Source: an uncultured Gammaproteobacteria bacterium (lineage in GTDB: Bacteria > Patescibacteriota > Patescibacteriia > UBA1558 > GWA2-36-10). Taken from it: a stretch of DNA of 64,000 bases. The stretch covers positions 4,121-68,120 of the forward strand of contig CAZWYP010000005.1 in NCBI GenBank assembly GCA_964638415.1. Reading direction: 5' to 3'. This document shows, piece by piece, positions 1 to 64,000 of this stretch. The position numbers and the translations under genes were made by a program. Below the pieces are notes generated by a model that did no database searches, was not told the DNA's origin, and saw nothing but the letters and a program-made list of their open reading frames with translations. Within the stretch, counting starts at the first letter, position 1; each line of letters begins with the position of its first letter.

Positions 1-543
1 CTTGGGATCGCCAGTGGTGCCGGAAGTATAAACAATGGTATGGACATCATCTTCTTGCACCACCGAGTTAATTGGTCTGGTCTTACTGTCAGCTACTAAC
101 GCTGACCAGGAAATTATCCGCTCATGGTTATATTCAAGCTCTCCAGAAACGACAATGATCCTCTTCAGATCCAAACTATCAATTAAACTCTGGTATTTAA
201 GGTAATATTCGCTGTGGATCACCAAATAATCGCTGTTAGAGTGATTAACCACTCGCTTGATATACTCCTGATTGAAAGTGGTATGAATAGGCACGACAAT
301 TACTCCCAAGGTAGCAGCCGCCAAATCTGCCATAATCCACTCCGGACTATTAGGCAACATAATGGCGACTTTCTGACCCGCCTGCCAGCCGACCGACTGC
401 CAATAGGCGGCAATTTTCTGCCGCTGCTTATCTAACTCTAAATAAGTAATTTTTTTATACTCTCCTTTATGCAAAAATGCCAAGGCAGTCTTGCCATTGT
501 ATTGATGCACGATTTCCGCAAATTTTTGGGGAATAGTTAACAT
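1..543 (-). CDS. AMP-dependent synthetase/ligase (acyl-CoA or acyl-ACP synthetase family), N-terminal 181 aa; gene continues beyond the window start
   Basis: Absent from the ORF track because it runs off the edge. Reverse-strand translation from ATG at 541-543 reads MLTIPQKFAEIVHQYNGKTALAFL...DDVHTIVYTSGTTGDPK, which contains the AMP-binding signature TSGTTGxPK. Only 4 nt separate it from the upstream hydrolase gene on the same strand. Confidence 0.7.
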   Translation of the reverse strand, partial: MLTIPQKFAEIVHQYNGKTALAFLHKGEYKKITYLELDKQRQKIAAYWQSVGWQAGQKVAIMLPNSPEWIMADLAAATLGVIVVPIHTTFNQEYIKRVVNHSNSDYLVIHSEYYLKYQSLIDSLDLKRIIVVSGELEYNHERIISWSALVADSKTRPINSVVQEDDVHTIVYTSGTTGDPK

Positions 544-547
544 AGCT

Positions 548-1354
548 TTAATGCTTTTTAATAAAATCCAAAATTTTGGTAAAGACAAAATCACGGCGGC
601 CGGATAAAACTGGATTGTGATCATGCTTGTTGAGAATATAGAGGCTTTTATCTGCTACTGTCAAATGATTAAATAAAAACTCCGAGCCGCGCGGATGGCT
701 GACTTCATCATCCCGCGAGTGGATAACCAGCACCGGCACTGTCACCTGGCTTAATTCTCTTTTGGTATAGTTGTCCAGAAAATGCGCCACCTTCCGCACT
801 GAACCCATAGTCAGCTGCACATGGCGGCCGATTTCCGGATAAACCCGCTTCTCTTCTTCCGTCAGCCAGCTCTTGGTATATACTGCATTGGGCATTAATC
901 TGGTAAAGGGCAATAAAAGCCGGCTTAAGATTTCTTTGCGCTTGTATAAAAAGATGCCTAAAGAAATAACTCCATTTAACACTTGCGGGTATTTAATAGA
1001 CAAATGCAAAGAAATATTAGCTCCCACTGAATAACCGATTAGAAAAATCCGGCTGTATTTATCCAGATTAGCCAATAAAACATTCTCAGCAGATTTAATC
1101 CAATCCTGATGATCAGTAGCCGCCAAAGTTTTCAAATCTGAACCATGCCCGGCCAATAGCGGCACTTCAACATCAATACCGTAAGCGGCCAGATTCTCCG
1201 CCAGCACATGCAAATCATAAGGCGAACCGCTGAAGCCATGGATTAAAATCGCCAGTGTATCATTATTGGGCTTGGCCATGATTTTAAACGGCCGGGCTTT
1301 GGCTGCCACGCCGTCAATGTCGGTATAAATCTTATTGGTCATTTCTAACATCAT
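548..1354 (-). CDS. alpha/beta hydrolase (esterase/lipase-like)
   Basis: HG-type oxyanion motif ILIHGFSGSP and nucleophile elbow GYSVGA (GxSxG); ATGA overlap with the upstream gene. Confidence 0.7.
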   Translation of the reverse strand: MMLEMTNKIYTDIDGVAAKARPFKIMAKPNNDTLAILIHGFSGSPYDLHVLAENLAAYGIDVEVPLLAGHGSDLKTLAATDHQDWIKSAENVLLANLDKYSRIFLIGYSVGANISLHLSIKYPQVLNGVISLGIFLYKRKEILSRLLLPFTRLMPNAVYTKSWLTEEEKRVYPEIGRHVQLTMGSVRKVAHFLDNYTKRELSQVTVPVLVIHSRDDEVSHPRGSEFLFNHLTVADKSLYILNKHDHNPVLSGRRDFVFTKILDFIKKH

Positions 1355-1896
1355 TCCACTTTATATTTATTCTGCAGATATTTCTGGTAGGACTCATCAT
1401 GCTCCATCATCACCTGCAGCTGATCTCTCAGCCAATAGGCTTTTTTCCTTTTGGCATTACCGATTTTCCAAGCCAGATAATCGGATATCTTCTGGTTTAT
1501 CCGCAGGGTATATTTAATATTAGCCACTTCCTGTCCGGCCTGGCTGTCTAATTCTTTCAAAAATGAAGACAAATAACCGGGTAAATCCTGGCTCTGGTAG
1601 AAAATAACTTTAACCTTGTCCTTGAAATTGCTACGATCTTCCAAAGTCTCTACTGTTTTATCTGCTGTTCTTTTGGTCAATAAGCACAAGACCGGCTTGG
1701 CTTCTGCAATAGCTAAAGCAATAAAATAATTAGCGTCATTATCTAACTTGTCGCCCTGCACTACCAAAGCATCAACGCTGGACAAATCAGCTTCCTGATC
1801 TTTCTGAGTAGCAGCCCTAACACCAAACTTCTTCAATTGCTCATTGACCAGCTTAGTGTCTTGGTTCTCCTGATTGTAATAAAAATAAACAACCAT
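1351..1896 (-). CDS. hypothetical protein; weak resemblance to a nucleoside 2-deoxyribosyltransferase-like Rossmann fold
   Basis: 181-aa ORF translationally coupled (ATGA) to the downstream hydrolase. The motif ANYFIALAIAEAKPVLCLL is reminiscent of NDT-like folds. No firm family assignment. Confidence 0.35.
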   Translation of the reverse strand: MVVYFYYNQENQDTKLVNEQLKKFGVRAATQKDQEADLSSVDALVVQGDKLDNDANYFIALAIAEAKPVLCLLTKRTADKTVETLEDRSNFKDKVKVIFYQSQDLPGYLSSFLKELDSQAGQEVANIKYTLRINQKISDYLAWKIGNAKRKKAYWLRDQLQVMMEHDESYQKYLQNKYKVE

Positions 1897-1899
1897 AAG

Positions 1900-2889
1900 C
1901 TAATTATATTCTCCGATGACATTAGCCATCATCTTATGATAAAAATCTTCGCGGCTATCGCTATTGGACAAAGCCCACATGGTTTTAACAATCGCGGTCG
2001 GCCAAGTGCAACCAAAAATTACCGGAATCTCCTGATCCGGCAGAAAATCTGCTCGGGCATAAATAGCTACCGGCAATTTAGCTTTGCGCAATAAGGCAAA
2101 TTTTTCTTTGGGCAGATCCGCAGAATTAACTTTAACTAATATTCCTTGGTATTTGCTAAGATCAACAGCTGTCCAGTCTAGCGATGAGCCGACAAAATCT
2201 TCAATGATTAATAAATTACTGTCAATTTTGTTATATACTTTTGGTTCCTTGAGAGAAAATTTCAAATTAGTCTTCAAACTAATACCAAAATCCACCTTGC
2301 CCCAGTAATTATCATCCACACTAGTAAAAACATTAGTACCATTCTGATTCTGCCAAATGGCTTTAACTCCCCACAACAGAGAATTACCGAACATAATCGC
2401 TGGCGCCGGCAAAGGCTGGCCGGCAATCTGCAGAGCATTAACTAAATTCGCTCTTAAACCCAAGCCCTTACGCTCTTTAATAAACTTAGATAATTGCTCT
2501 TTCTTGGTGGCCAAATAATTGCCGGACATCTGTGATCCCGTCACCACGATACTCACTGGGAAATCCTGCAAGAGAAAATTCAAAGCTAAAGAGGTATTAA
2601 CTATCTGCTCCGGCTTAGTGACAATAATAAATCCGGAAAATTCAGTTTGATGCTCTCTAATAAATTTAGCCTGCTGCTGCCAAGTCTTTGGGGATAATTC
2701 CGCTGTTTCCGGAGCAATAACCATAACCTGCAATTCACCTAAAATATTCAACTCCGGCATGGTTTTCAGCCAAGGCTCAACATCCTTAGCTTCATTAACC
2801 ATAAACAAAGCATCGTCCTTGTCAGTTGTCCAAGTACCGCCAGATAATAACAAAGCTATTTTTTTCTTGCTTTTAGGCATTATTAGCAA
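1900..2889 (-). CDS. asparaginase/GatD-like domain protein (probably not a canonical asparaginase)
   Basis: N-terminal LLSGGTW resembles the TGGTIAG nucleophile motif of L-asparaginases, but the second catalytic HGTDT motif is absent. 4-nt gap to the downstream gene (operon). Confidence 0.3.
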   Translation of the reverse strand: MLIMPKSKKKIALLLSGGTWTTDKDDALFMVNEAKDVEPWLKTMPELNILGELQVMVIAPETAELSPKTWQQQAKFIREHQTEFSGFIIVTKPEQIVNTSLALNFLLQDFPVSIVVTGSQMSGNYLATKKEQLSKFIKERKGLGLRANLVNALQIAGQPLPAPAIMFGNSLLWGVKAIWQNQNGTNVFTSVDDNYWGKVDFGISLKTNLKFSLKEPKVYNKIDSNLLIIEDFVGSSLDWTAVDLSKYQGILVKVNSADLPKEKFALLRKAKLPVAIYARADFLPDQEIPVIFGCTWPTAIVKTMWALSNSDSREDFYHKMMANVIGEYN

Positions 2890-2908
2890 TATTTATAAGC
2901 CGTCTTTC

Positions 2909-3059
2909 TCTATCGCCGTCTTTATTTTTATCCTAATAAATATACAATAATTTGTCAATTACCTATAAAAAGCCTTTAAAAAAGCTGTTGACAAGTTTTT
3001 TATAAATGATATATTAAAAATATAAACATTGCCGTCAATTGTGTTTAGACGGCGATAGA
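2909..3059. repeat. Perfect 13-bp inverted repeat (tctatcgccgtct / agacggcgataga) flanking a consensus promoter; extra GCCGTC half-sites at ~2899 and ~3031
   Basis: Read directly: 2909-2921 and 3047-3059 are exact reverse complements 125 bp apart. The GCCGTC hexamer recurs four times in this region. Confidence 0.55.
2988..3015 (+). promoter_or_regulatory. Strong sigma70-type promoter (TTGACA - 16 nt - TGaTATATT extended -10)
   Basis: TTGACA at 2988-2993 and TGnTATATT at 3007-3015. It points at the DUF397 gene, leaving a ~270-nt leader. Confidence 0.5.
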
Positions 3060-3289
3060 ATGTTCTTTTCACCACACTCTACTCAACACTCTCTAATGAA
3101 TTCTCCAAAAAACCATGAGGCGAAAATGAGAATAGTCACTATACTCGAGGGAATTTTTTTAATGTGGTCAGATAACCCTCGCTGGCCAAAAGATTACGGT
3201 CATCACGACTAACGACCGAACACACCTAAAAACGTGTCGGTAATTTTCATCAACCGCCAATAATTTATTGGCAGAAAGTGTTAAGTAGT

Positions 3290-3556
3290 ATGAACAGCAA
3301 CGGACAAAATCCCCCAATGGAGTTCGGTGTACAACCCGACGACAAGCAAGAATTGCGCAAAATTCAGTTTGCAGAAACTGACTTCGTGAAGGCCAGGCAA
3401 ACTCTAATGCGCAGAGTGTGTGTTCAGGTCGCGCGGAAAGAAGGCGCCGTCGCTGTCCGCGATTCCAAAGATGAATCACGGACGACTCTCCTGTTCAGCA
3501 ACGAGGAGTGGAAAGTTTTTGTCGAAGGCGTGAAAGCAGGTGAATTCGACGTATAA
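3290..3556 (+). CDS. DUF397 domain protein (Actinobacteria-type AbaA/BldB-like small protein)
   Basis: C-terminal VAVRDSKDESRTTLLFSNEEWKVFVEGVKAGEFD matches the DUF397 consensus (VAVRDSKdP.GP.L.F....W.AFv.gVK.GEFD); upstream CVQVA resembles the CVEVA motif. GC visibly higher (~50%) than neighbours. The track start at 3278 is GTG; the first ATG is at 3290. Confidence 0.6.
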   Translation: MNSNGQNPPMEFGVQPDDKQELRKIQFAETDFVKARQTLMRRVCVQVARKEGAVAVRDSKDESRTTLLFSNEEWKVFVEGVKAGEFDV

Positions 3557-3594
3557 ATCAATACGTCGATTAACCACATCTCACGCACGCAAAT

Positions 3595-3630
3595 CTGTGG
3601 GTAAAATATAATTTTTGCCCACTTTTTTTT
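3595..3630 (+). terminator. Rho-independent terminator (hairpin gtggg...cccac followed by T8)
   Basis: ctgtgggtaaaatataatttttgcccac followed by tttttttt, directly after the DUF397 ORF. Confidence 0.55.
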
Positions 3631-3658
3631 AAAAAAATTATATGTTAAAATATTAATT

Positions 3659-4393
3659 ATGGAAAAAAATATTAAAATTAAAATTTCAAAAAAACTATCA
3701 ATATACGGAAAGTTTAATGGATCATACAAACAACCTCTCTTTATAATTATCCACGGCTTAACTGGTAATATGGATGAGGAACTTTACCAATCAGCAACTC
3801 ACTGGTTTAGAAAAAATGGTTTTTCAACATTCCGCTTTAATTTATACTCCTACCAAAAAGATGCTAGGCAACTTATGAATTGCACTCTAAAAACCCACAG
3901 TAAAGATTTAGATAAGATAGTCAATTATTTTAAAAATAAGGGTGTACAAAATATATTTATCGCCGGACATAGTTTTGGTGGTCCAGTAATATTAGGCTCA
4001 AAAAAACAAAACTTCAATGCCGCCGTACTTTGGGATCCGACTTACAAAATATCTTTCATAAAAAAAGCTTATGGATTTCCAAAAGGAAAATATGTCAAGG
4101 AATTAAAAGCGTATATTACGAAATGGGGAGTTAATTTTGTTATAAGCAGAGCAATGGCAAAAGAAGTAGAGTCTTTTCCTCAGTCTTTAGCAGTAAAAGA
4201 ATTTAATATTCCCTTTCAAATAATCCTAGCCGGCGCTGGTGTACTACATCAGGCTAAAAAATATCTAAGGGGTGTAAAAGTTGAACATGATTTAATAATT
4301 ATAAAAAACGCGACTCATTATTTTAATGATACAAAAGATATGCGTAAAAAAGTTTTTAGATACTCAATGGAATGGTTTAAAAAATTTATGTGA
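3659..4393 (+). CDS. alpha/beta hydrolase (dienelactone hydrolase/esterase-like)
   Basis: IIIHGLTGN oxyanion region and IAGHSFGG nucleophile elbow. Confidence 0.65.
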   Translation: MEKNIKIKISKKLSIYGKFNGSYKQPLFIIIHGLTGNMDEELYQSATHWFRKNGFSTFRFNLYSYQKDARQLMNCTLKTHSKDLDKIVNYFKNKGVQNIFIAGHSFGGPVILGSKKQNFNAAVLWDPTYKISFIKKAYGFPKGKYVKELKAYITKWGVNFVISRAMAKEVESFPQSLAVKEFNIPFQIILAGAGVLHQAKKYLRGVKVEHDLIIIKNATHYFNDTKDMRKKVFRYSMEWFKKFM

Positions 4394-4484
4394 ATCAATA
4401 TTATTTTAAGATAAATAGAATAGTAATTATGTATTATTTATAATAAAAAAACTGAGTAAAAACATAAAAACCATATTATCCATA

Positions 4485-4889
4485 TTGCAGGATGAAGTGA
4501 ATGGAGATGCTAAATCTGCCTTAGCTAAGCTTGCTAAAGATTACTCAATGACCTGGGTATATCAAGGTAGGAAAACACTATTTCCAAAAACTTTCAAGAA
4601 TATTAAGAAAGAATTATCTCAAACATATCATATCAAGGGAAGAAAATATGAGATATTTAACATTGCAGAAAACAAAGATGCTGTCATGTTAGAATTAGTG
4701 GAAAGTTATCCTGATCCAAAAAATAAAAAAATTTATCGCACACCATTGGTTTTAGTATTGGAAATGGAGAAGGGTAAAATAAAAACTGGCCGGCATTATT
4801 GTGACCCCAGGCTTTCTTTTATGTATTTAAACCAAAACCAAATAAAAAAAGCACTGAAAAATAAAAAACCAATATTAACAATAAAATAG
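4485..4889 (+). CDS. hypothetical protein (possibly NTF2/SnoaL-like fold)
   Basis: 134-aa ORF with no recognisable catalytic motif. Confidence 0.35.
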   Translation: MQDEVNGDAKSALAKLAKDYSMTWVYQGRKTLFPKTFKNIKKELSQTYHIKGRKYEIFNIAENKDAVMLELVESYPDPKNKKIYRTPLVLVLEMEKGKIKTGRHYCDPRLSFMYLNQNQIKKALKNKKPILTIK

Positions 4890-4912
4890 CTCTGCTAATC
4901 AGAGCTATTTTA
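4888..4912. terminator. Bidirectional terminator hairpin between convergent genes (agctctgctaatcagagct)
   Basis: Perfect 7-bp stem between the + ORF stop (4889) and the cysS stop (4910). Confidence 0.4.
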
Positions 4913-6295
4913 AATCCTCATTTTCACTGCTTTTTGTCCTTCTTTAGTATCTTGTACTGCTATCCCCTGTCCAGCTAAATCTTCCCTTAATTTATCCGCT
5001 AATTCCCAATTTTTCTCATTCTTAGCCTTTAGGCGCTGAACTAATAATTCCTGTGCTTCCGCAGGTAACATTAAGGCCTGCTCCCGCAATATTTTCAAAT
5101 TCAAGCCCAAAACTTCATCCATTCGGTAAATAGTAGCCAGCTTCCGGCTGCTATCCATATCCAAAGCTATGGTTTCCTGCAATACTGCCAAAGCTTTGGC
5201 AATGTTCAAATCATCAGCTAAAGCATTATTAAACTTATCCAGCTGTTCAGTTATTATTTCTCCCGGTTCATTATACCAAACAATTTCACCGACAATACTA
5301 GTTAACCCGGCAACAGCAGCGGCTAAAGCTTCCCAAGTGAAATTCATCGGCTTGCGGTAATGCGTCTGCAATACTAAATAACGGTAAGCTAAGGGAGAAA
5401 GCTTCTTTGCCTGCAAATCCTGCAGAGTAATAAAGCTGCCGAGAGATTTTGACATCTTGCCATCCATGAATTTCACAAAATCATTATGCAGCCAATACCG
5501 AGCCTGCACTTTGCCAGTCACCGCTTGGCTTTGCGCCATCTCATTGGGATGATGGATAGTTAAGTGATCCACGCCGCCGGTATGAATGTCAAAGGTATCT
5601 CCTAAATTTAATCGGCTAATAACCGAACACTCTAAATGCCAACCGGGAAAACCCTTGCCCCATGGCGAATCCCATTCCATATCCCGCTGCGGACTATTAG
5701 CTGGAGAAAATTTCCAAACCGCAAAATCTGCCGGATGCTTTTTTTCCGGATTAACTGCCACCCTAGCCCCAGCTTGAATCTGCACTTGACCTAAATTAGC
5801 CAACCGGCCATAATCTGCTGATTTAGCCGTGTCAAAATAAAGGCCGTCCGCTAATCGGTAAAGAAATCCCTTACTTTCCAATTCTTTGACAAAGTCTATT
5901 TGCTCTTTGATGCAAGCGGTGGCTCGGACAAATTTAGTCGGCGGCAGAATATTAAGCTCCTGCAAGCCATCCTGAAAAACTTTAATAAAAAAGTCGGCAA
6001 TCGCCCAAGCATCTTTACCGGTACGCTGACTAGCTAGCTGCATCTTATCTTCGCCATCATCGGCATCTGAGGTTAAATGGCCGACATCGGTAATATTCAT
6101 AATATGATTAACTGCATAGCCTTGGCTTGATAAGAATCTTTTCAGCACATCCCAGACAATATATGCCCGCCAATTCCCGATATGAGGGTAATCATAAACA
6201 GTAGGTCCACAGCTATATAAACCAACTTGCCCGGATTTTAACGGAGCAAATTCCTCTTTTTGCTTGCTTAAGCTGTTAGTTAAGTATATTTTCAC
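4910..6295 (-). CDS. cysS: cysteine--tRNA ligase
   Basis: Class I motifs PHIGN and KMSKS; CGPTVYD; zinc ligands. Start is GTG by the track. Confidence 0.9.
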   Translation of the reverse strand: MKIYLTNSLSKQKEEFAPLKSGQVGLYSCGPTVYDYPHIGNWRAYIVWDVLKRFLSSQGYAVNHIMNITDVGHLTSDADDGEDKMQLASQRTGKDAWAIADFFIKVFQDGLQELNILPPTKFVRATACIKEQIDFVKELESKGFLYRLADGLYFDTAKSADYGRLANLGQVQIQAGARVAVNPEKKHPADFAVWKFSPANSPQRDMEWDSPWGKGFPGWHLECSVISRLNLGDTFDIHTGGVDHLTIHHPNEMAQSQAVTGKVQARYWLHNDFVKFMDGKMSKSLGSFITLQDLQAKKLSPLAYRYLVLQTHYRKPMNFTWEALAAAVAGLTSIVGEIVWYNEPGEIITEQLDKFNNALADDLNIAKALAVLQETIALDMDSSRKLATIYRMDEVLGLNLKILREQALMLPAEAQELLVQRLKAKNEKNWELADKLREDLAGQGIAVQDTKEGQKAVKMRI

Positions 6296-6392
6296 TCTCT
6301 TATTTTAACAGAAAATGCTGAAAATTAAAAACTCCAAACAAAAATCCCCGCGACCGGAATTGCTGCTGCAATTCAAGCTGCGGAGATTATCT

Positions 6393-7001
6393 TCACTGGA
6401 GAAAATGGCCAGCATGGGTGACTCTGACTTTCTCACCGTTATTCATCATTACCTGGCCAAAGCCATTATGGAATGGCCAGGCCGTCAGAAAAGACTGGTT
6501 GCGGATCAGAGGTGAGCCCATCATGGTGATATAGATATAGCGGCCGTTCTTTTGCCTGGCCACAGCTAAACCGTCATGGAATTCACCCACCTGCTCAAAG
6601 CCGACAAAAGGATTGAGACCCTTGACATTGATGTAGAAAAAATCACCTCGCCATTCCTGTGCCCTGGACTTAACCTCCACTCGCGCTAAGCCATGGCAGA
6701 AATCATGGGCAGTATCGAAAGTTTGACCCTTGAATGCCGGTTTACCGTCATAAGTCAGATAAGTCCAACGCAAGTCGCGGTCTTGGTAAAAACAAGCTGC
6801 GCGGAAACCGTCATAGACTTCGCCGATATAGCTATAATCTCGCTGACTGCATTTCTTGCCGAACTTGTCTACGATAAAACAGCGACCATTGACGGTAATT
6901 GAACGATAACCTCGGTAGGGTGCGCTAATATAATCAGCGCGATACTGTGATTTAATCTCTTCGGCAGTCAATTCCACTTTACCAGCTGATTGATGTCTCA
7001 T
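6393..7001 (-). CDS. WG-repeat (KWG-like) beta-propeller repeat protein
   Basis: Four tandem ~40-aa repeats with the Y-I...G-F-x-GLA-V......W-G pattern (e.g. FCHGLARVEVKSRAQEWRGDFFYINVKG). GC ~48%. Own hairpin plus T-run terminator at ~6350-6390. Confidence 0.55.
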   Translation of the reverse strand: MRHQSAGKVELTAEEIKSQYRADYISAPYRGYRSITVNGRCFIVDKFGKKCSQRDYSYIGEVYDGFRAACFYQDRDLRWTYLTYDGKPAFKGQTFDTAHDFCHGLARVEVKSRAQEWRGDFFYINVKGLNPFVGFEQVGEFHDGLAVARQKNGRYIYITMMGSPLIRNQSFLTAWPFHNGFGQVMMNNGEKVRVTHAGHFLQ

Positions 7002-7157
7002 TGCCTTCTCCCTTTGATTTACTCAATGAACTGTTTTGATTTTCTGATTATTACCACAAAAAACATTAAAAGTCAAAGCAGTATTGACTATTTACCCTAC
7101 TTTTACTAAACTTTTATTTTCCAGCGTTCTTAATAAGCAATAATCCAGGGAGAACTT

Positions 7158-7502
7158 ATGGCTCAATCTAAAAAAACCCGCTGGCTGACATCATTAGCTT
7201 TGCTAATCGGTGGCCTTGCCTTCGGCTATTACCTCAGTCTCCAGGAAGGTTGGATTTACTTAACAGCCATTTCTGCCGGCATGCTACTGGGACTAACTTT
7301 GGGCCTTAAGTATTCCTGGTGGTTGGTGACCGGAGTATTTTTAGGGTCATTACCTATTATGCTGATGCGCTGCTTAATTCTGTACAACATCAAGCAAATT
7401 TCCCTGCTGCAGTTTCTGGTCATGATGACTATCCTTCCTCTATTTGCTGCTGGCGGCGCTTGGTTTGGGCAATCTCTGCGCAAACCAAGAATCTCCCAAT
7501 AA
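7158..7502 (+). CDS. small integral membrane protein (3-4 TM)
   Basis: Hydrophobic 114-aa ORF. GGGAGA RBS 6 nt upstream. Candidate TTGACT - 17 nt - TAAACT promoter at ~7092-7120. Confidence 0.45.
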   Translation: MAQSKKTRWLTSLALLIGGLAFGYYLSLQEGWIYLTAISAGMLLGLTLGLKYSWWLVTGVFLGSLPIMLMRCLILYNIKQISLLQFLVMMTILPLFAAGGAWFGQSLRKPRISQ

Positions 7503-7570
7503 CTAAGGATTCTCAAAATCTAAAAAACCCTATACCACGACGGTACAGGGTTTTGTCTTTTAAAAAATAT

Positions 7571-8578
7571 TTATCCAATTTCCTTAGCCATTTCTACCAG
7601 TCTATTAGCATAACCCCATTCATTGTCATACCAAGCAATAATTTTCACCAAATCCCCACCAATAACCTTGGTTAAAGACAAATCAACAATAGATGAACGC
7701 GGATCCCCGATAAAATCCGAGGAAACTGCCGGTGCGGAAGTTACTCCTAAAATTCCCTGGTAATTCTTCTGCTTACTGGCATTAATTAAAGCCTTATTTA
7801 CCTGTTCTACCGTCACTTTCTTCTTTAAGACAAAAGTAATATCAGATAGAGAAACCACCGGGGTGGGAACCCTAATGGACAAACCGTCAAACAAGCCGGC
7901 TAATTCCGGTATTACCTGAGCGGTGGCAATTGCCGCGCCAGTGGTAGTCGGTACCATATTAAGACCAGCAGATCGCCCGCGGCGCAAATCCTTATGCGGA
8001 CCATCCACTAAGCTTTGGTCAGCAGTATATGAATGAATAGTAGTCATCACGGCTTTGGCCACTCCAAATTTATCCACCATCACTTTCGCTACCGGTGCCA
8101 GACAATTAGTAGTACAGGAAGCATTGGAGATTACCGACTGTTTTTTATATCCCTGCTGATTGACTCCCAAGAGAAAAGTCGGCACGTCCCCTGCTCCTTT
8201 GGTTGGTGCGGAAACTATTACCTGCCGAGCACCCGCCCGGATATGATCATAAGCAGCATTGTCTTTGACAAACCGACCAGTGCATTCTAATACAACATCT
8301 ACCTGCAGTTTTTTCCAAGGCAGTTTTTTCGGCTCCGGCTGAGCAGTAATTAAATACTTCTTGCCGCTAATTATTAAGTGCTGGCCAACTGCTTTAACTG
8401 CTTTGGGAAAAGTGCCGTAAACTGAATCATACTGCAAGAGATAAGCTAAAGTTTCTACTGGAGCTAAATCGTTAATCGCTACCACTTCATAATTTTTCTT
8501 GGCCAGCATGATCTTAAAAGCTGCTCGGCCAATCCGGCCAAAACCATTAATCGCTACTCTTACTTTTTTAGTTGCCAT
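7571..8578 (-). CDS. gap: glyceraldehyde-3-phosphate dehydrogenase (type I)
   Basis: NGFGRIGR NAD-binding motif and SNASCTTNCLAP active-site Cys motif. Confidence 0.9.
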   Translation of the reverse strand: MATKKVRVAINGFGRIGRAAFKIMLAKKNYEVVAINDLAPVETLAYLLQYDSVYGTFPKAVKAVGQHLIISGKKYLITAQPEPKKLPWKKLQVDVVLECTGRFVKDNAAYDHIRAGARQVIVSAPTKGAGDVPTFLLGVNQQGYKKQSVISNASCTTNCLAPVAKVMVDKFGVAKAVMTTIHSYTADQSLVDGPHKDLRRGRSAGLNMVPTTTGAAIATAQVIPELAGLFDGLSIRVPTPVVSLSDITFVLKKKVTVEQVNKALINASKQKNYQGILGVTSAPAVSSDFIGDPRSSIVDLSLTKVIGGDLVKIIAWYDNEWGYANRLVEMAKEIG

Positions 8579-8695
8579 AAATAAAATTTTAATTATTACT
8601 TTATTATTATAGCAAATTGGCTAAATAAAATCTAACCAAAAAGAAAAGCCCCTACTCTATTTAAGAGCAAGGGCTAAGATACTGAACAAGACGGA

Positions 8696-9088
8696 TCAAG
8701 CCGCTTGGTGTAATAGTCTCTGCACCGAATCAAAGAATTCGACAAGCCTAAAAGGCTTAACCAGCATCAGGTCTGGAGTCTCTTCCGGTGGACGCTTGCG
8801 CACCTCCCAAGGCTTGCCGGTCATCAAGATGGTTCGGATAGAAGGATATAATGCCTTAATTTCGGCAATGGCATCATCACCGTTTTTTCCAGGCATATGG
8901 CAATCCGAAACTACCAGCTCAACTGGATGTTCAGAAACCAATTGGCACAATTCCTCTCCATTAGAAACTTTGCCAATTTCATTATCCGTTAAACCGATAT
9001 TAGCCTGTAGAAGAATCTTCGCCACCAGTTCTCGGGATGGTTCATCGTCATCAGCTACTATGACTCGGAATTTTTTTTCCGTCTCCAT
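8696..9088 (-). CDS. single-domain response regulator (CheY-like receiver only)
   Basis: VIVADDD acidic pocket, phospho-acceptor Asp in LVVSDCHMPGKNG, and conserved T/K (ILMTGK...KP). ATG at 9088 with an AAAGG RBS is preferred over the GTG at 9115. Hairpin plus T-run terminator at ~8644-8680. Confidence 0.65.
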   Translation of the reverse strand: METEKKFRVIVADDDEPSRELVAKILLQANIGLTDNEIGKVSNGEELCQLVSEHPVELVVSDCHMPGKNGDDAIAEIKALYPSIRTILMTGKPWEVRKRPPEETPDLMLVKPFRLVEFFDSVQRLLHQAA

Positions 9089-9229
9089 GATCTGCCTTTC
9101 TATTGAAAATAACACAAATTATTAGGAATATACCATAAAAAAATGATTCTGTCAATCCTTGTATATAAAAAGAAGCCCCTAACAAGTATGGAACTTGCTA
9201 GGGACTTGGGGCGATCTGACGCGGGAGAG

Positions 9230-9949
9230 TCAGACGGTAGCTGGCATCGGTTGAGGAAGAATCACTTCTCCCAATTGGCGCAAACGCCCCACTATCATGA
9301 GGTGGGGCTCGGAATCTGGCTTGGTCAAACCCAATAAGCGTTGGAGGTATGATCGACTCTTGATCTTACTCACCTGATTTCTCAGGTGGGTCTGTGTAAG
9401 GCTGCTGCCTAAATCTTGTGGCATCATCTGATGGCACCGGATCAAAGCAACAGCATTGTGCTGCAACTGACAAATCTGACTGTCGAAAACTTGGAGTATT
9501 CTCCTGCGAACGAACAAGCGTTCTTTGGAATTAACTCCCAGAAGGTTTGCAATTTGGCACAATTCTTGCAAATCAGTAATACCTCCAACCAAAGTTTTCA
9601 ACTTGTTGAAAGCGACAAGTCTCTTTTGCACCCAGCTGTCGCGTTCTTTGTCGCGCCAAGACTGAGCAGAAATAAGAGCTTGCCAATAATTGATCTCCTC
9701 AGCCAGTGCACGCGCCAGACGCAATCTGACTACCTTGGTGGATTCTGGAGATTGGCACTTAGCAAGCAACACTCGCAAAGTTTCAATTTCCACTTCCGCT
9801 AAAGCAGTATTCAGCCTGGTGCAAGCCAAGGTGGATGCTGACTTCAAGCCGCGGCTGTAAGAAGCTTTGATCTGCTCTTGCAGATAATCAACGTATCGAA
9901 TCAAAGAAGCTGGTGCTGTAGGTGCTGGTGTTGGTGATGTTTCGGTCAT
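9230..9949 (-). CDS. hypothetical protein with a possible sigma70-region-4-like HTH
   Basis: LQELCQIANLLGVNSKERLFVRRRILQ resembles an r4.2-type HTH. Pro/Thr-rich N-terminus. GC ~47%. Confidence 0.35.
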   Translation of the reverse strand: MTETSPTPAPTAPASLIRYVDYLQEQIKASYSRGLKSASTLACTRLNTALAEVEIETLRVLLAKCQSPESTKVVRLRLARALAEEINYWQALISAQSWRDKERDSWVQKRLVAFNKLKTLVGGITDLQELCQIANLLGVNSKERLFVRRRILQVFDSQICQLQHNAVALIRCHQMMPQDLGSSLTQTHLRNQVSKIKSRSYLQRLLGLTKPDSEPHLMIVGRLRQLGEVILPQPMPATV

Positions 9950-10027
9950 TCAGACTCTCTCCCGATGTAAAAATTGAAGGGTACATTTTCGTAAAATGTA
10001 GATTAGCAAAAAAACTGCTATTTGTCA

Positions 10028-10066
10028 ATTAAAAAATCCCCATAATTAGGTATTATTGGGGATTTT
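10028..10066. terminator. Terminator hairpin downstream of tsf (aaaatccccataat...attattggggatttttt)
   Basis: Imperfect 10-bp stem flanked by A and T runs. Confidence 0.4.
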
Positions 10067-10074
10067 TTATGTTT

Positions 10075-10851
10075 TTATAAGCTGAAATAATAGAATTTTT
10101 CTACTTTAGCTTGATTGTTGGCAGCAAACTGCTCTACGCTCATTTTATCATCCTTGATATACGGCTGCTGCAATAAGCAGACTTCGCTGTAGAATTTATT
10201 GATCTTGCCTGAACTTATTTTCTCAATCATCTCGGCTGGCTTACCTTCATTTTTAAGCTGTTCAGCAATAATCTCTTTTTCCTTAGCCAGCACTTCTGCC
10301 GGAACTTCAGCAGGCTGCAAATATTTTGGCGACATCGCAGCTACATGCATAGCAATTTCTTTGGCAATAGCCTCATCGCCAGTGGCCAGCACTACTACGG
10401 AAGCCACCTTACGATTGGAATGCAAATAACTGCCAATTACCGGACCGTCAATGATATCGGCTCCGGCTAACTGGATATTCTCCCCGATTTTAACAATTAA
10501 ATTATTCTTAATTTCCTGATCAGCCCAAGCAGTAAACTCCGCTAAGCCTAAATTTAATAATTTATCGGCAAAGACTTGAGCGGCATCAATAAAATCCTGG
10601 TTGCGTGCTACAAAATCCGTTTCACAGCTTAATCTGACTACTGCTAATTTTCCAGCAGCAGCCGAAAAAGCAATTACCCCCTCTTTGGCAGTGCGGGAAC
10701 TTTTTTTCTCCGCTATTTTCTGTCCGGCTTTGCGCAGAATTTCTACCGCCTTAGTCTCGTCATCGCCAGCCTGTTCCAAAGCCTGTTTGACATCAACCAT
10801 GCCGGCGCCAGTCAATTCTCTTACTCTTTTAATTAAAGCTAAATCAGCCAT
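10075..10851 (-). CDS. tsf: elongation factor Ts
   Basis: N-terminal UBA-like LIKRVRELTGAGMVDVKQAL; sits immediately downstream of rpsB as in the standard operon. Confidence 0.85.
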   Translation of the reverse strand: MADLALIKRVRELTGAGMVDVKQALEQAGDDETKAVEILRKAGQKIAEKKSSRTAKEGVIAFSAAAGKLAVVRLSCETDFVARNQDFIDAAQVFADKLLNLGLAEFTAWADQEIKNNLIVKIGENIQLAGADIIDGPVIGSYLHSNRKVASVVVLATGDEAIAKEIAMHVAAMSPKYLQPAEVPAEVLAKEKEIIAEQLKNEGKPAEMIEKISSGKINKFYSEVCLLQQPYIKDDKMSVEQFAANNQAKVEKFYYFSL

Positions 10852-10868
10852 AATATTATTTTCTCTTA

Positions 10869-11561
10869 CTAATTATTTTTGTTTTTTGCCTCGCTAATGG
10901 CAGCGGCTACCAAATTGGTAATTGTTTCAATGGATTTAACAGCATCATCGTTAGCGGGAATCGGATACTGCACTAAGTCCGGATTGGTATTGGTATCTAC
11001 CAAAGCAATGATCGGAATCTTCACTTTATTAGCTTCGGCTACTGCTGTCTTTTCTTTCTTAATATCCACCACGAAAATCGCTTGTGGCAATCTCTTCATC
11101 TTGCGGATACCGCCCACGGTTTCTTCCAGTTTCTTAATCTGCTTTTCAAAAGTAACCTGCTCTTTCTTGGTATAACGCTCCCAAACGCCTTCTTCCCGGT
11201 CTTTCTCCAAACTTTCCAGCTTATTGGTCAGCTTCACGATATTGTCAAAGTTGGTGAAGGTTCCTCCCAACCAACGGCCGACAATATACGGCATATCCGC
11301 AGTCACTGCCGCCTTATGAATAATATCCTTAGCTTGTTTTTTAGAGCCAATGAATAAAATCGTGCCATTGGCTTTAATTACTTTCTCCACAAAAGCTAAA
11401 GCCTCATGCAATTTCTCTACTGTTTTCTGCAGATCAATTACATGGACGCCACTGCGTTTAGTGAAGATATACTGAGACATTTTAGGATAGCGCTTGGAAG
11501 TCTTATGACCAAAGTGCACTCCTTTTTTCAGCAATTCTTCTAAACTTGGTAAATTTACCAT
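10869..11561 (-). CDS. rpsB: 30S ribosomal protein S2
   Basis: LLKKGVHFGHKTSKRYPKM S2 signature. ATG at 11561 with an AAAGGA RBS is preferred over the upstream 11594 start. Confidence 0.9.
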   Translation of the reverse strand: MVNLPSLEELLKKGVHFGHKTSKRYPKMSQYIFTKRSGVHVIDLQKTVEKLHEALAFVEKVIKANGTILFIGSKKQAKDIIHKAAVTADMPYIVGRWLGGTFTNFDNIVKLTNKLESLEKDREEGVWERYTKKEQVTFEKQIKKLEETVGGIRKMKRLPQAIFVVDIKKEKTAVAEANKVKIPIIALVDTNTNPDLVQYPIPANDDAVKSIETITNLVAAAISEAKNKNN

Positions 11562-11791
11562 CTTATTTTTTCCTTTCTTACCTGCGTTTTTCATACTGTA
11601 GCCAGATCCTTAAGATAAGGACAAGGAAGCTAAGTCTTGAGTAAAAACGCTTGTATTTGTTAATTTATTAATACTTTATACAAAAGTAGCAAAAGTTTAA
11701 CACAAGGTGGTAATTTTGACAAGAGTAGCAAAACCGCCCTATCCCTTGACTTTATTAAGGTAAAATGATATTCTACCGGCACGATAAATTT

Positions 11792-12130
11792 ATGAAAAAA
11801 GACATTCATCCAAAATATTACCCTGAGGCTAAAATTATCTGCGCCTGCGGAAAAGTTTTTACCGTGGGTTCAACTAATCAGGAAATCCATGTGGAAATCT
11901 GCTCCAATTGCCATCCTTTCTATACCGGCAAGGAAAAATTAGTAGATAGTGCTGGCCGTGTTGATCGCTTCAAGAAAATGGAAAAACTCAAAGAAGTGGC
12001 AGCTAAAACCAGAAAAGGCAAAGCAGATAAAAAGAAAAGATCAGCCGCTCGCAAAGTGGAAAAAGAACGAGCTAAGGTTAAAGCAGAAATTAAAGACAAT
12101 AGCCAAGCTAAAGCCAAGACCAAAAAGTAA
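11792..12130 (+). CDS. rpmE: 50S ribosomal protein L31 (type A, Zn-ribbon) with a ~50-aa Lys/Ala-rich C-terminal extension
   Basis: [11 protein letters not shown]-terminus; CxxC...[11 protein letters not shown] zinc ribbon. The tail [32 protein letters not shown] is absent from typical L31. Confidence 0.85.
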
Positions 12131-12204
12131 CTGTTTTATATATAAAAACTCTTATTGTATTCATAAGAGTTTTTTGTTTACCTAAATTATACTATAATAA
12201 CAAT

Positions 12205-13254
12205 ATGATAGATATTAATAAAATAAAGCAAGAAATAGCTGAACTGGAAGACAAGATGCAACAGCCGGAAGTAGTCAAAGACACTCAGCAGATGAGCAAA
12301 CTTGGCAAGCAATACAATAAAGCCAAGGAGATTTTAAATTTAGCGGAAAGCTTGGAAAAAAATAAGGCGGAATTGGCCGGTTTGAAAGAAATGTCAATTA
12401 AGGAAACTGATCCGGAAATGGCCAGCCTGACTTTGGGTGAAATTGAAGATTTGGAAAAAAGAATTGCTGAACAGGAAAGTAAGTTGGATGACTTACTTAA
12501 TCCAGCTGATCCGGCCGATGAAAGAAATGTCATTTTGGAAATCCGGGCCGGTACTGGCGGTGATGAATCTGCTTTGTTTGCCGCTGATTTGTTCCGCATG
12601 TACGCCCGTTTTGCCGAAAACCAAAACTGGCAAGTAAAAGTTATTTCACAGAATCGCACGGAAATCGGTGGCTTCAAAGAAATTATCGCCGAAGTCTCCG
12701 GAGACAATGTGTATAAATATTTCAAATTTGAAAGCGGTGTCCATCGCGTCCAGCGCGTGCCGGAAACGGAAAAAGCCGGCCGCGTGCATACTTCAGCAGC
12801 CACCGTAGCAGTAATGCCGGAAGCTGAGGAAATAGATTTAAAAATCGAGCCAAAAGATTTAAAAATTGAAACCACTACTTCATCAGGACATGGCGGACAG
12901 TCAGTCAACACCACTTATTCAGCGGTCCGCATTACTCACTTACCCACTGGACTAATGGTGCAATGCCAGGATGAACGCTCCCAAACTCAGAATAAAGAAC
13001 GGGCCATGCAGGTTTTACGCTCACGGTTACTAGCTATGGAAGAAGAGAAAAAACACCAGGAACGGGCTGCCAACCGCAAAAGCCAGATTGGCACCGGCGA
13101 TCGTTCGGAAAAAATCCGTACTTACAATTTCCCTCAGGACAGGTTAACTGATCACCGCGTTAAACTTACTTTGCATAATTTAGCCAAAATCTTAGATGGT
13201 GACCTTTTGCCGATTATCACTCCCTTGCAGCAAGCCGCCAAAGAAATCAAATAA
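12205..13254 (+). CDS. prfA: peptide chain release factor 1
   Basis: GGQ motif ([12 protein letters not shown]). The tripeptide recognition loop reads RVQRVPETE (P-E-T at the PxT position). Confidence 0.9.
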
Positions 13255-13256
13255 TA

Positions 13257-14066
13257 ATGACCATCAAGGAATGCTTGGCTAAAAATTACCAAACAAAATA
13301 TCCCCGTCAAGAAATTGATGAGCTTTTAGCTTTAGCGCTCCACCGGCCGCTATCCTATCTGTACAAGCATCCGGAAAAAATTATCTCTTTTTCCGCTATT
13401 AAAGCTTTTAACAAACTGCTGAAATTAAGAGAAAATAATTTTTCCCTGGCCTATCTTAAAGGATATAAATATTTCTGCAATTTAAAATTCCTAGTCAATA
13501 AGCATGTCTTAATTCCCCGACCAGACAGTGAAATAATAATCACTGAAAGTTTAAAATTATTAGCTAAAATAAAAAACCCTAAGGTATTAGATATTGGAAC
13601 CGGTTCTGGCTGTCTAATTATCTCCCTAGCTAAAAATTATTTTCCAGCTAATTACTATGCCGCCGATATTTCTTCCCGTGCCCTAACTGTCGCTAAAACC
13701 AATGCCCGGAAGCATCAGGTTAAAATTAAATTCATTAAATCTAATTTGCTTAATAAAATACCGCCAATAAAATTCGATTTAATCATCGCTAATCTGCCCT
13801 ATTTAACCAAAGCGCAACTTTCCGAAGCTAGTATTAAGCAAGAACCGCAACTGGCTTTATTTGGCGGGCAAGAGGGCTTGGATCATTACCAAAAACTGCT
13901 TAAAAAAATTCCTGAATTCCTTACCGATAAAGGTAAATTAATTTTAGAAATTGATCCTGGACAAACTAAAAAAATAAGTGAAATAATTAAAAAATATTTA
14001 CCAACTAAAAAAGTATCCGCCAAAAAAGACTTGTCGGGATTAAATCGCTTAATGGTAATAAGTTAA
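13257..14066 (+). CDS. prmC: release factor glutamine N5-methyltransferase
   Basis: AdoMet motif VLDIGTGSGC; catalytic tetrapeptide reads NLPY (canonical NPPY). Immediately downstream of prfA. Confidence 0.8.
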   Translation: MTIKECLAKNYQTKYPRQEIDELLALALHRPLSYLYKHPEKIISFSAIKAFNKLLKLRENNFSLAYLKGYKYFCNLKFLVNKHVLIPRPDSEIIITESLKLLAKIKNPKVLDIGTGSGCLIISLAKNYFPANYYAADISSRALTVAKTNARKHQVKIKFIKSNLLNKIPPIKFDLIIANLPYLTKAQLSEASIKQEPQLALFGGQEGLDHYQKLLKKIPEFLTDKGKLILEIDPGQTKKISEIIKKYLPTKKVSAKKDLSGLNRLMVIS

Positions 14067-14094
14067 AAACCCTCAATAATAATTGAGGGTTTTT
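14066..14094. terminator. Bidirectional terminator hairpin (aaaaccctcaat aataa ttgagggttttt)
   Basis: Perfect 11-bp stem between the prmC stop and the convergent small ORF. Confidence 0.55.
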
Positions 14095-14108
14095 AGATTG
14101 GCGTAGCC

Positions 14109-14372
14109 TTAAACTCTGGCCACAAACTGACAGAAATCATTTTCTTCCGACTCCTTCATGGACAGCAGTTCTTGGAGCGTAACACTCCGGATTTGAAAAC
14201 TTGACCAGTGCATAATAAGGTACTCCACCACTTCGCTATGGTGAACTATCCGCCGCCGAACCAAGGTTTTGACCGGCAGAAATTTCGGATTATTTTGCCA
14301 GAGACGCTTAAGCTTCTCCAGCAAGGGAATAGAGACATCCACACCACTACCTAATGGATAAGCCGACAACAT
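14109..14372 (-). CDS. small hypothetical protein (87 aa) with its own consensus promoter and strong RBS
   Basis: AAGGAGG RBS 7 nt before the ATG; TTGACA - 17 nt - TATGTT promoter on the minus strand at 14425-14453. No family recognised. Confidence 0.45.
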   Translation of the reverse strand: MLSAYPLGSGVDVSIPLLEKLKRLWQNNPKFLPVKTLVRRRIVHHSEVVEYLIMHWSSFQIRSVTLQELLSMKESEENDFCQFVARV

Positions 14373-14528
14373 AATAGCCTCCTTTCTACTTGGCCCACCA
14401 AGTTATGAGGAACTTAACTATCTTCAACATAGCAATTATTAACTTTTTGTCAACACAAACATCCTAAGCAAAGCAAAAGACCTTACATTATGTAAGGTCT
14501 TTAACAATTCATTCTGACTGGTAAATTA

Positions 14529-14984
14529 TCAAGTAGCGATGACTTCAATTTCTATCAGCGCCTGGTCAAATTCTACCAACTGTCCATTTTCAACCAATAT
14601 CTTAACCACCTTGCCGCTGACTCCAGCTTCAATCTCATTCATCAACTTCATCGCCTCAATGATGCAGACAATCGTGCCGCTTTCCACCTGATCGCCAACT
14701 TTGACATAAGGCTGGGCGTCCGGATTTGGAGCGCGATAGAAAGTACCGACCATAGGAGATTTTATGGTGTAAATATTCTTGACTTCTTCCTCTTGAGCGG
14801 GATTTCCCGGGCTAACTGGCTGGCTGGCATTTAGCGGCGATACTGCAATTGGCTGGCTGGCAAAAGCGGCGGCAGTTTTCATGGAAATACGCCAACGATT
14901 TTCTTCGTCTACTACTTCCATCGAAGCCAGGCCGGAAGCAGTAAACATCTTCACCACTGACCTCAGGATCTTGAGACTTATCAT
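14529..14984 (-). CDS. accB: biotin carboxyl carrier protein-like (biotinyl domain)
   Basis: [11 protein letters not shown] biotin-attachment motif; Pro/Ala-rich linker; AccB-like N-terminus starting at the internal ATG 14984 (AAAGGA RBS). No accC, accA or accD in the window. Confidence 0.7.
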
Positions 14985-15085
14985 GGTATTATTCCTTTTG
15001 TGCAAATAACAATTATCCTTGTTATCTAAACTCTTTTTTGTCTTTTTGTCAATCAAAAAACCGCTATTTAAGCGGTTTGAACACG

Positions 15086-16108
15086 CTATTCAATAATCAA
15101 TTTGGCTGGATCATCAATTATGGCAATCCAGGTTTTGCCTGGCACTAATTTTAATTCCTGCTGGTTGCTGTCTAAAAAAATAGTCCGTTGGTCGCGGTAT
15201 TCCCATTTCCCAGTTTGTTGCCCCCCTTTATTAAACACAAACACCTCTCCACCCTGCTTAGTCTCCATAGCCCGGCGTTCAGCATCAATTAAAGTGCTGG
15301 GAACAATCTGCACAATAACATTATCCGCTACTAGGCTATTACCATCAGCATCAATATCTTTAGCTTCCTGCTGCCAACGCTGGTAAACAGACAATGCTTC
15401 ATTAAATCGCCAAGATACCTGGTATAACTCAGTGGAAAAATTAATGCTAAAATTCTTAATTTCCCCTACTGCCAAATCGTCAACAAAATTCCACTGCTTA
15501 AATTCCGAGGAAATGTTATTAACTTTTTTCATTTCACCGGCTCGGAGAATGTTACTGCTATTGGTAAAAACATTGTGCGGAGCAGATAACTTATCGTCAC
15601 GGAAAAAATAAATGCCACTGGCGCCCATTTCATCAATATTGGTAAAATCATAATCATCAATAACCGCCAAAGCTTGAGGACTACCGCCCACATGCATAAA
15701 CAGTCCGCGATATTCTTCAGCCCAGTCCATAAAATAATTCCGAGCTGATCTAACTGGACCGACTTTGACCAGCTTAGCTTGGCTGTCAAAAACTGCCAAC
15801 AGCCTGGTAATATTGCTTTCCGCCAAGGCTTCATAAACCACCACTGCTTCCGCTAAGCCGGCTTGGGGCGGAATATCAGCGGCATTATCCAACATTACTG
15901 CTACTGGAAAAAAATTATTCAATTCTTCTTCAATAATTAGCCCAGTTAAAGGATGGCGATTCTTATCTACTGCTTCATCTAAATTAACAACTTCATCTTG
16001 GCTATTATCAACTGAAAAAAAATAATTAACCAAGCCAGCGCCAAGCAAAATAACTGCCACGGCTATGACAGTTATTGGCCAAATTTTTCTTAATTTAAAA
16101 TTCAACAT
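15086..16108 (-). CDS. DUF3048 (YerB-like) membrane-anchored protein
   Basis: [40 protein letters not shown] matches the DUF3048 N-domain consensus; N-terminal TM helix. The internal ATG at 16108 is preferred and avoids overlap with L25. Confidence 0.5.
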
Positions 16109-16157
16109 GAAGTATTGAATGTTTATTTTTTGTTTTAGTCTTAAGGCGAAAGAGAAA

Positions 16158-16820
16158 TTACTCCTCTTTCTTTTCGGCTGTTTCTTCCTTAGCTTCCTCT
16201 GCCGGAGCTTCACCTTCAGCTGGAGCAGCTACGGTCGGGGCAGCAGCTTGTTCGCCCAAATCCAATTTCTTAGGAACAATTACTGAAACCACCGGATCAT
16301 TGGGATTATTTAAAATCGCTACTTTTTCTGAAACCGCTAAATCTTTGATGGAAATGGTTTGGTTTAAATCAATTAAACCGGAAATGTCAACTTCAATAAC
16401 CGCTGGCAAATCTAGCGGTAAGCATTTTACCTTCACCTGATTATTCTTAATATCCAGCTTTCCACCATGCTCTTTGACACCTAAAGATTCTCCAACAAAT
16501 TTCAACGGCACCTTGGTCATCACTGGCTGATCATCCGCAATATGCAAAAAATCCACATGGATTACTTTATCCGACAGCGGATCCTGCTGGTAATCCCGGA
16601 CAATCACCCGCAAATCCTGGTCATCCAGCTTTAAATTAATAATATTGCTAGTACCAGCGCCGTTTAATACTTTAATGAGGTCATTATAGCGCACGGCTAA
16701 GGCTTGCGGTTTTTCTTTAGGACCGTAAATTACGCCCGGAACTTGACCTTCGCCTTTTAAAGCAGACAGATCGCTGCCAGTACCGATTTCTCTAGTTTTA
16801 GCTTCAAGTAAGAAATTCAT
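16158..16820 (-). CDS. rplY: 50S ribosomal protein L25 / general stress protein Ctc, with an acidic Ala/Pro/Glu-rich C-terminal tail
   Basis: N-terminal LLEAKTREIGTGSDLSALKGEGQVPGVIYG matches L25/Ctc. Tail APTVAAPAEGEAPAEEAKEETAEKKEE. ATG at 16820. Confidence 0.75.
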   Translation of the reverse strand: MNFLLEAKTREIGTGSDLSALKGEGQVPGVIYGPKEKPQALAVRYNDLIKVLNGAGTSNIINLKLDDQDLRVIVRDYQQDPLSDKVIHVDFLHIADDQPVMTKVPLKFVGESLGVKEHGGKLDIKNNQVKVKCLPLDLPAVIEVDISGLIDLNQTISIKDLAVSEKVAILNNPNDPVVSVIVPKKLDLGEQAAAPTVAAPAEGEAPAEEAKEETAEKKEE

Positions 16821-16921
16821 ATGTTTCTCTTGGGAATTAATATTCAATAATAGTGCGTCTATTTAATCATAAAAAGAAAAAAGAGTCAAGATATCTACTC
16901 CCTGGTTATTAATAGCTAAAA

Positions 16922-18016
16922 TTAACTGTTCCTAATCCTAATATTCTGGACAATGCCCAGGGCAATCATCGTCGCCCAAAGGGAACTACCGCCAGCCGAG
17001 ACCAAAGGCAAAGGAATGCCGGTCACCGGAGAAATGCCCATATTCATCCCGATATTAATAAAAATCTGGACCAGCAGCATGGCCAAAAAACCCAAAACTA
17101 AATAGGAGCCGAAATTATCCTGCGCCCGGCGCATAATTAAAAACAAACGGTAAAACAGGAAACCGAATAAAAATAATAAAACCGTCACGCCCACTAAACC
17201 CAAGTATTCGGAAATAACGGCAAAGATAAAATCAGTTCCCGGCTCCGGCAGAAAACGCAGATTGCTTTGTGAGCCCAAAGCCAATCCCCGGCCAAATAAT
17301 TGCCCGCTGCCCACTGCTATAATAGACTGAATTACATTATAACCCTGTCCTTGCGGATCCAGACTGGGATTAATAAAAGTCAAAATTCTAAATTTCTGGT
17401 ATTCTTTTAAAAGCCAAAACCAACTGGCTAAAGAAACGGCAATGAAAATTCCGGACAGCCAGAAAAAATGCTGCTTGCTAATACCGGTAAACAATAACAT
17501 CACTACCCAAGTGCCTAATAATACCAAGGCGGAACCTAGGTCAGGCTGCAAAATAACCAGGGCGACAAAAATAAAAGTCAGTAAGCCGGAAACAATAATA
17601 TGCCGCCAGCGCTTGAAATCTGCCGCGTGGTCGGAAAAATACTTAGCCAGGATAATAACTAAGGCAATCTTGGCAAATTCCACCGGCTGAATAGTCAACG
17701 GTCCTAAGGTCAACCAGCCAGTAGTACCGCGCACTGCCGTACCGACAATAATTAGAATTGCTAAAATCAGAACGAAGAAAATAAAAATAAGCTTACTATA
17801 AGTAAACCAAAATTGGTAATTAATTTTAGCGGCTAAAAAAAATAAGACTAATCCGCTTAAAGCAAAAACAATCTGTTTTTTAAATACTACGAAACTGGTA
17901 TCTTCAGTATTGAGACTTAAACTGTATAAAACGCTGATGCTGAGGATTAATAAAATCAGAACTGCCAACAATAGTGCCCAATCCAATTTTTGCCAAGCGG
18001 AAATGAACGGTCTCAT
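16922..18016 (-). CDS. ftsW: SEDS-family peptidoglycan glycosyltransferase (FtsW/RodA)
   Basis: Ten predicted TM segments; conserved PEPGTDFIF and GLPLPLVSAGGSS SEDS motifs. Confidence 0.8.
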   Translation of the reverse strand: MRPFISAWQKLDWALLLAVLILLILSISVLYSLSLNTEDTSFVVFKKQIVFALSGLVLFFLAAKINYQFWFTYSKLIFIFFVLILAILIIVGTAVRGTTGWLTLGPLTIQPVEFAKIALVIILAKYFSDHAADFKRWRHIIVSGLLTFIFVALVILQPDLGSALVLLGTWVVMLLFTGISKQHFFWLSGIFIAVSLASWFWLLKEYQKFRILTFINPSLDPQGQGYNVIQSIIAVGSGQLFGRGLALGSQSNLRFLPEPGTDFIFAVISEYLGLVGVTVLLFLFGFLFYRLFLIMRRAQDNFGSYLVLGFLAMLLVQIFINIGMNMGISPVTGIPLPLVSAGGSSLWATMIALGIVQNIRIRNS

Positions 18017-18921
18017 GGCTCCAATCTTTCATCAACACGCAGAGGAATTTCCACCTGCTTGAAATTATCCTGATCCAACCAATTTACGTCTGGAATTACT
18101 TGGTAAGTGGTAACGCGGGGCAGATTATTCAGCCAAACAGCGGTTAATTCCTTAGTGGTCAGAGAATTAAAATCCGTGGCCTTGGCTAAATTAACCGCCA
18201 CCAACTGATCTCGGTTATACAAAGCTACCTGGAAATTCACCTGCCAGAAATTATATAAGCTCAAATTTCTTACCCGCCAAGTAAGGCGTGGATCTAATTT
18301 AATCTGCTCACCGTCAATTTCCTGAGTAGTGGCCGGTTCAAACTTCAAATCCGTAATTTCCCAGGCAATCGCCGGCAAGGAAGCATCTGCCCGCTGCCAC
18401 TTAATATTGTCATTTAATTTTATTTCCAAACTTTTTAGACCGGAAACATTCTCATAGCCTAGTTGCAAAATCATCTTGTCATCATTAGGCATCAACCAAC
18501 CGATTTCCGTTGCCAATGGTTGGCCGTTAACGACAAAGTTATATTCAAAAGATTTAACCAGCCAGTCAGGATTAGGATTCTTAATAAACGCTACTAGATT
18601 GTAGCGACCAGCACCGACGGCAAACCACTGAGGCCGGCTAATCTGTAAAGTCTGCGGCTGATGTTCAAGATGCCAGCTCTGCCAATTAACATCGGGAGAT
18701 AAAGCAGCAGCTTTACTCTGCCAACTGCTTTGGTTGAATAACTTAAAAATATTGGCTGCCAAAAAAAACAGCAAAATCGCTAAGATTCCTACAAAAAAAC
18801 CAAGAAAAATTCTGCGGGCAGTTTGACGATGAGTAATCCACCAATATCCCCTCTTTAAGTCTTTGTCACTAATTGGCTGAAATTCATTCATAATAAACAT
18901 ATTATAACCCAAACTTAACAA
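18013..18921 (-). CDS. single-pass membrane protein of unknown function, translationally coupled to ftsW
   Basis: N-terminal TM helix followed by a ~250-aa extracytoplasmic domain; 4-nt overlap with the ftsW start. Confidence 0.4.
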   Translation of the reverse strand: MLSLGYNMFIMNEFQPISDKDLKRGYWWITHRQTARRIFLGFFVGILAILLFFLAANIFKLFNQSSWQSKAAALSPDVNWQSWHLEHQPQTLQISRPQWFAVGAGRYNLVAFIKNPNPDWLVKSFEYNFVVNGQPLATEIGWLMPNDDKMILQLGYENVSGLKSLEIKLNDNIKWQRADASLPAIAWEITDLKFEPATTQEIDGEQIKLDPRLTWRVRNLSLYNFWQVNFQVALYNRDQLVAVNLAKATDFNSLTTKELTAVWLNNLPRVTTYQVIPDVNWLDQDNFKQVEIPLRVDERLEP

Positions 18922-19028
18922 TAAATCTACCTGGCTGCTAAAATTACGAGCTTTTGCCAGATAAAAATTTATGTTATAATAACCTTGTTAAAAAATAATC
19001 GTTTAAGAGCAAAAAATAAAAATAAAAT

Positions 19029-19313
19029 ATGTGGGAAACTTCAAAAGATATCTTTAATTTGCTTTCGGGAATATCCATCCTGCTGGTAGCCGCTTTCTTA
19101 TCTTATCTCTTCTACCAGATGGCAACTATGATCCGCAATGTCAACCGGACAATGTCAGCCGTGCAAAATATGGTGGAAGGAGTTAATCAACTGGTAAAGA
19201 AATTAAAAGATAAAGCGGATTCCGCCGGCACTTATCTGACTATTCTAGCTAAAAGCGCCCAGCAGATTTTTGAATACTTCAACAAAAATCAGAAATCTTC
19301 CCGAAAAAAATAA
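19029..19313 (+). CDS. small membrane-anchored coiled-coil protein (DUF948-like)
   Basis: One TM helix then a predicted helical region; hairpin terminator follows at ~19350-19400. Confidence 0.35.
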   Translation: MWETSKDIFNLLSGISILLVAAFLSYLFYQMATMIRNVNRTMSAVQNMVEGVNQLVKKLKDKADSAGTYLTILAKSAQQIFEYFNKNQKSSRKK

Positions 19314-19418
19314 AAAGCAAAAATAAAAATCTAGGTCAGCGCTGAAAGTAGCTGCCAAACCCCAAAACAAAAATTTTCTTGCGGGGTTTTATTATTAACT
19401 TTAAATAGTCATTTATCA

Positions 19419-22400
19419 ATGTTTGTCCATCTCCACACTCACTCCCATTACAGCTTACTTGACGGTTTAAGCACCATTGACGGTCTGGTGGCTAAAGCCA
19501 AGGAACAAGGAGCTAATGCTTTGGCGTTAACCGATCACGGTGTAATGTATGGCGTCATTGAATTCTACCAAAAATGCGTCAATGCCGGCATCAAACCGAT
19601 TATCGGAGTGGAAGCTTATGTGGTGGAAAATCTGCAAGACCGCCACAGCAAGGAAAAGCCTTATCATCTACTGCTACTGGCTAAAGACAATCAAGGCTAT
19701 AAAAATCTGTTAAAACTGGTATCCCTTGCTCATTTGAACGGCTTTTACTACAAGCCCCGCGTTGACTGGGCAACTTTAAAACAATACCAGCAAGGCTTAA
19801 TTGCCAGCACTGCTTGCTTGGCCGGTCCTTTAGCGCGCCATATCTTATCTGGCAACAAACAACAGACCGAACAAAATCTTCAGACGCTCATAGATATCTT
19901 CGGGACAGATAATGTCTGCCTGGAAATTCAGCATCGCAATTTTCCTGAACAAAAAATAGTCAATGAGGAATTAAAAAAATTAGCCAAACAATACTCTTTG
20001 CCGCTCATTGCCACTAATGATGTTCATTATCTCAATCCCGAGGATGATCAGGCGCATGATGTATTGCTTTGCATCCAAACCAAGCAAAAACAGTCAGATA
20101 AAGATCGCCTGAGCTATTTGGGAGAAAATTATGCCCTGCTGCCGGAAAACACTATGCGGGAACTGTTTCCTGACACTCCGGAAGCTATAGATAATACCCA
20201 AAAAATTGCTGACCGCTGCAATGTGGAGATTGAATTGGGAGTAATCCAGTTGCCACAATATTCCCTACCTAACGGAGTGACCGCTGAACAATATTTGGAG
20301 CAACTCTGCCTTAATGGTCTTAAAAGCCGCTTTAACCTCAGTCCGGAAAATACTCCTCAAGAAATAACCGAAAGGCTGCAGTATGAATTGTCAGTAATTG
20401 CCAAAACCGGCTTTGCCGCTTATTTCTTAATCGTCCAGGATTTTGTCAATTGGGCAAAAGATCAGCACATTATCGTCGGGCCTGGACGCGGTTCAGCGGC
20501 CGGTTCTTTAGTTTCTTATTTAATCGGCATCACCAATATTGACCCCTTAAAATACAATCTATTGTTTGAGCGTTTCCTTAATCCGGAAAGAATTTCCATG
20601 CCAGATATTGACTTGGATTTTGCCGATGAAAGAAGGAATGAGGTAATTGACTATGTAGAAAAAAAATACGGCAAAGACCATGTAGCCCAGATTATTACTT
20701 TTGGAACCATGGCCGCCAGAGCTGCTGTCAGGGACGTTGGCCGTGTCATGGGCTTCAGCTATATGTATTGCGACCAGCTGGCGAAAATGATTCCCATGTT
20801 CACTTCCTTGAAAGAAGCTTTGGAGACTGTAGAAGAGCTAAAAAAAGTTTATGAAGAAGATGCGGAAGCGCAGCGTCTGCTGGATATGGCTAAAAAGGTT
20901 GAAGGGCTAGCCCGCCACTCCTCTGTCCATGCCTGCGGGGTGTTAATTACTAAAGATCCGCTGACGGAATATGCTCCGCTGCAGTATGCCAGCGGCGATG
21001 ACAAGACTATTATCTCGGAATATTCCCTGCATCCAGTAGAAGACTTGGGCTTGTTAAAAATGGATTTCTTAGGGTTAAAAAACCTAACCGTCTTAGAACA
21101 GAGCATTAAAATCGTTAATAAGACTAAGGGAGTGAAAATAGACCTAGACCATCTTCCCTTGGCAGACAAAAAAACTTTCGCCTTGTTAAAAAAGGGAGAT
21201 ACTACCGGCGTATTCCAATTGGAATCTGGCGGCATGAAAAGATATTTAAAACTATTAAAACCCAGTGAATTGGAAGATATTATCGCCATGGTTTCACTTT
21301 ATCGCCCAGGACCGATGGAATTCATCCCGGATTTTATCAACCGCAAGCACGGCAAAACCAAACCCACTTACTTACATCCAAAATTAGAACCTATTTTGCA
21401 GAATACTTACGGCATTGCCATTTACCAGGAGCAAATCATGCAAATTGCCCGAGACCTAGCTGGTTTCAGCTATGGCCAAGCTGATGTGCTGCGCAAAGCA
21501 GTAGGCAAGAAAATTAAAAAACTGCTGGATGAGCAGGAAGAAGCTTTGGTTAAAGGCATGGTTAATCACGGCATTGACCAGCACACTGCCCAGCAGATCT
21601 GGGAATTTATCATCCCCTTTGCCCGTTATGGATTCAACCGCGCCCACGCTGCCTGCTATGCCATGATCGCCTACCAAACCGCCTATATGAAAGCTAATTA
21701 TCCGGAAGCTTTTATGGCGGCTTTACTTAGTTCCGACCAGGATAATATCGACCGCGTCACTATTGAAATCAATGAATGCCGGAAAATGGACATGGAAGTT
21801 TTACCACCGGATGTTAATGAAAGCTTTGCTACTTTTGCCGTCGTACCCAGCCAGCAAGAGCATGTTTTAGGAAAAATCCGCTTTGGCCTTAACGCCATTA
21901 AGAATGTCGGCCATCATATTGCCAGAGAGATTATTGAGGAGAGAAAAGCCAATGGCCCTTACCAATCTCTGGAAGATTTTCTTAATCGCATTACGGATAA
22001 GGATCTTAACCGCAAATCGCTGGAGAGTTTAATTAAATCTGGGGCTTTTGACCGCTTTATCGAACGCGGTCAAGCTTTAGGCAATTTAGACAAGCTGCTA
22101 CAATTCAATAAAAAAAATCAGACAGAATTAAAATCCGGCCAAAGCAATTTATTTGCCGATCTACCCTTAGCCCAGCCCGTCTTTAACTTGAAACTGGACG
22201 ATTTCCCTCCGGTTTCAATAAATCAGAAACTTTCCTGGGAAAAAGAATTATTAGGTCTGTATTTAAGCGACCATCCGTTTAAAGACTACTTACCGCTGCT
22301 TAAAAAACAGATAACCGCTCTTAATGAGTTAAAAAACTTAGAAGATAAGACAGTGAAAGTTGCCGGCATCATCACCAATATCCAGAAAATAATCACCCAC

Positions 22401-22856
22401 AACGGCAAAACCATGTTTTTTGTCACTATTGAAGATTCCACCAGCAATGTAGAGGTGTTGGTATTCCCCAAAGTTTTGGAAAACACTCATGGCCTATGGC
22501 AGGATGAAAAAATGGTAGTTGTTAATGGCAAAGTATCCAGCAAAGACGGACAGCCTAAAATTTTAGCGGAAAACGCCCAAGAGCTTACTACTGCTAAAAT
22601 CCAAGAATTGACTAAAGAATCTTTTTCCACCAACCGCCTATCCTTAAACCTGCCGGAAGGATTCAATAAAGAAAATATGCAAACACTCAAAGAGGCCTTG
22701 GAAGAATATCCGGGCTTGACTCCCGTTTATTTAATCATCAACAACGGCCATCAACGGCGGGTAAAAACTGACCTAAAAGTACTGCCAGATAAAAAATTAC
22801 TGGATAAAATAAGCTTGCTAATAGGGCAAGAAGCTTGGAAACTTGAGAATAATTAG
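19419..22856 (+). CDS. dnaE: DNA polymerase III subunit alpha
   Basis: PHP domain (HLHTHSHYSLLDG), Pol III alpha palm/fingers (FLGLKNLT, PDIDLDF) and a C-terminal OB fold. No intein insertion. Confidence 0.95.
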   Translation: MFVHLHTHSHYSLLDGLSTIDGLVAKAKEQGANALALTDHGVMYGVIEFYQKCVNAGIKPIIGVEAYVVENLQDRHSKEKPYHLLLLAKDNQGYKNLLKLVSLAHLNGFYYKPRVDWATLKQYQQGLIASTACLAGPLARHILSGNKQQTEQNLQTLIDIFGTDNVCLEIQHRNFPEQKIVNEELKKLAKQYSLPLIATNDVHYLNPEDDQAHDVLLCIQTKQKQSDKDRLSYLGENYALLPENTMRELFPDTPEAIDNTQKIADRCNVEIELGVIQLPQYSLPNGVTAEQYLEQLCLNGLKSRFNLSPENTPQEITERLQYELSVIAKTGFAAYFLIVQDFVNWAKDQHIIVGPGRGSAAGSLVSYLIGITNIDPLKYNLLFERFLNPERISMPDIDLDFADERRNEVIDYVEKKYGKDHVAQIITFGTMAARAAVRDVGRVMGFSYMYCDQLAKMIPMFTSLKEALETVEELKKVYEEDAEAQRLLDMAKKVEGLARHSSVHACGVLITKDPLTEYAPLQYASGDDKTIISEYSLHPVEDLGLLKMDFLGLKNLTVLEQSIKIVNKTKGVKIDLDHLPLADKKTFALLKKGDTTGVFQLESGGMKRYLKLLKPSELEDIIAMVSLYRPGPMEFIPDFINRKHGKTKPTYLHPKLEPILQNTYGIAIYQEQIMQIARDLAGFSYGQADVLRKAVGKKIKKLLDEQEEALVKGMVNHGIDQHTAQQIWEFIIPFARYGFNRAHAACYAMIAYQTAYMKANYPEAFMAALLSSDQDNIDRVTIEINECRKMDMEVLPPDVNESFATFAVVPSQQEHVLGKIRFGLNAIKNVGHHIAREIIEERKANGPYQSLEDFLNRITDKDLNRKSLESLIKSGAFDRFIERGQALGNLDKLLQFNKKNQTELKSGQSNLFADLPLAQPVFNLKLDDFPPVSINQKLSWEKELLGLYLSDHPFKDYLPLLKKQITALNELKNLEDKTVKVAGIITNIQKIITHNGKTMFFVTIEDSTSNVEVLVFPKVLENTHGLWQDEKMVVVNGKVSSKDGQPKILAENAQELTTAKIQELTKESFSTNRLSLNLPEGFNKENMQTLKEALEEYPGLTPVYLIINNGHQRRVKTDLKVLPDKKLLDKISLLIGQEAWKLENN

Positions 22857-22870
22857 GTATAATAACCTTA

Positions 22871-23998
22871 ATGGTTAATCGGCAGAAACCAAAAAATAAA
22901 ACTGGAATCTATACAAAAATCGTCGGCTTCTTTATGTTCCTGACAATTGTAGCTATTTTTGTTATTCTCCATTTTGCTTTAGCTAAGGTAACTATTAAAG
23001 TAGTTTCCCCCACCACTACTGAAAGCTACAGCGGTTTAGTGGAAATGCTGCCGGAAAACTCTTTGGAAGCTACTACAGAAAATATTCTAGGAAAAATAAT
23101 CACCAAAGAACTGGAATTAACTACAACAGTGCCAACCGAGCCTGAAGCTAAATCAGCCACTAAAGCTGGGGGTTATGTGACTATTATTAATAATTATTCC
23201 CAAAATCAGCCATTAGTAGCCACCACCAGGCTTTTAACTCCAGATAACAAGCTTTACCGCATTCAAACTGGGGTAACCGTACCAGCTGGCAGCAGCGTAG
23301 AAGTATGGGCGCAAGCCGATGAGGAAGGAGAACAGTATATTATTGGTGAGACTAAGCTTACTATTCCCGGACTATGGTCAGGCTTGCAAGACAAGATTTA
23401 TGCTGAAACCAAAGGTTTTAGCTTAGCCAGCGAGCCAATTTACCAAGTGACAGAAGATACCTTAGCAGCAGCCCAAGAAAAATTAGCCACCGAAGCTATT
23501 AACCAAGGACTGACTGCTTTTAATGAACTGCTGGCTAAGAATCTGCAAATTGGTAAAGAACAAATATTTGCCAATTATGAAACTCTGGAATCTTCCGCTG
23601 TCGGCGAAGAAACAGCAGAAACCAGCTTAAAGCAGAAAGTAACTCTCTATGGTCTAGTCTTCTCCCCTGCTGACTTACAAGCTATTGCGGAAAAAAAATT
23701 CCAGGATGATTTGGAAAGTAATCAAAAACTAACTAACCTTGTTCCTGGGACATTCCATTATCAAATCTTAGAAATGTATCCAGAGCAAGGTCGAGCGATT
23801 ATTGAAGTAAAACTCGATGGTCAGGTAATGTCCAGCCAGCATTTGCTAAAAATCAATAAAGATGAGTTAATCGGTAAAACTGAAAACGACATCCGCGAAT
23901 ATTTGCAGCAATTCAATATTGAATCTAGTGAAGTTAAATTCTTTCCTTTCTGGATTAAAACCGTACCTAAGCTTAAAGATCATATTATTATCGAATAA
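22871..23998 (+). CDS. membrane-anchored hypothetical protein
   Basis: N-terminal TM helix; 375 aa; no recognisable motifs. Confidence 0.4.
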   Translation: MVNRQKPKNKTGIYTKIVGFFMFLTIVAIFVILHFALAKVTIKVVSPTTTESYSGLVEMLPENSLEATTENILGKIITKELELTTTVPTEPEAKSATKAGGYVTIINNYSQNQPLVATTRLLTPDNKLYRIQTGVTVPAGSSVEVWAQADEEGEQYIIGETKLTIPGLWSGLQDKIYAETKGFSLASEPIYQVTEDTLAAAQEKLATEAINQGLTAFNELLAKNLQIGKEQIFANYETLESSAVGEETAETSLKQKVTLYGLVFSPADLQAIAEKKFQDDLESNQKLTNLVPGTFHYQILEMYPEQGRAIIEVKLDGQVMSSQHLLKINKDELIGKTENDIREYLQQFNIESSEVKFFPFWIKTVPKLKDHIIIE

Positions 23999-24004
23999 AT
24001 AACT

Positions 24005-24033
24005 TTGACATTTTCTGCCATTGCTCATATAAT
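24005..24033 (+). promoter_or_regulatory. Consensus sigma70 promoter (TTGACA - 17 nt - TATAAT)
   Basis: Both hexamers match consensus exactly: 24005-24010 and 24028-24033. Confidence 0.6.
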
Positions 24034-24039
24034 AACTAT

Positions 24040-24217
24040 GCTTAATGATTGGAATAGCTACCAACTATTCTGTATCCGTTTTTAGCGGATTTACCTCTTT
24101 GGCTAAGTTAAGCGGACAAATTAATCAATAAAGTGGTTTAGTATGCTGTATTTACTAGGCAACTTGGGTGGAACCGCCTAAAAACTTAGGTCCCAAGATA
24201 ATAATCTTGGTTTTTTT
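24040..24217 (+). promoter_or_regulatory. T-box-like riboswitch leader (Thr specifier ACC) with antiterminator/terminator switch
   Basis: cuuGGGUGGAACCGCC at 24163-24178 matches the T-box motif AGGGUGGNACCGCG. It can form the antiterminator CUUGGG-[UGGAACC bulge]-GCC...GGU-CCCAAG. The competing terminator is CCAAG-auaauaau-CUUGG followed by U7 (24193-24217). Upstream hairpin gaauag-CUACCAA-cuauuc (24052-24070) presents ACC, then a purine, in a 7-nt loop. Confidence 0.55.
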
Positions 24218-24228
24218 ATTTTAAAAAT

Positions 24229-24993
24229 ATGAAAGAGTTTATCAACAACCGCAAAAACCAAAAATTAGCAGTAATTATAGAACAGCCAGTTAATCCCCGT
24301 GGCTTAGCGATTATCATGCACGGCTTAGGCGGCTTTAAAGAACAAGAGCATATTGCTATGTTCGCTGAAACTTTTCTAGAAAATAGCTATACCACCATCC
24401 GCTTTGACGCTGCTGACACTATTGGTGAAAGTGAAGGTAAGATGGAAGAGGCTACGGTCACTAATTACTACGAAGACTTGGAAGATGTGATTACTTGGAC
24501 TAAAACTCAAAAATGGTATCAAGAACCGTTTATTTTAGTAGGACATAGTTTGGGAGCTGGTTGTTCTCTGTTATATGCGGAAAACCACCCTCAAGAAGTA
24601 AAGGCTATTGCTCCCATATCTACAGTGGTTTCCGGAGAACTTAGTTTTCAGACTTACACCCAAGAAGAATTAGATCATTGGAAACAAACCGGCTGGCAAA
24701 TTACGGAAAGTCGCGGTAAACCTGGTGTATTTAAAAAACTGCCCTGGTCACATATGGAAGATAGATTAAAGTATGATTTGTTGACTAAGGTAGATAAGCT
24801 GATTATGCCAATAATATTAATAGTCGGTGATCAGGATGACGCTACGCCTTTGGCACATCAACAAATATTATTTGACAAACTGCCCGGACCAAAAGAATTG
24901 CATATAATAAAAGGAGCTCCCCATACTTTTCGGGAAGAAAAACACTTAAAAGAAATTAAAGAAATATTAAATAATTGGATTAAAACTTTATGA
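24229..24993 (+). CDS. alpha/beta hydrolase
   Basis: IIMHGLGGF oxyanion region and VGHSLGAG nucleophile elbow; 4-nt overlap with the thrS start. Confidence 0.65.
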   Translation: MKEFINNRKNQKLAVIIEQPVNPRGLAIIMHGLGGFKEQEHIAMFAETFLENSYTTIRFDAADTIGESEGKMEEATVTNYYEDLEDVITWTKTQKWYQEPFILVGHSLGAGCSLLYAENHPQEVKAIAPISTVVSGELSFQTYTQEELDHWKQTGWQITESRGKPGVFKKLPWSHMEDRLKYDLLTKVDKLIMPIILIVGDQDDATPLAHQQILFDKLPGPKELHIIKGAPHTFREEKHLKEIKEILNNWIKTL

Positions 24994-26747
24994 AACAAGA
25001 TAAAATATTCAAAATCCGCCACTCGTTAGCCCATGTGCTGGCCATGGCTGTGCTTAAAAAATTTCCCGAAGCCAAATTAGCAATCGGCCCGGTAATCGAT
25101 AACGGCTTCTATTACGATTTCCTGCTACCGGCTAAAATCTCCGATGCCGATCTGCCGGCTTTAGAAAACATTATGCGGGAAATAGTAAAACAAAATATTG
25201 AATTTAAGAAAAAGGTAGTACCGCGAGCCAAAGCCTTGGACATAACCAAAGAGCAGAACCAGCCATTCAAGACCGAGCTAATTAACGATTTGCCTGACGA
25301 TGAAACTATTAGTTTCTACTCCTCCGGCAGCTTTAATGATCTCTGCCGCGGACCGCATGTCAAAGCAACAACGGAAATTAACACTGAAGCCTTTAAATTA
25401 ATCAGCGTAGCCGGTGCCTATTGGCGAGGTGATGAAAAAAGGGAAATGCTTACCCGTATTTACGGCGTAGCTTTTGCCACTAAAGAAGAATTAGAAAAAT
25501 ACTTGACTATAATGGAGCAAGCCAAAGAGCGGGATCACCGCAAGCTTGGCAAAGAATTGGACTTATTCACTTTTTCCGACTTAGTAGGACCTGGCCTGCC
25601 TTTATGGACTCCTCATGGCATGATCATCCGCGAACAAATAGACAATTTTGTCTGGGAATTAAGAAAAGTGCATGGCTACCAAAAAGTAGAAATTCCCCAT
25701 ATTACCAAAAAAGACTTATTTGTCACTTCCGGGCATTGGGATAAATTTTCCGATGAATTATTCAAATGCCAGTCCCGCGAAGGCCACTTATTTGCTCTCA
25801 AGCCCATGAACTGCCCCTTCCATACCCAGATTTTTGACCGCAATAAGTGGAGCTACCGGGATATGCCCCAGCGCTATGCTAATACTACCATGTGCTACCG
25901 GGATGAGCAGACTGGGGAACTTTCCGGCTTAAGCCGCCTACGCTCCTTTACCCAGGACGATGCCCATGTTTTCTGCCGTGAGTCCCAAACCACAGAAGAA
26001 GCTTTAAAAATCTGGGATATTATCCAGGCTTTTTACAAACAAACTGGCTTCAAATTAAAAGTTCGCTTATCTTTGCGGGATCCAAAACAGCCGGAAAAAT
26101 ACAAAGGTAGTGAAGAATTATGGTTAAGATCGGAAGAACAGTTAAGAAATATTATCCAGCAAAAGAAAGTTAAGTTTACCGAAGCCTTAGGTGAAGCAGC
26201 TTTCTATGGACCAAAGATAGACTTCTTAAGCCATGACTCTTTGGGACGCGAATGGCAGGTTGCTACTATCCAAATTGACCGCAGTATGCCGGACAGCTTT
26301 AACCTGCACTGCATTAATGAGAAAGGTGAAGAAGAAAGGATTGTCATGATCCATGCTGCTATTGCCGGATCTTTGGAAAGATTCATGTCTGTCCTCATTG
26401 AGCACTTAGGAGGCAATTTCCCTACTTGGCTGGCTCCTGTGCAAATAAAAATCTTAACTGTCAATTCCAGCCATGGAGAGTTTGCCCACGGCTTAGCTCA
26501 AGAATTTGCTAAAGCTGGATTAAGAATAGCTGTTGACGACTCCAGTGAGACTTTGGGCAATAAAATACGCAAAAGCGCCAAAGACAAGATTCCTTATGTG
26601 CTGGTAATTGGCGACAAGGAAATGAACTGCTCTGCTCTATCTGTACGCGTACGAGGCAGTAATGATCTATTAAACATTGCCAAAGCAGATTTTATCCGCC
26701 AAGTAAAAAATGAGGTGAAAAAAAGAAAACTAAAGCTCCTCAAGTAA
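24990..26747 (+). CDS. thrS: threonine--tRNA ligase (lacks the N-terminal TGS domain)
   Basis: Editing-domain HxxxH (HSLAHVLAMAV), class II catalytic motifs, C-terminal anticodon-binding domain. 585 aa versus ~640 for full-length ThrRS. Confidence 0.9.
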   Translation: MKQDKIFKIRHSLAHVLAMAVLKKFPEAKLAIGPVIDNGFYYDFLLPAKISDADLPALENIMREIVKQNIEFKKKVVPRAKALDITKEQNQPFKTELINDLPDDETISFYSSGSFNDLCRGPHVKATTEINTEAFKLISVAGAYWRGDEKREMLTRIYGVAFATKEELEKYLTIMEQAKERDHRKLGKELDLFTFSDLVGPGLPLWTPHGMIIREQIDNFVWELRKVHGYQKVEIPHITKKDLFVTSGHWDKFSDELFKCQSREGHLFALKPMNCPFHTQIFDRNKWSYRDMPQRYANTTMCYRDEQTGELSGLSRLRSFTQDDAHVFCRESQTTEEALKIWDIIQAFYKQTGFKLKVRLSLRDPKQPEKYKGSEELWLRSEEQLRNIIQQKKVKFTEALGEAAFYGPKIDFLSHDSLGREWQVATIQIDRSMPDSFNLHCINEKGEEERIVMIHAAIAGSLERFMSVLIEHLGGNFPTWLAPVQIKILTVNSSHGEFAHGLAQEFAKAGLRIAVDDSSETLGNKIRKSAKDKIPYVLVIGDKEMNCSALSVRVRGSNDLLNIAKADFIRQVKNEVKKRKLKLLK

Positions 26748-26801
26748 ATTTTCTCAAAAAGTGGTATAATAATCTTGCCACAATTAATTTTTAACATTAT
26801 G

Positions 26802-28058
26802 AAAAAAATAATCGCCTTATCTTTCCTACTGGCTTTAATAATCAGCCAGTCTGCGCAAGCGCAAGAAACAGTAAATCAGGAGATTGCCGCGGAATTAAGC
26901 GCCGATGAAATCACGGCTACTGACTTGGATTTAACCGAAGAGCAAGTTAAGCTGCCGGGGACTTTTGGCCACTGGTGGAGCAATGTAAAAATCAATACCA
27001 AAAGTTTTTTTGCCAATGATCCGACCAAAGCGGAATTAAAACTGAAACAGGCTAATTTGGAATTATTAGCCGCTAAAAAGCTGGCGGGAAACACTAATAA
27101 TGAGGAGAGTAAAAAGAAGCTGGAAAAAGCCTTGGCTAATTACCAAAAGCATACTGCTGTTTTAGAAGAAAAACTAAAAAAGGTACCAGCAGATAAAAAA
27201 GAACAGCTATTGGAAAAGCTGGCAGACAACCAATTAAAACATCAGGAAGTTTTCCAGAAGTTAATCTCCAGCGCCCCAGAACAGGCTAAAGAAACTTTAC
27301 TTACTGCCAAAAAAGAGGCGCTGCAAAATTGGTATGAGAATCATTCGGAAGATTTTGCCGCCAGATTAAAAGAAGCAGTAGATAATAATAATCAAGGCAG
27401 TAAGTTTAAAAATCTCCAGATTATGGCCACTCTGCAGGAAATGTCATCAGATTTACCGGCAGACGCCAAAGAAAAGATAACTGAAGCAACGCAAGCGGCA
27501 GAAGCTAAACTAAAAGAAAGAATACAAAATCTCCAAACAGAAGATCAGGATAAACTGGAAAAATACCTAAAAACATTACCCATAGATGATATTAAAAAAA
27601 CGGAGATCATCAATCGCTTACAAACCGATGATAATCTAAAAGAACTATGGGATCGCTTAGAAAAAATAAAAGAAGAGCAATTGGAAAAGATAAAAAATAA
27701 CCTGGAAAATCTAGATGAAGCAGGCAGAAAAAAATTCTTGGAAGATAATTTCTCCCAAGAAGCTAATGCTGCTAGAGTAATTATTTTAGATAAGATTAAA
27801 GATGATTTACCAGCTTTGAGAGAGAAGGTAAAAGAAATTGACGAAAAACAGCAGTTGATGATCAAAGAAAAAATAAAAAATGCTGGGGATGAAAAAAAGC
27901 TGGAAGAACTAAAAAAAGAATTAGAAACCATTAATCGTCCAGTTCTAAAAAAAGAGTTATTAGACAAGGAACAAGAGTTTAAACCAGAACTTAAAGAAGA
28001 ACTTCCTGCTAAACCCCTGCCGCAAATCCGCCCATATAATGCCAGTGCCAGCAATTAG
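26802..28058 (+). CDS. secreted Lys/Glu-rich coiled-coil protein
   Basis: Signal peptide MKKIIALSFLLALIISQSAQA followed by a long KE-rich helical region. TGnTATAAT extended -10 at ~26766-26775. Confidence 0.5.
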   Translation, partial: KKIIALSFLLALIISQSAQAQETVNQEIAAELSADEITATDLDLTEEQVKLPGTFGHWWSNVKINTKSFFANDPTKAELKLKQANLELLAAKKLAGNTNNEESKKKLEKALANYQKHTAVLEEKLKKVPADKKEQLLEKLADNQLKHQEVFQKLISSAPEQAKETLLTAKKEALQNWYENHSEDFAARLKEAVDNNNQGSKFKNLQIMATLQEMSSDLPADAKEKITEATQAAEAKLKERIQNLQTEDQDKLEKYLKTLPIDDIKKTEIINRLQTDDNLKELWDRLEKIKEEQLEKIKNNLENLDEAGRKKFLEDNFSQEANAARVIILDKIKDDLPALREKVKEIDEKQQLMIKEKIKNAGDEKKLEELKKELETINRPVLKKELLDKEQEFKPELKEELPAKPLPQIRPYNASASN

Positions 28059-28065
28059 ATAAAGA

Positions 28066-28097
28066 AAAAAGCGTTCCTAAGAAGGGAACGCTTTTTA
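28066..28097. terminator. Bidirectional terminator hairpin (aaaaagcgttcc taagaa gggaacgcttttt)
   Basis: Perfect 9-bp stem flanked by A and T runs, between convergent genes. Confidence 0.55.
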
Positions 28098-28505
28098 AAC
28101 AACTGACATCTGCAAATGGTCAAGTACTGTTTGCCAATCGGCAATAGACACTTGCCTAACGCCCAAGGCTTCCAGCCGGCTGGCAGTCTCCGGATCATCT
28201 CCGTCAACAATGATGCAGAAAATATTCTGCGGTGGTAGCTGCAAAAACTTAATAGCAAAATCCACAAAAGCCAATAACGGCCAGTCCGGCAAAGAACAAA
28301 GGATCACCAAATTGTTAATGCCCAACTCCTCCAGAATATGCGCTAAGCCATTGGGATCAGACAAATCATGAACCATGACCGTTGAGAAACTGTCATCATC
28401 CTGTGGCCGTTTAGTCCGGAACAAATTTGCTAGATGCAAGTTTTGGTCGGGATATGGCCCGACCACTGCCAATTTTCTTTTGGTTGTTGTAGTAACGGTT
28501 GCCAT
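28095..28505 (-). CDS. hypothetical protein (137 aa from the internal ATG; possibly a degenerate receiver-like fold)
   Basis: The track ORF extends to 28721 through a hydrophobic low-complexity stretch that overlaps the miaA start. ATG at 28503-28505 (MATVTTTTKRK...) is more plausible. Confidence 0.35.
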   Translation of the reverse strand: MATVTTTTKRKLAVVGPYPDQNLHLANLFRTKRPQDDDSFSTVMVHDLSDPNGLAHILEELGINNLVILCSLPDWPLLAFVDFAIKFLQLPPQNIFCIIVDGDDPETASRLEALGVRQVSIADWQTVLDHLQMSVV

Positions 28506-28563
28506 GTTATACTCCCTGATGTGAAGAACAAAATTTTCCCAAAGATACCAAAAAAAACAAATT

Positions 28564-29457
28564 ATGTCAATGGTTAAAAGAAAAAAAATTGTTATTATTT
28601 TAGGCCCAACTGCCACCGGTAAGACAAAATTTGCTGTTAAATTAGCTAAAATTTTTAATGCTGAAATAGTTTCTGCCGATTCCCGCCAAGTATATAAACA
28701 AATGGACTTAGGCACAGGCAAAGATTTAGAAGAATACCAGAATATTCCTTACCACCTCATAGACATTAAATCCCCTAAACAGCAATTTTCCTTAGCAGAA
28801 TTCCAAGCTAAAGCCTATCGGACAATTAACAAAATTCACCACTTAGGCAAATTACCTTTACTAGTCGGCGGCACGGGACTTTACTTGCAGGCAATTATTG
28901 AGGGGTGGCTCTTGCCGGCAGTTAAGCCTGATTATTCTTTAAGAATAGCCTTGGAGAAAAACAGCCTATCTCAATTACAAGCTTTAGCTAAAAAAAATAA
29001 ACTTAATCTCAATCAAAGCGATTGGCGGAATAAAAGAAGATTAATTAGATATTTAGAAATAACTGCTATTAACCAAAATATTGACTTTAAAAAACAGCCT
29101 AAATATGATTGCTTAATATTAGGACTGTCTCTGCCTAAAGAACAACTGGATAAAAAAATAAATGCCAGATTAAAAACCAGATTAAAACAAGGGTTAGTTG
29201 GGGAGGTTTCTAAATTGCATAAATTATTATCTTGGCAAAAGTTGGAAAGTTTTGGTTTAGAATATAAATGGATTAGCTTATATTTGCAAAATAAAATAAA
29301 TTACCAGGAAATGGTAATTAATTTACAGACTGCTATTCATCGTTATGCTAAAAGACAAATGACTTGGCTAAGAAGAATGGAAAGGCAAGGGATAAAAATA
29401 CACTGGAATCCAACTTTAACTGCCAGCAAAAAATTAATTAAGCAGTTTATAGACTAA
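28564..29457 (+). CDS. miaA: tRNA dimethylallyltransferase
   Basis: P-loop GPTATGKT; DSRQVYK and LVGGTGLY MiaA motifs. Confidence 0.85.
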   Translation: MSMVKRKKIVIILGPTATGKTKFAVKLAKIFNAEIVSADSRQVYKQMDLGTGKDLEEYQNIPYHLIDIKSPKQQFSLAEFQAKAYRTINKIHHLGKLPLLVGGTGLYLQAIIEGWLLPAVKPDYSLRIALEKNSLSQLQALAKKNKLNLNQSDWRNKRRLIRYLEITAINQNIDFKKQPKYDCLILGLSLPKEQLDKKINARLKTRLKQGLVGEVSKLHKLLSWQKLESFGLEYKWISLYLQNKINYQEMVINLQTAIHRYAKRQMTWLRRMERQGIKIHWNPTLTASKKLIKQFID

Positions 29458-29489
29458 AAATACCCCGAAAATAATCGGGGTATTTTTAT
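29458..29489. terminator. Bidirectional terminator hairpin (aaataccccg aaaataa tcggggtattt)
   Basis: Stem of 10 bp between the miaA and gatB stops. Confidence 0.55.
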
Positions 29490-30985
29490 TGCAATTTCTT
29501 TTTTAAAATCTCCTCCACCTTGGCTGGGTTAGCCTTGCCGCCGCTCTCCGCCATCACTTTGCCGACAAAAAATTTCAATAAAGCTTCTTTACCCTGTCTA
29601 TACTGCTCTGCTTGCTCCGGATGCATCATTACTACCTTAATCACTAGATCCTCCAAGGTGCTAAGATCTTCAATTTGTCCAAGATTGAGTTTTTCCACCA
29701 AATGCGAAGGGTCATCACCGGAAACAAACATTTCAGCTAATATCTTCTGGGCAGCCGTGCTATTGATTTTCTGGTAGTATATTAAGCTTAAAAATTCCGC
29801 CATATTTTCCGGGGTAATCTTTAATTCAGAAAAATGCCAATCCGTAGGCAATAATTTAAACAATTCGCTGGTTAACCAGCCATGAGCTAATTTAGCTATC
29901 TTCTTACGATTCTCCTGCCATAATTGCGCAGCCTTGGAACCTAATTTAGCTCCATCGGCTTTAAAAAGCCAAGCGCGCAATTCTGACATTACTGCCTCGT
30001 AAAAATCCGACCAGATTTTGTTATTTACCAAAACATTAACATCATCTATGTTTAAGCCATATTCTTCAGCTAAGCGCGCTCTCCGCTGATCCGGCAACTC
30101 CGGCAAAGACAATTTAACTTCTTTAATAGTTTCTGGATCAATGTCTAAAGGCGGCAAATCCGGTTCGGGAAAATAACGGTAGTCGCTAGAACCTTCCTTG
30201 CTACGCTGCTCAACAGTGATTTCTTCATTATCATCCCAGCCGCGGGTTTCCGTAAATTGCGGCGGATTGCTCTTTTCCCAAAGCTCGCGCTGCCGTTTAA
30301 CTTCATATTCCAAAGCTTTAAACACGGAACGGAAAGAATTTAAATTCTTTATTTCTGTTTTGGGATAATACCTATTATCTCCATTGGGTCGCAAAGAAAT
30401 ATTAGCATCACAGCGCATTTGCCCTTTTTCCATATCCGCATCGGATACTTCCAGATACCTGGCAATTAATCTCAACTCCTGCAAAAAATCCCTAGCTTCC
30501 TGAGGACTGCGAAAATCCGCTTTGGTCACAATTTCTGCCAAAGGTGTACCGCCACGGTTAAAATCTACCAAAGTCTTATCTTGGCGATGGATATTCTTAG
30601 CAGCATCCTCTTCCAAATGCAAGCGCTCAATGCCAATCTTAGTCTTATGGCTATTACTCTGCAGCATTAAATAACCGTCTTCGGCCAATGGTTCGTCAAA
30701 TTGGGAAATCTGGTAGCCCTTGGGAAGATCGGGATAAAAATAATTCTTGCGGTCAAACTTGGAATGAATATTAATACGGCAATTTAAAGCCAAAGCCATC
30801 GCCATACCTTGCTTTACCGCCTCTTCATTGACCGTCGGCAAAGTTCCCGGATGGCCAAGACAAATTGGACAAACTAAAGTATTCGGCGGCTGGTTGTCCG
30901 ACAAATTAGAACAGGCACAAAACATCTTACTCTTAGTCTTGAGCTGCAAATGTATTTCTAAACCGATGATTGTTTCAAAAGTCAT
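29486..30985 (-). CDS. gatB: Asp-tRNA(Asn)/Glu-tRNA(Gln) amidotransferase subunit B
   Basis: GatB N-terminal catalytic domain (GLEIHLQL) and C-terminal YqeY-like domain. Confidence 0.9.
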   Translation of the reverse strand: MTFETIIGLEIHLQLKTKSKMFCACSNLSDNQPPNTLVCPICLGHPGTLPTVNEEAVKQGMAMALALNCRINIHSKFDRKNYFYPDLPKGYQISQFDEPLAEDGYLMLQSNSHKTKIGIERLHLEEDAAKNIHRQDKTLVDFNRGGTPLAEIVTKADFRSPQEARDFLQELRLIARYLEVSDADMEKGQMRCDANISLRPNGDNRYYPKTEIKNLNSFRSVFKALEYEVKRQRELWEKSNPPQFTETRGWDDNEEITVEQRSKEGSSDYRYFPEPDLPPLDIDPETIKEVKLSLPELPDQRRARLAEEYGLNIDDVNVLVNNKIWSDFYEAVMSELRAWLFKADGAKLGSKAAQLWQENRKKIAKLAHGWLTSELFKLLPTDWHFSELKITPENMAEFLSLIYYQKINSTAAQKILAEMFVSGDDPSHLVEKLNLGQIEDLSTLEDLVIKVVMMHPEQAEQYRQGKEALLKFFVGKVMAESGGKANPAKVEEILKKKLQ

Positions 30986-31608
30986 TTTGCCAATAATTCA
31001 CTGACTACTTTTTTAATTTCTTCAGCTATGGACTGGATATCCCCGAAGCCGTTAACTACTGCCCAATTATTATTTTCCTTAGCCTGCTGCAAATAGCCCT
31101 CTCTTACCTGGTGGTGAAACTCTTCCGTTTCATTATCCAGCCTATCCTGTTTTTCTTCCCGCCTTCTTTGCGCCGCCTGTTCTACAGTCACATCCAGATA
31201 AATTACCAGATCGGGCTTTAGATTATCCTTAGCCCAGTCATTTAATAATTTGATATTAGCTAAATCCAAATGCCTGGCTGCTCCTTGATAAGCAAAGGTG
31301 GAGCCATCAAAGCGATCGCAGAGCACTATCTTGCCTAAAGACAAGGCCGGCTTAATTACCTGCTCAACATGCTGAGCCCGGGAAGCCAGATAAAGCAAAA
31401 GCTCGGTGCGCGGATGCATTTCCAAATGCTCTTTATCTAGAATAATTTCCCTGATTTTTTCCGAAATCGTGGTATGATCACCGCCCGGTTCTCTTGTCAT
31501 TAGCACTGCTAAACCTTGAGACTCCAAAAAACCTTTCAGTAAATCAATCTGGGTGGTTTTCCCGGATTTATCTCCTCCTTCAAAAACAATAAACTTACCT
31601 GTCTGCAT
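30982..31608 (-). CDS. tmk: thymidylate kinase
   Basis: P-loop FEGGDKSGKTT; DRF and LID-region motifs; ATGA overlap with gatB. Confidence 0.85.
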   Translation of the reverse strand: MQTGKFIVFEGGDKSGKTTQIDLLKGFLESQGLAVLMTREPGGDHTTISEKIREIILDKEHLEMHPRTELLLYLASRAQHVEQVIKPALSLGKIVLCDRFDGSTFAYQGAARHLDLANIKLLNDWAKDNLKPDLVIYLDVTVEQAAQRRREEKQDRLDNETEEFHHQVREGYLQQAKENNNWAVVNGFGDIQSIAEEIKKVVSELLAK

Positions 31609-31628
31609 AATCTAATTTTATCATAAAA

Positions 31629-32276
31629 TTAATATTGGCGGTAATTTCTATAAAACTCCCGTTTTAAATCCCGAGCAATCCTGTCTGTAGCTAATCTCCT
31701 TTTCCCTGGTGGCAAATTTCTTAAAATTCTGATTTTTTCCTGGCTATATTTTTTAAACACCCGCCGCCACTGCTTGTCTTCCAACGCCAATAAACTATAT
31801 TGCAAATCTTCTTTTTCCAAAGACTTTCTGATGTCATCATCATATCTGGCTGGCGAAGCATCAAATTCTATAGGAATAACTTTGGCCTGTTGGCTAAAAA
31901 TTTTCCTAGCCAAAGCCCTCATTTTAATTTCCCTGGTTTGCTCACAAAAATACCATAACGGCTTATTACCAATTAAAGACTTAATAGCCAGCATATTTTC
32001 TAAAGCACTTAGCTCCGTGGCACAGATTTTAATTTTCCACTTAACAGTCAAACCTCTTTCTTTAATCTTTAATTTAAACCATTTAGCCATTTCTCCTGCT
32101 TCTGTTTTACGGTAAGGCTTTATCATATCAGTATTTCCTCCGGCAGTAATGATAACAATATTTTGCTTTTTAAAATTCTTCCACAATAAATTAAAAACTT
32201 GGATCAGATAAGTGTGGTAATTATTATCTGTCCAAATATCTTGGGGTGTGCCGTAACCATTAACTACTACGAACAT
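31629..32276 (-). CDS. DUF218 (YdcF/ElyC/SanA-like) protein
   Basis: MFVVVNGYG...IVIITAGGNT...EAGEMAKW matches the DUF218 core. The internal ATG at 32276 avoids overlap with tdk. Confidence 0.5.
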   Translation of the reverse strand: MFVVVNGYGTPQDIWTDNNYHTYLIQVFNLLWKNFKKQNIVIITAGGNTDMIKPYRKTEAGEMAKWFKLKIKERGLTVKWKIKICATELSALENMLAIKSLIGNKPLWYFCEQTREIKMRALARKIFSQQAKVIPIEFDASPARYDDDIRKSLEKEDLQYSLLALEDKQWRRVFKKYSQEKIRILRNLPPGKRRLATDRIARDLKREFYRNYRQY

Positions 32277-32280
32277 AAGA

Positions 32281-32856
32281 CTATTTTTTATTAAACTGAT
32301 GCCAGCAAGCTCGGCATAAAGCCTGGTATTTATCCGCGCCGCCGACTTCAATTAATTCCTTGGATCCTCCCAAGCGATGAGTGCGGGAAGCCAAGCTGCC
32401 GCAGACTGAACAAATGGCATGAAGCTTTTTAATTACATCTGCTTCCACTAAAAGCTCTGCCATGCCGGGAAAAGGTTGTCCAGAAGCCGCTAAATCCAAA
32501 GCGGCCATAACTACTTTTTTCCCTTGATTAGCTAAGTCTTTCACTACTGGCAACAATTCAAGAACATCAAAAAATTGCACTTCATCCACTCCGATAATCT
32601 CCACGTCCCTGTATTGCTCTTGCTGTAAATAAGTTAGAAGGTCTTTAGCCTGTCCAACTACAACCGCATTAATCTTCTCACCGTTGTGGGTGACAATCTG
32701 ATCTTGGGAATAACGATTATCCCGCTGCGGCTTGAATACCACCACTTGTTTGCGGGCAATCTGCCACCGACGCATCATCCGCATTAACTCCTCAGTCTTG
32801 CCGGCAAACATGGGTCCGGTAATTACTGTAATAAATCCTCCGCGAAAATGTTCCAT
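32281..32856 (-). CDS. tdk: thymidine kinase
   Basis: P-loop GPMFAGKTEEL; C-terminal zinc ribbon CSVCG...CRAC. Confidence 0.85.
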   Translation of the reverse strand: MEHFRGGFITVITGPMFAGKTEELMRMMRRWQIARKQVVVFKPQRDNRYSQDQIVTHNGEKINAVVVGQAKDLLTYLQQEQYRDVEIIGVDEVQFFDVLELLPVVKDLANQGKKVVMAALDLAASGQPFPGMAELLVEADVIKKLHAICSVCGSLASRTHRLGGSKELIEVGGADKYQALCRACWHQFNKK

Positions 32857-32866
32857 AGTTTTTTAT

Positions 32867-33289
32867 TTAATAACCAGAAGAGCCAAAACGATTTTCACCT
32901 CTATCTGAATCTGCTAAATTATCTGCTTCTTTAATTTCTACCCGCTCTATTGGCTGAATTAACATCTGGGCAATTCTATCTCCAACTTTTATCTGGTAAT
33001 CCTCTGTTCCTAGGTTAATAATTACCACAAAAATCTCTCCCCGGTAATTACTATCCACAACGCCAGCTAAGGTATGCAAACCATGCTTGGCAGCTAAACC
33101 GCTACGGTCTCGAATATTACCAACCATACCAACTGGAATTTCCAAAGCAATGCCGGTAGAAACATTCTCCACTTTGCCTGGCAATAATATTTTATCTTCA
33201 GCCGCATAAAGATCCAAAGCTGCATCACCTTGATGCTGGTAAGCTGGCAAAATAGCTTGGGCAGATAATTTCTTGACTTTCAATACCAT
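32867..33289 (-). CDS. dut: dUTP diphosphatase
   Basis: dUTPase motifs AAGLDL-like (DAALDLYA), GVVDSNYRGE and RFGSSG. Confidence 0.85.
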   Translation of the reverse strand: MVLKVKKLSAQAILPAYQHQGDAALDLYAAEDKILLPGKVENVSTGIALEIPVGMVGNIRDRSGLAAKHGLHTLAGVVDSNYRGEIFVVIINLGTEDYQIKVGDRIAQMLIQPIERVEIKEADNLADSDRGENRFGSSGY

Positions 33290-33292
33290 AAT

Positions 33293-33778
33293 CTATTTAG
33301 TCAGTTCTACAAATTTAAAACGCAAACCATTTTCTTCCTGCTCCTCAGTACTGGATACTATATTCTTAAATTCAGAATAATCTGGGAAGAAAATATCTGC
33401 GCCTAAATCTGCATCAATTAAAGTCAGATAAAGCTTATCTGCTTTGCTAATAGCTTGGGCATAAACTTGCCCACCACCGATGATAAAAATCTCCTCCTGA
33501 TCATATTCCTTATGCTGCTGTAAAATATCTATTGCTTGTTCCAAAGAAGTAGCGGTAAAGAATCCCTCAACTTCCACTGGCTGATTAGATAAAACAATAT
33601 TCAGACGATTAGGTAATAACTTACCAATGCTTTTATAAGTATTAAAACCCATAACGACCGCATGGCCAGAAGTTATTTGCTTAAAATGCTTAAGATCAGC
33701 CGGTAAATAAGCTAATAATTGGTTTTGTTTACCAATTCCTCTTTTCTTATCTACGGCAGCAATTAAACTTATTTTCAT
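33293..33778 (-). CDS. folA: dihydrofolate reductase
   Basis: ISLIAAVDKKRGIGKQNQL N-terminus and VMGFNTYKS motif. Confidence 0.85.
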   Translation of the reverse strand: MKISLIAAVDKKRGIGKQNQLLAYLPADLKHFKQITSGHAVVMGFNTYKSIGKLLPNRLNIVLSNQPVEVEGFFTATSLEQAIDILQQHKEYDQEEIFIIGGGQVYAQAISKADKLYLTLIDADLGADIFFPDYSEFKNIVSSTEEQEENGLRFKFVELTK

Positions 33779-33780
33779 AG

Positions 33781-34710
33781 TTATACAGCAATCGGCGCTT
33801 TAATCGCCGGATGCGGATCATAATTCTCTAAAGTAAAATCTTCAAATTTAAAAGCAAAAATATCCTTAACTTCAGGATTAATCTTCATAGTAGGTAAGCT
33901 CTTAGGCTCACGACTTAACTGCTCATTCACCTGTTCAATATGATTATTGTAAATATGAACATCACCGAAAGTATGGATAAATTCACCCGGCTGCAAACCA
34001 ACTACTTGCGCCATCATCATCGTCAGCAAAGCATAAGAAGCAATGTTAAACGGCACCCCTAAAAATACATCAGCACTCCGCTGGTAAAGCTGACAAGATA
34101 ATTTATCTCCAATCACCATAAAATGGAATAGAGTATGACAAGGCGGCGGTGCGCTATGATGCTGTCTAATTAGCTCCTGCAATTCACCAACATTCCAGCC
34201 GGAAATAATTAAGCGTCTAGAAGTCGGATCAGTTTTAATTAAATCAATAACTCCCTGAACTTGGTTAATACTCTCTCCATTAATTCCAGTCCAATTAACC
34301 CACTGTTTACCGTAAATCGGGCCCAGCTCTCCCCAAGCTTTAGCAAAAGCATCATCTTCTTTCATTTTAACCACAAAATCTACTAAACCAGCTTGCCAGC
34401 TTTCAGAATAACGGGGAAATTGTTCACGTAAATTATTTTTCTTTAAATAATCCTCATAAGCCCATTCATTCCAAATCTTCACATCATTCTTCACCAGATA
34501 TTGGATATTGGTATCTCCCCGCAAAAACCATAACAACTCATGAATAATTGCTTTCAAAAAAACTTTTTTAGTAGTCAATAAGGGAAAGCCTCGGGATAAA
34601 TCAAATCTAATTTGTGCGCCAAAAATACTGCGCGTACCAACACCAGTACGATCCTCCTTACTGACGCCTTCATCTCTGATCTTTCGCAATAAATCTAAAT
34701 ATTGCTTCAT
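33781..34710 (-). CDS. thyA: thymidylate synthase (ThyA type)
   Basis: Catalytic Cys in the PPCHTLFHF motif; RR...D dUMP-binding residues. Confidence 0.9.
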
Positions 34711-35258
34711 TAATTTTTTATTAATTTATCTAATTGCTCATACAGGCCCGGCAAATCACCATTATTATCCATGGTGATATCAGCAATCTTCATAGTATCC
34801 AAAATAGTCAATTCTGTTTCCAGCTGATGCTCAGCCACAAACTCCTCCCAAGTCTTATTCTTATCATCCTCATTCTCACCTCTTTGCTTGATCCGCTCAA
34901 ATCTTAATTTCATATCTGCGTCAATACCTACTAGAGTAAAACCAGCTACTTCTTTAAGGTATTTAATATCTTCCAAACGACGAATGCCTTCCACTACCAC
35001 TAAACTGGCTGGAGACTTTTCTACATCCTGGGCAATAACTTTAGCTAATAGATCCTGACCGAAAAATTCCCGCAAGACCGTGGAAATACCGGATAAATTC
35101 TCTCTGGTATGCGGCAGATACAATCTGTCCATCACATCCCGCAAAATAGTAGAATAGCGGAAAGTCACCGCCTGATACTTATCTTTAAGATACTGGGCCG
35201 CTGCTCCTTTACCGGAAGCCGGCAAGCCAGTAATGCCAATGATTCTTTTTTCTGTCAT
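34710..35258 (-). CDS. P-loop NTPase, putative nucleoside/nucleotide kinase
   Basis: Walker [16 protein letters not shown]; small size (182 aa); embedded in the dTMP-synthesis cluster; TAATG overlap with thyA. Confidence 0.45.
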
Positions 35259-35761
35259 TATTGATTGGGATAATTTTCTACGCTGGCGTCAAAATAATCT
35301 AATTGCACACCAGACTGTTTAAACATCGCTTCCGACTCTTCACCGGCATGGTATTTTTTCTCGCAAACCACTCGCTTGATGCCGGAGTTAATGATCAGCA
35401 TGGCGCAAACGCGGCAAGGAGTCATCTTGCAATATAAAGTACCTTCATTGATGGAAATTCCTAAGTGAGCAGCCTGGACAATGGCATTCTGCTCAGCATG
35501 AATGGTACGTACGCAATGCGAGCTGGTGTGTCCGTCCTCATGAGTCACTGTTTTCATCTGGTGGCCGACTTCATCGCAATGAGCAAAACCTTTGGGTGAA
35601 CCGACATAACCAGTAACCACAATCTGCTTGTCTCGGGCAATAACGCAGCCGGAACGGCCGCGGTCGCAAGTGGCGCGCTTAGCTACGGCATTAGCCACTT
35701 CCATAAAATATTCATCCCAGGAGGGACGAATGTATTTTTCTTCCGCCATAAATTTATGCAT
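35258..35761 (-). CDS. dCMP deaminase (ComEB-like)
   Basis: Zn-dependent deaminase motifs HAEQNAI and CKMTPCRVCA. Confidence 0.8.
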   Translation of the reverse strand: MHKFMAEEKYIRPSWDEYFMEVANAVAKRATCDRGRSGCVIARDKQIVVTGYVGSPKGFAHCDEVGHQMKTVTHEDGHTSSHCVRTIHAEQNAIVQAAHLGISINEGTLYCKMTPCRVCAMLIINSGIKRVVCEKKYHAGEESEAMFKQSGVQLDYFDASVENYPNQ

Positions 35762-35862
35762 TTAATTATGACAAAACCGTCTAAATTTGACGGTATAAAA
35801 ACAATAATAAACCAATTTTATTTTAACAGACTTGGGTAGGAAAATCAAACAAAAAAATGAGA

Positions 35863-36420
35863 TTAAATTTGCCTTAATTTTCCCCTGATTTTCCGGTAGT
35901 CCGGCATGGTTCTGGCCACCAGCTGCCAGAATCCCCGCCCATGATTCATTTCCTGCAAATGGCATAATTCATGGACAATAATGTAATCAGATAAGGCTGG
36001 GGGTAATAAGCATAAGCGGCAGTTAAAATTAAGGTTCTTATTCTTAGAACAACTGCCCCAGCGGGTTGACTGGTTGCGCACAGTAATTTTTCTATAGCTG
36101 AAATTATAGAACTGATTAAAAAATAATAAACGCTCTCTTACCAAAGTATCGGTTAAAGCTTTTAATTTCTTAATCTCACTTAAGGAAAAACGGCGGGAAA
36201 AAATACTTTGCTGGCTAGCGATTTTTTGCCAATTAGCCAATAACCATTCCTGTTTTTGACTAATAAACCTTTGGATTAAATAAAGCGGAAAATATTTAGG
36301 CGCTGATACTAAAATATCCCCATTCTTCTTAATAGCTAAGCGCAAATGGCGATTACCTGCTCGCCTGTTTAATTTATAGGTTAAAACCAGCGGTCCTAAT
36401 TTTATCTTCTTCTCCAGCAT
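35863..36420 (-). CDS. YgjP-like metal-dependent hydrolase (DUF45, M48-related)
   Basis: WGSCS...HELCHL (HExxH) motif typical of DUF45. Confidence 0.6.
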   Translation of the reverse strand: MLEKKIKLGPLVLTYKLNRRAGNRHLRLAIKKNGDILVSAPKYFPLYLIQRFISQKQEWLLANWQKIASQQSIFSRRFSLSEIKKLKALTDTLVRERLLFFNQFYNFSYRKITVRNQSTRWGSCSKNKNLNFNCRLCLLPPALSDYIIVHELCHLQEMNHGRGFWQLVARTMPDYRKIRGKLRQI

Positions 36421-36440
36421 TGGTATTATTATACTGCAAA

Positions 36441-36462
36441 ACAAAAACCCCGCCTAACGGGG
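36441..36462 (-). terminator. Terminator of cspA (ccccgcctaacgggg followed by a T-run on the minus strand)
   Basis: Stem of 5 bp (GC-rich) followed by an A-run on the + strand, i.e. a U-run in the minus-strand transcript. Confidence 0.45.
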
Positions 36463-36514
36463 TTCTTGGTTTGAAGTTTACTATACTTTATTGTTTCAAA
36501 TAAAAATAGACAAA

Positions 36515-36709
36515 CTACAAAGGCTTAACATTGATGGCGTTAAGTCCTTTTGGTCCCTCACCGACTTCGTATTCCACTTTCTGTCCTTCTTGTAAGGATC
36601 CGCCGCCTTTGACGGCTGACTTATGGACAAACAAATCTTCACCTGATTCCTGTTCAATAAAACCGAATCCTTTGGTGACGTTGAACCATTTAACTGTACC
36701 TTGTGGCAT
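36515..36709 (-). CDS. cspA: cold-shock protein (CspA family)
   Basis: RNP1/RNP2 motifs GTVKWFN..KGFGFI and VFVH. Confidence 0.9.
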
Positions 36710-36783
36710 AGTTTTTTGTTACTTAATTAAAAATATTCTAATTAAAAATATTGGACTAGAATACTTTTAACTAAAACATCTTC

Positions 36784-36812
36784 AGTATAGCACAAAGGTT
36801 TAAGTTTGTCAA
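36784..36812 (-). promoter_or_regulatory. sigma70 promoter for cspA (TTGACA - 17 nt - TATACT on the minus strand), leaving a ~70-nt 5' UTR
   Basis: Reverse complement of 36807-36812 is TTGACA, and of 36784-36789 is TATACT. Confidence 0.45.
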
Positions 36813-36892
36813 TTAAAAGTTAAAAACAAAAAACCGCTCAAGCCTAGCCCAATAGGCTGCGACTGAAGCGGTTTTAATCTGTGCGTGGAGAC

Positions 36893-37252
36893 TCAAGAGG
36901 CAGGATTATGGATCTTCTCTTTGGGGAGTAAGTCATCATAGCCCGAGGGGAAAAAGATAATGCTCTGTTTCTTGTTTTTGATCATCAAAACGTGGCCGTT
37001 AACGGCTGGGTTAGGATCAAAGTCAGCCAAGTTGAATTGATCGCTATCGCGATCCTCAAATACCCAGTGAACATTGTTACCTTGGCCCTGACCAAAAGCT
37101 GACCAATTATAGCTCAAAATCAGCACACCATCATTGGTAACAGCTATGTCTTTGATTTCTGCACGGTGAGTGGCGTGCTTGTCTGGGGAGTTCCTGGTGA
37201 TAACTTGCACCTGTCCTCCGATAAAACCCTGGAAGGTTTCTGTAGTCAGCAT
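36893..37252 (-). CDS. small hypothetical protein, paralog B of a tandem pair
   Basis: Aligns with the upstream ORF (GGQvQV..I.D..L.I...W.A..G..NN..........H....IIFFP...LLP). GC ~50%. Followed by a long hairpin terminator at ~36828-36873. Confidence 0.45.
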   Translation of the reverse strand: MLTTETFQGFIGGQVQVITRNSPDKHATHRAEIKDIAVTNDGVLILSYNWSAFGQGQGNNVHWVFEDRDSDQFNLADFDPNPAVNGHVLMIKNKKQSIIFFPSGYDDLLPKEKIHNPAS

Positions 37253-37575
37253 GTTATCCTCGGTGGTAAAATATTTGATGAATGATCTTTTCGGAAAAAA
37301 GTAGCCAGGTCGCCGGTGGGCAAACTGACAATCAGGTGATCAGCTGCGACTTGCGCGTAGCAAATTCGCAAATCCCAAAAGTACTTTGGACGATTAAGCG
37401 GTAAGAAATTATTGCCGTCTTCAGCCAGCGCATTCCAAGCTAAGACAATAGTCAGCTGTTCATCGGTAAAAACAAAAGAAGACAACTGTCCGCGCTGAAT
37501 AGCTCTGCCCTGCCGACCGCGAATTTCTATTTGTCCCCCAAGATAAGGAGACAATGATTCCTGGTTCAATTCCAT
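37246..37575 (-). CDS. small hypothetical protein, paralog A of a tandem pair
   Basis: Internal ATG at 37575 with an AAGGAG RBS 5 nt upstream gives 110 aa, matching paralog B's length. The track ORF extends to 37668. 7-nt overlap with paralog B. Confidence 0.45.
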   Translation of the reverse strand: MELNQESLSPYLGGQIEIRGRQGRAIQRGQLSSFVFTDEQLTIVLAWNALAEDGNNFLPLNRPKYFWDLRICYAQVAADHLIVSLPTGDLATFFRKDHSSNILPPRITC

Positions 37576-37771
37576 GGAGTCTCCTTGTGAAAGAACATTT
37601 GCTGGTTTAAGCGCTACCTGCCAGAGTGTCCGGAAGCCAGCGATAAGGAGGGTCATCGCGGCCGGCACTTACAGATAGCGCCCAAACCACCATTGCCAAT
37701 TAAGGTCTTTGTTGATACACTAAATTAACAAAGAAAAGCGGATTAGTCAAGTTAGAAAAATTACTGCAGTT

Positions 37772-40732
37772 ATGGCTAAATTCGTAATCAGCGCTGACGA
37801 ACAAGCAGTCAGCCGGACCTTAAGCCTTGTCCTCTCCCCCCTACCGAAAGAAAACGGGGTGTTTTTGTGGTGTCTGGAAAATAATAAAGAGGTAAAAAAC
37901 TACTATGACTTGTTGCTCATTTGGCAAGAGCATTGTAACTTAAAAAATAAAATTATTGCCTGGCCAGATAAAGAGATTCCCGATTTAGCCACGCTTTCCG
38001 CTCTCTACCAAAACCAACCAGCTATTATCTTAACCACTGCTAATAATCTTAACCAAGCCATACCTGACTGGCAGCAACTGAAAGACCAGCGGCTTAGCTT
38101 AGAATTAGGACAAATAATAAATCTTCCGGATTTAATACAACAATTAGTATCTTTAGGCTTAAGCCGGGAAAATGAAGCCTGGCATAACCAAACTTTCAGT
38201 GTTAACGGTAGCTTAATTAACCTCTGCCAAAACAATACTCTTTACCGCCTTAATGTCTGGGAAAATAAATTGGAGAATATTAAAGCGATCAATCTTTTAG
38301 ATAATAACACCAGTGAATTAAAAAACTTAAATATCTGGCCGGCTAAAATAGTCCAAACTACCAAGCTTGGCAATAACTGGCCAAACCGCTGCACTCTAAT
38401 CACTGACCAGCCGGAAATTTTAAAATTTAATTTCAGCAGTAATAACATTATCTTTGACAACCTGTCTGTTAAACCGGATTTTAAACTGACTTCAGAAAAC
38501 ATTGACCTGAAGCTAAGCCAAAATGAACAGCTTAAATTCCTTTTAGCTAAACAAGACTGGCAAGTATTCTGGTTTAATAAAAACCAGACTTTAGCTCAAG
38601 AATTAATTAAAAAACAAAAATTAAACATAACTTTACTAAACTGGCAGCAAGGCTTAAGCTGGCCGCGCCCGCAAATATTCCCTGACCAGAAAATCATTGT
38701 CGTTAACGATAATCTGTTTTTCCTAACCGATGAGGAAAAAAGCCAAGCTCCTTTCAAAGAATTCATGCCGGATTTCCAAATTGGCGACTTGGTAGTCCAT
38801 CGGGATCACGGCATCGGCCAATTAGAAAAAATAACCGAGCTGGAAGTTGACGGACTTAAACACGAGTATCTGGTTTTAAGCTATGCAGATAATGACACGC
38901 TTTTTGTACCACTGGATTTGGCAGATAAGGTGGAAAAATATGTGGGACCGGCTAATCCTAAAATAAACCGCTTATCCGTAGGAAATAACTGGCCGCAGAC
39001 TCTGCGGAAAATTAAGGCGGAAACTTGGACACTGGCTAACCAGCTATTGCAAATTGAAGCTGCCCGCAAACTGCACCTTACTCCTTCTTTCACTAAAACT
39101 GACTTATTAAACAAAGTAATAAATGATTTTCCCTACCAAGCCACTCCTTCGCAAGCTCAAGCAATTAATGATGTGCTGCGCGATCTCAAAGCTTCATATC
39201 CCGCTGATCGTTTAATCTGCGGCGATGTCGGTTTTGGCAAAACCGAAGTGGCGTTACGGGCAGCAGCGGTAGTGGCAGACAGTGGCTGGCAAGTAGCCTT
39301 GCTCTGTCCCACTACTATTCTCGCCCAACAGCATTATGATAATTTCACCAGCCGCTTAGAAAAATACCATGTCCGTATTGGCTTGCTTACCCGCTGGCAG
39401 ACAGACAAAGAAATCCAAGAAACCTTGGGTAAAATAAAAAACGGCGAGATAGATATTATCATCGGCACGCACCGCTTGCTGTCTCGGGATATTCAGATTC
39501 CCAAACTGCAATTATTAATCATCGATGAAGAGCAAAACTTCGGTGTAGAAGACAAGGAAAAACTGAAAAAAAGAAAGGCGGAAATCAATGTGCTTACTTT
39601 GTCAGCCACTCCCATTCCCCGCACTTTAAACATGGCACTATCCTTAATTAAAGATATTAGCCTAATCACTCACCCCATTACCGACCGCAAGGACATTATT
39701 ACCCAAGTCTCCCCCACTTCAGATAAAATAATCCAAGAAGCAATTAACAGGGAATTATTAAGAAAAGGCCAGGTGTATTTTCTGCATAACCGGGTGGAAA
39801 CCATTAATTTCGCTTACCAGAAAATTAACAAACTTTTCCCGCAAGCTAAAATTGCTATTGCTCACGGCCAAATGGAAGACAAGGAATTAGCCGAAGTCAT
39901 GCATCAGTTTGACACCGGTAAAATTAATATCCTAATCTGCTCTACCATTATTGCCAATGGCTTGGATATTCCCAATGCCAATACTCTAATTATTACTGAA
40001 GCGGATCGCTTTGGCTTGTCCCAACTTCATCAATTAAGAGGCAGAATTGGCCGGTCCCATAAACAAGCTTTTGCTTACTTTCTATACAATGCTCCTAAAC
40101 TGCCGAAACTTGCTGCTCAGCGCTTAGCGCACTTAAAGCTGGCTTCTGGTTTGGGCGATGGCTTCAAAATCGCCCACCGGGACTTAGAATTAAGAGGAGT
40201 TGGCCAGATCTTAGGCAAGGCTCAGAGCGGTAAAGTAAAAAGCATTGGCTTGGGTCTTTACCAGCAATTAATCGCTGAAACTATTGCTGAACTAAAAGGC
40301 AATAAATACCAAAACTGGCGGGAGGTGGAATTAAAAATTAACTTAGATATTTCCCTGCCGGAAAAATTCTTTAAGTCGCCGGAAGATAAATTATCTTTTT
40401 ACCAAAAGATTGCCAGAATGCATAATCTAGCAGAGCTGGAAGCAATGTCTAAAAAAATTACCAACGAGAATCACCTAAATCTGCTCTGGCTACAAAAAAT
40501 AAAAATATTGTGCCAACAAACTAATATAACTTCCCTTAACACCTACCGGGGACAAGGTAAGGAATTTTTAAGCATTAATTTCCTGCCGCCTTTAAATTAC
40601 CAAGCCGTGGAAAAATTACTGAAAATAAATCCCGCTTGGAAATTTACCGACAGCCAATTAAAAATAGATAAAAGCCAATTAGGTAATAATATAAAATTAG
40701 AGATAGAGAAAGTAATAAGTTTATTCAAATAG
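37772..40732 (+). CDS. mfd: transcription-repair coupling factor
   Basis: RecG-like helicase motifs (GDVGFGKTEVA, DEEQ, LTLSATPIPRTL, HGQM), TRCF/CarD-like domain. 986 aa, with a shortened N-terminal UvrB-homology region. Confidence 0.9.
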   Translation: MAKFVISADEQAVSRTLSLVLSPLPKENGVFLWCLENNKEVKNYYDLLLIWQEHCNLKNKIIAWPDKEIPDLATLSALYQNQPAIILTTANNLNQAIPDWQQLKDQRLSLELGQIINLPDLIQQLVSLGLSRENEAWHNQTFSVNGSLINLCQNNTLYRLNVWENKLENIKAINLLDNNTSELKNLNIWPAKIVQTTKLGNNWPNRCTLITDQPEILKFNFSSNNIIFDNLSVKPDFKLTSENIDLKLSQNEQLKFLLAKQDWQVFWFNKNQTLAQELIKKQKLNITLLNWQQGLSWPRPQIFPDQKIIVVNDNLFFLTDEEKSQAPFKEFMPDFQIGDLVVHRDHGIGQLEKITELEVDGLKHEYLVLSYADNDTLFVPLDLADKVEKYVGPANPKINRLSVGNNWPQTLRKIKAETWTLANQLLQIEAARKLHLTPSFTKTDLLNKVINDFPYQATPSQAQAINDVLRDLKASYPADRLICGDVGFGKTEVALRAAAVVADSGWQVALLCPTTILAQQHYDNFTSRLEKYHVRIGLLTRWQTDKEIQETLGKIKNGEIDIIIGTHRLLSRDIQIPKLQLLIIDEEQNFGVEDKEKLKKRKAEINVLTLSATPIPRTLNMALSLIKDISLITHPITDRKDIITQVSPTSDKIIQEAINRELLRKGQVYFLHNRVETINFAYQKINKLFPQAKIAIAHGQMEDKELAEVMHQFDTGKINILICSTIIANGLDIPNANTLIITEADRFGLSQLHQLRGRIGRSHKQAFAYFLYNAPKLPKLAAQRLAHLKLASGLGDGFKIAHRDLELRGVGQILGKAQSGKVKSIGLGLYQQLIAETIAELKGNKYQNWREVELKINLDISLPEKFFKSPEDKLSFYQKIARMHNLAELEAMSKKITNENHLNLLWLQKIKILCQQTNITSLNTYRGQGKEFLSINFLPPLNYQAVEKLLKINPAWKFTDSQLKIDKSQLGNNIKLEIEKVISLFK

Positions 40733-40765
40733 AAAAGCCGCAACTTCAAGTCACGGCTTTTTTGT
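40733..40765 (+). terminator. Rho-independent terminator after mfd (aaagccg caacttcaagtca cggctttttt)
   Basis: Perfect 7-bp stem plus T6. Confidence 0.55.
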
Positions 40766-40778
40766 TGGCGGAAAAAAC

Positions 40779-41300
40779 TCAATTATCCAAGTATCCGGCA
40801 GCTTCATACAAGCTGTCAAATTTCTGCTTGGCCGGCTGCCAGTACTTCCACGCATCTTCCAGTCTACCTTTGGCGATGGCTATCTTCATGCTCATCTCGG
40901 AATGGATGGCGCTAGGAAAATATTCCGGCGCCCTCAAGGGCAATAGATAGACTGGCGACAACAACTGCTGGGGAAGATTGGAGTAAATAAGACCTGGCGA
41001 CTCGTATAACACATGAAACAGTTCAGTCTCATGCTGAGAGACATCTCTTGCCAGGTGAGCATACTCCGCATTCAAGCCGGGCTCGTCTTCATGACCGAAA
41101 TCAATATCTTGGATTACCACTTTCTGGTATTCCATTATCGCTTCATGGTAATTGATGCCGGCCAGCTCAAAGAACAATAAATGTTCTTGCAGCTGTTGCT
41201 GAGCCTCCTCTTGGTTGTTGCAACCTACCACTCCCAGTAAAGCAAAAAACGTGACAGCGGTAAGAGTAACAAAGCGAAACCAATAAAAAGACTTCTCCAT
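40779..41300 (-). CDS. putative lipoprotein of unknown function
   Basis: Start at ATG 41300 with an AAGGAGGTG RBS. Signal peptide with lipobox LLGVVGC. GC ~47%. Confidence 0.45.
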   Translation of the reverse strand: MEKSFYWFRFVTLTAVTFFALLGVVGCNNQEEAQQQLQEHLLFFELAGINYHEAIMEYQKVVIQDIDFGHEDEPGLNAEYAHLARDVSQHETELFHVLYESPGLIYSNLPQQLLSPVYLLPLRAPEYFPSAIHSEMSMKIAIAKGRLEDAWKYWQPAKQKFDSLYEAAGYLDN

Positions 41301-41408
41301 CTCACACCTCCTTAAGGCATGTTTGTGTATGGTGCTAATTAACAATGCTTTATATCATAAAACATCATAATTGTCAACTATAAATAAATATGTTAAATTT
41401 ACTCTACT

Positions 41409-41855
41409 ATGCCTATTCTAGCCCACAACAAGCGAGCAACCTTTGACTATCAGATTGAAGAAGAATTTGAAGCTGGCTTAAAATTGTCCGGGGCGGAAGT
41501 AAAAGCCGCTAAATTAGGACATATTAGCCTACAAGGCAGTTTTGTGACTATCCGGCATAATGAAGCCTGGTTAAGAAAAATGCATATTTCCCCTTATCAG
41601 AAAGCTAGTGGACAGCAAGTAGGCTATGAACCGGAACATGATCGCAAGCTACTGCTAAAGAAGAAAGAAATAGCCCATTTAACAGGAAAAATCCACGAAA
41701 AAGGCTTGACAGTAATACCCATTTCAGTGTATACTACGCGCAGGTTAATTAAAGTAAAAATTGCTTTAGTTAAGCCGACTAAGAAGTTTGACAAGCGTCA
41801 AATCATTAAAAAACGCGATTTAGATCGCGAAATAGCTCGCCATTTGAAAAATTAA
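41409..41855 (+). CDS. smpB: SsrA-binding protein
   Basis: SmpB N-terminus (KRATFDYQIEEEFEAGLKLSGAEVK) and basic C-terminal tail. Confidence 0.9.
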   Translation: MPILAHNKRATFDYQIEEEFEAGLKLSGAEVKAAKLGHISLQGSFVTIRHNEAWLRKMHISPYQKASGQQVGYEPEHDRKLLLKKKEIAHLTGKIHEKGLTVIPISVYTTRRLIKVKIALVKPTKKFDKRQIIKKRDLDREIARHLKN

Positions 41856-41882
41856 ATACTTTTATGCATTATTATTTTATGC

Positions 41883-42264
41883 GGGGATGTTTTATCTTCG
41901 CTGGCAATTAAAATAATAAATCGCAAGCTGAGCCGATCACCTCATAAAACTGGTCATTAAATTAAGTGCCAAAAACTTAGTTGCGAAAGCCAAAGAACTT
42001 TTCCAGGTTCCTCAACTTTCACCAGTCTTAGCTTAAGTGCTCAAGACCGTCTCTTAAGGCTTGTTTGGGGCTTTAAGTCAGGCGTCATTTTCCAAACTTA
42101 GAAATGCTTAATGGCCGGTGAGCATTTCAAAAACTTTCGGCCTGCAATTAGTAGTGTTTTGCTGGTTTTAGAGCTATTAATCAAAGTGGAAAAAACCAAC
42201 TAAGCTTGTAGAAGTTTGTTAGGCTAATTGTTAGACAGGGGCGCAATCCCCCTCATCTCCACCA
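41883..42264 (+). ncRNA. ssrA: tmRNA (SsrA), ~382 nt
   Basis: 5' GGGGAUG pairs with 3' CAUCUCC-A-CCA (acceptor stem, discriminator, CCA). T-arm-like AGGGG-cgcaauc-CCCCU sits just upstream of the 3' end. An in-frame tag-like reading frame ...AKAKELFQVPQLSPVLA-TAA lies at ~41968-42036. Directly downstream of smpB, and followed by a hairpin at ~42272-42288. Confidence 0.7.
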
Positions 42265-42300
42265 CTCAAGAAGCGGTCTAAAGCCGCTAACGGGGACCAA

Positions 42301-42870
42301 ATTATCATTAACCAAAAAAATATAAATAACTATTTCCAAAACCGCCAAGCGTCAAATAACCGACGCTATCGGATCAACCAATTCATTCGCGTACCGGAAG
42401 TGGTCGTTATTGACGAGAACGGCAATAATTTAGGCGCAATGCCGACCAGCCAAGCTTTACAGCTGGCGGAAGCAAGAGAATTGGACCTAATTGAAGTTTC
42501 GCCACTAGCTCAACCACCAGTTTGCCGCATTACTGACTACGGAAAATTCCAATACCAACAAAGCCGCAGCCAGCAAAAAGCCAAGCAGCATATTAAAAAG
42601 GTTGAAGTTAAAGGCGTTCGTCTGTCTTTCAAGATCGGAGAGCATGATCTGGAAGTTAGGCGCAAACAAACAGAAAAATTCCTGGAACAGGGGCATAAAG
42701 TAAGAATAGAAATGCGCCTGAGAGGAAGGGAAAAATCCCCGGCTTTTAGGGAAAAAACCAGGGAAGTGATTCATAAATTTATTTCCGGACTAAGTATTGA
42801 AGTCAAAACGGAAAAAGCAATGGATCAAATGGGCGGCACTATTACTATCATGATCAGTAAAAAACAATAA
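42301..42870 (+). CDS. infC: translation initiation factor IF-3 (probably initiating at a non-AUG ATT/ATA codon)
   Basis: The track ORF starts at a GTG (42400) inside the conserved N-domain. The frame is open upstream and encodes ...NRQASNNRRYRINQFIRVPEVVVIDENG, which aligns with E. coli IF3 residues [23 protein letters not shown]. In-frame ATT at 42301 and 42307 and ATA at 42322; GGGGA lies 4 nt before 42301. Confidence 0.75.
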   Translation: MIINQKNINNYFQNRQASNNRRYRINQFIRVPEVVVIDENGNNLGAMPTSQALQLAEARELDLIEVSPLAQPPVCRITDYGKFQYQQSRSQQKAKQHIKKVEVKGVRLSFKIGEHDLEVRRKQTEKFLEQGHKVRIEMRLRGREKSPAFREKTREVIHKFISGLSIEVKTEKAMDQMGGTITIMISKKQ

Positions 42871-42874
42871 TCTT

Positions 42875-43069
42875 ATGAAATTGAAGACTAAAAAAGCTTT
42901 GAAGAAAAGAGTAAAAATTACCGGACGCAAGAAAGTGATGATCCGTACCGGTGGTCAGGACCATTTTAATTCCCGCGAAAGCGGCAAAGTCACCCGCAAT
43001 AAAAGACGGGATAAATCCATTGCTGATGTTAATGTAAAAAACGTTAAGCAATTATTGCCTTATTTATAA
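42875..43069 (+). CDS. rpmI: 50S ribosomal protein L35
   Basis: MKLKTKKALKKRVKITGRKKVM matches L35; position in the infC-rpmI-rplT operon. Confidence 0.85.
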   Translation: MKLKTKKALKKRVKITGRKKVMIRTGGQDHFNSRESGKVTRNKRRDKSIADVNVKNVKQLLPYL

Positions 43070-43089
43070 ACCAGCATTAACAAAATACT

Positions 43090-43434
43090 ATGCCTAGAGT
43101 CAAAAGAGGAACTAGTCACGTTAAGAGACGAAAAAACTTATTAAAGAAAACCAAGGGATATAACTGGGGACGCAAGAAATTAGTCCGCTTAGCTTCTACC
43201 GCTGTTAAAAAAGCCGGCCAGCATGCTTTGCGCGACCGCCGCAAAAAGAAAAGAACTGCCCGCGCTTTATGGCAGACTAAGATAAACGCTGCTGTCCGTG
43301 AGCATAGCCTAACCTACTCCCGCTTTATCGATGCCTTGAAAAAATCAGGCAGTGAGCTAGACCGCAAAGTCTTAGCTCAATTAGCTGAAAAGCATCAAGC
43401 AGCTTTTGCTAATTTACTCAAAACTTTAAAATAA
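43090..43434 (+). CDS. rplT: 50S ribosomal protein L20
   Basis: MPRVKRGTSHVKRRKNLLKKTKGY matches L20. Confidence 0.9.
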   Translation: MPRVKRGTSHVKRRKNLLKKTKGYNWGRKKLVRLASTAVKKAGQHALRDRRKKKRTARALWQTKINAAVREHSLTYSRFIDALKKSGSELDRKVLAQLAEKHQAAFANLLKTLK

Positions 43435-43442
43435 TCTCAACG

Positions 43443-43480
43443 AAAAAAGCCGTTTCGCAATAAGCGAAGCGGCTTTTAAG
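43443..43480. terminator. Bidirectional terminator hairpin (aaaaagccgtttcgc aataa gcgaagcggctttt)
   Basis: Stem of ~13 bp with one bulge, between the rplT stop and the convergent membrane-protein gene. Confidence 0.55.
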
Positions 43481-43496
43481 TTGATCCTGAAAAGAA

Positions 43497-44081
43497 TCAG
43501 TTGGAATTTTCTTCCAGTTTGAGCTTGGCAAAATGGCCAGCGCGGATGTCAGCAACAAAGCAAGCAACATAGCCAGCAACACCAACCCAGAAAAGAAAGG
43601 CAGGAAATCCAGACAGCAAATCAGTGTAGAAGTAGTGCCAGAGACAAAAAGTTGCGACTGCTACTCCGAAACCATGGTAGAAGGAGTGAAATGTTCCGCC
43701 CCAACTAACCTTTCCAGCTTTCGGAAATCCCCAGTCAGGTTTATGCCTCTTATCTTTCGTACACATCTTACTGAACAGGCTTGAATCAACACAGAAGATG
43801 ATCACGAACACTACAGTGTTGAAAAATGTTATAGCCCCTGGCGCAAACAACAGCAAGTGCCAGAAAGCTATGAACATACCGTTCAAGAACACCGTGTCAC
43901 CAATTCTCTGCGCGTGGAAATCCTGCCAGTGCAGGAATTCCTGGCGCGTGCCGGGAATGATGCTTCCGCGCTCAGCAATCTTTCCCTTAGCCAGCTCAAG
44001 CTGCTGGATAAGGAAGTTTATGGCGATAACCGCCAAATTCAAGAAGATGACCGTCAGCGTCAATGGAAATGAAAATTCCAT
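43497..44081 (-). CDS. integral membrane protein of unknown function
   Basis: 5-6 predicted TM helices; Trp/His-rich loops. GC ~47%. Confidence 0.4.
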   Translation of the reverse strand: MEFSFPLTLTVIFLNLAVIAINFLIQQLELAKGKIAERGSIIPGTRQEFLHWQDFHAQRIGDTVFLNGMFIAFWHLLLFAPGAITFFNTVVFVIIFCVDSSLFSKMCTKDKRHKPDWGFPKAGKVSWGGTFHSFYHGFGVAVATFCLWHYFYTDLLSGFPAFLFWVGVAGYVACFVADIRAGHFAKLKLEENSN

Positions 44082-44199
44082 TGAAAAACTCCTTATTTTA
44101 AGTTATAGAGAACGATTAACTAATTACTATATATTAGCATATTTTCATATTTTTGTCAATAGTATACCAAAATACCCTATTTTACCATATAATTAAACT

Positions 44200-44829
44200 A
44201 TGAAAAGACTAATAATAATTAGCTTTATTAGCATTATCCTTACTGGCTGTTTCAACCAAAATAGCCAAGTAAACACCAATATCGAATCCAATGACTTCAG
44301 CAATAACCCTACGGATAATGCCCCTATAGAGTCATTTCACCCTCCCCTAACTCTGGTCAAGGAAAGAATAACCAAAAAACCTTTTGGCTTGAAAGTGTCG
44401 CCACAGAATTCTCCTGTAAAGCCGGAAATTTTTTCCGGCTATCATACAGGCACGGACTTTGAAATTTTCCCGGAAGAAGCAGATTTAGCCACTCCTGTTT
44501 CAGCCATTTGCGATGGTAAAATAATCTCCGCTAGAAATGCCAGTGGCTATGGCGGCGTAGTAATACAATCCTGTGAATATAACAATGAACCAATTACTGT
44601 TGTTTACGGACATTTGTCTTTAAGCAGTCTGCTTAAAGAAGCTGGCGAGGATATTAAAGCTGGAGAATATTTAGCTAATTTAGGTGATGGCTATTCTCTA
44701 GAAACAGATAATGAAAGAAAACATCTGCACTTAGGCATTCACTTAGGAACAGAGATAAATATCAAAGGCTATGTGCAGAATGAATCGGAGTTATCTCAAT
44801 GGCTGGATTACCAAAAAATAAACAATTAA
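44200..44829 (+). CDS. M23-family metallopeptidase lipoprotein (LytM-like)
   Basis: Lipobox ILTGC. M23 motifs HTGTDFE...(D) and VYGHLS. Confidence 0.7.
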   Translation: MKRLIIISFISIILTGCFNQNSQVNTNIESNDFSNNPTDNAPIESFHPPLTLVKERITKKPFGLKVSPQNSPVKPEIFSGYHTGTDFEIFPEEADLATPVSAICDGKIISARNASGYGGVVIQSCEYNNEPITVVYGHLSLSSLLKEAGEDIKAGEYLANLGDGYSLETDNERKHLHLGIHLGTEINIKGYVQNESELSQWLDYQKINN

Positions 44830-44866
44830 AAAATCACCACATAATAGCGGTGATTTTTTAATTAGC

Positions 44867-45097
44867 TTACATGCCAGTAGTTTTCATACCGCCTTTGTCG
44901 CAAACCTTACAATTACCCTTGTGAGTAAATAATTCATAGAGAGCGGAAAGACCTACCAAGATATAAATTATTCTGGCTGGCCACATATCCATACCGCCAA
45001 TCCAAGCACCGACATCAGTCATAAAAATACCATAAAGCAACCAATTCAAGCCGCCGATGACCAGCAGGATAAAGGTTATCATATGTATTCCTTTCAT
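44867..45097 (-). CDS. DUF378 small membrane protein
   Basis: IGGLNWLLYG motif typical of DUF378; two TM helices; C-terminal Cys pair. Confidence 0.5.
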   Translation of the reverse strand: MKGIHMITFILLVIGGLNWLLYGIFMTDVGAWIGGMDMWPARIIYILVGLSALYELFTHKGNCKVCDKGGMKTTGM

Positions 45098-45169
45098 ATT
45101 CTCACCTCCTCTCTCTGTCTTGATTAACCTAATTTAAGTATATTATATTGGCTAATTTAAGTCAAAACA

Positions 45170-46120
45170 CTAAGGTATTAATTCACTCCAAGCGCAATTA
45201 GCTATTTCCTGATTACAATTATACCTAACTTTTCTGGTAGCATTAGTGGTAGAAGCTGTAGCCTGGATATTGGAATTGCATTGCACTTCTTCGCCACAAC
45301 CTTCTGGCCAAGGGGTAATCACTAAATTAGCGTCATCAAAGCTGAAATCCATTGCCGATTGTACCGTATGCCTTTCCGCAAAATAAATCTCTACAATATT
45401 ATCTCCAGCTCGCAAAAACAAAGTTCCAACTTCCGGAGTATTAGCATGGGTACCACTATTATTCACCACCACAATGCCATTAACTAAAATCCAACTATCA
45501 TCATCCGAAGCCAGACTAAAGCCATAATTGCCGTCAATAGGAGCTGTCACTCTAGCCCGCCAATGCATACCAAAATGGTAATCATGATTATACCCCTCCA
45601 TATTTTCCCAAACCGTGCCGTCATACGGATACCAAGAGCTGCCAAATAATAAATCCGCATCAATCTGCTCGTGGGTTTTGTAAATATCATCATACCAATC
45701 ATGCTCAGTAGGTGTTGGTGTGGGGCCGGGATAAGGATTAACTTCCATATCTGGATGGGTGACGGAATAATTAAACCATTCTCCCCACCAGCCGGAATCC
45801 GGAACATACTGACACTCGGGAATCGGCTGGCAAGCACCTTCTTCTTCAACAAATTCGCTACTGACCGGAATACTATCCACGCTTAAAATTGGAAAGGTAT
45901 AATTATTATGATCTCTTCTTAACTGCATTAAAGACTCTCCTACTCCCGATTCAGCCGCATAAAAACTCTGGATAGAATCAGAAAAAGAATTAAAGCTTTC
46001 TTTGGTATTTAAAAAAATATGCATCAAGGACAACACAATGGATAAAATCCCTCCGGTAATTAACAAGGCGGCAACCAAAACCGCTGCTCCTGATTCAGAT
46101 TGTCTTATTCGTTTAATCAT
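45170..46120 (-). CDS. prepilin-like minor pilin (GspK/PilX-like, lacking Glu+5) fused to a C-terminal PA14 domain
   Basis: N-terminal MIKRIRQSESG|AAVLVAALLITGG hydrophobic helix without Glu at +5. C-terminal FSLASDDDSWILVNGIVVVNNSGTH...GDNIVEIYFAE matches the PA14 core. Last gene of the pilus operon (ATGA overlap). Confidence 0.5.
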   Translation of the reverse strand: MIKRIRQSESGAAVLVAALLITGGILSIVLSLMHIFLNTKESFNSFSDSIQSFYAAESGVGESLMQLRRDHNNYTFPILSVDSIPVSSEFVEEEGACQPIPECQYVPDSGWWGEWFNYSVTHPDMEVNPYPGPTPTPTEHDWYDDIYKTHEQIDADLLFGSSWYPYDGTVWENMEGYNHDYHFGMHWRARVTAPIDGNYGFSLASDDDSWILVNGIVVVNNSGTHANTPEVGTLFLRAGDNIVEIYFAERHTVQSAMDFSFDDANLVITPWPEGCGEEVQCNSNIQATASTTNATRKVRYNCNQEIANCAWSELIP

Positions 46121-46650
46121 CTTAAGCTAAAAAATACTTCAAATTGCTTTTGGTAATACCCATAAAATTCTTCGGGCTGTCCGACGGTTAAAGTAAAGTT
46201 AATCAAAACCCCCTGATTGGCATTGCCTTCACTATCGGCAACAGTGTCAATAGCAAAGTCAGAGACTGCTACCTGATCATTATTTAAAACTACTGGCTCC
46301 GCGGTAGACTGTTCAGGAAATCCAGTACCAGTATCTTGGACCTCCTGGTAAACTAAATCATTATTCTCTAATTTTAAACTAAAACGCTTATCTGGAATCT
46401 GGTAAAAATGCCAACCTTCTGGTGCCGGGGAAACATCATCTATTAAATCAACGTTATGCACTTTATTGTTCAATAAATTAATAATAAACCGGCCATTGCT
46501 CTGAACTAGATCGGCAGCACGGAATTGACGTCGGGTATTGAAAACATTAATAGCTACCGAAGCGATTACCAAAAGTAATAAGCCCATGATCATAAGATAC
46601 AAGAGTGTTTCTAATAAAGAAAATCCTTGTTGTCTATTTATCTTCATCAT
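46117..46650 (-). CDS. type IV prepilin-like minor pilin / pseudopilin
   Basis: Class III signal MMKINRQQG|FSLLETL with Glu+5; 177 aa. Confidence 0.55.
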   Translation of the reverse strand: MMKINRQQGFSLLETLLYLMIMGLLLLVIASVAINVFNTRRQFRAADLVQSNGRFIINLLNNKVHNVDLIDDVSPAPEGWHFYQIPDKRFSLKLENNDLVYQEVQDTGTGFPEQSTAEPVVLNNDQVAVSDFAIDTVADSEGNANQGVLINFTLTVGQPEEFYGYYQKQFEVFFSLR

Positions 46651-48548
46651 GGATAAGTTGAATAGCTAATAGTTACCTCTTCCAATACCGGGCCTTGCAA
46701 TTGGGAAGCGCTGCTTAAATACAAACGATAACGGAAATACCTCTGATTCAAATGATAATTATAGTTTATATACTCTTGAGCTGCGGTAGTGTAATAGGTG
46801 CCACTGGAAGCATCTGGACCGACAAAATTCCAAGGACCATTGGCATTATTGCTGGTTGCTAATTGGAATTTAATCTGCGTATTCAATGGTTGTGATCCGC
46901 TCCAAGCAATCCAATTATACGCCACATCACTTGCGCCAGTATCAAAAGTGGATGATTCTAAAATACCGGCATCAGTATAGCCGCAATCAGCTACTTCCGT
47001 AGAGATAATAAAGAATTCCCTGGAATTTCCAGTAGTTGCGGCATAAATAATGGAACAATTAGCTGACATGCCTTGAATATAACCTTCTAAATCAAAGCTG
47101 GAAATTTCATTAATCGTCGCTGGATAACTACCGTCCACTACTACTAATTCTTTATTGCCAATTTCTGCTCCTAATAATACATAAGGGCCCACGACCGCCA
47201 AGGAATAAATTCTGGCGCCGGCATTATAGTCTCCTAATAATAACGGGCTAGCTGGCGCGGAAATATCCAAAATGAATAATTCTGAGCCAGAACTGTTGTT
47301 CTGGGTCGCAAAATAAGCACGGTTACCTCTAACCGCCACGTCTGTTCCTAACAAAGATCCCGGCAGATTATATTCACCAATCTGATTCAAATTAGCTGGG
47401 TTTGTAACCTGAAAAATCTGCAATTCTTTAGTACTGTTTTCCGTAGCAACATACAGATTATCCTCTGATAAATAAATCTCCCGAGCGGTATTATCTGTGC
47501 CAATGCTATCTAAATACTGTACATTCTCCGGATCAGTGATGCTAAAAGAGTAAATATAGCTGCCGCGAGCTAAATAAACTTCAGTTTCACTGACTGCTAC
47601 ATCATAAGCGTTAGTAGTGCCAGATAAGTTATAAGTTTCAACAATACTTGGTCCATAAGGATTACTAATATCTACCACTGTTAGTTCGGCATTATCATGG
47701 TAAGTGGATAAATAAGCATAATCATCTTTAACTACTACCGCCGTAACCGTAGCTCCGATATTCAAAGAAGAAAGCTGCTGGGGGCTATATTTATTACTGA
47801 CGTCTAGAATAAAAAATTCCGCTCCGGAAGAATTATTCTGTGTGACTAAATAAGCTTTATTGTTTATAGCAAAGACATCGTTCTGGTCATAAGTGCCGGG
47901 AGTGTCAAAGTAAGCAGTGGTGGTTGCTTGGTTCCAATTCAAAAATCCTGATTGCAAAGTAGCAATACCGGCAGTAGAAATATCAATACCGGAATCACTG
48001 CTGAAATATCTGGTCTCATCTACAAAAGCCGCTTGGCCGTCACCTCCCGACCAATCATTCTGGCTCTGCCGGCTGGCCTGCCATTGATAAAGATAAGTTT
48101 CCAATGTTTGAGTCTGGTTATTGCCTAAAATACTGGGCCAGCTGACGGAAATAGTAATTTGCTTGGTGTCCGGATCCCAAAATCCTGTTTCAGATATTTC
48201 CCCATGCACTTGACCATTGGTAGAGTTTTCCCTATAAACATCGGAAATAGTGACAGTTCTGGTGTACTTATTCTCCAGCAATTCACTGCCGGCAGACAAT
48301 TCCCACTGCTCACCATTTAAAACTAAATGGTAATCTGCCGGAATTAATTCATCCCATGATAAGAGTTTGACTGCTTCCATGGCATTAGCCGCATAAACTA
48401 AGGCCATCCCCTTTTCTTCATTGTAACGCCGCAGCTTATTATTCACCGAAGTTAAATTAAAAATCAGCACCACTATTACGGAAATAAAAGTGATCGCTAC
48501 CATCAATTCAACCAAAGAAAAGCCTTTTTGATTTTTAATAAATAACAT
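46647..48548 (-). CDS. giant pilin-like protein: prepilin N-terminus fused to an LVIVD-repeat beta-propeller
   Basis: Class III signal MLFIKNQKG|FSLVELMVAI. At least five degenerate LVIVD-type repeats (e.g. AYLVTQNNSSGAEFFILDVSNKYSPQQL, AYFATQNNSSGSELFILDISAPASPLLL, LLGAEIGNKELVVVDGSYPATINEI). Confidence 0.55.
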   Translation of the reverse strand: MLFIKNQKGFSLVELMVAITFISVIVVLIFNLTSVNNKLRRYNEEKGMALVYAANAMEAVKLLSWDELIPADYHLVLNGEQWELSAGSELLENKYTRTVTISDVYRENSTNGQVHGEISETGFWDPDTKQITISVSWPSILGNNQTQTLETYLYQWQASRQSQNDWSGGDGQAAFVDETRYFSSDSGIDISTAGIATLQSGFLNWNQATTTAYFDTPGTYDQNDVFAINNKAYLVTQNNSSGAEFFILDVSNKYSPQQLSSLNIGATVTAVVVKDDYAYLSTYHDNAELTVVDISNPYGPSIVETYNLSGTTNAYDVAVSETEVYLARGSYIYSFSITDPENVQYLDSIGTDNTAREIYLSEDNLYVATENSTKELQIFQVTNPANLNQIGEYNLPGSLLGTDVAVRGNRAYFATQNNSSGSELFILDISAPASPLLLGDYNAGARIYSLAVVGPYVLLGAEIGNKELVVVDGSYPATINEISSFDLEGYIQGMSANCSIIYAATTGNSREFFIISTEVADCGYTDAGILESSTFDTGASDVAYNWIAWSGSQPLNTQIKFQLATSNNANGPWNFVGPDASSGTYYTTAAQEYINYNYHLNQRYFRYRLYLSSASQLQGPVLEEVTISYSTYP

Positions 48549-48550
48549 GC

Positions 48551-49024
48551 TTAATCTATTCTTCCTGAAGATAATATTTGTAAAGACTGGTTAACTTCTG
48601 AATTCTGGTCATAAATCATCTGCACTGTGCCGGTATTGTAGGTCTGGCCGGTGAATTTAATAAACACTACATCACTGCCCAAACCGCCAACGCCGTCGGA
48701 TACAGTGGTGCTGGCATTTAAAATCTCAATACCAGATAACTCTTTAATAATATTTAGGGGATCTTCTTCGTTATAGAAACTTCCAGAAAACAAAACATAA
48801 CGCTTGTCTTCCAAGTGCACTCCCCAGTTATTATTATTAGCCGCTGCGGTAGCCAATTGCTGTGCTCTTAACAAAGTGCTTTTTAACTCTTCTTTACCGT
48901 TAATTAACAATACATGGTGCCGCCAATTAATATATCCAGTAACGCCAATGGAAAAAACAATGGCCACAATTGCCAATACCATAGTTATTTCCACTAAAGT
49001 TACTCCTCCTTGGGATTTAATCAT
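48551..49024 (-). CDS. GspH/FimT-like minor pseudopilin
   Basis: MIKSQGG|VTLVEITMVLAIVAIV prepilin-type N-terminus (Val at +1, Glu at +5); 157 aa. Confidence 0.5.
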   Translation of the reverse strand: MIKSQGGVTLVEITMVLAIVAIVFSIGVTGYINWRHHVLLINGKEELKSTLLRAQQLATAAANNNNWGVHLEDKRYVLFSGSFYNEEDPLNIIKELSGIEILNASTTVSDGVGGLGSDVVFIKFTGQTYNTGTVQMIYDQNSEVNQSLQILSSGRID

Positions 49025-50266
49025 TTAATAAACTCCATAACTATTAGTCAGCTCATACATTGGACTAATCACCGACAGGGCAATAAAAGCTACAGCTACA
49101 CCAACTAGAATCAATAAGACCGGCTCCAAAATGGTAGATAGATTATTCAATACATTATTGACCCGCTCTTCATAAAATTCAGCTAGCTTGGTGAGAATAT
49201 TCTCCAATTCTCCGGTACTTTCCCCTACTTGTACTAATTGCACTGCCAGCGAAGGAAAAAGATCTGACCTTTCCCGCATAGCTTTTTCCAAGGATACTCC
49301 TTTTTGCAATTCTTCAGACATCGCTAAAGTCTGTTTGCGAAATTTTAAATTGCTTAAGGTTTTAGCCACAATATCCAGAGCCTGGACAATAGATAGTCCT
49401 GAAGCTAATAAAGCATGTAAATTACCGGAAAATCTGGTTAAAGATAGTTCTTTGACAATCTTACCGACAAAAGGCAATTTAAGCCAAAGCCAGCTTAAAA
49501 AATACTTGGGCTTAGGAAATTTAAAAATTATCCTCAAGGCGATGATTAAGATGATTAATGATCCTAAAGTATACCAACCATAAGTGGTCAGTAATGCATT
49601 CAACTGGTTAACAACCACTAAAATAATCGGCAATTTTACGCCAGCATCATTAAATAATCCTATTAACTGAGGGAATACCGACAAGGCTAAAAACAAGCTC
49701 ACACCAACTAAAGCAATTAAGACAATTACCGGGTACATCAAAGCACCAAAAACTTTGCTTTTTAATTTGCGTTGGGCTTTTAAAATAGCTGCTAAATTTC
49801 CGGCCGCTTCCGACAATTTACCGCTCTTTTCCCCTACTTCAATAGTAGCGATAATCATCTGGTTAAAAACTTTGGGATATTGCTCCATGCCCCTAGATAA
49901 TAATTGGCCATTCTCTACATATCTTTCCAAAAAATCAATAACATTAGAAAAATATTTATTCTTAATTTCTTTTTTCATGGTACTCAAAGCTGGAGTTAAA
50001 GATAACCCAGCTTTCAGCATGGTAGATAAATTGTCCAGAAATAAAATCTTTTCAGTGGCTTTAACACCACCCAAGGCTAACTTAGCTTTCAGTTTATTAA
50101 CCTTAGTCTTCTCCGGCAAAATCGGCTGAGCATCTTTTATTGGCTGCTGTCTGTTGGGACGATACAACTTAAAAGATGTCATTTGCTTTCTATTGGAAGA
50201 TAAAGTTATTGTCGGCTTAGCACTTGGGTCATCATAACTTTCATTCCTGCCTCCTAAATACTCCAT
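49025..50266 (-). CDS. pilC: type IV pilus assembly platform protein PilC (GspF family)
   Basis: Two GspF-type cytoplasmic repeats and three TM segments; conserved ...GESTGEL... motif. Confidence 0.85.
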   Translation of the reverse strand: MEYLGGRNESYDDPSAKPTITLSSNRKQMTSFKLYRPNRQQPIKDAQPILPEKTKVNKLKAKLALGGVKATEKILFLDNLSTMLKAGLSLTPALSTMKKEIKNKYFSNVIDFLERYVENGQLLSRGMEQYPKVFNQMIIATIEVGEKSGKLSEAAGNLAAILKAQRKLKSKVFGALMYPVIVLIALVGVSLFLALSVFPQLIGLFNDAGVKLPIILVVVNQLNALLTTYGWYTLGSLIILIIALRIIFKFPKPKYFLSWLWLKLPFVGKIVKELSLTRFSGNLHALLASGLSIVQALDIVAKTLSNLKFRKQTLAMSEELQKGVSLEKAMRERSDLFPSLAVQLVQVGESTGELENILTKLAEFYEERVNNVLNNLSTILEPVLLILVGVAVAFIALSVISPMYELTNSYGVY

Positions 50267-50267
50267 T

Positions 50268-51998
50268 TTATTCCCGCTTAATTCTCAGAACTTCTTCAAT
50301 CGTCGTTACTCCTAATAAAGCTTTCTGCATGCCATCTTCAAAAATGGTCACCATGCCCTGCTCTACCGCTGCTTTTTCTATCTCATTGGAAGAAGCATTT
50401 TTAATGATGCAATTCTGCACTGGCTCAGTATTTTCCATGATTTCAAAAACCGAAGTACGGCCGGCGTAACCGGAATTATGACAGCGTTCACAGCCCTTTC
50501 CCCGATAAAAAGTCAGTTCAGAGAATGAATTTACTTCTTGCTTGACTACTCCTAATTGCTTAAACCTATTAAGCATGTCATTGAGATTAAACTCCTTGCT
50601 TAAGCTCACTAATTGCTGCTCATTTAGATGGAAGCTTTCAATGCAGTCTAAGCAAATTTTCCTGACCAAACGCTGGGCAATTACCACATTCAAAGTACTA
50701 GCTACCAAAAACGGCTCAACTTCCATGTCCAATAATCGCGGGGGTGCGCCGGTAGCATTGTTGGTATGCAAAGTAGATAAAACCAAATGTCCAGTCAAAC
50801 CGGCCCGGACGGCAATCTGAGCAGTCTCTTTATCTCTAATTTCTCCAATCATAATAATATCCGGATCCTGGCGCAATAAAGATCTTAAACCAGTAGCAAA
50901 GTCGTAACCGGCTTTGACATTAACCTGAGTCTGGTTAATCCGACTAATACCGTATTCAATGGGATCCTCAATAGTAGAAATATTAACATCCTCAGTATTT
51001 AAAACATTTAAAATGGCGTACAAAGTGGTAGTCTTGCCAGAACCGGTCGGACCAGTGACTAAAATCATGCCAAAAGGCTTATCCAACTGACGCTTCATCA
51101 TCTCCATATTGCTGTCGGTAAAACCCAGATCTTCCAAAGTTAAATCATGCGATTCATCGGTCATTAAACGCATTACCACTTTCTCACCGTAAAAAGCCGG
51201 AATAACGGAAACACGAACCGATTCTTCTTCCCCCTCTATTTTAAAAGAAAATCTACCGTCTTGCGGTACGCGGTGCTCATCAATGCGTAGATTGGATAAA
51301 ATCTTAATTCTTGCCACTAAAGCATCATGAATCTCCAAGGGTAATTCCACCTTGTCATGCAAATCGCCGTCAATGCGGAATCTAACCACCACAGCATCCG
51401 GCAAAGCCTCCATGTGGATATCTGAAGCTAATTCAAAAACCGCTGCTTCTAGAATAGCATCCACAATCTTAATCACCGGCAATTCAATATCTACTGACTC
51501 CCCTTTTTCTTTGAGGATTTTATCGTTAATAATATTACTAAGCTCTTCCTTAATATCTTTTTCATAAAGATGGGCGCCGTAAATAAAATTCTTGTAGCTA
51601 GTGAGGAATATTTTTATTTTCTTACTAGTGGTTTTTTTAACCAAATCAACTTTAGTCACGCTTTTAGGACTAACAAAAGCTACAGACAAGGTGTTGCCAT
51701 CCAGCTCAAAAGGTATAGCCTGGGCTTCTCTGACTATTTTTTCCGGCAATTCATTCAATACTTCCGGCTTTAATTTACGCTTGCGTAAATTAACATAAGC
51801 AAATCCTAACTTATCCCCGATTAACTCATACAAGTATCGGTTATTAAAAAAACCCCGCTCAATCAAAATCTCTTCCACCCCCCGGCGGCGGCGATGAGCA
51901 TTCTCCGCTGCCTCTACCCAGTCTTTTTCCTTAATAACCTGAGTACTTAACAACAGCTGTTTTAACTCGTCTTGAGATATTGGTAATTTAGAAGGCAT
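50268..51998 (-). CDS. pilB: type IV pilus assembly ATPase PilB (GspE family)
   Basis: GSPII_E N-domain; Walker A GPTGSGKTTT, Asp box, His box, Walker B, and a C-terminal tetracysteine CLDC...CERC. Confidence 0.9.
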   Translation of the reverse strand: MPSKLPISQDELKQLLLSTQVIKEKDWVEAAENAHRRRRGVEEILIERGFFNNRYLYELIGDKLGFAYVNLRKRKLKPEVLNELPEKIVREAQAIPFELDGNTLSVAFVSPKSVTKVDLVKKTTSKKIKIFLTSYKNFIYGAHLYEKDIKEELSNIINDKILKEKGESVDIELPVIKIVDAILEAAVFELASDIHMEALPDAVVVRFRIDGDLHDKVELPLEIHDALVARIKILSNLRIDEHRVPQDGRFSFKIEGEEESVRVSVIPAFYGEKVVMRLMTDESHDLTLEDLGFTDSNMEMMKRQLDKPFGMILVTGPTGSGKTTTLYAILNVLNTEDVNISTIEDPIEYGISRINQTQVNVKAGYDFATGLRSLLRQDPDIIMIGEIRDKETAQIAVRAGLTGHLVLSTLHTNNATGAPPRLLDMEVEPFLVASTLNVVIAQRLVRKICLDCIESFHLNEQQLVSLSKEFNLNDMLNRFKQLGVVKQEVNSFSELTFYRGKGCERCHNSGYAGRTSVFEIMENTEPVQNCIIKNASSNEIEKAAVEQGMVTIFEDGMQKALLGVTTIEEVLRIKRE

Positions 51999-52069
51999 AA
52001 ATAAAAATAAAGTGGTAATTTACCACCTTATTATACCATAAATTAACAATTAAACAAAATAAAAAATGT

Positions 52070-52537
52070 TTAGTTTAACTGCCAAATAGAAAAATTTAAA
52101 AAAGCCGCAAAGCTTACCCACAATAAGTAGGGAAGCAGAAGATAAGAAGCTAATTTGCTAACTTTAGCAAAATAAATAATAGTCAGTAAAATAAATATCC
52201 AGAGCAGTATTATCTCTGCAAAAGCTAAAGCTGGATTCTGTTGGCCAAAAAACAAAAATGACCAAAGAATATTTAAAATCATCTGAGTAAAAAATAAAAC
52301 AATGGCTTCTTGTTGCTCTTTCTTTCTTCCCCTCTGCTCCCAAACCAAATACAAAGCAATGCCCATTAAAGTAAATAACAAAGTCCAAACCGGTCCGAAT
52401 ATCCAATTAGGCGGATTAAAGCTCGGTTTAACAACTTCTGCATACCAAGTGTTTACGCTTTGACTGGTAGCCAAAGAGCCGATTGCCCCTAGGCCATTAC
52501 AAATGATTATAAAAACTATTGCCTTTAAAATTCTCAT
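52070..52537 (-). CDS. tspO: TspO/MBR tryptophan-rich sensory protein
   Basis: Five TM helices with the conserved W/P-rich pattern (KPSFNPPNWIFGPVWTLLF). Confidence 0.75.
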   Translation of the reverse strand: MRILKAIVFIIICNGLGAIGSLATSQSVNTWYAEVVKPSFNPPNWIFGPVWTLLFTLMGIALYLVWEQRGRKKEQQEAIVLFFTQMILNILWSFLFFGQQNPALAFAEIILLWIFILLTIIYFAKVSKLASYLLLPYLLWVSFAAFLNFSIWQLN

Positions 52538-52543
52538 TTTATT

Positions 52544-53458
52544 TTAATTAGCTGTAAAATAAGCGCTTAAATAACTAGTAGTCTGATTTAAATCCGCTTT
52601 AAGTATTTTAGCAGAATTACTATGCTCAATAATCTGCAAATCCTGAGCTTGGCTTAACTCCATAATCTTTAGTAAAGCATTGAGCGAATCCGGAGAATCC
52701 AGATAGTCGCTGTTTAAATTACTAAGCAGTTGGTAGTCCTTGTTTTTAATCGCCGACAAGGTAATTTGATCATTCCTCTCCGCTTGCGACAAAGGCAGAT
52801 AATGGGATAGATCCAATGAATTAATCACTACCGTTCTCTCGTCAAGCCAAGGCAAAATTGCTGCCGCTAAAGAAAAAGATTTATCATTGGTCTGATGGGA
52901 AGTGAAAATAATCGGCGCTACTTTAGCTTGAGGAAAGTACTGCTTAATAAAAGGCAATAACACTGCTACTGAATGTTCTGGCTTAAAGTTGTCCAGATCA
53001 TAAGCAATAAAATCATCTTTAACCAACTGATCTAAAATTTCCTGATCCTGCTTAACTTCTCCTAAAAAAGTCTGCCAATTAACCGCAGCGGAAATAGCTG
53101 GTGCTTTTGCTAAATCCCGATGATTAGGGGCTAAAATAACAAAAGTATCTACTATCTGATTTTTAGATAAGGAAAGGAAAAAATCTGCCAGCAAATCACT
53201 GGCCAAATCATGGTGCGGCAAAATTGCCCCCATTACCCGTTGGCCATTATGGATATATTTTTCTCCCGCTTGAGCAAGAGACTGGTCAAATAAATAATTA
53301 TTGGTCTCAACTGTAATTACTGGGTAGCTTTCCTGACTAATACTGGTAAACGACTGGGTTTCCACTGACTTAAACATGGTGTAAATTAAAACCAGTCCAA
53401 CCGCTAAAATAATAGCGGCATTGAGTTTAAAAATGTGTCGGCTAAACCAATTCTTCAT
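52544..53458 (-). CDS. MEMO1-family (AmmeMemoRadiSam system protein B-like) protein with an N-terminal membrane anchor
   Basis: GAILPHHDLASDLLA, VILAPNHRDL, NSLDLSHY and IEHSNS match the MEMO1 pattern (IiPHAGy.ySG / iLgPsH / sSDLSHy / H). N-terminal TM helix. Its start overlaps the stop of the A2M-like gene by 1 nt. Confidence 0.5.
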   Translation of the reverse strand: MKNWFSRHIFKLNAAIILAVGLVLIYTMFKSVETQSFTSISQESYPVITVETNNYLFDQSLAQAGEKYIHNGQRVMGAILPHHDLASDLLADFFLSLSKNQIVDTFVILAPNHRDLAKAPAISAAVNWQTFLGEVKQDQEILDQLVKDDFIAYDLDNFKPEHSVAVLLPFIKQYFPQAKVAPIIFTSHQTNDKSFSLAAAILPWLDERTVVINSLDLSHYLPLSQAERNDQITLSAIKNKDYQLLSNLNSDYLDSPDSLNALLKIMELSQAQDLQIIEHSNSAKILKADLNQTTSYLSAYFTAN

Positions 53459-56400
53459 TATGGTTGAATGGTTACTTGCTGGCTATCGGCAAAATTCATA
53501 ATCTCCGGGACATTAAATGATTGGATGATAATCGGCTCAGCTTGGTAAGTCCCTGGATTGGTAATGCGGGCATAATAACTAAAGTAATCCTTTGCGCAGC
53601 GGGACTGTTTCCAATCTTTGCTGATACTGAACTTAACTTGCTGCCCCTCAATCTCATAAGGATAGTAATATCCGCAATCTACATAAGCCCCGCGATAATA
53701 CGGACGAGTAGTAACTTTCAAGCCGCTGGGCAGCAAGTCAATAATCTGGTATCTGCCCTGCAAAGCGCTGCTGGAAATAAAAGGATAAACCCTAACTTCT
53801 ACCAAATCACTTTCTTTAAAGCTACTAGTCTCTACGTCATTGACATAATATTTTCTGGCAATAGCGATATTGCGATCAACTGTCGCATCGCTAGCAGCTA
53901 ATGGTTTTTCGTAAGTACTTACCAAGCCAACTTCTCCCTCAATATTGCTGAATTTAATACTAGCTAATTCCTGAGGACTTACTTTAATTCTCCAGCTCCG
54001 GCCTTTATCTAAAGTCTGCTGATGCTCCTGCTCACCTACTTTAACCGTAAATTTAACTTCTCCTTCTCCTAAATTGGGCAGAGTATTAGCCACATAATGC
54101 AATTTTTCCAGATTAATCAATACCTCTTTAGTGCGGTTTTCTACAGTATACTGCCATAATGGCTCATGCAGTTTGTCATTCAAGCCACCGGCTAGAATTG
54201 CCGCTAAAGCAGTGACAGATAAAATATCGTCCATATCGCCGCCAGTATTTATTCGGGCATATTGCTCGCCATAATTTTCCCCATGTTTTTCTATTAACTC
54301 TAAATAAATACTCTTAGCCAGCTGATTATCCCCTAAACTCTGGGCACCTAAGGCAATATATAATTTCTCTTTAATGGTTAAATCCGGCAAAGCGGCAAAT
54401 TGCTGAAGAACCAAGAGAATCGGCTCATCTAAAGCTGCTAAGCCGGCCAGAGACATCACTACCTCTTCCTGGTTGGAATCCTCATTGTTCAACTTGCCGT
54501 AAAAATAATTAGCTAAACTAGTTTGATCAAATTTATCAGCGGCCACCATTGCTGTTCTGACGCTTAATTCCATTTCCGGATCGCTGTAAGGCAATAACGT
54601 GATGCCGCCGTTGTATTGGTATAATGATCCTTCAAATTCCGGCACATAAGTTTGGTCAGAAAAATAATCTTTAATCAACTGACTGCCAATAACTCTAGAG
54701 AACTTCTGATCAACCCGATCACCATAAGCCCAGGCTAAATGGGTTAAATAGCGATATAGGCGGCCGCGATTGCGATCAGAAAAAGTCAAAGTAGTAGCTG
54801 AATCCGAACTGCCTTTCACCTGCAACTCTGGAGATAAAATATAGTTTTCCTCCACTAATTTGCGCAAATGGGAATTAGTAACTAGAATCGGCAAATTAAC
54901 CGCATCCTGATATTCTCCAAATTCCACCCCATAGGTAAGATCATATTCTCCTAAAGACAATTGCGGTATATTAATATAACTTGGCTCGAAGGCCTTGCCG
55001 TCAACCGTAGTTTTATCCAAGCCTAAAGTGGCAGCGTCCAGACTAAATCTGACCTGATCGCCATTACGCAAGGCATCACCATAAGCCCGCAATTTAACCG
55101 TCGGCTGGTCAGCTGCCAGATACTCTTTAGCAAAGGTCCCTTCAACAAAAACCGGCAAGCTAACCATAATCTTACTGACTCCATCACCAGCATATAGATC
55201 TTTGGTAATTGCCTGGGCGGTTATCCTCCAGGAAGTAATATTATCCGGCACGGTAAAATTAACTGTCGCTTGTCCATTGCCGTCGGTAATCACTGAGGCA
55301 AATAAGGCATTGTCGGTAAAGTTGTCTCTAACTCCGCCACTTTTTTGGTTATGGACGTAAATACCGTCCGCTAAATAAGTATGATAATGCTTGGTCTGTA
55401 AATTATATACCTCCGCCACCTCTTCTGACTGCTCGATGCTGAAAATCTTAACTGGCTGACCATGATCATTCATCAGCCAATCGCCTACCGCTGCTTGGCC
55501 GATTGGCTGCCACTTATTATTCAATAATACTATATGCTCTGGCGTCACCTTCAATTGGTTGTTGATTATCAGATAACCGGAAACAACATGATAAAAGGTT
55601 TTTTCTACTTCTGTCGCCACTAATTTTCTTTCAAAGGGTGAAACAAAAGTCATTATCTGTTCACCAACAGCGATATCTTCAATATTCTTGGTAGAGCCAT
55701 CTGCCATAGTCACTTTAGTGCCAGCCAAGAAACAGCCACCTCCTTCCGCGCCCAAGCCAAAGTCTGCTAATGCTTCCAAACTTTCTGCCTTATTAGTGCG
55801 ATAAGAAGTAATTTCTCCTGAAGAGATATAGCCATTGTATAAGGTTTCCAAAGGATTAACATCGCCACCGTAACTGATATCATAATAGGCTTCATCTACT
55901 AAATTAACGTTAACACCAGCCGCTACCGGATTATTATTAAGATCGCTGACTTTAACCTGTAAGGTAACTTCTTCACCGGGCTTAAATTCTTCCTTATTAG
56001 CTTCTACTTCCACTTTTAACTCACGGTCGGAATATTTAAATTTAACAGCCGTACCGCCACTACCACCCCACCACCAATAATTTCCCTGGCTGCCGTCATG
56101 ATAAGACCGGCCATCAAACCAAACGCCTTTAACATAAACCACGGGTACATACTGAGCAGTAAAATCAAAACTGAATTCCGGCGCATTACTTAAACTATAA
56201 TCCAACAATCCTTGCTTGAGCTTGAAATACAAGTAATTTTTCTGATCGGATGTGGGTAATAATTCATCATTCTTCAAGAATTCGAATTCTACTGCTTCGC
56301 CTATAGAAAATTGCGAATTATCCCGTTTATCCTGGCTTTTCAACCTCAGCTGATAATAATCATAGCTGCCGCGGGAATCATAGCTACTGTTATAATAATA

Positions 56401-58875
56401 ACTGGTTAAATAATCATTCCTGCCCTGACCGTCGGAAACAATCACGTCTACCCGATAGCTTTTATCTTTCTCCACACTTAACCGATAACGATGCTCTCCC
56501 TGCTGATTGGAACTGCCGCTATAGGTGGTTAATTGCTTTTCTATGCGGTCATAGCGGTACTTCTTTCTAACTACTTTATTGATAAAATCATAATATTCCC
56601 CATCTTCTTTAGCCTCATAGCTAATTTCGGTAATCTTAGCAGAAATGGCTTTATTGACTGCCGGATCCCCTAAATAATCCTGGTAACCAGTAGCTTCCCC
56701 ATTATTAATTTTATCCAAATCAACATTATTCACCTTAGTTAAGATATCTACTGACACTGCACGACCAGCACTGTCTTCTTCATTCTCAAATTTAATCTGA
56801 CCAGCTATTTTAGGACCAAAAACTCTAACAGAAGCATAGGCGCTAATATCTGCCTCTTCGGATTTTACTGGATTAACATTAATGGAATAATATTGCGGAT
56901 AATCGCAGCCATAATAATCTCCGCTCTGCGGACAATCCTGGTATTGCGTTGGCAAGCTTAAATGCCCATTGCCAAAAATATCCGTCTTCAACTGGCCCTC
57001 TGGCTGTTCACTAGCCTGATACTTCAATTCTAAATTAGCTACCGGCGTTCCTTCAAAAAAATTAGCCTTAACATCTACCTTTACATCTTCACCGGCAAAT
57101 AAAGCGTTTTTCTCCGGCTTAGCTTCTATTTGGTAAGCTGGCTTAACATAGCGCTCTACTGTTAAATAATGAGTGCCAATTACTTCTTCTCCCAATAAAA
57201 TCTCCATACTATACCAGCCTGGCTCAACATTCTTAAGATCCAAACTACCGGAAAAAGTATTAGCTTCAGTTAATATTACCTGCGCTTGGGCGGTGGAAAT
57301 TCTTTCTAGATAATAATTATAATAGCTCTGGCCGTTAATTAACTTCACTGTCAATTCTTGGCCGGCGTTTATTTCTCCTGCTCGCGGCTTAACAAAGCCC
57401 CAAAAATTAACTTTATCGGTTGGCTGGTACATCGTTCGGTCGGTATAGAAATAAAACCAGTTATCCGGCCGAGTATAATCGTCCATTTGGAAAGAGACTG
57501 CCACTACATTAGTATAGCCGCCGCCGGTGATTTTAAGAAAATGGTAATTCCTTGACCAATCCTCATTTTGGTCAAAACCGGCGGCAGTATTCATAGTTGC
57601 CAAACCGTCATTGTTGGTATTCTGGATAATGCCTTTATCTACTGAGGTAACCTGCGCTTCGGCTATTGGTCCACCAGTATCCAGACTATTTACCCAGATC
57701 AAGGTATTGTTGGTGGTAATATCGGCATAGATTGCCAAATTATTTACCTGGAAAAAAGCCTGGCTGACAAAATCATCATACTTCATTTCAATCAGATAAA
57801 AACCATTGGGTAAAGTCTCGGGTAAAACCAGATATTTAGCATATTCATATTCTACCATCGGCAGATTATGCTCGCCTACCTTGGTTAAAGACTGCGGATT
57901 GTAATAGTAATTATCCCGGTGGTACCTGGCCCAATACGGCCATCTCTCTTTATCTTTAGCCGCTTCAATATACTGGTCAGCGCTGGCAAAAGCATAGACT
58001 GTTACCGGTACATTCTTGGATTCTTGGTTGTAATAGGCAGTTAAAGGAAATAGCGGCGGAGTATCCAAGGAAAATTCACTGAAACTCTCAGCAAAACCTA
58101 CCCGCCTATAATTACCCTGGCCATCTTCCGTATTAGCCGGCTCCGTCTCAAACCTAAAGATATGATCATTATTAAGCTTCAAATCACTGCCCTCTAAAGC
58201 AATACTTTTGTCCACCGTAACCTGGTAAATAGTGCCGTTTTGCAAACCGCCGCTGGGAACAAAAACCAAGGTTCTTTTATGCTTTTCATAACGCCCCTCT
58301 ATTGCCGGCTCAATTTTAATCTTGCCTTCGTAGTCAATAAAATTCTCATGGCTGAAAGTAATTTCAATACCGGTATTAACCGGCACATAAGAGCCTTTGT
58401 CTCTGGGTAGAGTGTTTAAAATCTTAAATTGATCCTTAACCTGAAAAGCCCAGGAATAATTGTATTTCTGCTCCTCACCCGCTTCATCCAGATAATTGGA
58501 GGTAATCTTCACCCGGTAAACTTTCTTTTGCTCCAAGGGATTTTTAGGAACTACTTCAAACTTATTCTGGTCAATGGTTTTAAAGTCAAAGTCAACTGTG
58601 GGCTCCAGGCTAATGTTAGAAGCTAATGCCTGAGGGTCCACCACATCCTTACTGGTAATAATAAAGGAGGTGGTATCTTCTACTCCAATACTGTCTGCTT
58701 TGGTAGGAATAATCTCAAAATTATCCTGAGCAAAAGCGGAGTTAATAAATAATTTAGTAAAATTGCGGGTATCCACTAAGCCCTGATCTTTAGGCCAAAG
58801 ATAAAAATAACCGGCTAATATTGCCACAATTAAAAAAATAGCAATAACGGGCACCCAGATTTTTGCTTTAAACAT
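53458..58875 (-). CDS. alpha-2-macroglobulin-family large surface protein (thioester-less) with an embedded Hint/BIL domain
   Basis: N-terminal TM anchor. Multiple Ig/MG-like beta domains. NFTVPDNITSWRITAQAIT...SLPVFVEGTFAKEYLAADQPTVKLRAYG aligns with the A2M/C3 MG6 signature ([10 protein letters not shown]...FFVELTMPYSVIRGE / DSITTWEIL). Helical TED-like C-terminal region without a CxEQ thioester. Confidence 0.6.
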   Translation of the reverse strand: MFKAKIWVPVIAIFLIVAILAGYFYLWPKDQGLVDTRNFTKLFINSAFAQDNFEIIPTKADSIGVEDTTSFIITSKDVVDPQALASNISLEPTVDFDFKTIDQNKFEVVPKNPLEQKKVYRVKITSNYLDEAGEEQKYNYSWAFQVKDQFKILNTLPRDKGSYVPVNTGIEITFSHENFIDYEGKIKIEPAIEGRYEKHKRTLVFVPSGGLQNGTIYQVTVDKSIALEGSDLKLNNDHIFRFETEPANTEDGQGNYRRVGFAESFSEFSLDTPPLFPLTAYYNQESKNVPVTVYAFASADQYIEAAKDKERWPYWARYHRDNYYYNPQSLTKVGEHNLPMVEYEYAKYLVLPETLPNGFYLIEMKYDDFVSQAFFQVNNLAIYADITTNNTLIWVNSLDTGGPIAEAQVTSVDKGIIQNTNNDGLATMNTAAGFDQNEDWSRNYHFLKITGGGYTNVVAVSFQMDDYTRPDNWFYFYTDRTMYQPTDKVNFWGFVKPRAGEINAGQELTVKLINGQSYYNYYLERISTAQAQVILTEANTFSGSLDLKNVEPGWYSMEILLGEEVIGTHYLTVERYVKPAYQIEAKPEKNALFAGEDVKVDVKANFFEGTPVANLELKYQASEQPEGQLKTDIFGNGHLSLPTQYQDCPQSGDYYGCDYPQYYSINVNPVKSEEADISAYASVRVFGPKIAGQIKFENEEDSAGRAVSVDILTKVNNVDLDKINNGEATGYQDYLGDPAVNKAISAKITEISYEAKEDGEYYDFINKVVRKKYRYDRIEKQLTTYSGSSNQQGEHRYRLSVEKDKSYRVDVIVSDGQGRNDYLTSYYYNSSYDSRGSYDYYQLRLKSQDKRDNSQFSIGEAVEFEFLKNDELLPTSDQKNYLYFKLKQGLLDYSLSNAPEFSFDFTAQYVPVVYVKGVWFDGRSYHDGSQGNYWWWGGSGGTAVKFKYSDRELKVEVEANKEEFKPGEEVTLQVKVSDLNNNPVAAGVNVNLVDEAYYDISYGGDVNPLETLYNGYISSGEITSYRTNKAESLEALADFGLGAEGGGCFLAGTKVTMADGSTKNIEDIAVGEQIMTFVSPFERKLVATEVEKTFYHVVSGYLIINNQLKVTPEHIVLLNNKWQPIGQAAVGDWLMNDHGQPVKIFSIEQSEEVAEVYNLQTKHYHTYLADGIYVHNQKSGGVRDNFTDNALFASVITDGNGQATVNFTVPDNITSWRITAQAITKDLYAGDGVSKIMVSLPVFVEGTFAKEYLAADQPTVKLRAYGDALRNGDQVRFSLDAATLGLDKTTVDGKAFEPSYINIPQLSLGEYDLTYGVEFGEYQDAVNLPILVTNSHLRKLVEENYILSPELQVKGSSDSATTLTFSDRNRGRLYRYLTHLAWAYGDRVDQKFSRVIGSQLIKDYFSDQTYVPEFEGSLYQYNGGITLLPYSDPEMELSVRTAMVAADKFDQTSLANYFYGKLNNEDSNQEEVVMSLAGLAALDEPILLVLQQFAALPDLTIKEKLYIALGAQSLGDNQLAKSIYLELIEKHGENYGEQYARINTGGDMDDILSVTALAAILAGGLNDKLHEPLWQYTVENRTKEVLINLEKLHYVANTLPNLGEGEVKFTVKVGEQEHQQTLDKGRSWRIKVSPQELASIKFSNIEGEVGLVSTYEKPLAASDATVDRNIAIARKYYVNDVETSSFKESDLVEVRVYPFISSSALQGRYQIIDLLPSGLKVTTRPYYRGAYVDCGYYYPYEIEGQQVKFSISKDWKQSRCAKDYFSYYARITNPGTYQAEPIIIQSFNVPEIMNFADSQQVTIQP
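55348..55734 (-). other. Hint (mini-intein-like / bacterial intein-like, BIL type A) domain, 129 aa, residues 1048-1176 of the A2M-like protein
   Basis: Intein block A CFLAGTKVTMADGS (Cys1 after GGG), block B LKVTPEHIVL (TxxH), blocks F/G VYNLQTKHYHTYLADGIYVHN ending in His-Asn. The +1 residue is Gln (HN|QKSGG), so canonical splicing is not possible. Confidence 0.65.
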
Positions 58876-58939
58876 ATTTTTTTGGTTAATAAATACGAGA
58901 TTATTATACCATAAAAACTAACTTTTTTTAACTTTAATA

Positions 58940-58974
58940 AAATGAAAAGCCGACCAAATTAAATTTGATCGGCT
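58940..58974 (-). terminator. Terminator downstream of pyrD (agccgatcaaatt aaa tttggtcggct followed by a U-run on the minus strand)
   Basis: Hairpin with one mismatch, followed by a T-rich run in minus-strand sense. A TATAAT box for the A2M-like gene lies just beyond. Confidence 0.4.
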
Positions 58975-58980
58975 CTTGAC

Positions 58981-59910
58981 TTATTGACTCCGAATGAGGA
59001 TATCAGTCCACTCGCTTAAAATACGAGTAAAAACTTTTGGCCCTTCCCTCAGTAAAGACGTAGCTATCTGCACGGCAGTAGCGCCTGCTCGCTGGAAATC
59101 AACTACATCCTGACCGGTGCTAATTCCACCGACACCAATGACACTAATCTGGTCAGTCAAAGCTTGTCGCCACTGATAAACTTGTCCCAAAGCAAAAGGC
59201 TTAATAGCCGAACCTGACAAGCCAGCTAGGCCATTAGCAACGGATATTACTGTCCGACCATCAGGAGAAAAACTCAAACAATTAGGAACGGTATTAATCA
59301 CCGTTACAAAATTTATCAATTCATTGCTATTTAACAAATCAGCAAATGATTTGATTTCTAAGGGATTAGTGATTGGCGAGACTTTAACTCCTATGAGCGT
59401 CTTCTTCGCCTGTAATGCAGGCAGCGTCCACAATCTGTCTAAAATTCGCTTAACATATGGGCGATTGAAACAAGCAATACCGTGTTGTCGGCCGTTATCC
59501 AAAACATTGGGACAACTGAGATTAATTTCCATGCCGTCAACTTTGCAAGCAGCAATGTGATTAACGAGGCGCCAATAATCATCCTCGCAAAAACCAGCCA
59601 CGCTAACAAATATTTTCTTACCCCTCGCCCCAGCTTGGTCAACCAAATTCTTTAAACATGATTCATAATAGCGTAATCCTGGATTAGGTAATCCCAAGGA
59701 ATTAAGAGCGAAGCCATCACTCTGATGATAAACATCGCCTTCATTACCTAATCTCCTCTCAACCGTAATTGATCCAATCATGACAGCGCTGGCGCTAGAT
59801 TGCAATAAATCTGAAAAATTCAAATCTCCTTCAACTTTCTTGCAAGTGCCGGCTGCATTCATCACTGGATGTTCTAATTCCATTCCCGATAAATCAACAG
59901 AAAAATCCAT
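58981..59910 (-). CDS. pyrD: dihydroorotate dehydrogenase (class 1)
   Basis: N-terminal NPVMNAAG, catalytic Cys region (NLSCPN), FMN-binding GGI.TG. ATG at 59910 with an AAAGGAGG RBS is preferred over the 59967 start. Confidence 0.8.
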   Translation of the reverse strand: MDFSVDLSGMELEHPVMNAAGTCKKVEGDLNFSDLLQSSASAVMIGSITVERRLGNEGDVYHQSDGFALNSLGLPNPGLRYYESCLKNLVDQAGARGKKIFVSVAGFCEDDYWRLVNHIAACKVDGMEINLSCPNVLDNGRQHGIACFNRPYVKRILDRLWTLPALQAKKTLIGVKVSPITNPLEIKSFADLLNSNELINFVTVINTVPNCLSFSPDGRTVISVANGLAGLSGSAIKPFALGQVYQWRQALTDQISVIGVGGISTGQDVVDFQRAGATAVQIATSLLREGPKVFTRILSEWTDILIRSQ

Positions 59911-60008
59911 GTTGACCTCCTTTGAAAAGTACTTAGTATTTAATTTAGATATTAAATAAAACCGCAATAAATGTCAAATAATATAAATAAAAAAACCTCC
60001 AATAATTA

Positions 60009-60085
60009 TGGCGGGATGGAAGGGACTTGAACCCTCGACCTCCTGCGTGACAGGCAGGCGTTCTAACCAACTGAACTACCACCCC
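60009..60085 (-). tRNA. tRNA-Asp (GTC)
   Basis: Reverse complement reads GGGGTGGTAGTTCAGTTGGTTAGAACGCCTGCCTGTCACGCAGGAGGTCGAGGGTTCAAGTCCCTTCCATCCCGCCA. The acceptor stem GGGGTGG/CCATCCC pairs, the anticodon loop is CTGTCAC (GTC), the T-loop is GGTTCAAGTCC, and CCA is encoded. Confidence 0.9.
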
Positions 60086-60146
60086 CTCATAATCATTGAA
60101 GATTTACTGCAATAATATACAGCATTTTCTGTTGTTTGGCAAGGGG

Positions 60147-60950
60147 TTAGGTTAAGAATATCGGCAACCAGTCTGGATGGTGGGCATTAATTAAGGCCAA
60201 AAACAAAATAAAATCCAAAGTTAAGTGAATGGTAATAATATAAAGCAATGACTCGGTCTTTTGAAAAATATAGCCTTGGATCAAAGCAAAAATGAGAATC
60301 ATAATCCAACCCCAGCCGGTAAACCCTAATTCATACAAAAAAGAAGTGAATAATATTGCCTGGAAAAAATTAGCAACATTAGCAGATAAATACTGCCGGA
60401 AAATGGCATAAACCGTGCCGACAAAAAACAACTCATCCCAAATACCTAAAGCATTGGTACCAATGAATAATTTGAAAATATTGTAAGCTCCAGGCTCCAC
60501 TGTCCAGTTCAAATAAGCGCCGGTATTTTCAAGGTAGAAAGGCAGCAGTAAATAAGCAATAATTGCGGTAAAAAATATATAAAATATTTCCGACTTAAAC
60601 CACTTCCGGCCATGATGCCAAGGAAAGCTAATGACCTTGCTGCGATAAATATACTTTACTACCAAATAAGGCAAGCTGACCGCCAAAATCAAAGCGATAC
60701 CCATCGCCAGCATGTGCTCTCCACTAGTATCAGTATTAATTTCCGTAACAGCCAATAAGGCTAAGGAAAAGTAAAGCAAAATTAAATACTTTCGGACTTC
60801 TCCCTTAGCTAATAGCAAAAAGACTAAGCCAAGCAGCCACAATATCCAACCGACTATTTTAATCTGTAAACCAATGAGCATTAAGCCGCTGACCACTAAC
60901 AATAGCAAGCCTAACCACTCGGTAAATTTTAATTTCTGTGCCGCCGCCAT
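60147..60950 (-). CDS. CPBP-family intramembrane metalloprotease (CAAX protease/Abi-like)
   Basis: Multi-TM protein with WDELFFVG (EExxxR-like), FTSFLYE and IHLTLDFILF (HxxxN/D-like) motifs. Confidence 0.5.
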   Translation of the reverse strand: MAAAQKLKFTEWLGLLLLVVSGLMLIGLQIKIVGWILWLLGLVFLLLAKGEVRKYLILLYFSLALLAVTEINTDTSGEHMLAMGIALILAVSLPYLVVKYIYRSKVISFPWHHGRKWFKSEIFYIFFTAIIAYLLLPFYLENTGAYLNWTVEPGAYNIFKLFIGTNALGIWDELFFVGTVYAIFRQYLSANVANFFQAILFTSFLYELGFTGWGWIMILIFALIQGYIFQKTESLLYIITIHLTLDFILFLALINAHHPDWLPIFLT

Positions 60951-61714
60951 AAACTAAAAATAATTACCATCAAAATAAGTAAGAGGCTATAAATTTGCGG
61001 CCAGCGCAAACCTAAAATCATCGGTGCCGGATCCAGCCTAATGAACTCCAGGCTAAACCTAATGATGGCATAACCAATAAGGTAAACAGCAGTAATTAAA
61101 CCTGAAAAATTCTTAGTTTTTTTAACCAAACGCCAAATAATAATAAAGAGAATTAAACTAAGGACGGACTCATAAAAGAAAGTGGGATGGAAATGACTAT
61201 ACTGCTCAAAACCCGGCAGACGATTATCTATGCTAATAGGAATCCCCCACCAACCAGCTGTCGGTAAGCCATAAAGTTCCTGGTTAAAATAATTACCCCA
61301 GCGGCCAATAGCCTGTCCTAAAGCCAAAGCTGGCGCTAGCCAGTCAGCTAAAGACCAGAAACTAAGATTATGTTTTTTAGCCCAATAATATAAAACTAGC
61401 ATTACGGCAATAATAGTACCCAGAATAGACAAACCTCCTTGCCAGATAAAAAATATTTCTACCAAATTTTGGCTAAAGTATTCCCAACTGTAAAAAAAGA
61501 CATGACCTAACCTTGCTCCGATCAAACCAAAAATTATCAAATAAAAAAACAGGCTGTCTAATTTATCCGACTTAATTGCCGGACGATTAACAGCCCGTAA
61601 GGCATAAAGCCAGCCAGTTAAAATTGCCGATACCATGATTACTCCGTACCAATGCACTGGCCAAGCTGCTAAAGAAAAAATAATTGGCTGTGGTAAATAG
61701 TTATACCAAAACAT
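60929..61714 (-). CDS. lgt: prolipoprotein diacylglyceryl transferase
   Basis: Lgt signature GRWGNYFNQELYG and GARLGHVFFY. The internal ATG at 61714 gives a 1-nt overlap with the upstream DsbA-like gene. Confidence 0.8.
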   Translation of the reverse strand: MFWYNYLPQPIIFSLAAWPVHWYGVIMVSAILTGWLYALRAVNRPAIKSDKLDSLFFYLIIFGLIGARLGHVFFYSWEYFSQNLVEIFFIWQGGLSILGTIIAVMLVLYYWAKKHNLSFWSLADWLAPALALGQAIGRWGNYFNQELYGLPTAGWWGIPISIDNRLPGFEQYSHFHPTFFYESVLSLILFIIIWRLVKKTKNFSGLITAVYLIGYAIIRFSLEFIRLDPAPMILGLRWPQIYSLLLILMVIIFSLWRRHRN

Positions 61715-62487
61715 TACTCCGCTTCCTGCTGAATAATATAAGCCAAAATCTGCTCCCACAGATCAAAAGTGATAGCTCCCGGTATTAGCTTACCATTAAT
61801 CACATAACTAGGGGTACCAACTACCCCTAAATCCACACCCTGGGCAAAATCCTGACGGATCTCTTGAGAATGCTTTTCATTATCCAGACAAGCGTCAAAT
61901 TCCGCAATATTAAAACCTAGATTCTCCGCATAACTTTTTAGATCTGCTTTGGTGTGTTTACCCTGATTAGCAAATAAAACATCATGATACTCCCAAAATT
62001 TTCCTTGATCTTGAGCACAGCCAGCTGCCAAATGAGCAGAAAAAACATCAGGATGAAGACTTTCAGTGGGAAAATCCTTAAAGATAAAGCGTACTAAACC
62101 CCCATATTTTTCCATCATTCTCTTAATGTCCGCCTGATTTTCTTTACAGAATGGGCAACCAAATGACTGGTAGGAAACAATATACAATAGTGGTTGATCA
62201 GTTCCTAAAAAAGGATCATCTTCGGTTAATAAAGAACTGACTCCCTCCTGACTCTGATGATAATCATTTTTACTAATCCAAATATTCAAATCCTTATCAA
62301 AAAAATCTCCGCGACTAAAATGCCAAAGATGATTGAAGAAAGTCAAACTGAAATATATTGCTCCCAAAAAAACCAAAACAATAATTATGGTAGCAAAACG
62401 GCCAGGCAACCTTTTACGCCAAGGCTTATAATAACTATTTCTAACTACTTCTTCTAATTTATCTTTTATTTTATCTTGTGTTCCCAT
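61714..62487 (-). CDS. DsbA-like thiol:disulfide oxidoreductase (thioredoxin fold), membrane-anchored
   Basis: CPFC active-site motif (FGCPFCKEN); N-terminal TM helix. Confidence 0.65.
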   Translation of the reverse strand: MGTQDKIKDKLEEVVRNSYYKPWRKRLPGRFATIIIVLVFLGAIYFSLTFFNHLWHFSRGDFFDKDLNIWISKNDYHQSQEGVSSLLTEDDPFLGTDQPLLYIVSYQSFGCPFCKENQADIKRMMEKYGGLVRFIFKDFPTESLHPDVFSAHLAAGCAQDQGKFWEYHDVLFANQGKHTKADLKSYAENLGFNIAEFDACLDNEKHSQEIRQDFAQGVDLGVVGTPSYVINGKLIPGAITFDLWEQILAYIIQQEAE

Positions 62488-63916
62488 TTTTTTCTATATA
62501 ATTTCCCATAATAAATAATTTTTCTTCCTGGAAGCTGTCTGCTAAAAGTTGCAAACCAATCGGTAAATTATTACTGTCCTGTCCAATCGGCTGTACTAAT
62601 CCGCAAACACCTCCTAAATTAGCGCTGACTGTAAAAATGTCAGATAAATACATTTGCAAGGGATCGGAAATTTTCTCTCCTAGTTTAAAAGCCGTCGTCG
62701 GAGTAGCTGGAGACAGTAAAACATCAACCTCCTTGAATACTCTGGAAAAATCCCGCCTAACCAAGGTGCGGACTTTTTGCGCCTGCTTGTAATAAGCATC
62801 ATAATATCCCGCCGAAAGAATATAGGTGCCCAGCATGATCCTGCGTTTGCTTTCTGCGGAAAACCCCTCTCCTCTCACCTGCTTATACCATTCATCTAAA
62901 GTTAAATCTTTTTGCGGACGCCAGCCATAAAGCAAGCCGTCAAAACGAGCTAGATTAGAACTTACTTCCGCCGGCATCAATAGATAATAAGCTGCTAAAG
63001 CATAATCGCTGTAAGCTAAACTTACTTCTTTAATTACGAAACCGTCATCGGCTAATTTTTTAATCTGCGCTTCTAGGCAATTTTTAACTTCCTTATCTAT
63101 TCTATCATTAAAAAACTCTTTTGGCACGCCCAGACTTAATTTCTTAGGATCGGATTTTTCTAGAATATCCAAATAACTAGGAACAGCGCTCCGAGAACTA
63201 GTCGCATCCGCCGGATCATAACCAGCCATTGTTTGCAACAACAAAGCAGCGTCGCTAACAGTTTTGGCAAAAGGTCCAATCTGATCCAAAGAAGAAGCCA
63301 TTGCTATCGAACCATAGCGAGATACTCGACCATAACTTGGCTTAACGCCAACTATACCGCAAAAAGCTGCCGGCTGCCTAATTGACCCGCCAGTATCCGT
63401 GCCTAGAGAAGTGGGAGCTAGATTACCAGCTACTGCTGCCGCCGATCCGCCACTAGAACCACCCGGCACTCTAGTTTTGTCACGAGGGTTTAAAACCGGA
63501 CCGAAATAAGAATTCTCATTAGAAGAGCCCATAGCAAACTCGTCGCAGTTGGTTTTTCCCAAAACTACCATGCCCTGATCCGTTAAGCGCTTAACAGCTG
63601 TCGCCGTATAACTGGCTAAATAGTCTTCCAAAATTTTTGAAGCGGCAGTAGCTGGCAAGTCTTTTACCAAAATAATATCCTTAACTGCTAAAGGCACGCC
63701 TTTAAGCCAATTGCCTGACTCACTGGTGAAAGATTTGTCAATTTCCTTGGCTTGCTCAATCGCTTGATCATTAACACTAATAAAGCTATTTGTTTCATCC
63801 TTACTGATTTGCTCTAAATAACTAGACGTTAATTCAACGCAGGAAAATTCCTTATCCAGCAAAGCCCGATGGATATTGCTAATATTTAATTTTTCTAATT
63901 CACTCTTTGACAACAT
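62471..63916 (-). CDS. gatA: Glu-tRNA(Gln)/Asp-tRNA(Asn) amidotransferase subunit A
   Basis: Amidase signature GGSSGGSAAAVA and catalytic Ser-cisSer-Lys triad context. Confidence 0.9.
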   Translation of the reverse strand: MLSKSELEKLNISNIHRALLDKEFSCVELTSSYLEQISKDETNSFISVNDQAIEQAKEIDKSFTSESGNWLKGVPLAVKDIILVKDLPATAASKILEDYLASYTATAVKRLTDQGMVVLGKTNCDEFAMGSSNENSYFGPVLNPRDKTRVPGGSSGGSAAAVAGNLAPTSLGTDTGGSIRQPAAFCGIVGVKPSYGRVSRYGSIAMASSLDQIGPFAKTVSDAALLLQTMAGYDPADATSSRSAVPSYLDILEKSDPKKLSLGVPKEFFNDRIDKEVKNCLEAQIKKLADDGFVIKEVSLAYSDYALAAYYLLMPAEVSSNLARFDGLLYGWRPQKDLTLDEWYKQVRGEGFSAESKRRIMLGTYILSAGYYDAYYKQAQKVRTLVRRDFSRVFKEVDVLLSPATPTTAFKLGEKISDPLQMYLSDIFTVSANLGGVCGLVQPIGQDSNNLPIGLQLLADSFQEEKLFIMGNYIEKNGNTR

Positions 63917-63918
63917 AA

Positions 63919-64000
63919 TTATTTTTTAAAAACCGCTGGTGAAACCACATAACCTTCCTGTAAATTAACTGCCTGTTTAATAACCGAGGGAGTTGAATCA
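63919..64000 (-). CDS. gatC: amidotransferase subunit C, C-terminal fragment (gene begins beyond the window end)
   Basis: Reverse-strand frame reads ...DSTPSVIKQAVNLQEGYVVSPAVFKK-TAA, ending 2 nt before the gatA ATG. The ...Y/F.VP.V... C-terminal pattern fits GatC. Confidence 0.45.
   Translation of the reverse strand, partial: DSTPSVIKQAVNLQEGYVVSPAVFKK

Follow-up and report, generated by a model that had tools for sequence, protein, structure and literature searches.

The minus strand of the window (the whole 64,000-nucleotide stretch analysed) encodes an alpha-2-macroglobulin (A2M)-like protein of 1805 residues. On sequence evidence, its residues 1048–1176 are a complete Hint domain of the bacterial-intein-like (BIL) kind, situated in the loop equivalent to the A2M bait region. 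The components are of known kinds, and we regard their combination, which we did not find described, as a new variant; a literature search returned no publication on a Hint domain inside a macroglobulin bait loop, in line with the original prediction that the architecture is undescribed. The domain apparently has a self-cutting activity, as predicted from its sequence, and we tentatively favour the reading, somewhat short of an even chance, that it excises itself after export to leave a nicked two-chain macroglobulin, a mechanism derived from Hint chemistry.

Gene product and locus

The open reading frame starts with ATG and its product is identical to protein P0001 in public data. All of the motifs quoted in the original prediction were found in this protein at their coordinates. 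The product is best explained as a bacterial A2M homologue without a thioester, type-II-like, from a Patescibacteria (CPR)-type bacterium. Pfam profiles A2M_BRD (residues 852–999, nucleotides 55879–56322, E 6.5e-10) and A2M (residues 1191–1247, E 1.1e-7) both match at levels that chance would not give, as do the Hint profiles described below, and Foldseek searches with an AF2 model of residues 606–1805 (pLDDT 86, pTM 0.70) retrieved ECAM, Salmonella A2M, A2ML1, CD109, C4, C5 and TEP1 with E values of 1e-41 to 1e-31, the top matches being E. coli ECAM (1e-41) and Salmonella A2M (4e-39). The N-terminal helix, which is followed by disorder at residues 26–37 in the AF2 model, is best explained as anchoring the protein to the outer face of the cytoplasmic membrane; with the Pfam and Foldseek matches, it bears out the earlier assignment to a membrane-anchored A2M family.

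The long beta-sandwich array comprises, in order, two Big_5 Ig-like domains, MG-type domains and the N-terminal portion of the bait-bearing MG domain (Pfam Big_5 149–244, bMG3 378–447 and MG2 474–547), and is modelled as all-beta with a pLDDT of 85. The segment after the Hint domain contains PDNITSW, ALFASVITDGNGQ (residues 1190–1202) and NITSWRITAQAIT (residues 1212–1224). It is followed by a toroid of twelve helices in the AF2 model and by a C-terminal part that aligns by profile to ECAM 1361–1609 and Salmonella A2M 1439–1640, that is, to the C-terminal MG domain of bacterial A2Ms. There are only five cysteines (648, 657, 1048, 1734 and 1760), and a motif search across the 1805 residues found no CxEQ, as had been claimed. 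The sequence G-D-R-V-D-Q at 1385–1390 lies roughly at the site of G-C-x-E-Q in relatives, a correspondence of position alone, the subfamilies being unalignable there by BLASTP.

Table 1. Features of the macroglobulin locus; coordinates are positions in the window.
Feature	Residues	Coordinates	Strand	Evidence
Memo-like gene, membrane-anchored	304 aa	52544..53458	minus	Pfam Memo E 6e-31; TAATG stop/start overlap
A2M-like protein gene with internal Hint	1805 aa	53458..58875 (stop codon included)	minus	ORF list, translation, Pfam, AF2 and Foldseek
N-terminal transmembrane helix / signal anchor	8–25	58801..58854	minus	Hydrophobic IWVPVIAIFLIVAILAGYFYLW; AF2
Beta-sandwich array, extracytoplasmic	40–1024	55804..58758	minus	Pfam, AF2, profile alignment
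Pre-Hint disordered linker, ending in AESLEALADFGLGAEGGG	1025–1047	55735..55803	minus	pLDDT < 50, model residues 420–442
Hint / type-A BIL-like autoprocessing domain, 129 aa	1048–1176	55348..55734	minus	Pfam, NCBIfam, alignments
Post-Hint linker QKSGGV with non-nucleophilic +1 Gln and invariant Lys1178	1177–1182	55330..55347	minus	pLDDT < 50, model residues 572–575
Second half of bait-bearing MG domain and next beta domains	1183–1369	54769..55329	minus	Pfam A2M, profile alignments
Thioester-domain-like alpha/alpha toroid without thioester	1370–1601	54073..54768	minus	AF2, Foldseek
C-terminal beta domains	1602–1805	53461..54072	minus	Profile alignment, AF2 beta strands

The stop/start overlap with the downstream Memo-like gene supports the proposed translational coupling, and 60 of 86 related loci, among them loci of Firmicutes and Chloroflexi, likewise have a Memo homologue as the next gene downstream. 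An ECF sigma factor is often found upstream in these loci. TspO does adjoin the locus here, as had been noted, but related loci do not conserve this adjacency, which is an incidental feature.

The Hint domain and its insertion site

Cys1048 opens block A (CFLAGTKVTMADGS, residues 1048–1061, nucleotides 55693–55734), Thr1111 and His1114 belong to block B (TPEH, residues 1111–1114), and His1175-Asn1176 forms the C-terminal end in block G (HTYLADGIYVHN, residues 1165–1176, nucleotides 55348–55383). Pfam Hom_end_hint (E 6.6e-9) and PT-HINT (E 1.4e-6) both exceed their gathering scores, Pfam Vint, Pfam Intein_splicing and NCBIfam intein_Cterm also match, and the alignment to the Mtu RecA mini-intein spans its whole length (1–139). 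The best profile matches among solved structures are BIL2 (6Y75/6TMM, 1e-18) and the BIL 2LWY (8e-18). All 88 homologues compared have Cys1, the block-B His and the C-terminal His-Asn, and the block-B Thr position is occupied by Thr in 86 and Ser in 2; the view of the insert as a complete BIL-like Hint domain whose blocks are not degenerate is thereby upheld. The canonical +1 nucleophile is absent, also as predicted, the residue being Gln1177 here and Asp, Glu, Gln, Asn, Ala or Ile in 87 of the 88 (Thr in one). Gly occupies −1 in 83, A-E stands at −5/−4 in 83–85, and every one of the 88 has a Lys that follows +1 either directly or with a short insertion between. This junction Lys is not present in Hint-less relatives.

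The Hint domain falls between the A2M_BRD and A2M profile matches and is flanked on both sides by linkers that are disordered in the AF2 model. Profile alignments place the loop that holds it inside the bait region of ECAM, with the pre-Hint segment aligned to the ECAM bait segment LAALRFGGDGDE (bait residues from PMC4498604). The block before the loop corresponds to C5 beta-chain 551–608 and ECAM ~815–935, and the block after the Hint aligns to human A2M precursor 729–812, CD109 663–842 (RKHFPETWIW) and C5 784–937. Six residues separate the Hint from R1183-x-x-F-x-D, which matches the RK[YH]FPETWIW that follows the bait of human A2M and CD109. The same alignments equate the Hint site with the chain-processing site and anaphylatoxin domain of C5, in agreement with the proposed placement at the bait region and C3–C5 processing site. 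Homology to ECAM, C5 and A2M, rather than measured contacts, indicates that the two flanks probably build one MG domain.

A search of other genomes for the same insertion, as the original prediction had suggested, found considerably more than 100 related proteins with this arrangement, and the Hint is 129 residues long in 139 of 150. The idea that the Hint replaces the bait did not hold. Minus the Hint, the loop measures 35.9 ± 2.7 residues in Hint-bearing proteins versus 35.0 ± 2.5 in Hint-less ones, and ~23 disordered residues are left upstream of the domain as the N-terminal stretch of the bait-equivalent loop, ending in a conserved AE-G-G-G before Cys1; by these comparisons the Hint is a clean 129-residue insertion into a short Gly-rich loop. 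Hint-less relatives with the loop intact occur in Firmicutes, Chloroflexi and some Patescibacteria, and across them the loop shows a conserved, Gly-rich sequence (AE-G/C-GG-E-GG..R) in place of the hypervariability of a protease bait. Hint-less forms are also nested several times within Hint-bearing clades, with the loop otherwise unchanged. Mean identity is higher in the Hint (48%) than in its host (36%), the divergence of the Hint follows that of the host (r = 0.78), and Hint and gene have equal GC content. No homing endonuclease is present within its 129 residues. At least 18 Hint-bearing macroglobulins retain an intact GCxEQ thioester motif, with the same Hint lineage at the same site; thioester loss is a property of the 1805-residue protein and not of the architecture.

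Proposed self-excision and its alternatives

In the mechanism that we favour, the Hint would fold after Sec export, Cys1048 would bring about an N–S acyl shift at Gly1047-Cys1048, and cyclization of Asn1176 would cut the Asn1176-Gln1177 bond. As the +1 residue is not Cys, Ser or Thr, the thioester would mostly be hydrolysed and the Hint set free, giving one chain of residues 1–1047, still membrane-anchored, and another of residues 1177–1805, which would be held together because both contribute to one MG domain. That a nicked macroglobulin need not fall apart is shown by MagD, whose bait-cleaved fragments stay associated and whose cleaved form occurs in vivo (PMC5764988). No protease would thus be needed for the cell to nick its bait loop, an event comparable to the cutting of C3/C4/C5 by furin or to the cleavage that MagD undergoes in vivo, and self-nicking may represent maturation or pre-triggering of the macroglobulin conformational switch, with the nicking module acting jointly with the conserved Memo-like partner. 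The non-nucleophilic +1 residue in 87 of 88 homologues and the BIL domains as closest solved relatives argue for cleavage over canonical splicing, 'cleavage products dominate' in type-A BILs (PMC4031507; PMC7664689), and the conserved Gly-rich loop of Hint-less relatives fits a dedicated processing site.

Sequence alone does not tell cleavage from ligation, and three features speak against self-nicking. The nested Hint-less forms with an unchanged loop are most easily understood if the mature products are equivalent, that is, ligated; constitutive nicking of the bait in the at least 18 GCxEQ relatives would be expected to discharge the thioester too early; and the invariant Lys by the C-terminal junction may serve as the nucleophile in ligation, for which BIL2 is a precedent. 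Nearly as likely as self-nicking is that the Hint is a benign intein-like passenger that excises itself with religation of its flanks, leaving a continuous bait loop, Gly-rich as in Hint-less relatives, and having no role in macroglobulin function. The freed +1 alpha-amine would attack the Gly1047 thioester, as in type-A BILs, or the epsilon-amine of Lys1178 would form an isopeptide bond, as in BIL2. The earlier statement that the domain cannot splice was too strong: type-A BILs can ligate through aminolysis without a +1 nucleophile (PMC4031507), and ligation by Tetrahymena BIL2, the best PDB match, proceeds via an isopeptide bond to a Lys (PMC8616854). Tandem-Hint relatives typically have VHN-K-GGGG-CF junctions, with the Lys right after His-Asn. 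The predicted spliced loop, AEGGG-QKSGGVR, much resembles the Hint-less AEGGGGGGGR, the Hint has been lost cleanly several times, and it occupies the same site in thioester-bearing macroglobulins, whose bait must be intact; invariant catalytic residues are equally expected of any intein obliged to leave its host. Against such a passenger stand the predominance of cleavage in BIL experiments and the site itself, a disordered, length-tolerant loop from which a useless element should decay or vanish. The Hint is instead kept down to ~30% host identity, more conserved than the host and without a homing endonuclease to account for its spread.

It is unlikely that an external nucleophile (a lipid, cell-wall component, partner protein or host-cell surface amine) resolves the Gly1047 thioester, joining the 1047-residue N-terminal fragment to a target as Hedgehog is joined to cholesterol or BUBL ubiquitin-like domains to substrate lysines. 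The Gly-Gly/Cys-Phe cleavage site resembles the G/CF of Hedgehog, with the −1 Gly widely kept, BIL2 joins its N-extein onto other proteins, and a life attached to host cells is generally ascribed to Patescibacteria. An adduct-recognition region is absent, however, the MG domain following directly on His-Asn; the N-terminal fragment already has a membrane anchor, and the reaction would not require a strictly conserved C-terminal His-Asn. Still less probable is a catalytically silent Hint that serves as a folded 'plug' or decoy and leaves the loop only after cleavage of the linkers by a foreign protease, comparable to the C3 anaphylatoxin and its convertase. The topological position is that of the anaphylatoxin domain of C3/C4/C5 and flexible linkers lie on either side, but catalytic residues of both junctions are kept (86–88 of 88 per position) while the flanks have diverged to ~30% identity, which a structural role alone would not require. 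A polymorphic-toxin-type protein, from which PT-HINT frees a C-terminal toxin, is suggested by the Pfam PT-HINT match and by NCBI homologue names such as 'polymorphic toxin-type HINT domain-containing protein', and is essentially refuted by the 629 residues after the Hint, which are an MG, TED-like and C-terminal MG macroglobulin part also found in Hint-less orthologues, and by the conserved Memo-like downstream gene in place of a variable immunity gene.

Comparison with known systems

The protein shares with type II bacterial A2Ms (MagD of Pseudomonas aeruginosa; YfaS type) the multi-MG fold, a bait-bearing MG domain, a TED-like helical domain and a C-terminal MG domain, as well as the lack of a CxEQ thioester, association with the cytoplasmic membrane and partner proteins encoded alongside. 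It differs in its N-terminal transmembrane anchor, its Memo-like partner, often with an upstream ECF sigma factor, in place of MagA-F, and its short, Gly-rich, conserved bait-equivalent loop, which carries the Hint in Patescibacteria. The hosts of this A2M-like family also differ, being Patescibacteria, Firmicutes and Chloroflexi, which are usually counted as single-membrane bacteria. Type I A2Ms (E. coli ECAM/YfhM and Salmonella A2M) are the best structural matches and the Hint loop corresponds to the ECAM bait region, but ECAM, which has no Hint, is anchored as a lipoprotein, is partnered by PBP1c and bears both a CLEQ thioester and a bait of ~40 residues that foreign proteases cut.

Type-A BILs (Clostridium thermocellum BIL, PDB 2LWY; Pfam PT-HINT) likewise are mini-Hint domains of ~130 residues with Cys1, a block-B TxxH, C-terminal His-Asn, a non-nucleophilic +1 residue and a location in secreted proteins. 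Whereas BILs were described from hypervariable regions of non-conserved proteins, the macroglobulin Hint has a fixed site in a single protein family, is phylum-wide and diverges in step with its host. BIL2 of the Tetrahymena thermophila BUBL locus (PDB 6Y75/6TMM) forms its isopeptide bond via a lysine in the C-terminal flank, and the invariant junction Lys of the macroglobulin Hint family may be used likewise; BIL2 itself is eukaryotic and cytoplasmic, with ubiquitin-like domains as flanks in a polyubiquitin-like locus. The Hedgehog Hog domain shares the Hint fold, the Gly/Cys-Phe scissile site and extracytoplasmic thioester self-cleavage (predicted here), but has a sterol-recognition region, absent here, and lacks the C-terminal His-Asn that is invariant in the macroglobulin family. 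With C3/C4/C5 the protein has in common the topological site, an extra globular domain inside a split MG6-type domain and, as predicted here, chain scission at that point. The complement proteins rely on furin and convertases for cutting, and their extra domain is a helical anaphylatoxin, whereas the extra domain of the present protein is predicted to do the cutting itself.

A macroglobulin fold without the thioester

The minus-strand ORF, taken from the ORF list and translated, encodes a protein of 1805 amino acids, and a motif check on the translation found each motif quoted in the original prediction in its place. Pfam models for the alpha-2-macroglobulin (A2M) family matched on both flanks of a segment recognized by several Hint families, as had been anticipated, with A2M_BRD followed by the A2M 'PDxxTxW' block in the arrangement of a bait-split MG domain; Big_5, bMG3, MG2 and MG3 were also matched, and NCBIfam recognized an intein C-terminal splicing motif. 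Two AlphaFold2 models, both built from a 72-sequence alignment (residues 606–1805, pLDDT 86 and pTM 0.70; residues 1–1060, pLDDT 85 and pTM 0.73), contain an array of MG beta-sandwiches and predict a helical thioester-type domain (TED) like that of A2M, complement and TEP proteins. In line with the predicted fold, a Foldseek search of the PDB matched E. coli A2M (ECAM, 1e-41), Salmonella A2M (4e-39) and also A2ML1, CD109, C4, C5 and TEP1, with E values from 1e-41 to 1e-31 over all A2M-superfamily matches, and the TED-like helices fall inside the full-length alignments. The fold evidence therefore identifies a bona fide macroglobulin fold, without the thioester. As predicted, a motif scan found no C.EQ anywhere in the protein, which has only five cysteines, and its GDRVDQ is equivalent to GCxEQ in position only, because BLASTP gave no alignment of the TED-like region to a thioester-bearing relative. 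Profiles were required to detect the macroglobulin by sequence; a single-sequence phmmer search of PDB sequences matched the Hint and missed the macroglobulin.

The model of residues 606–1805 superposes on protease-activated ECAM (4ZIQ) with a TM score of 0.50, on activated CD109 with 0.41 and on native ECAM (5A42) with 0.25; this activated-like conformation may be a modelling artefact and so carries no evidential weight. Most family members have a strongly conserved A-[YF]-A-Q-D-N-F motif ∼20 residues past the membrane helix, which resembles an AxA signal-peptidase-type site yet is unusually distant from the hydrophobic segment.

Features of the macroglobulin gene, its product and the adjoining DNA
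Feature	Position	Strand	Basis or detail
Macroglobulin ORF	nt 53458..58875	minus	ORF list and translation
Memo-like gene	nt 52544..53458	minus	
Type IV pilus-like cluster	nt 48551-51998; further genes, locus L001 8068-14896	minus	
G+C-rich hairpin and T-run	nt 58880-58985	minus	
TATAAT box	nt 58903-58908		
Transmembrane helix	aa 8-25		AlphaFold2 model
A-[YF]-A-Q-D-N-F motif (NSAFAQDNF)	aa 45-52 (nt ~58720-58743)	minus	
Long beta-sandwich array	between transmembrane helix and Hint		AlphaFold2 model
A2M_BRD	aa 852-999		Pfam 6.5e-10
Low-confidence linkers around Hint	aa 1025-1047 and 1177-1180		AlphaFold2 model
Hint	Cys1048 (nt 55732-55734) to Asn1176 (nt 55348-55350)	minus	+1 residue Gln1177
Hint families	aa 1048-1176		Pfam Hom_end_hint 6.6e-9, PT-HINT 1.4e-6, both above gathering score
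A2M	aa 1191-1247		Pfam 1.1e-7
Further beta domains	after Hint, before TED-like domain		AlphaFold2 model
TED-like domain, 12 helices (alpha/alpha toroid)	aa ~1370-1601		AlphaFold2 model
C-terminal beta domains	after TED-like domain		AlphaFold2 model

The Hint domain and its place in the bait-equivalent loop

A word-index search returned 256 relatives, and the best 120 include 119 that are longer than 1500 amino acids, 88 with the Hint and 31 without it. Blocks A, B, F and G are far from degenerate: Cys1, the block-B His, the penultimate His and the terminal Asn are each present in 88 of the 88 Hint-bearing homologues, the block-B Thr is found in 86 (Ser in the remaining two), and the Hint and the Mtu RecA mini-intein (139 aa) align over their full lengths. 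The −1 residue is Gly in 83 of 88, which gives a Hedgehog-like G/CF site (the slash marks the junction). A nucleophile at +1 is lacking, with D, E, Q, N, A or I in 87 homologues and Thr in one, and in the present protein the residue directly after Asn1176 is Gln, as originally read. The best solved matches of the Hint profile are the Tetrahymena BUBL BIL2 (6Y75/6TMM, 1e-18) and the Clostridium thermocellum BIL (2LWY, 8e-18), with true inteins scoring behind both of these bacterial intein-like (BIL) structures. With Cys1048, His1175-Asn1176 and the non-nucleophilic Gln1177, the proposed type-A BIL assignment holds, type-A BILs being defined by Cys1 and His-Asn without a +1 nucleophile; in characterized examples cleavage dominates (PMC4031507, PMC7664689). 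Judging from the invariant catalytic residues, autocatalytic N- and C-terminal cleavage with minor splicing would be expected. Type-A BILs are described from hypervariable stretches of secreted bacterial proteins that are not conserved. The macroglobulin is secreted and fast-evolving (36% mean identity), but the insertion site is fixed and its flanks are conserved (AE-GGG / Hint / x-K-GG..R).

A Lys beside the +1 residue is present in all 88 Hint-bearing proteins and missing from the Hint-less loops. The closest relatives of the Hint outside macroglobulins are tandem Hints with VHN-K-GGGG-CF joints, which makes the Lys near the junction a character of this Hint subfamily; the mobile cassette may itself include the Gly-rich flanks and the Lys that comes after His-Asn. 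The tandem-Hint proteins (P0121, P0123, P0124, P0125, P0126, P0128 and P0130) are secreted and carry from 2 to about 10 Hint copies. Ligation by BIL2 goes through a lysine side chain (PMC8616854). The invariant junction Lys offers a test case for lysine-mediated (isopeptide) ligation in bacteria.

Other Hint classes were considered and rejected. A canonical class 1 intein would be sporadic and homing-driven, with Cys, Ser or Thr at +1 and a conserved functional site as its target; here the +1 nucleophile is lacking, the site is a disordered Gly-rich loop, the 129 residues leave no endonuclease domain, and Hint and host divergence are correlated. A Hedgehog-type Hog domain is at odds with the invariant His-Asn and with an MG domain that starts 6 residues past the Hint, leaving no sterol- or adduct-recognition region.

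The original prediction placed the Hint at the bait or C3 processing site, and profile alignments to ECAM, A2M, CD109 and C5 agree. The profile of the 31 Hint-less relatives, with the loop consensus ...ypeae..GGAEkGGEGGgeR.dFrD, aligns to ECAM ...VIEGQGRLAALRFGGDGDELKRGGKPPVNHV. In ECAM, Arg923-Leu942 are disordered after elastase cleavage and Arg956 lies in the cleaved bait (PMC4498604), and by these published residue numbers the aligned segment is the bait region. In a 268-position profile of the loop region, the post-loop motif R-x-D-F-x-D... aligns to 'VRKHFPETWIW' of CD109 and to residues 729-812 of the human A2M precursor, directly past the bait, while the pre-loop and post-loop blocks align to C5 beta-chain residues 551-608 and C5 residues 784-937, respectively. 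The loop therefore corresponds to the chain-processing site and anaphylatoxin domain of C3, C4 and C5. Six residues separate the Hint from Arg1183 of the post-loop motif.

The further proposal that the Hint replaces the bait did not hold, since the loop from Tyr1013 to Arg1183, not counting the Hint, measures 35.9±2.7 residues in the 88 Hint-bearing proteins and 35.0±2.5 residues in the 31 Hint-less ones. The Hint is a clean 129-residue addition inside a short Gly-rich loop. Hint-less loops are short, conserved and Gly-rich, of the form AEGGGGGGGR or GAE[CQHK]GGEGG.ER or with up to about a dozen consecutive Gly; examples equivalent to residues 1040-1183 are found in P0089, P0091, P0095, P0099, P0106, P0108 and P0110, and several Hint-less relatives have a Cys three residues ahead of the Patescibacteria insertion point. 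Classical baits are hypervariable, whereas the loop of this family is conserved poly-Gly, which may indicate that a particular enzyme is dedicated to processing it or that glycyl-glycine endopeptidases are the targets. This exported macroglobulin carries, in its disordered bait-equivalent loop, a complete Hint with purifying selection at both junctions.

Distribution, descent and gene neighbourhood

A scan of one genome per species gave at least 585 loci. Among the best 80, which were classified, 30 are Hint-bearing, 25 of them labelled as Patescibacteria lineages or unclassified bacteria and five as Proteobacteria; the Patescibacteria/CPR labels comprise Parcu-, Peregrini-, Peri-, Falkow-, Uhr-, Kerfeld-, Morani-, Collier-, Doudna- and Saccharibacteria. 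All Firmicutes and Chloroflexi members among these 80 are Hint-less, as are six CPR members. The five Proteobacteria-labelled loci (L012, L017, L018, L022 and L030) come from metagenome bins labelled 'uncultured Gammaproteobacteria/Pseudomonadales' and are like the Patescibacteria loci in gene content (macroglobulin-Memo, ECF sigma) and in GC (37-46%); the automatic labels are probably wrong. An exhaustive HMMER search with the Hint and short flanks yielded 9325 Hint relatives, 196 of them at E ≤ 1e-30, and of the top 150, 133 were new representatives, 69 of which are macroglobulins that carry the Hint in the same position. The family is represented by more than 150 sequence clusters.

At least 18 of these 69 retain an intact GC[VTMI]EQ about 187 residues past PDNLTSW (P0156, P0166, P0168, P0172, P0188, P0198, P0199, P0214, P0233, P0238, P0240, P0242, P0244, P0246, P0248, P0251, P0252 and P0253). 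They carry the same 129-residue Hint in the same loop with unchanged junctions (AE.GG/CF ... VHN/[DQES]K..R..F.D), and at least three of the 18 (P0198, P0214 and P0233) appear, by a crude hydrophobicity scan, to have a transmembrane anchor at the C terminus and none at the N terminus. The thioester-bearing proteins are a second, deeply divergent macroglobulin subfamily, with flanks 19% identical and Hints 45% identical to those of the thioester-less proteins, and Hints have possibly been exchanged between the two kinds of paralogue. The most provocative form of this architecture would pair a bait that cuts itself with a live thioester.

Over the 88 sequences the Hint averages 48% pairwise identity and the remainder of the protein 36%, and the two values co-vary (r=0.78). 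This co-divergence, together with a GC content of 40.6% in the Hint versus 41.0% in the gene, speaks against recent horizontal acquisition. In a neighbour-joining host tree computed with the Hint removed, Hint-less members branch among Hint-bearing ones in at least four places (P0065 next to P0050, for example), and one large clade has no Hint. In a neighbour-joining tree of the Hints, all those borne by macroglobulins group apart from the tandem-Hint proteins; computed from 129 residues and lacking support values, this tree leaves one ancient insertion and later paralogue transfers undecided. We read the pattern as a single capture of a BIL into the macroglobulin bait loop, followed by mostly vertical descent and several clean losses. 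For intein biology this is a rare BIL lineage that keeps to a single site in a single host family and co-evolves with it, as either a domestication or an unusually faithful passenger.

The macroglobulin stop overlaps the start of the gene for a membrane-anchored Memo-like protein (TAATG), which bears out the predicted translational coupling, and the pair is kept in 60 of 86 loci, Firmicutes and Chloroflexi included. The two genes, macroglobulin first and Memo second, make a conserved module in Patescibacteria, Firmicutes and Chloroflexi; we are aware of no report that links Memo-family proteins functionally to macroglobulins. In the window, the macroglobulin gene is preceded by DHODH and followed by the Memo-like gene, TspO and type IV pilus genes. 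The reported adjacency to TspO is correct here, but it is not kept in related loci, and among the related loci inspected none of TspO, DHODH, Lgt, DsbA, Rce1-like or pilus neighbours is a conserved partner. The pilus-like cluster just past Memo and TspO encodes a T2SSE ATPase, a T2SSF platform protein, proteins with prepilin-type N-methylation motifs and a PA14-domain protein, and is not kept in other loci. Apart from a trivial Hint N-terminal hit, PADLOC detected no defence system. A terminator-like, G+C-rich hairpin and T-run (gagccgatcaaatttaatttggtcggcttttcatttt) follow the DHODH gene, and a TATAAT box stands ∼30 nt before the macroglobulin ATG; the macroglobulin-Memo(-TspO) genes are probably transcribed as a separate unit.

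The macroglobulin gene is directly preceded by an ECF sigma-70 gene in 21 of 86 loci (L002, L003, L005, L013, L015, L021, L023, L026, L028, L030-L033, L039, L043, L044, L053, L055, L060, L064 and L075), and the sigma gene overlaps the macroglobulin start in the three inspected loci with called genes (L002, L003 and L005). The inspected sigma-linked homologues, these three among them, have a cytoplasmic extension of 70-100 residues before the membrane helix, in which Pfam found no domain. Gene order, gene overlap and membrane topology suggest that many family members double as anti-sigma-like sensors; the protein studied here has neither the sigma gene nor the extension. The ECF sigma factor, membrane-anchored macroglobulin and Memo-like protein make up a conserved, uncharacterized envelope module of Firmicutes, Chloroflexi and Patescibacteria.

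Possible mechanisms and known systems

We propose that the Hint would excise itself after export. Our preferred reading, held tentatively, is that excision would be resolved mostly by hydrolysis to give a nicked two-chain protein whose halves stay together. It is favoured because cleavage dominates in characterized type-A BILs, because the conserved Gly-rich loop resembles a dedicated processing site and not a broad-spectrum bait, and because MagD, a bacterial A2M that is processed in vivo, stays assembled after cleavage at its bait (PMC5764988). The main rival, a serious possibility, is that excision is followed by religation, either linear or via Lys1178, with the Hint as a benign passenger. 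The repeated clean losses fit this explanation, as does the resemblance of the predicted spliced loop to Hint-less loops, and the same Hint occurs in thioester-bearing macroglobulins, where premature nicking is not expected.

To our knowledge, proteolysis at the bait or processing site controls all known macroglobulins and complement proteins, and another enzyme always makes the cut. It is conceivable, if unlikely, that the Hint is a built-in, protease-independent trigger at the single site whose scission controls the macroglobulin and complement switch, firing by conditional self-cleavage in response to contact, metal, pH or a nucleophile. Were this so, thioester-bearing relatives would uncover GCxEQ, which could then bind covalently to the surface of a host cell or other target, sigma-linked relatives would signal across the membrane like a self-cleaving anti-sigma factor, and in the present protein self-cleavage would mature a Memo-associated surface complex. 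That the N-terminal fragment is passed on to an external nucleophile appears improbable, and a Hint that serves as a silent plug is very hard to credit. A polymorphic-toxin role is scarcely believable, for the 629 C-terminal residues form macroglobulin domains and the downstream gene is the conserved Memo-like one, observations that likewise argue against a PT-HINT of the polymorphic-toxin class, in which the Hint precedes a variable C-terminal toxin domain and an immunity gene lies alongside.

No description of a link between macroglobulins and Hint, BIL or intein domains was found in the freely accessible literature searched, in keeping with the original impression that the architecture is undescribed; nor did that literature describe its phylum-wide conservation or its presence in thioester-bearing forms. 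Databases merely list the two Pfam domains side by side and name the proteins 'polymorphic toxin-type HINT domain-containing', 'Ig-like domain-containing' or 'hypothetical'. A natural family with its own cutting device at the bait site would represent a novel means of arming, maturing or firing an ancient fold and, if self-cutting occurs, would give structural biologists a protease-free handle on the native-to-activated transition.

Both components are of known kinds, a type II-like bacterial A2M and a type-A BIL. Type II bacterial A2Ms such as MagD also lack the thioester (PMC5764988), and like these proteins (MagD/YfaS) the macroglobulin described here retains a bait region, in the form of its short Gly-rich loop. 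Type II A2Ms belong to a six-gene mag operon (MagA-F), whereas the present gene stands outside such an operon and the conserved partner of its family is, instead of MagA-F, a Memo-like protein with or without an ECF sigma factor.
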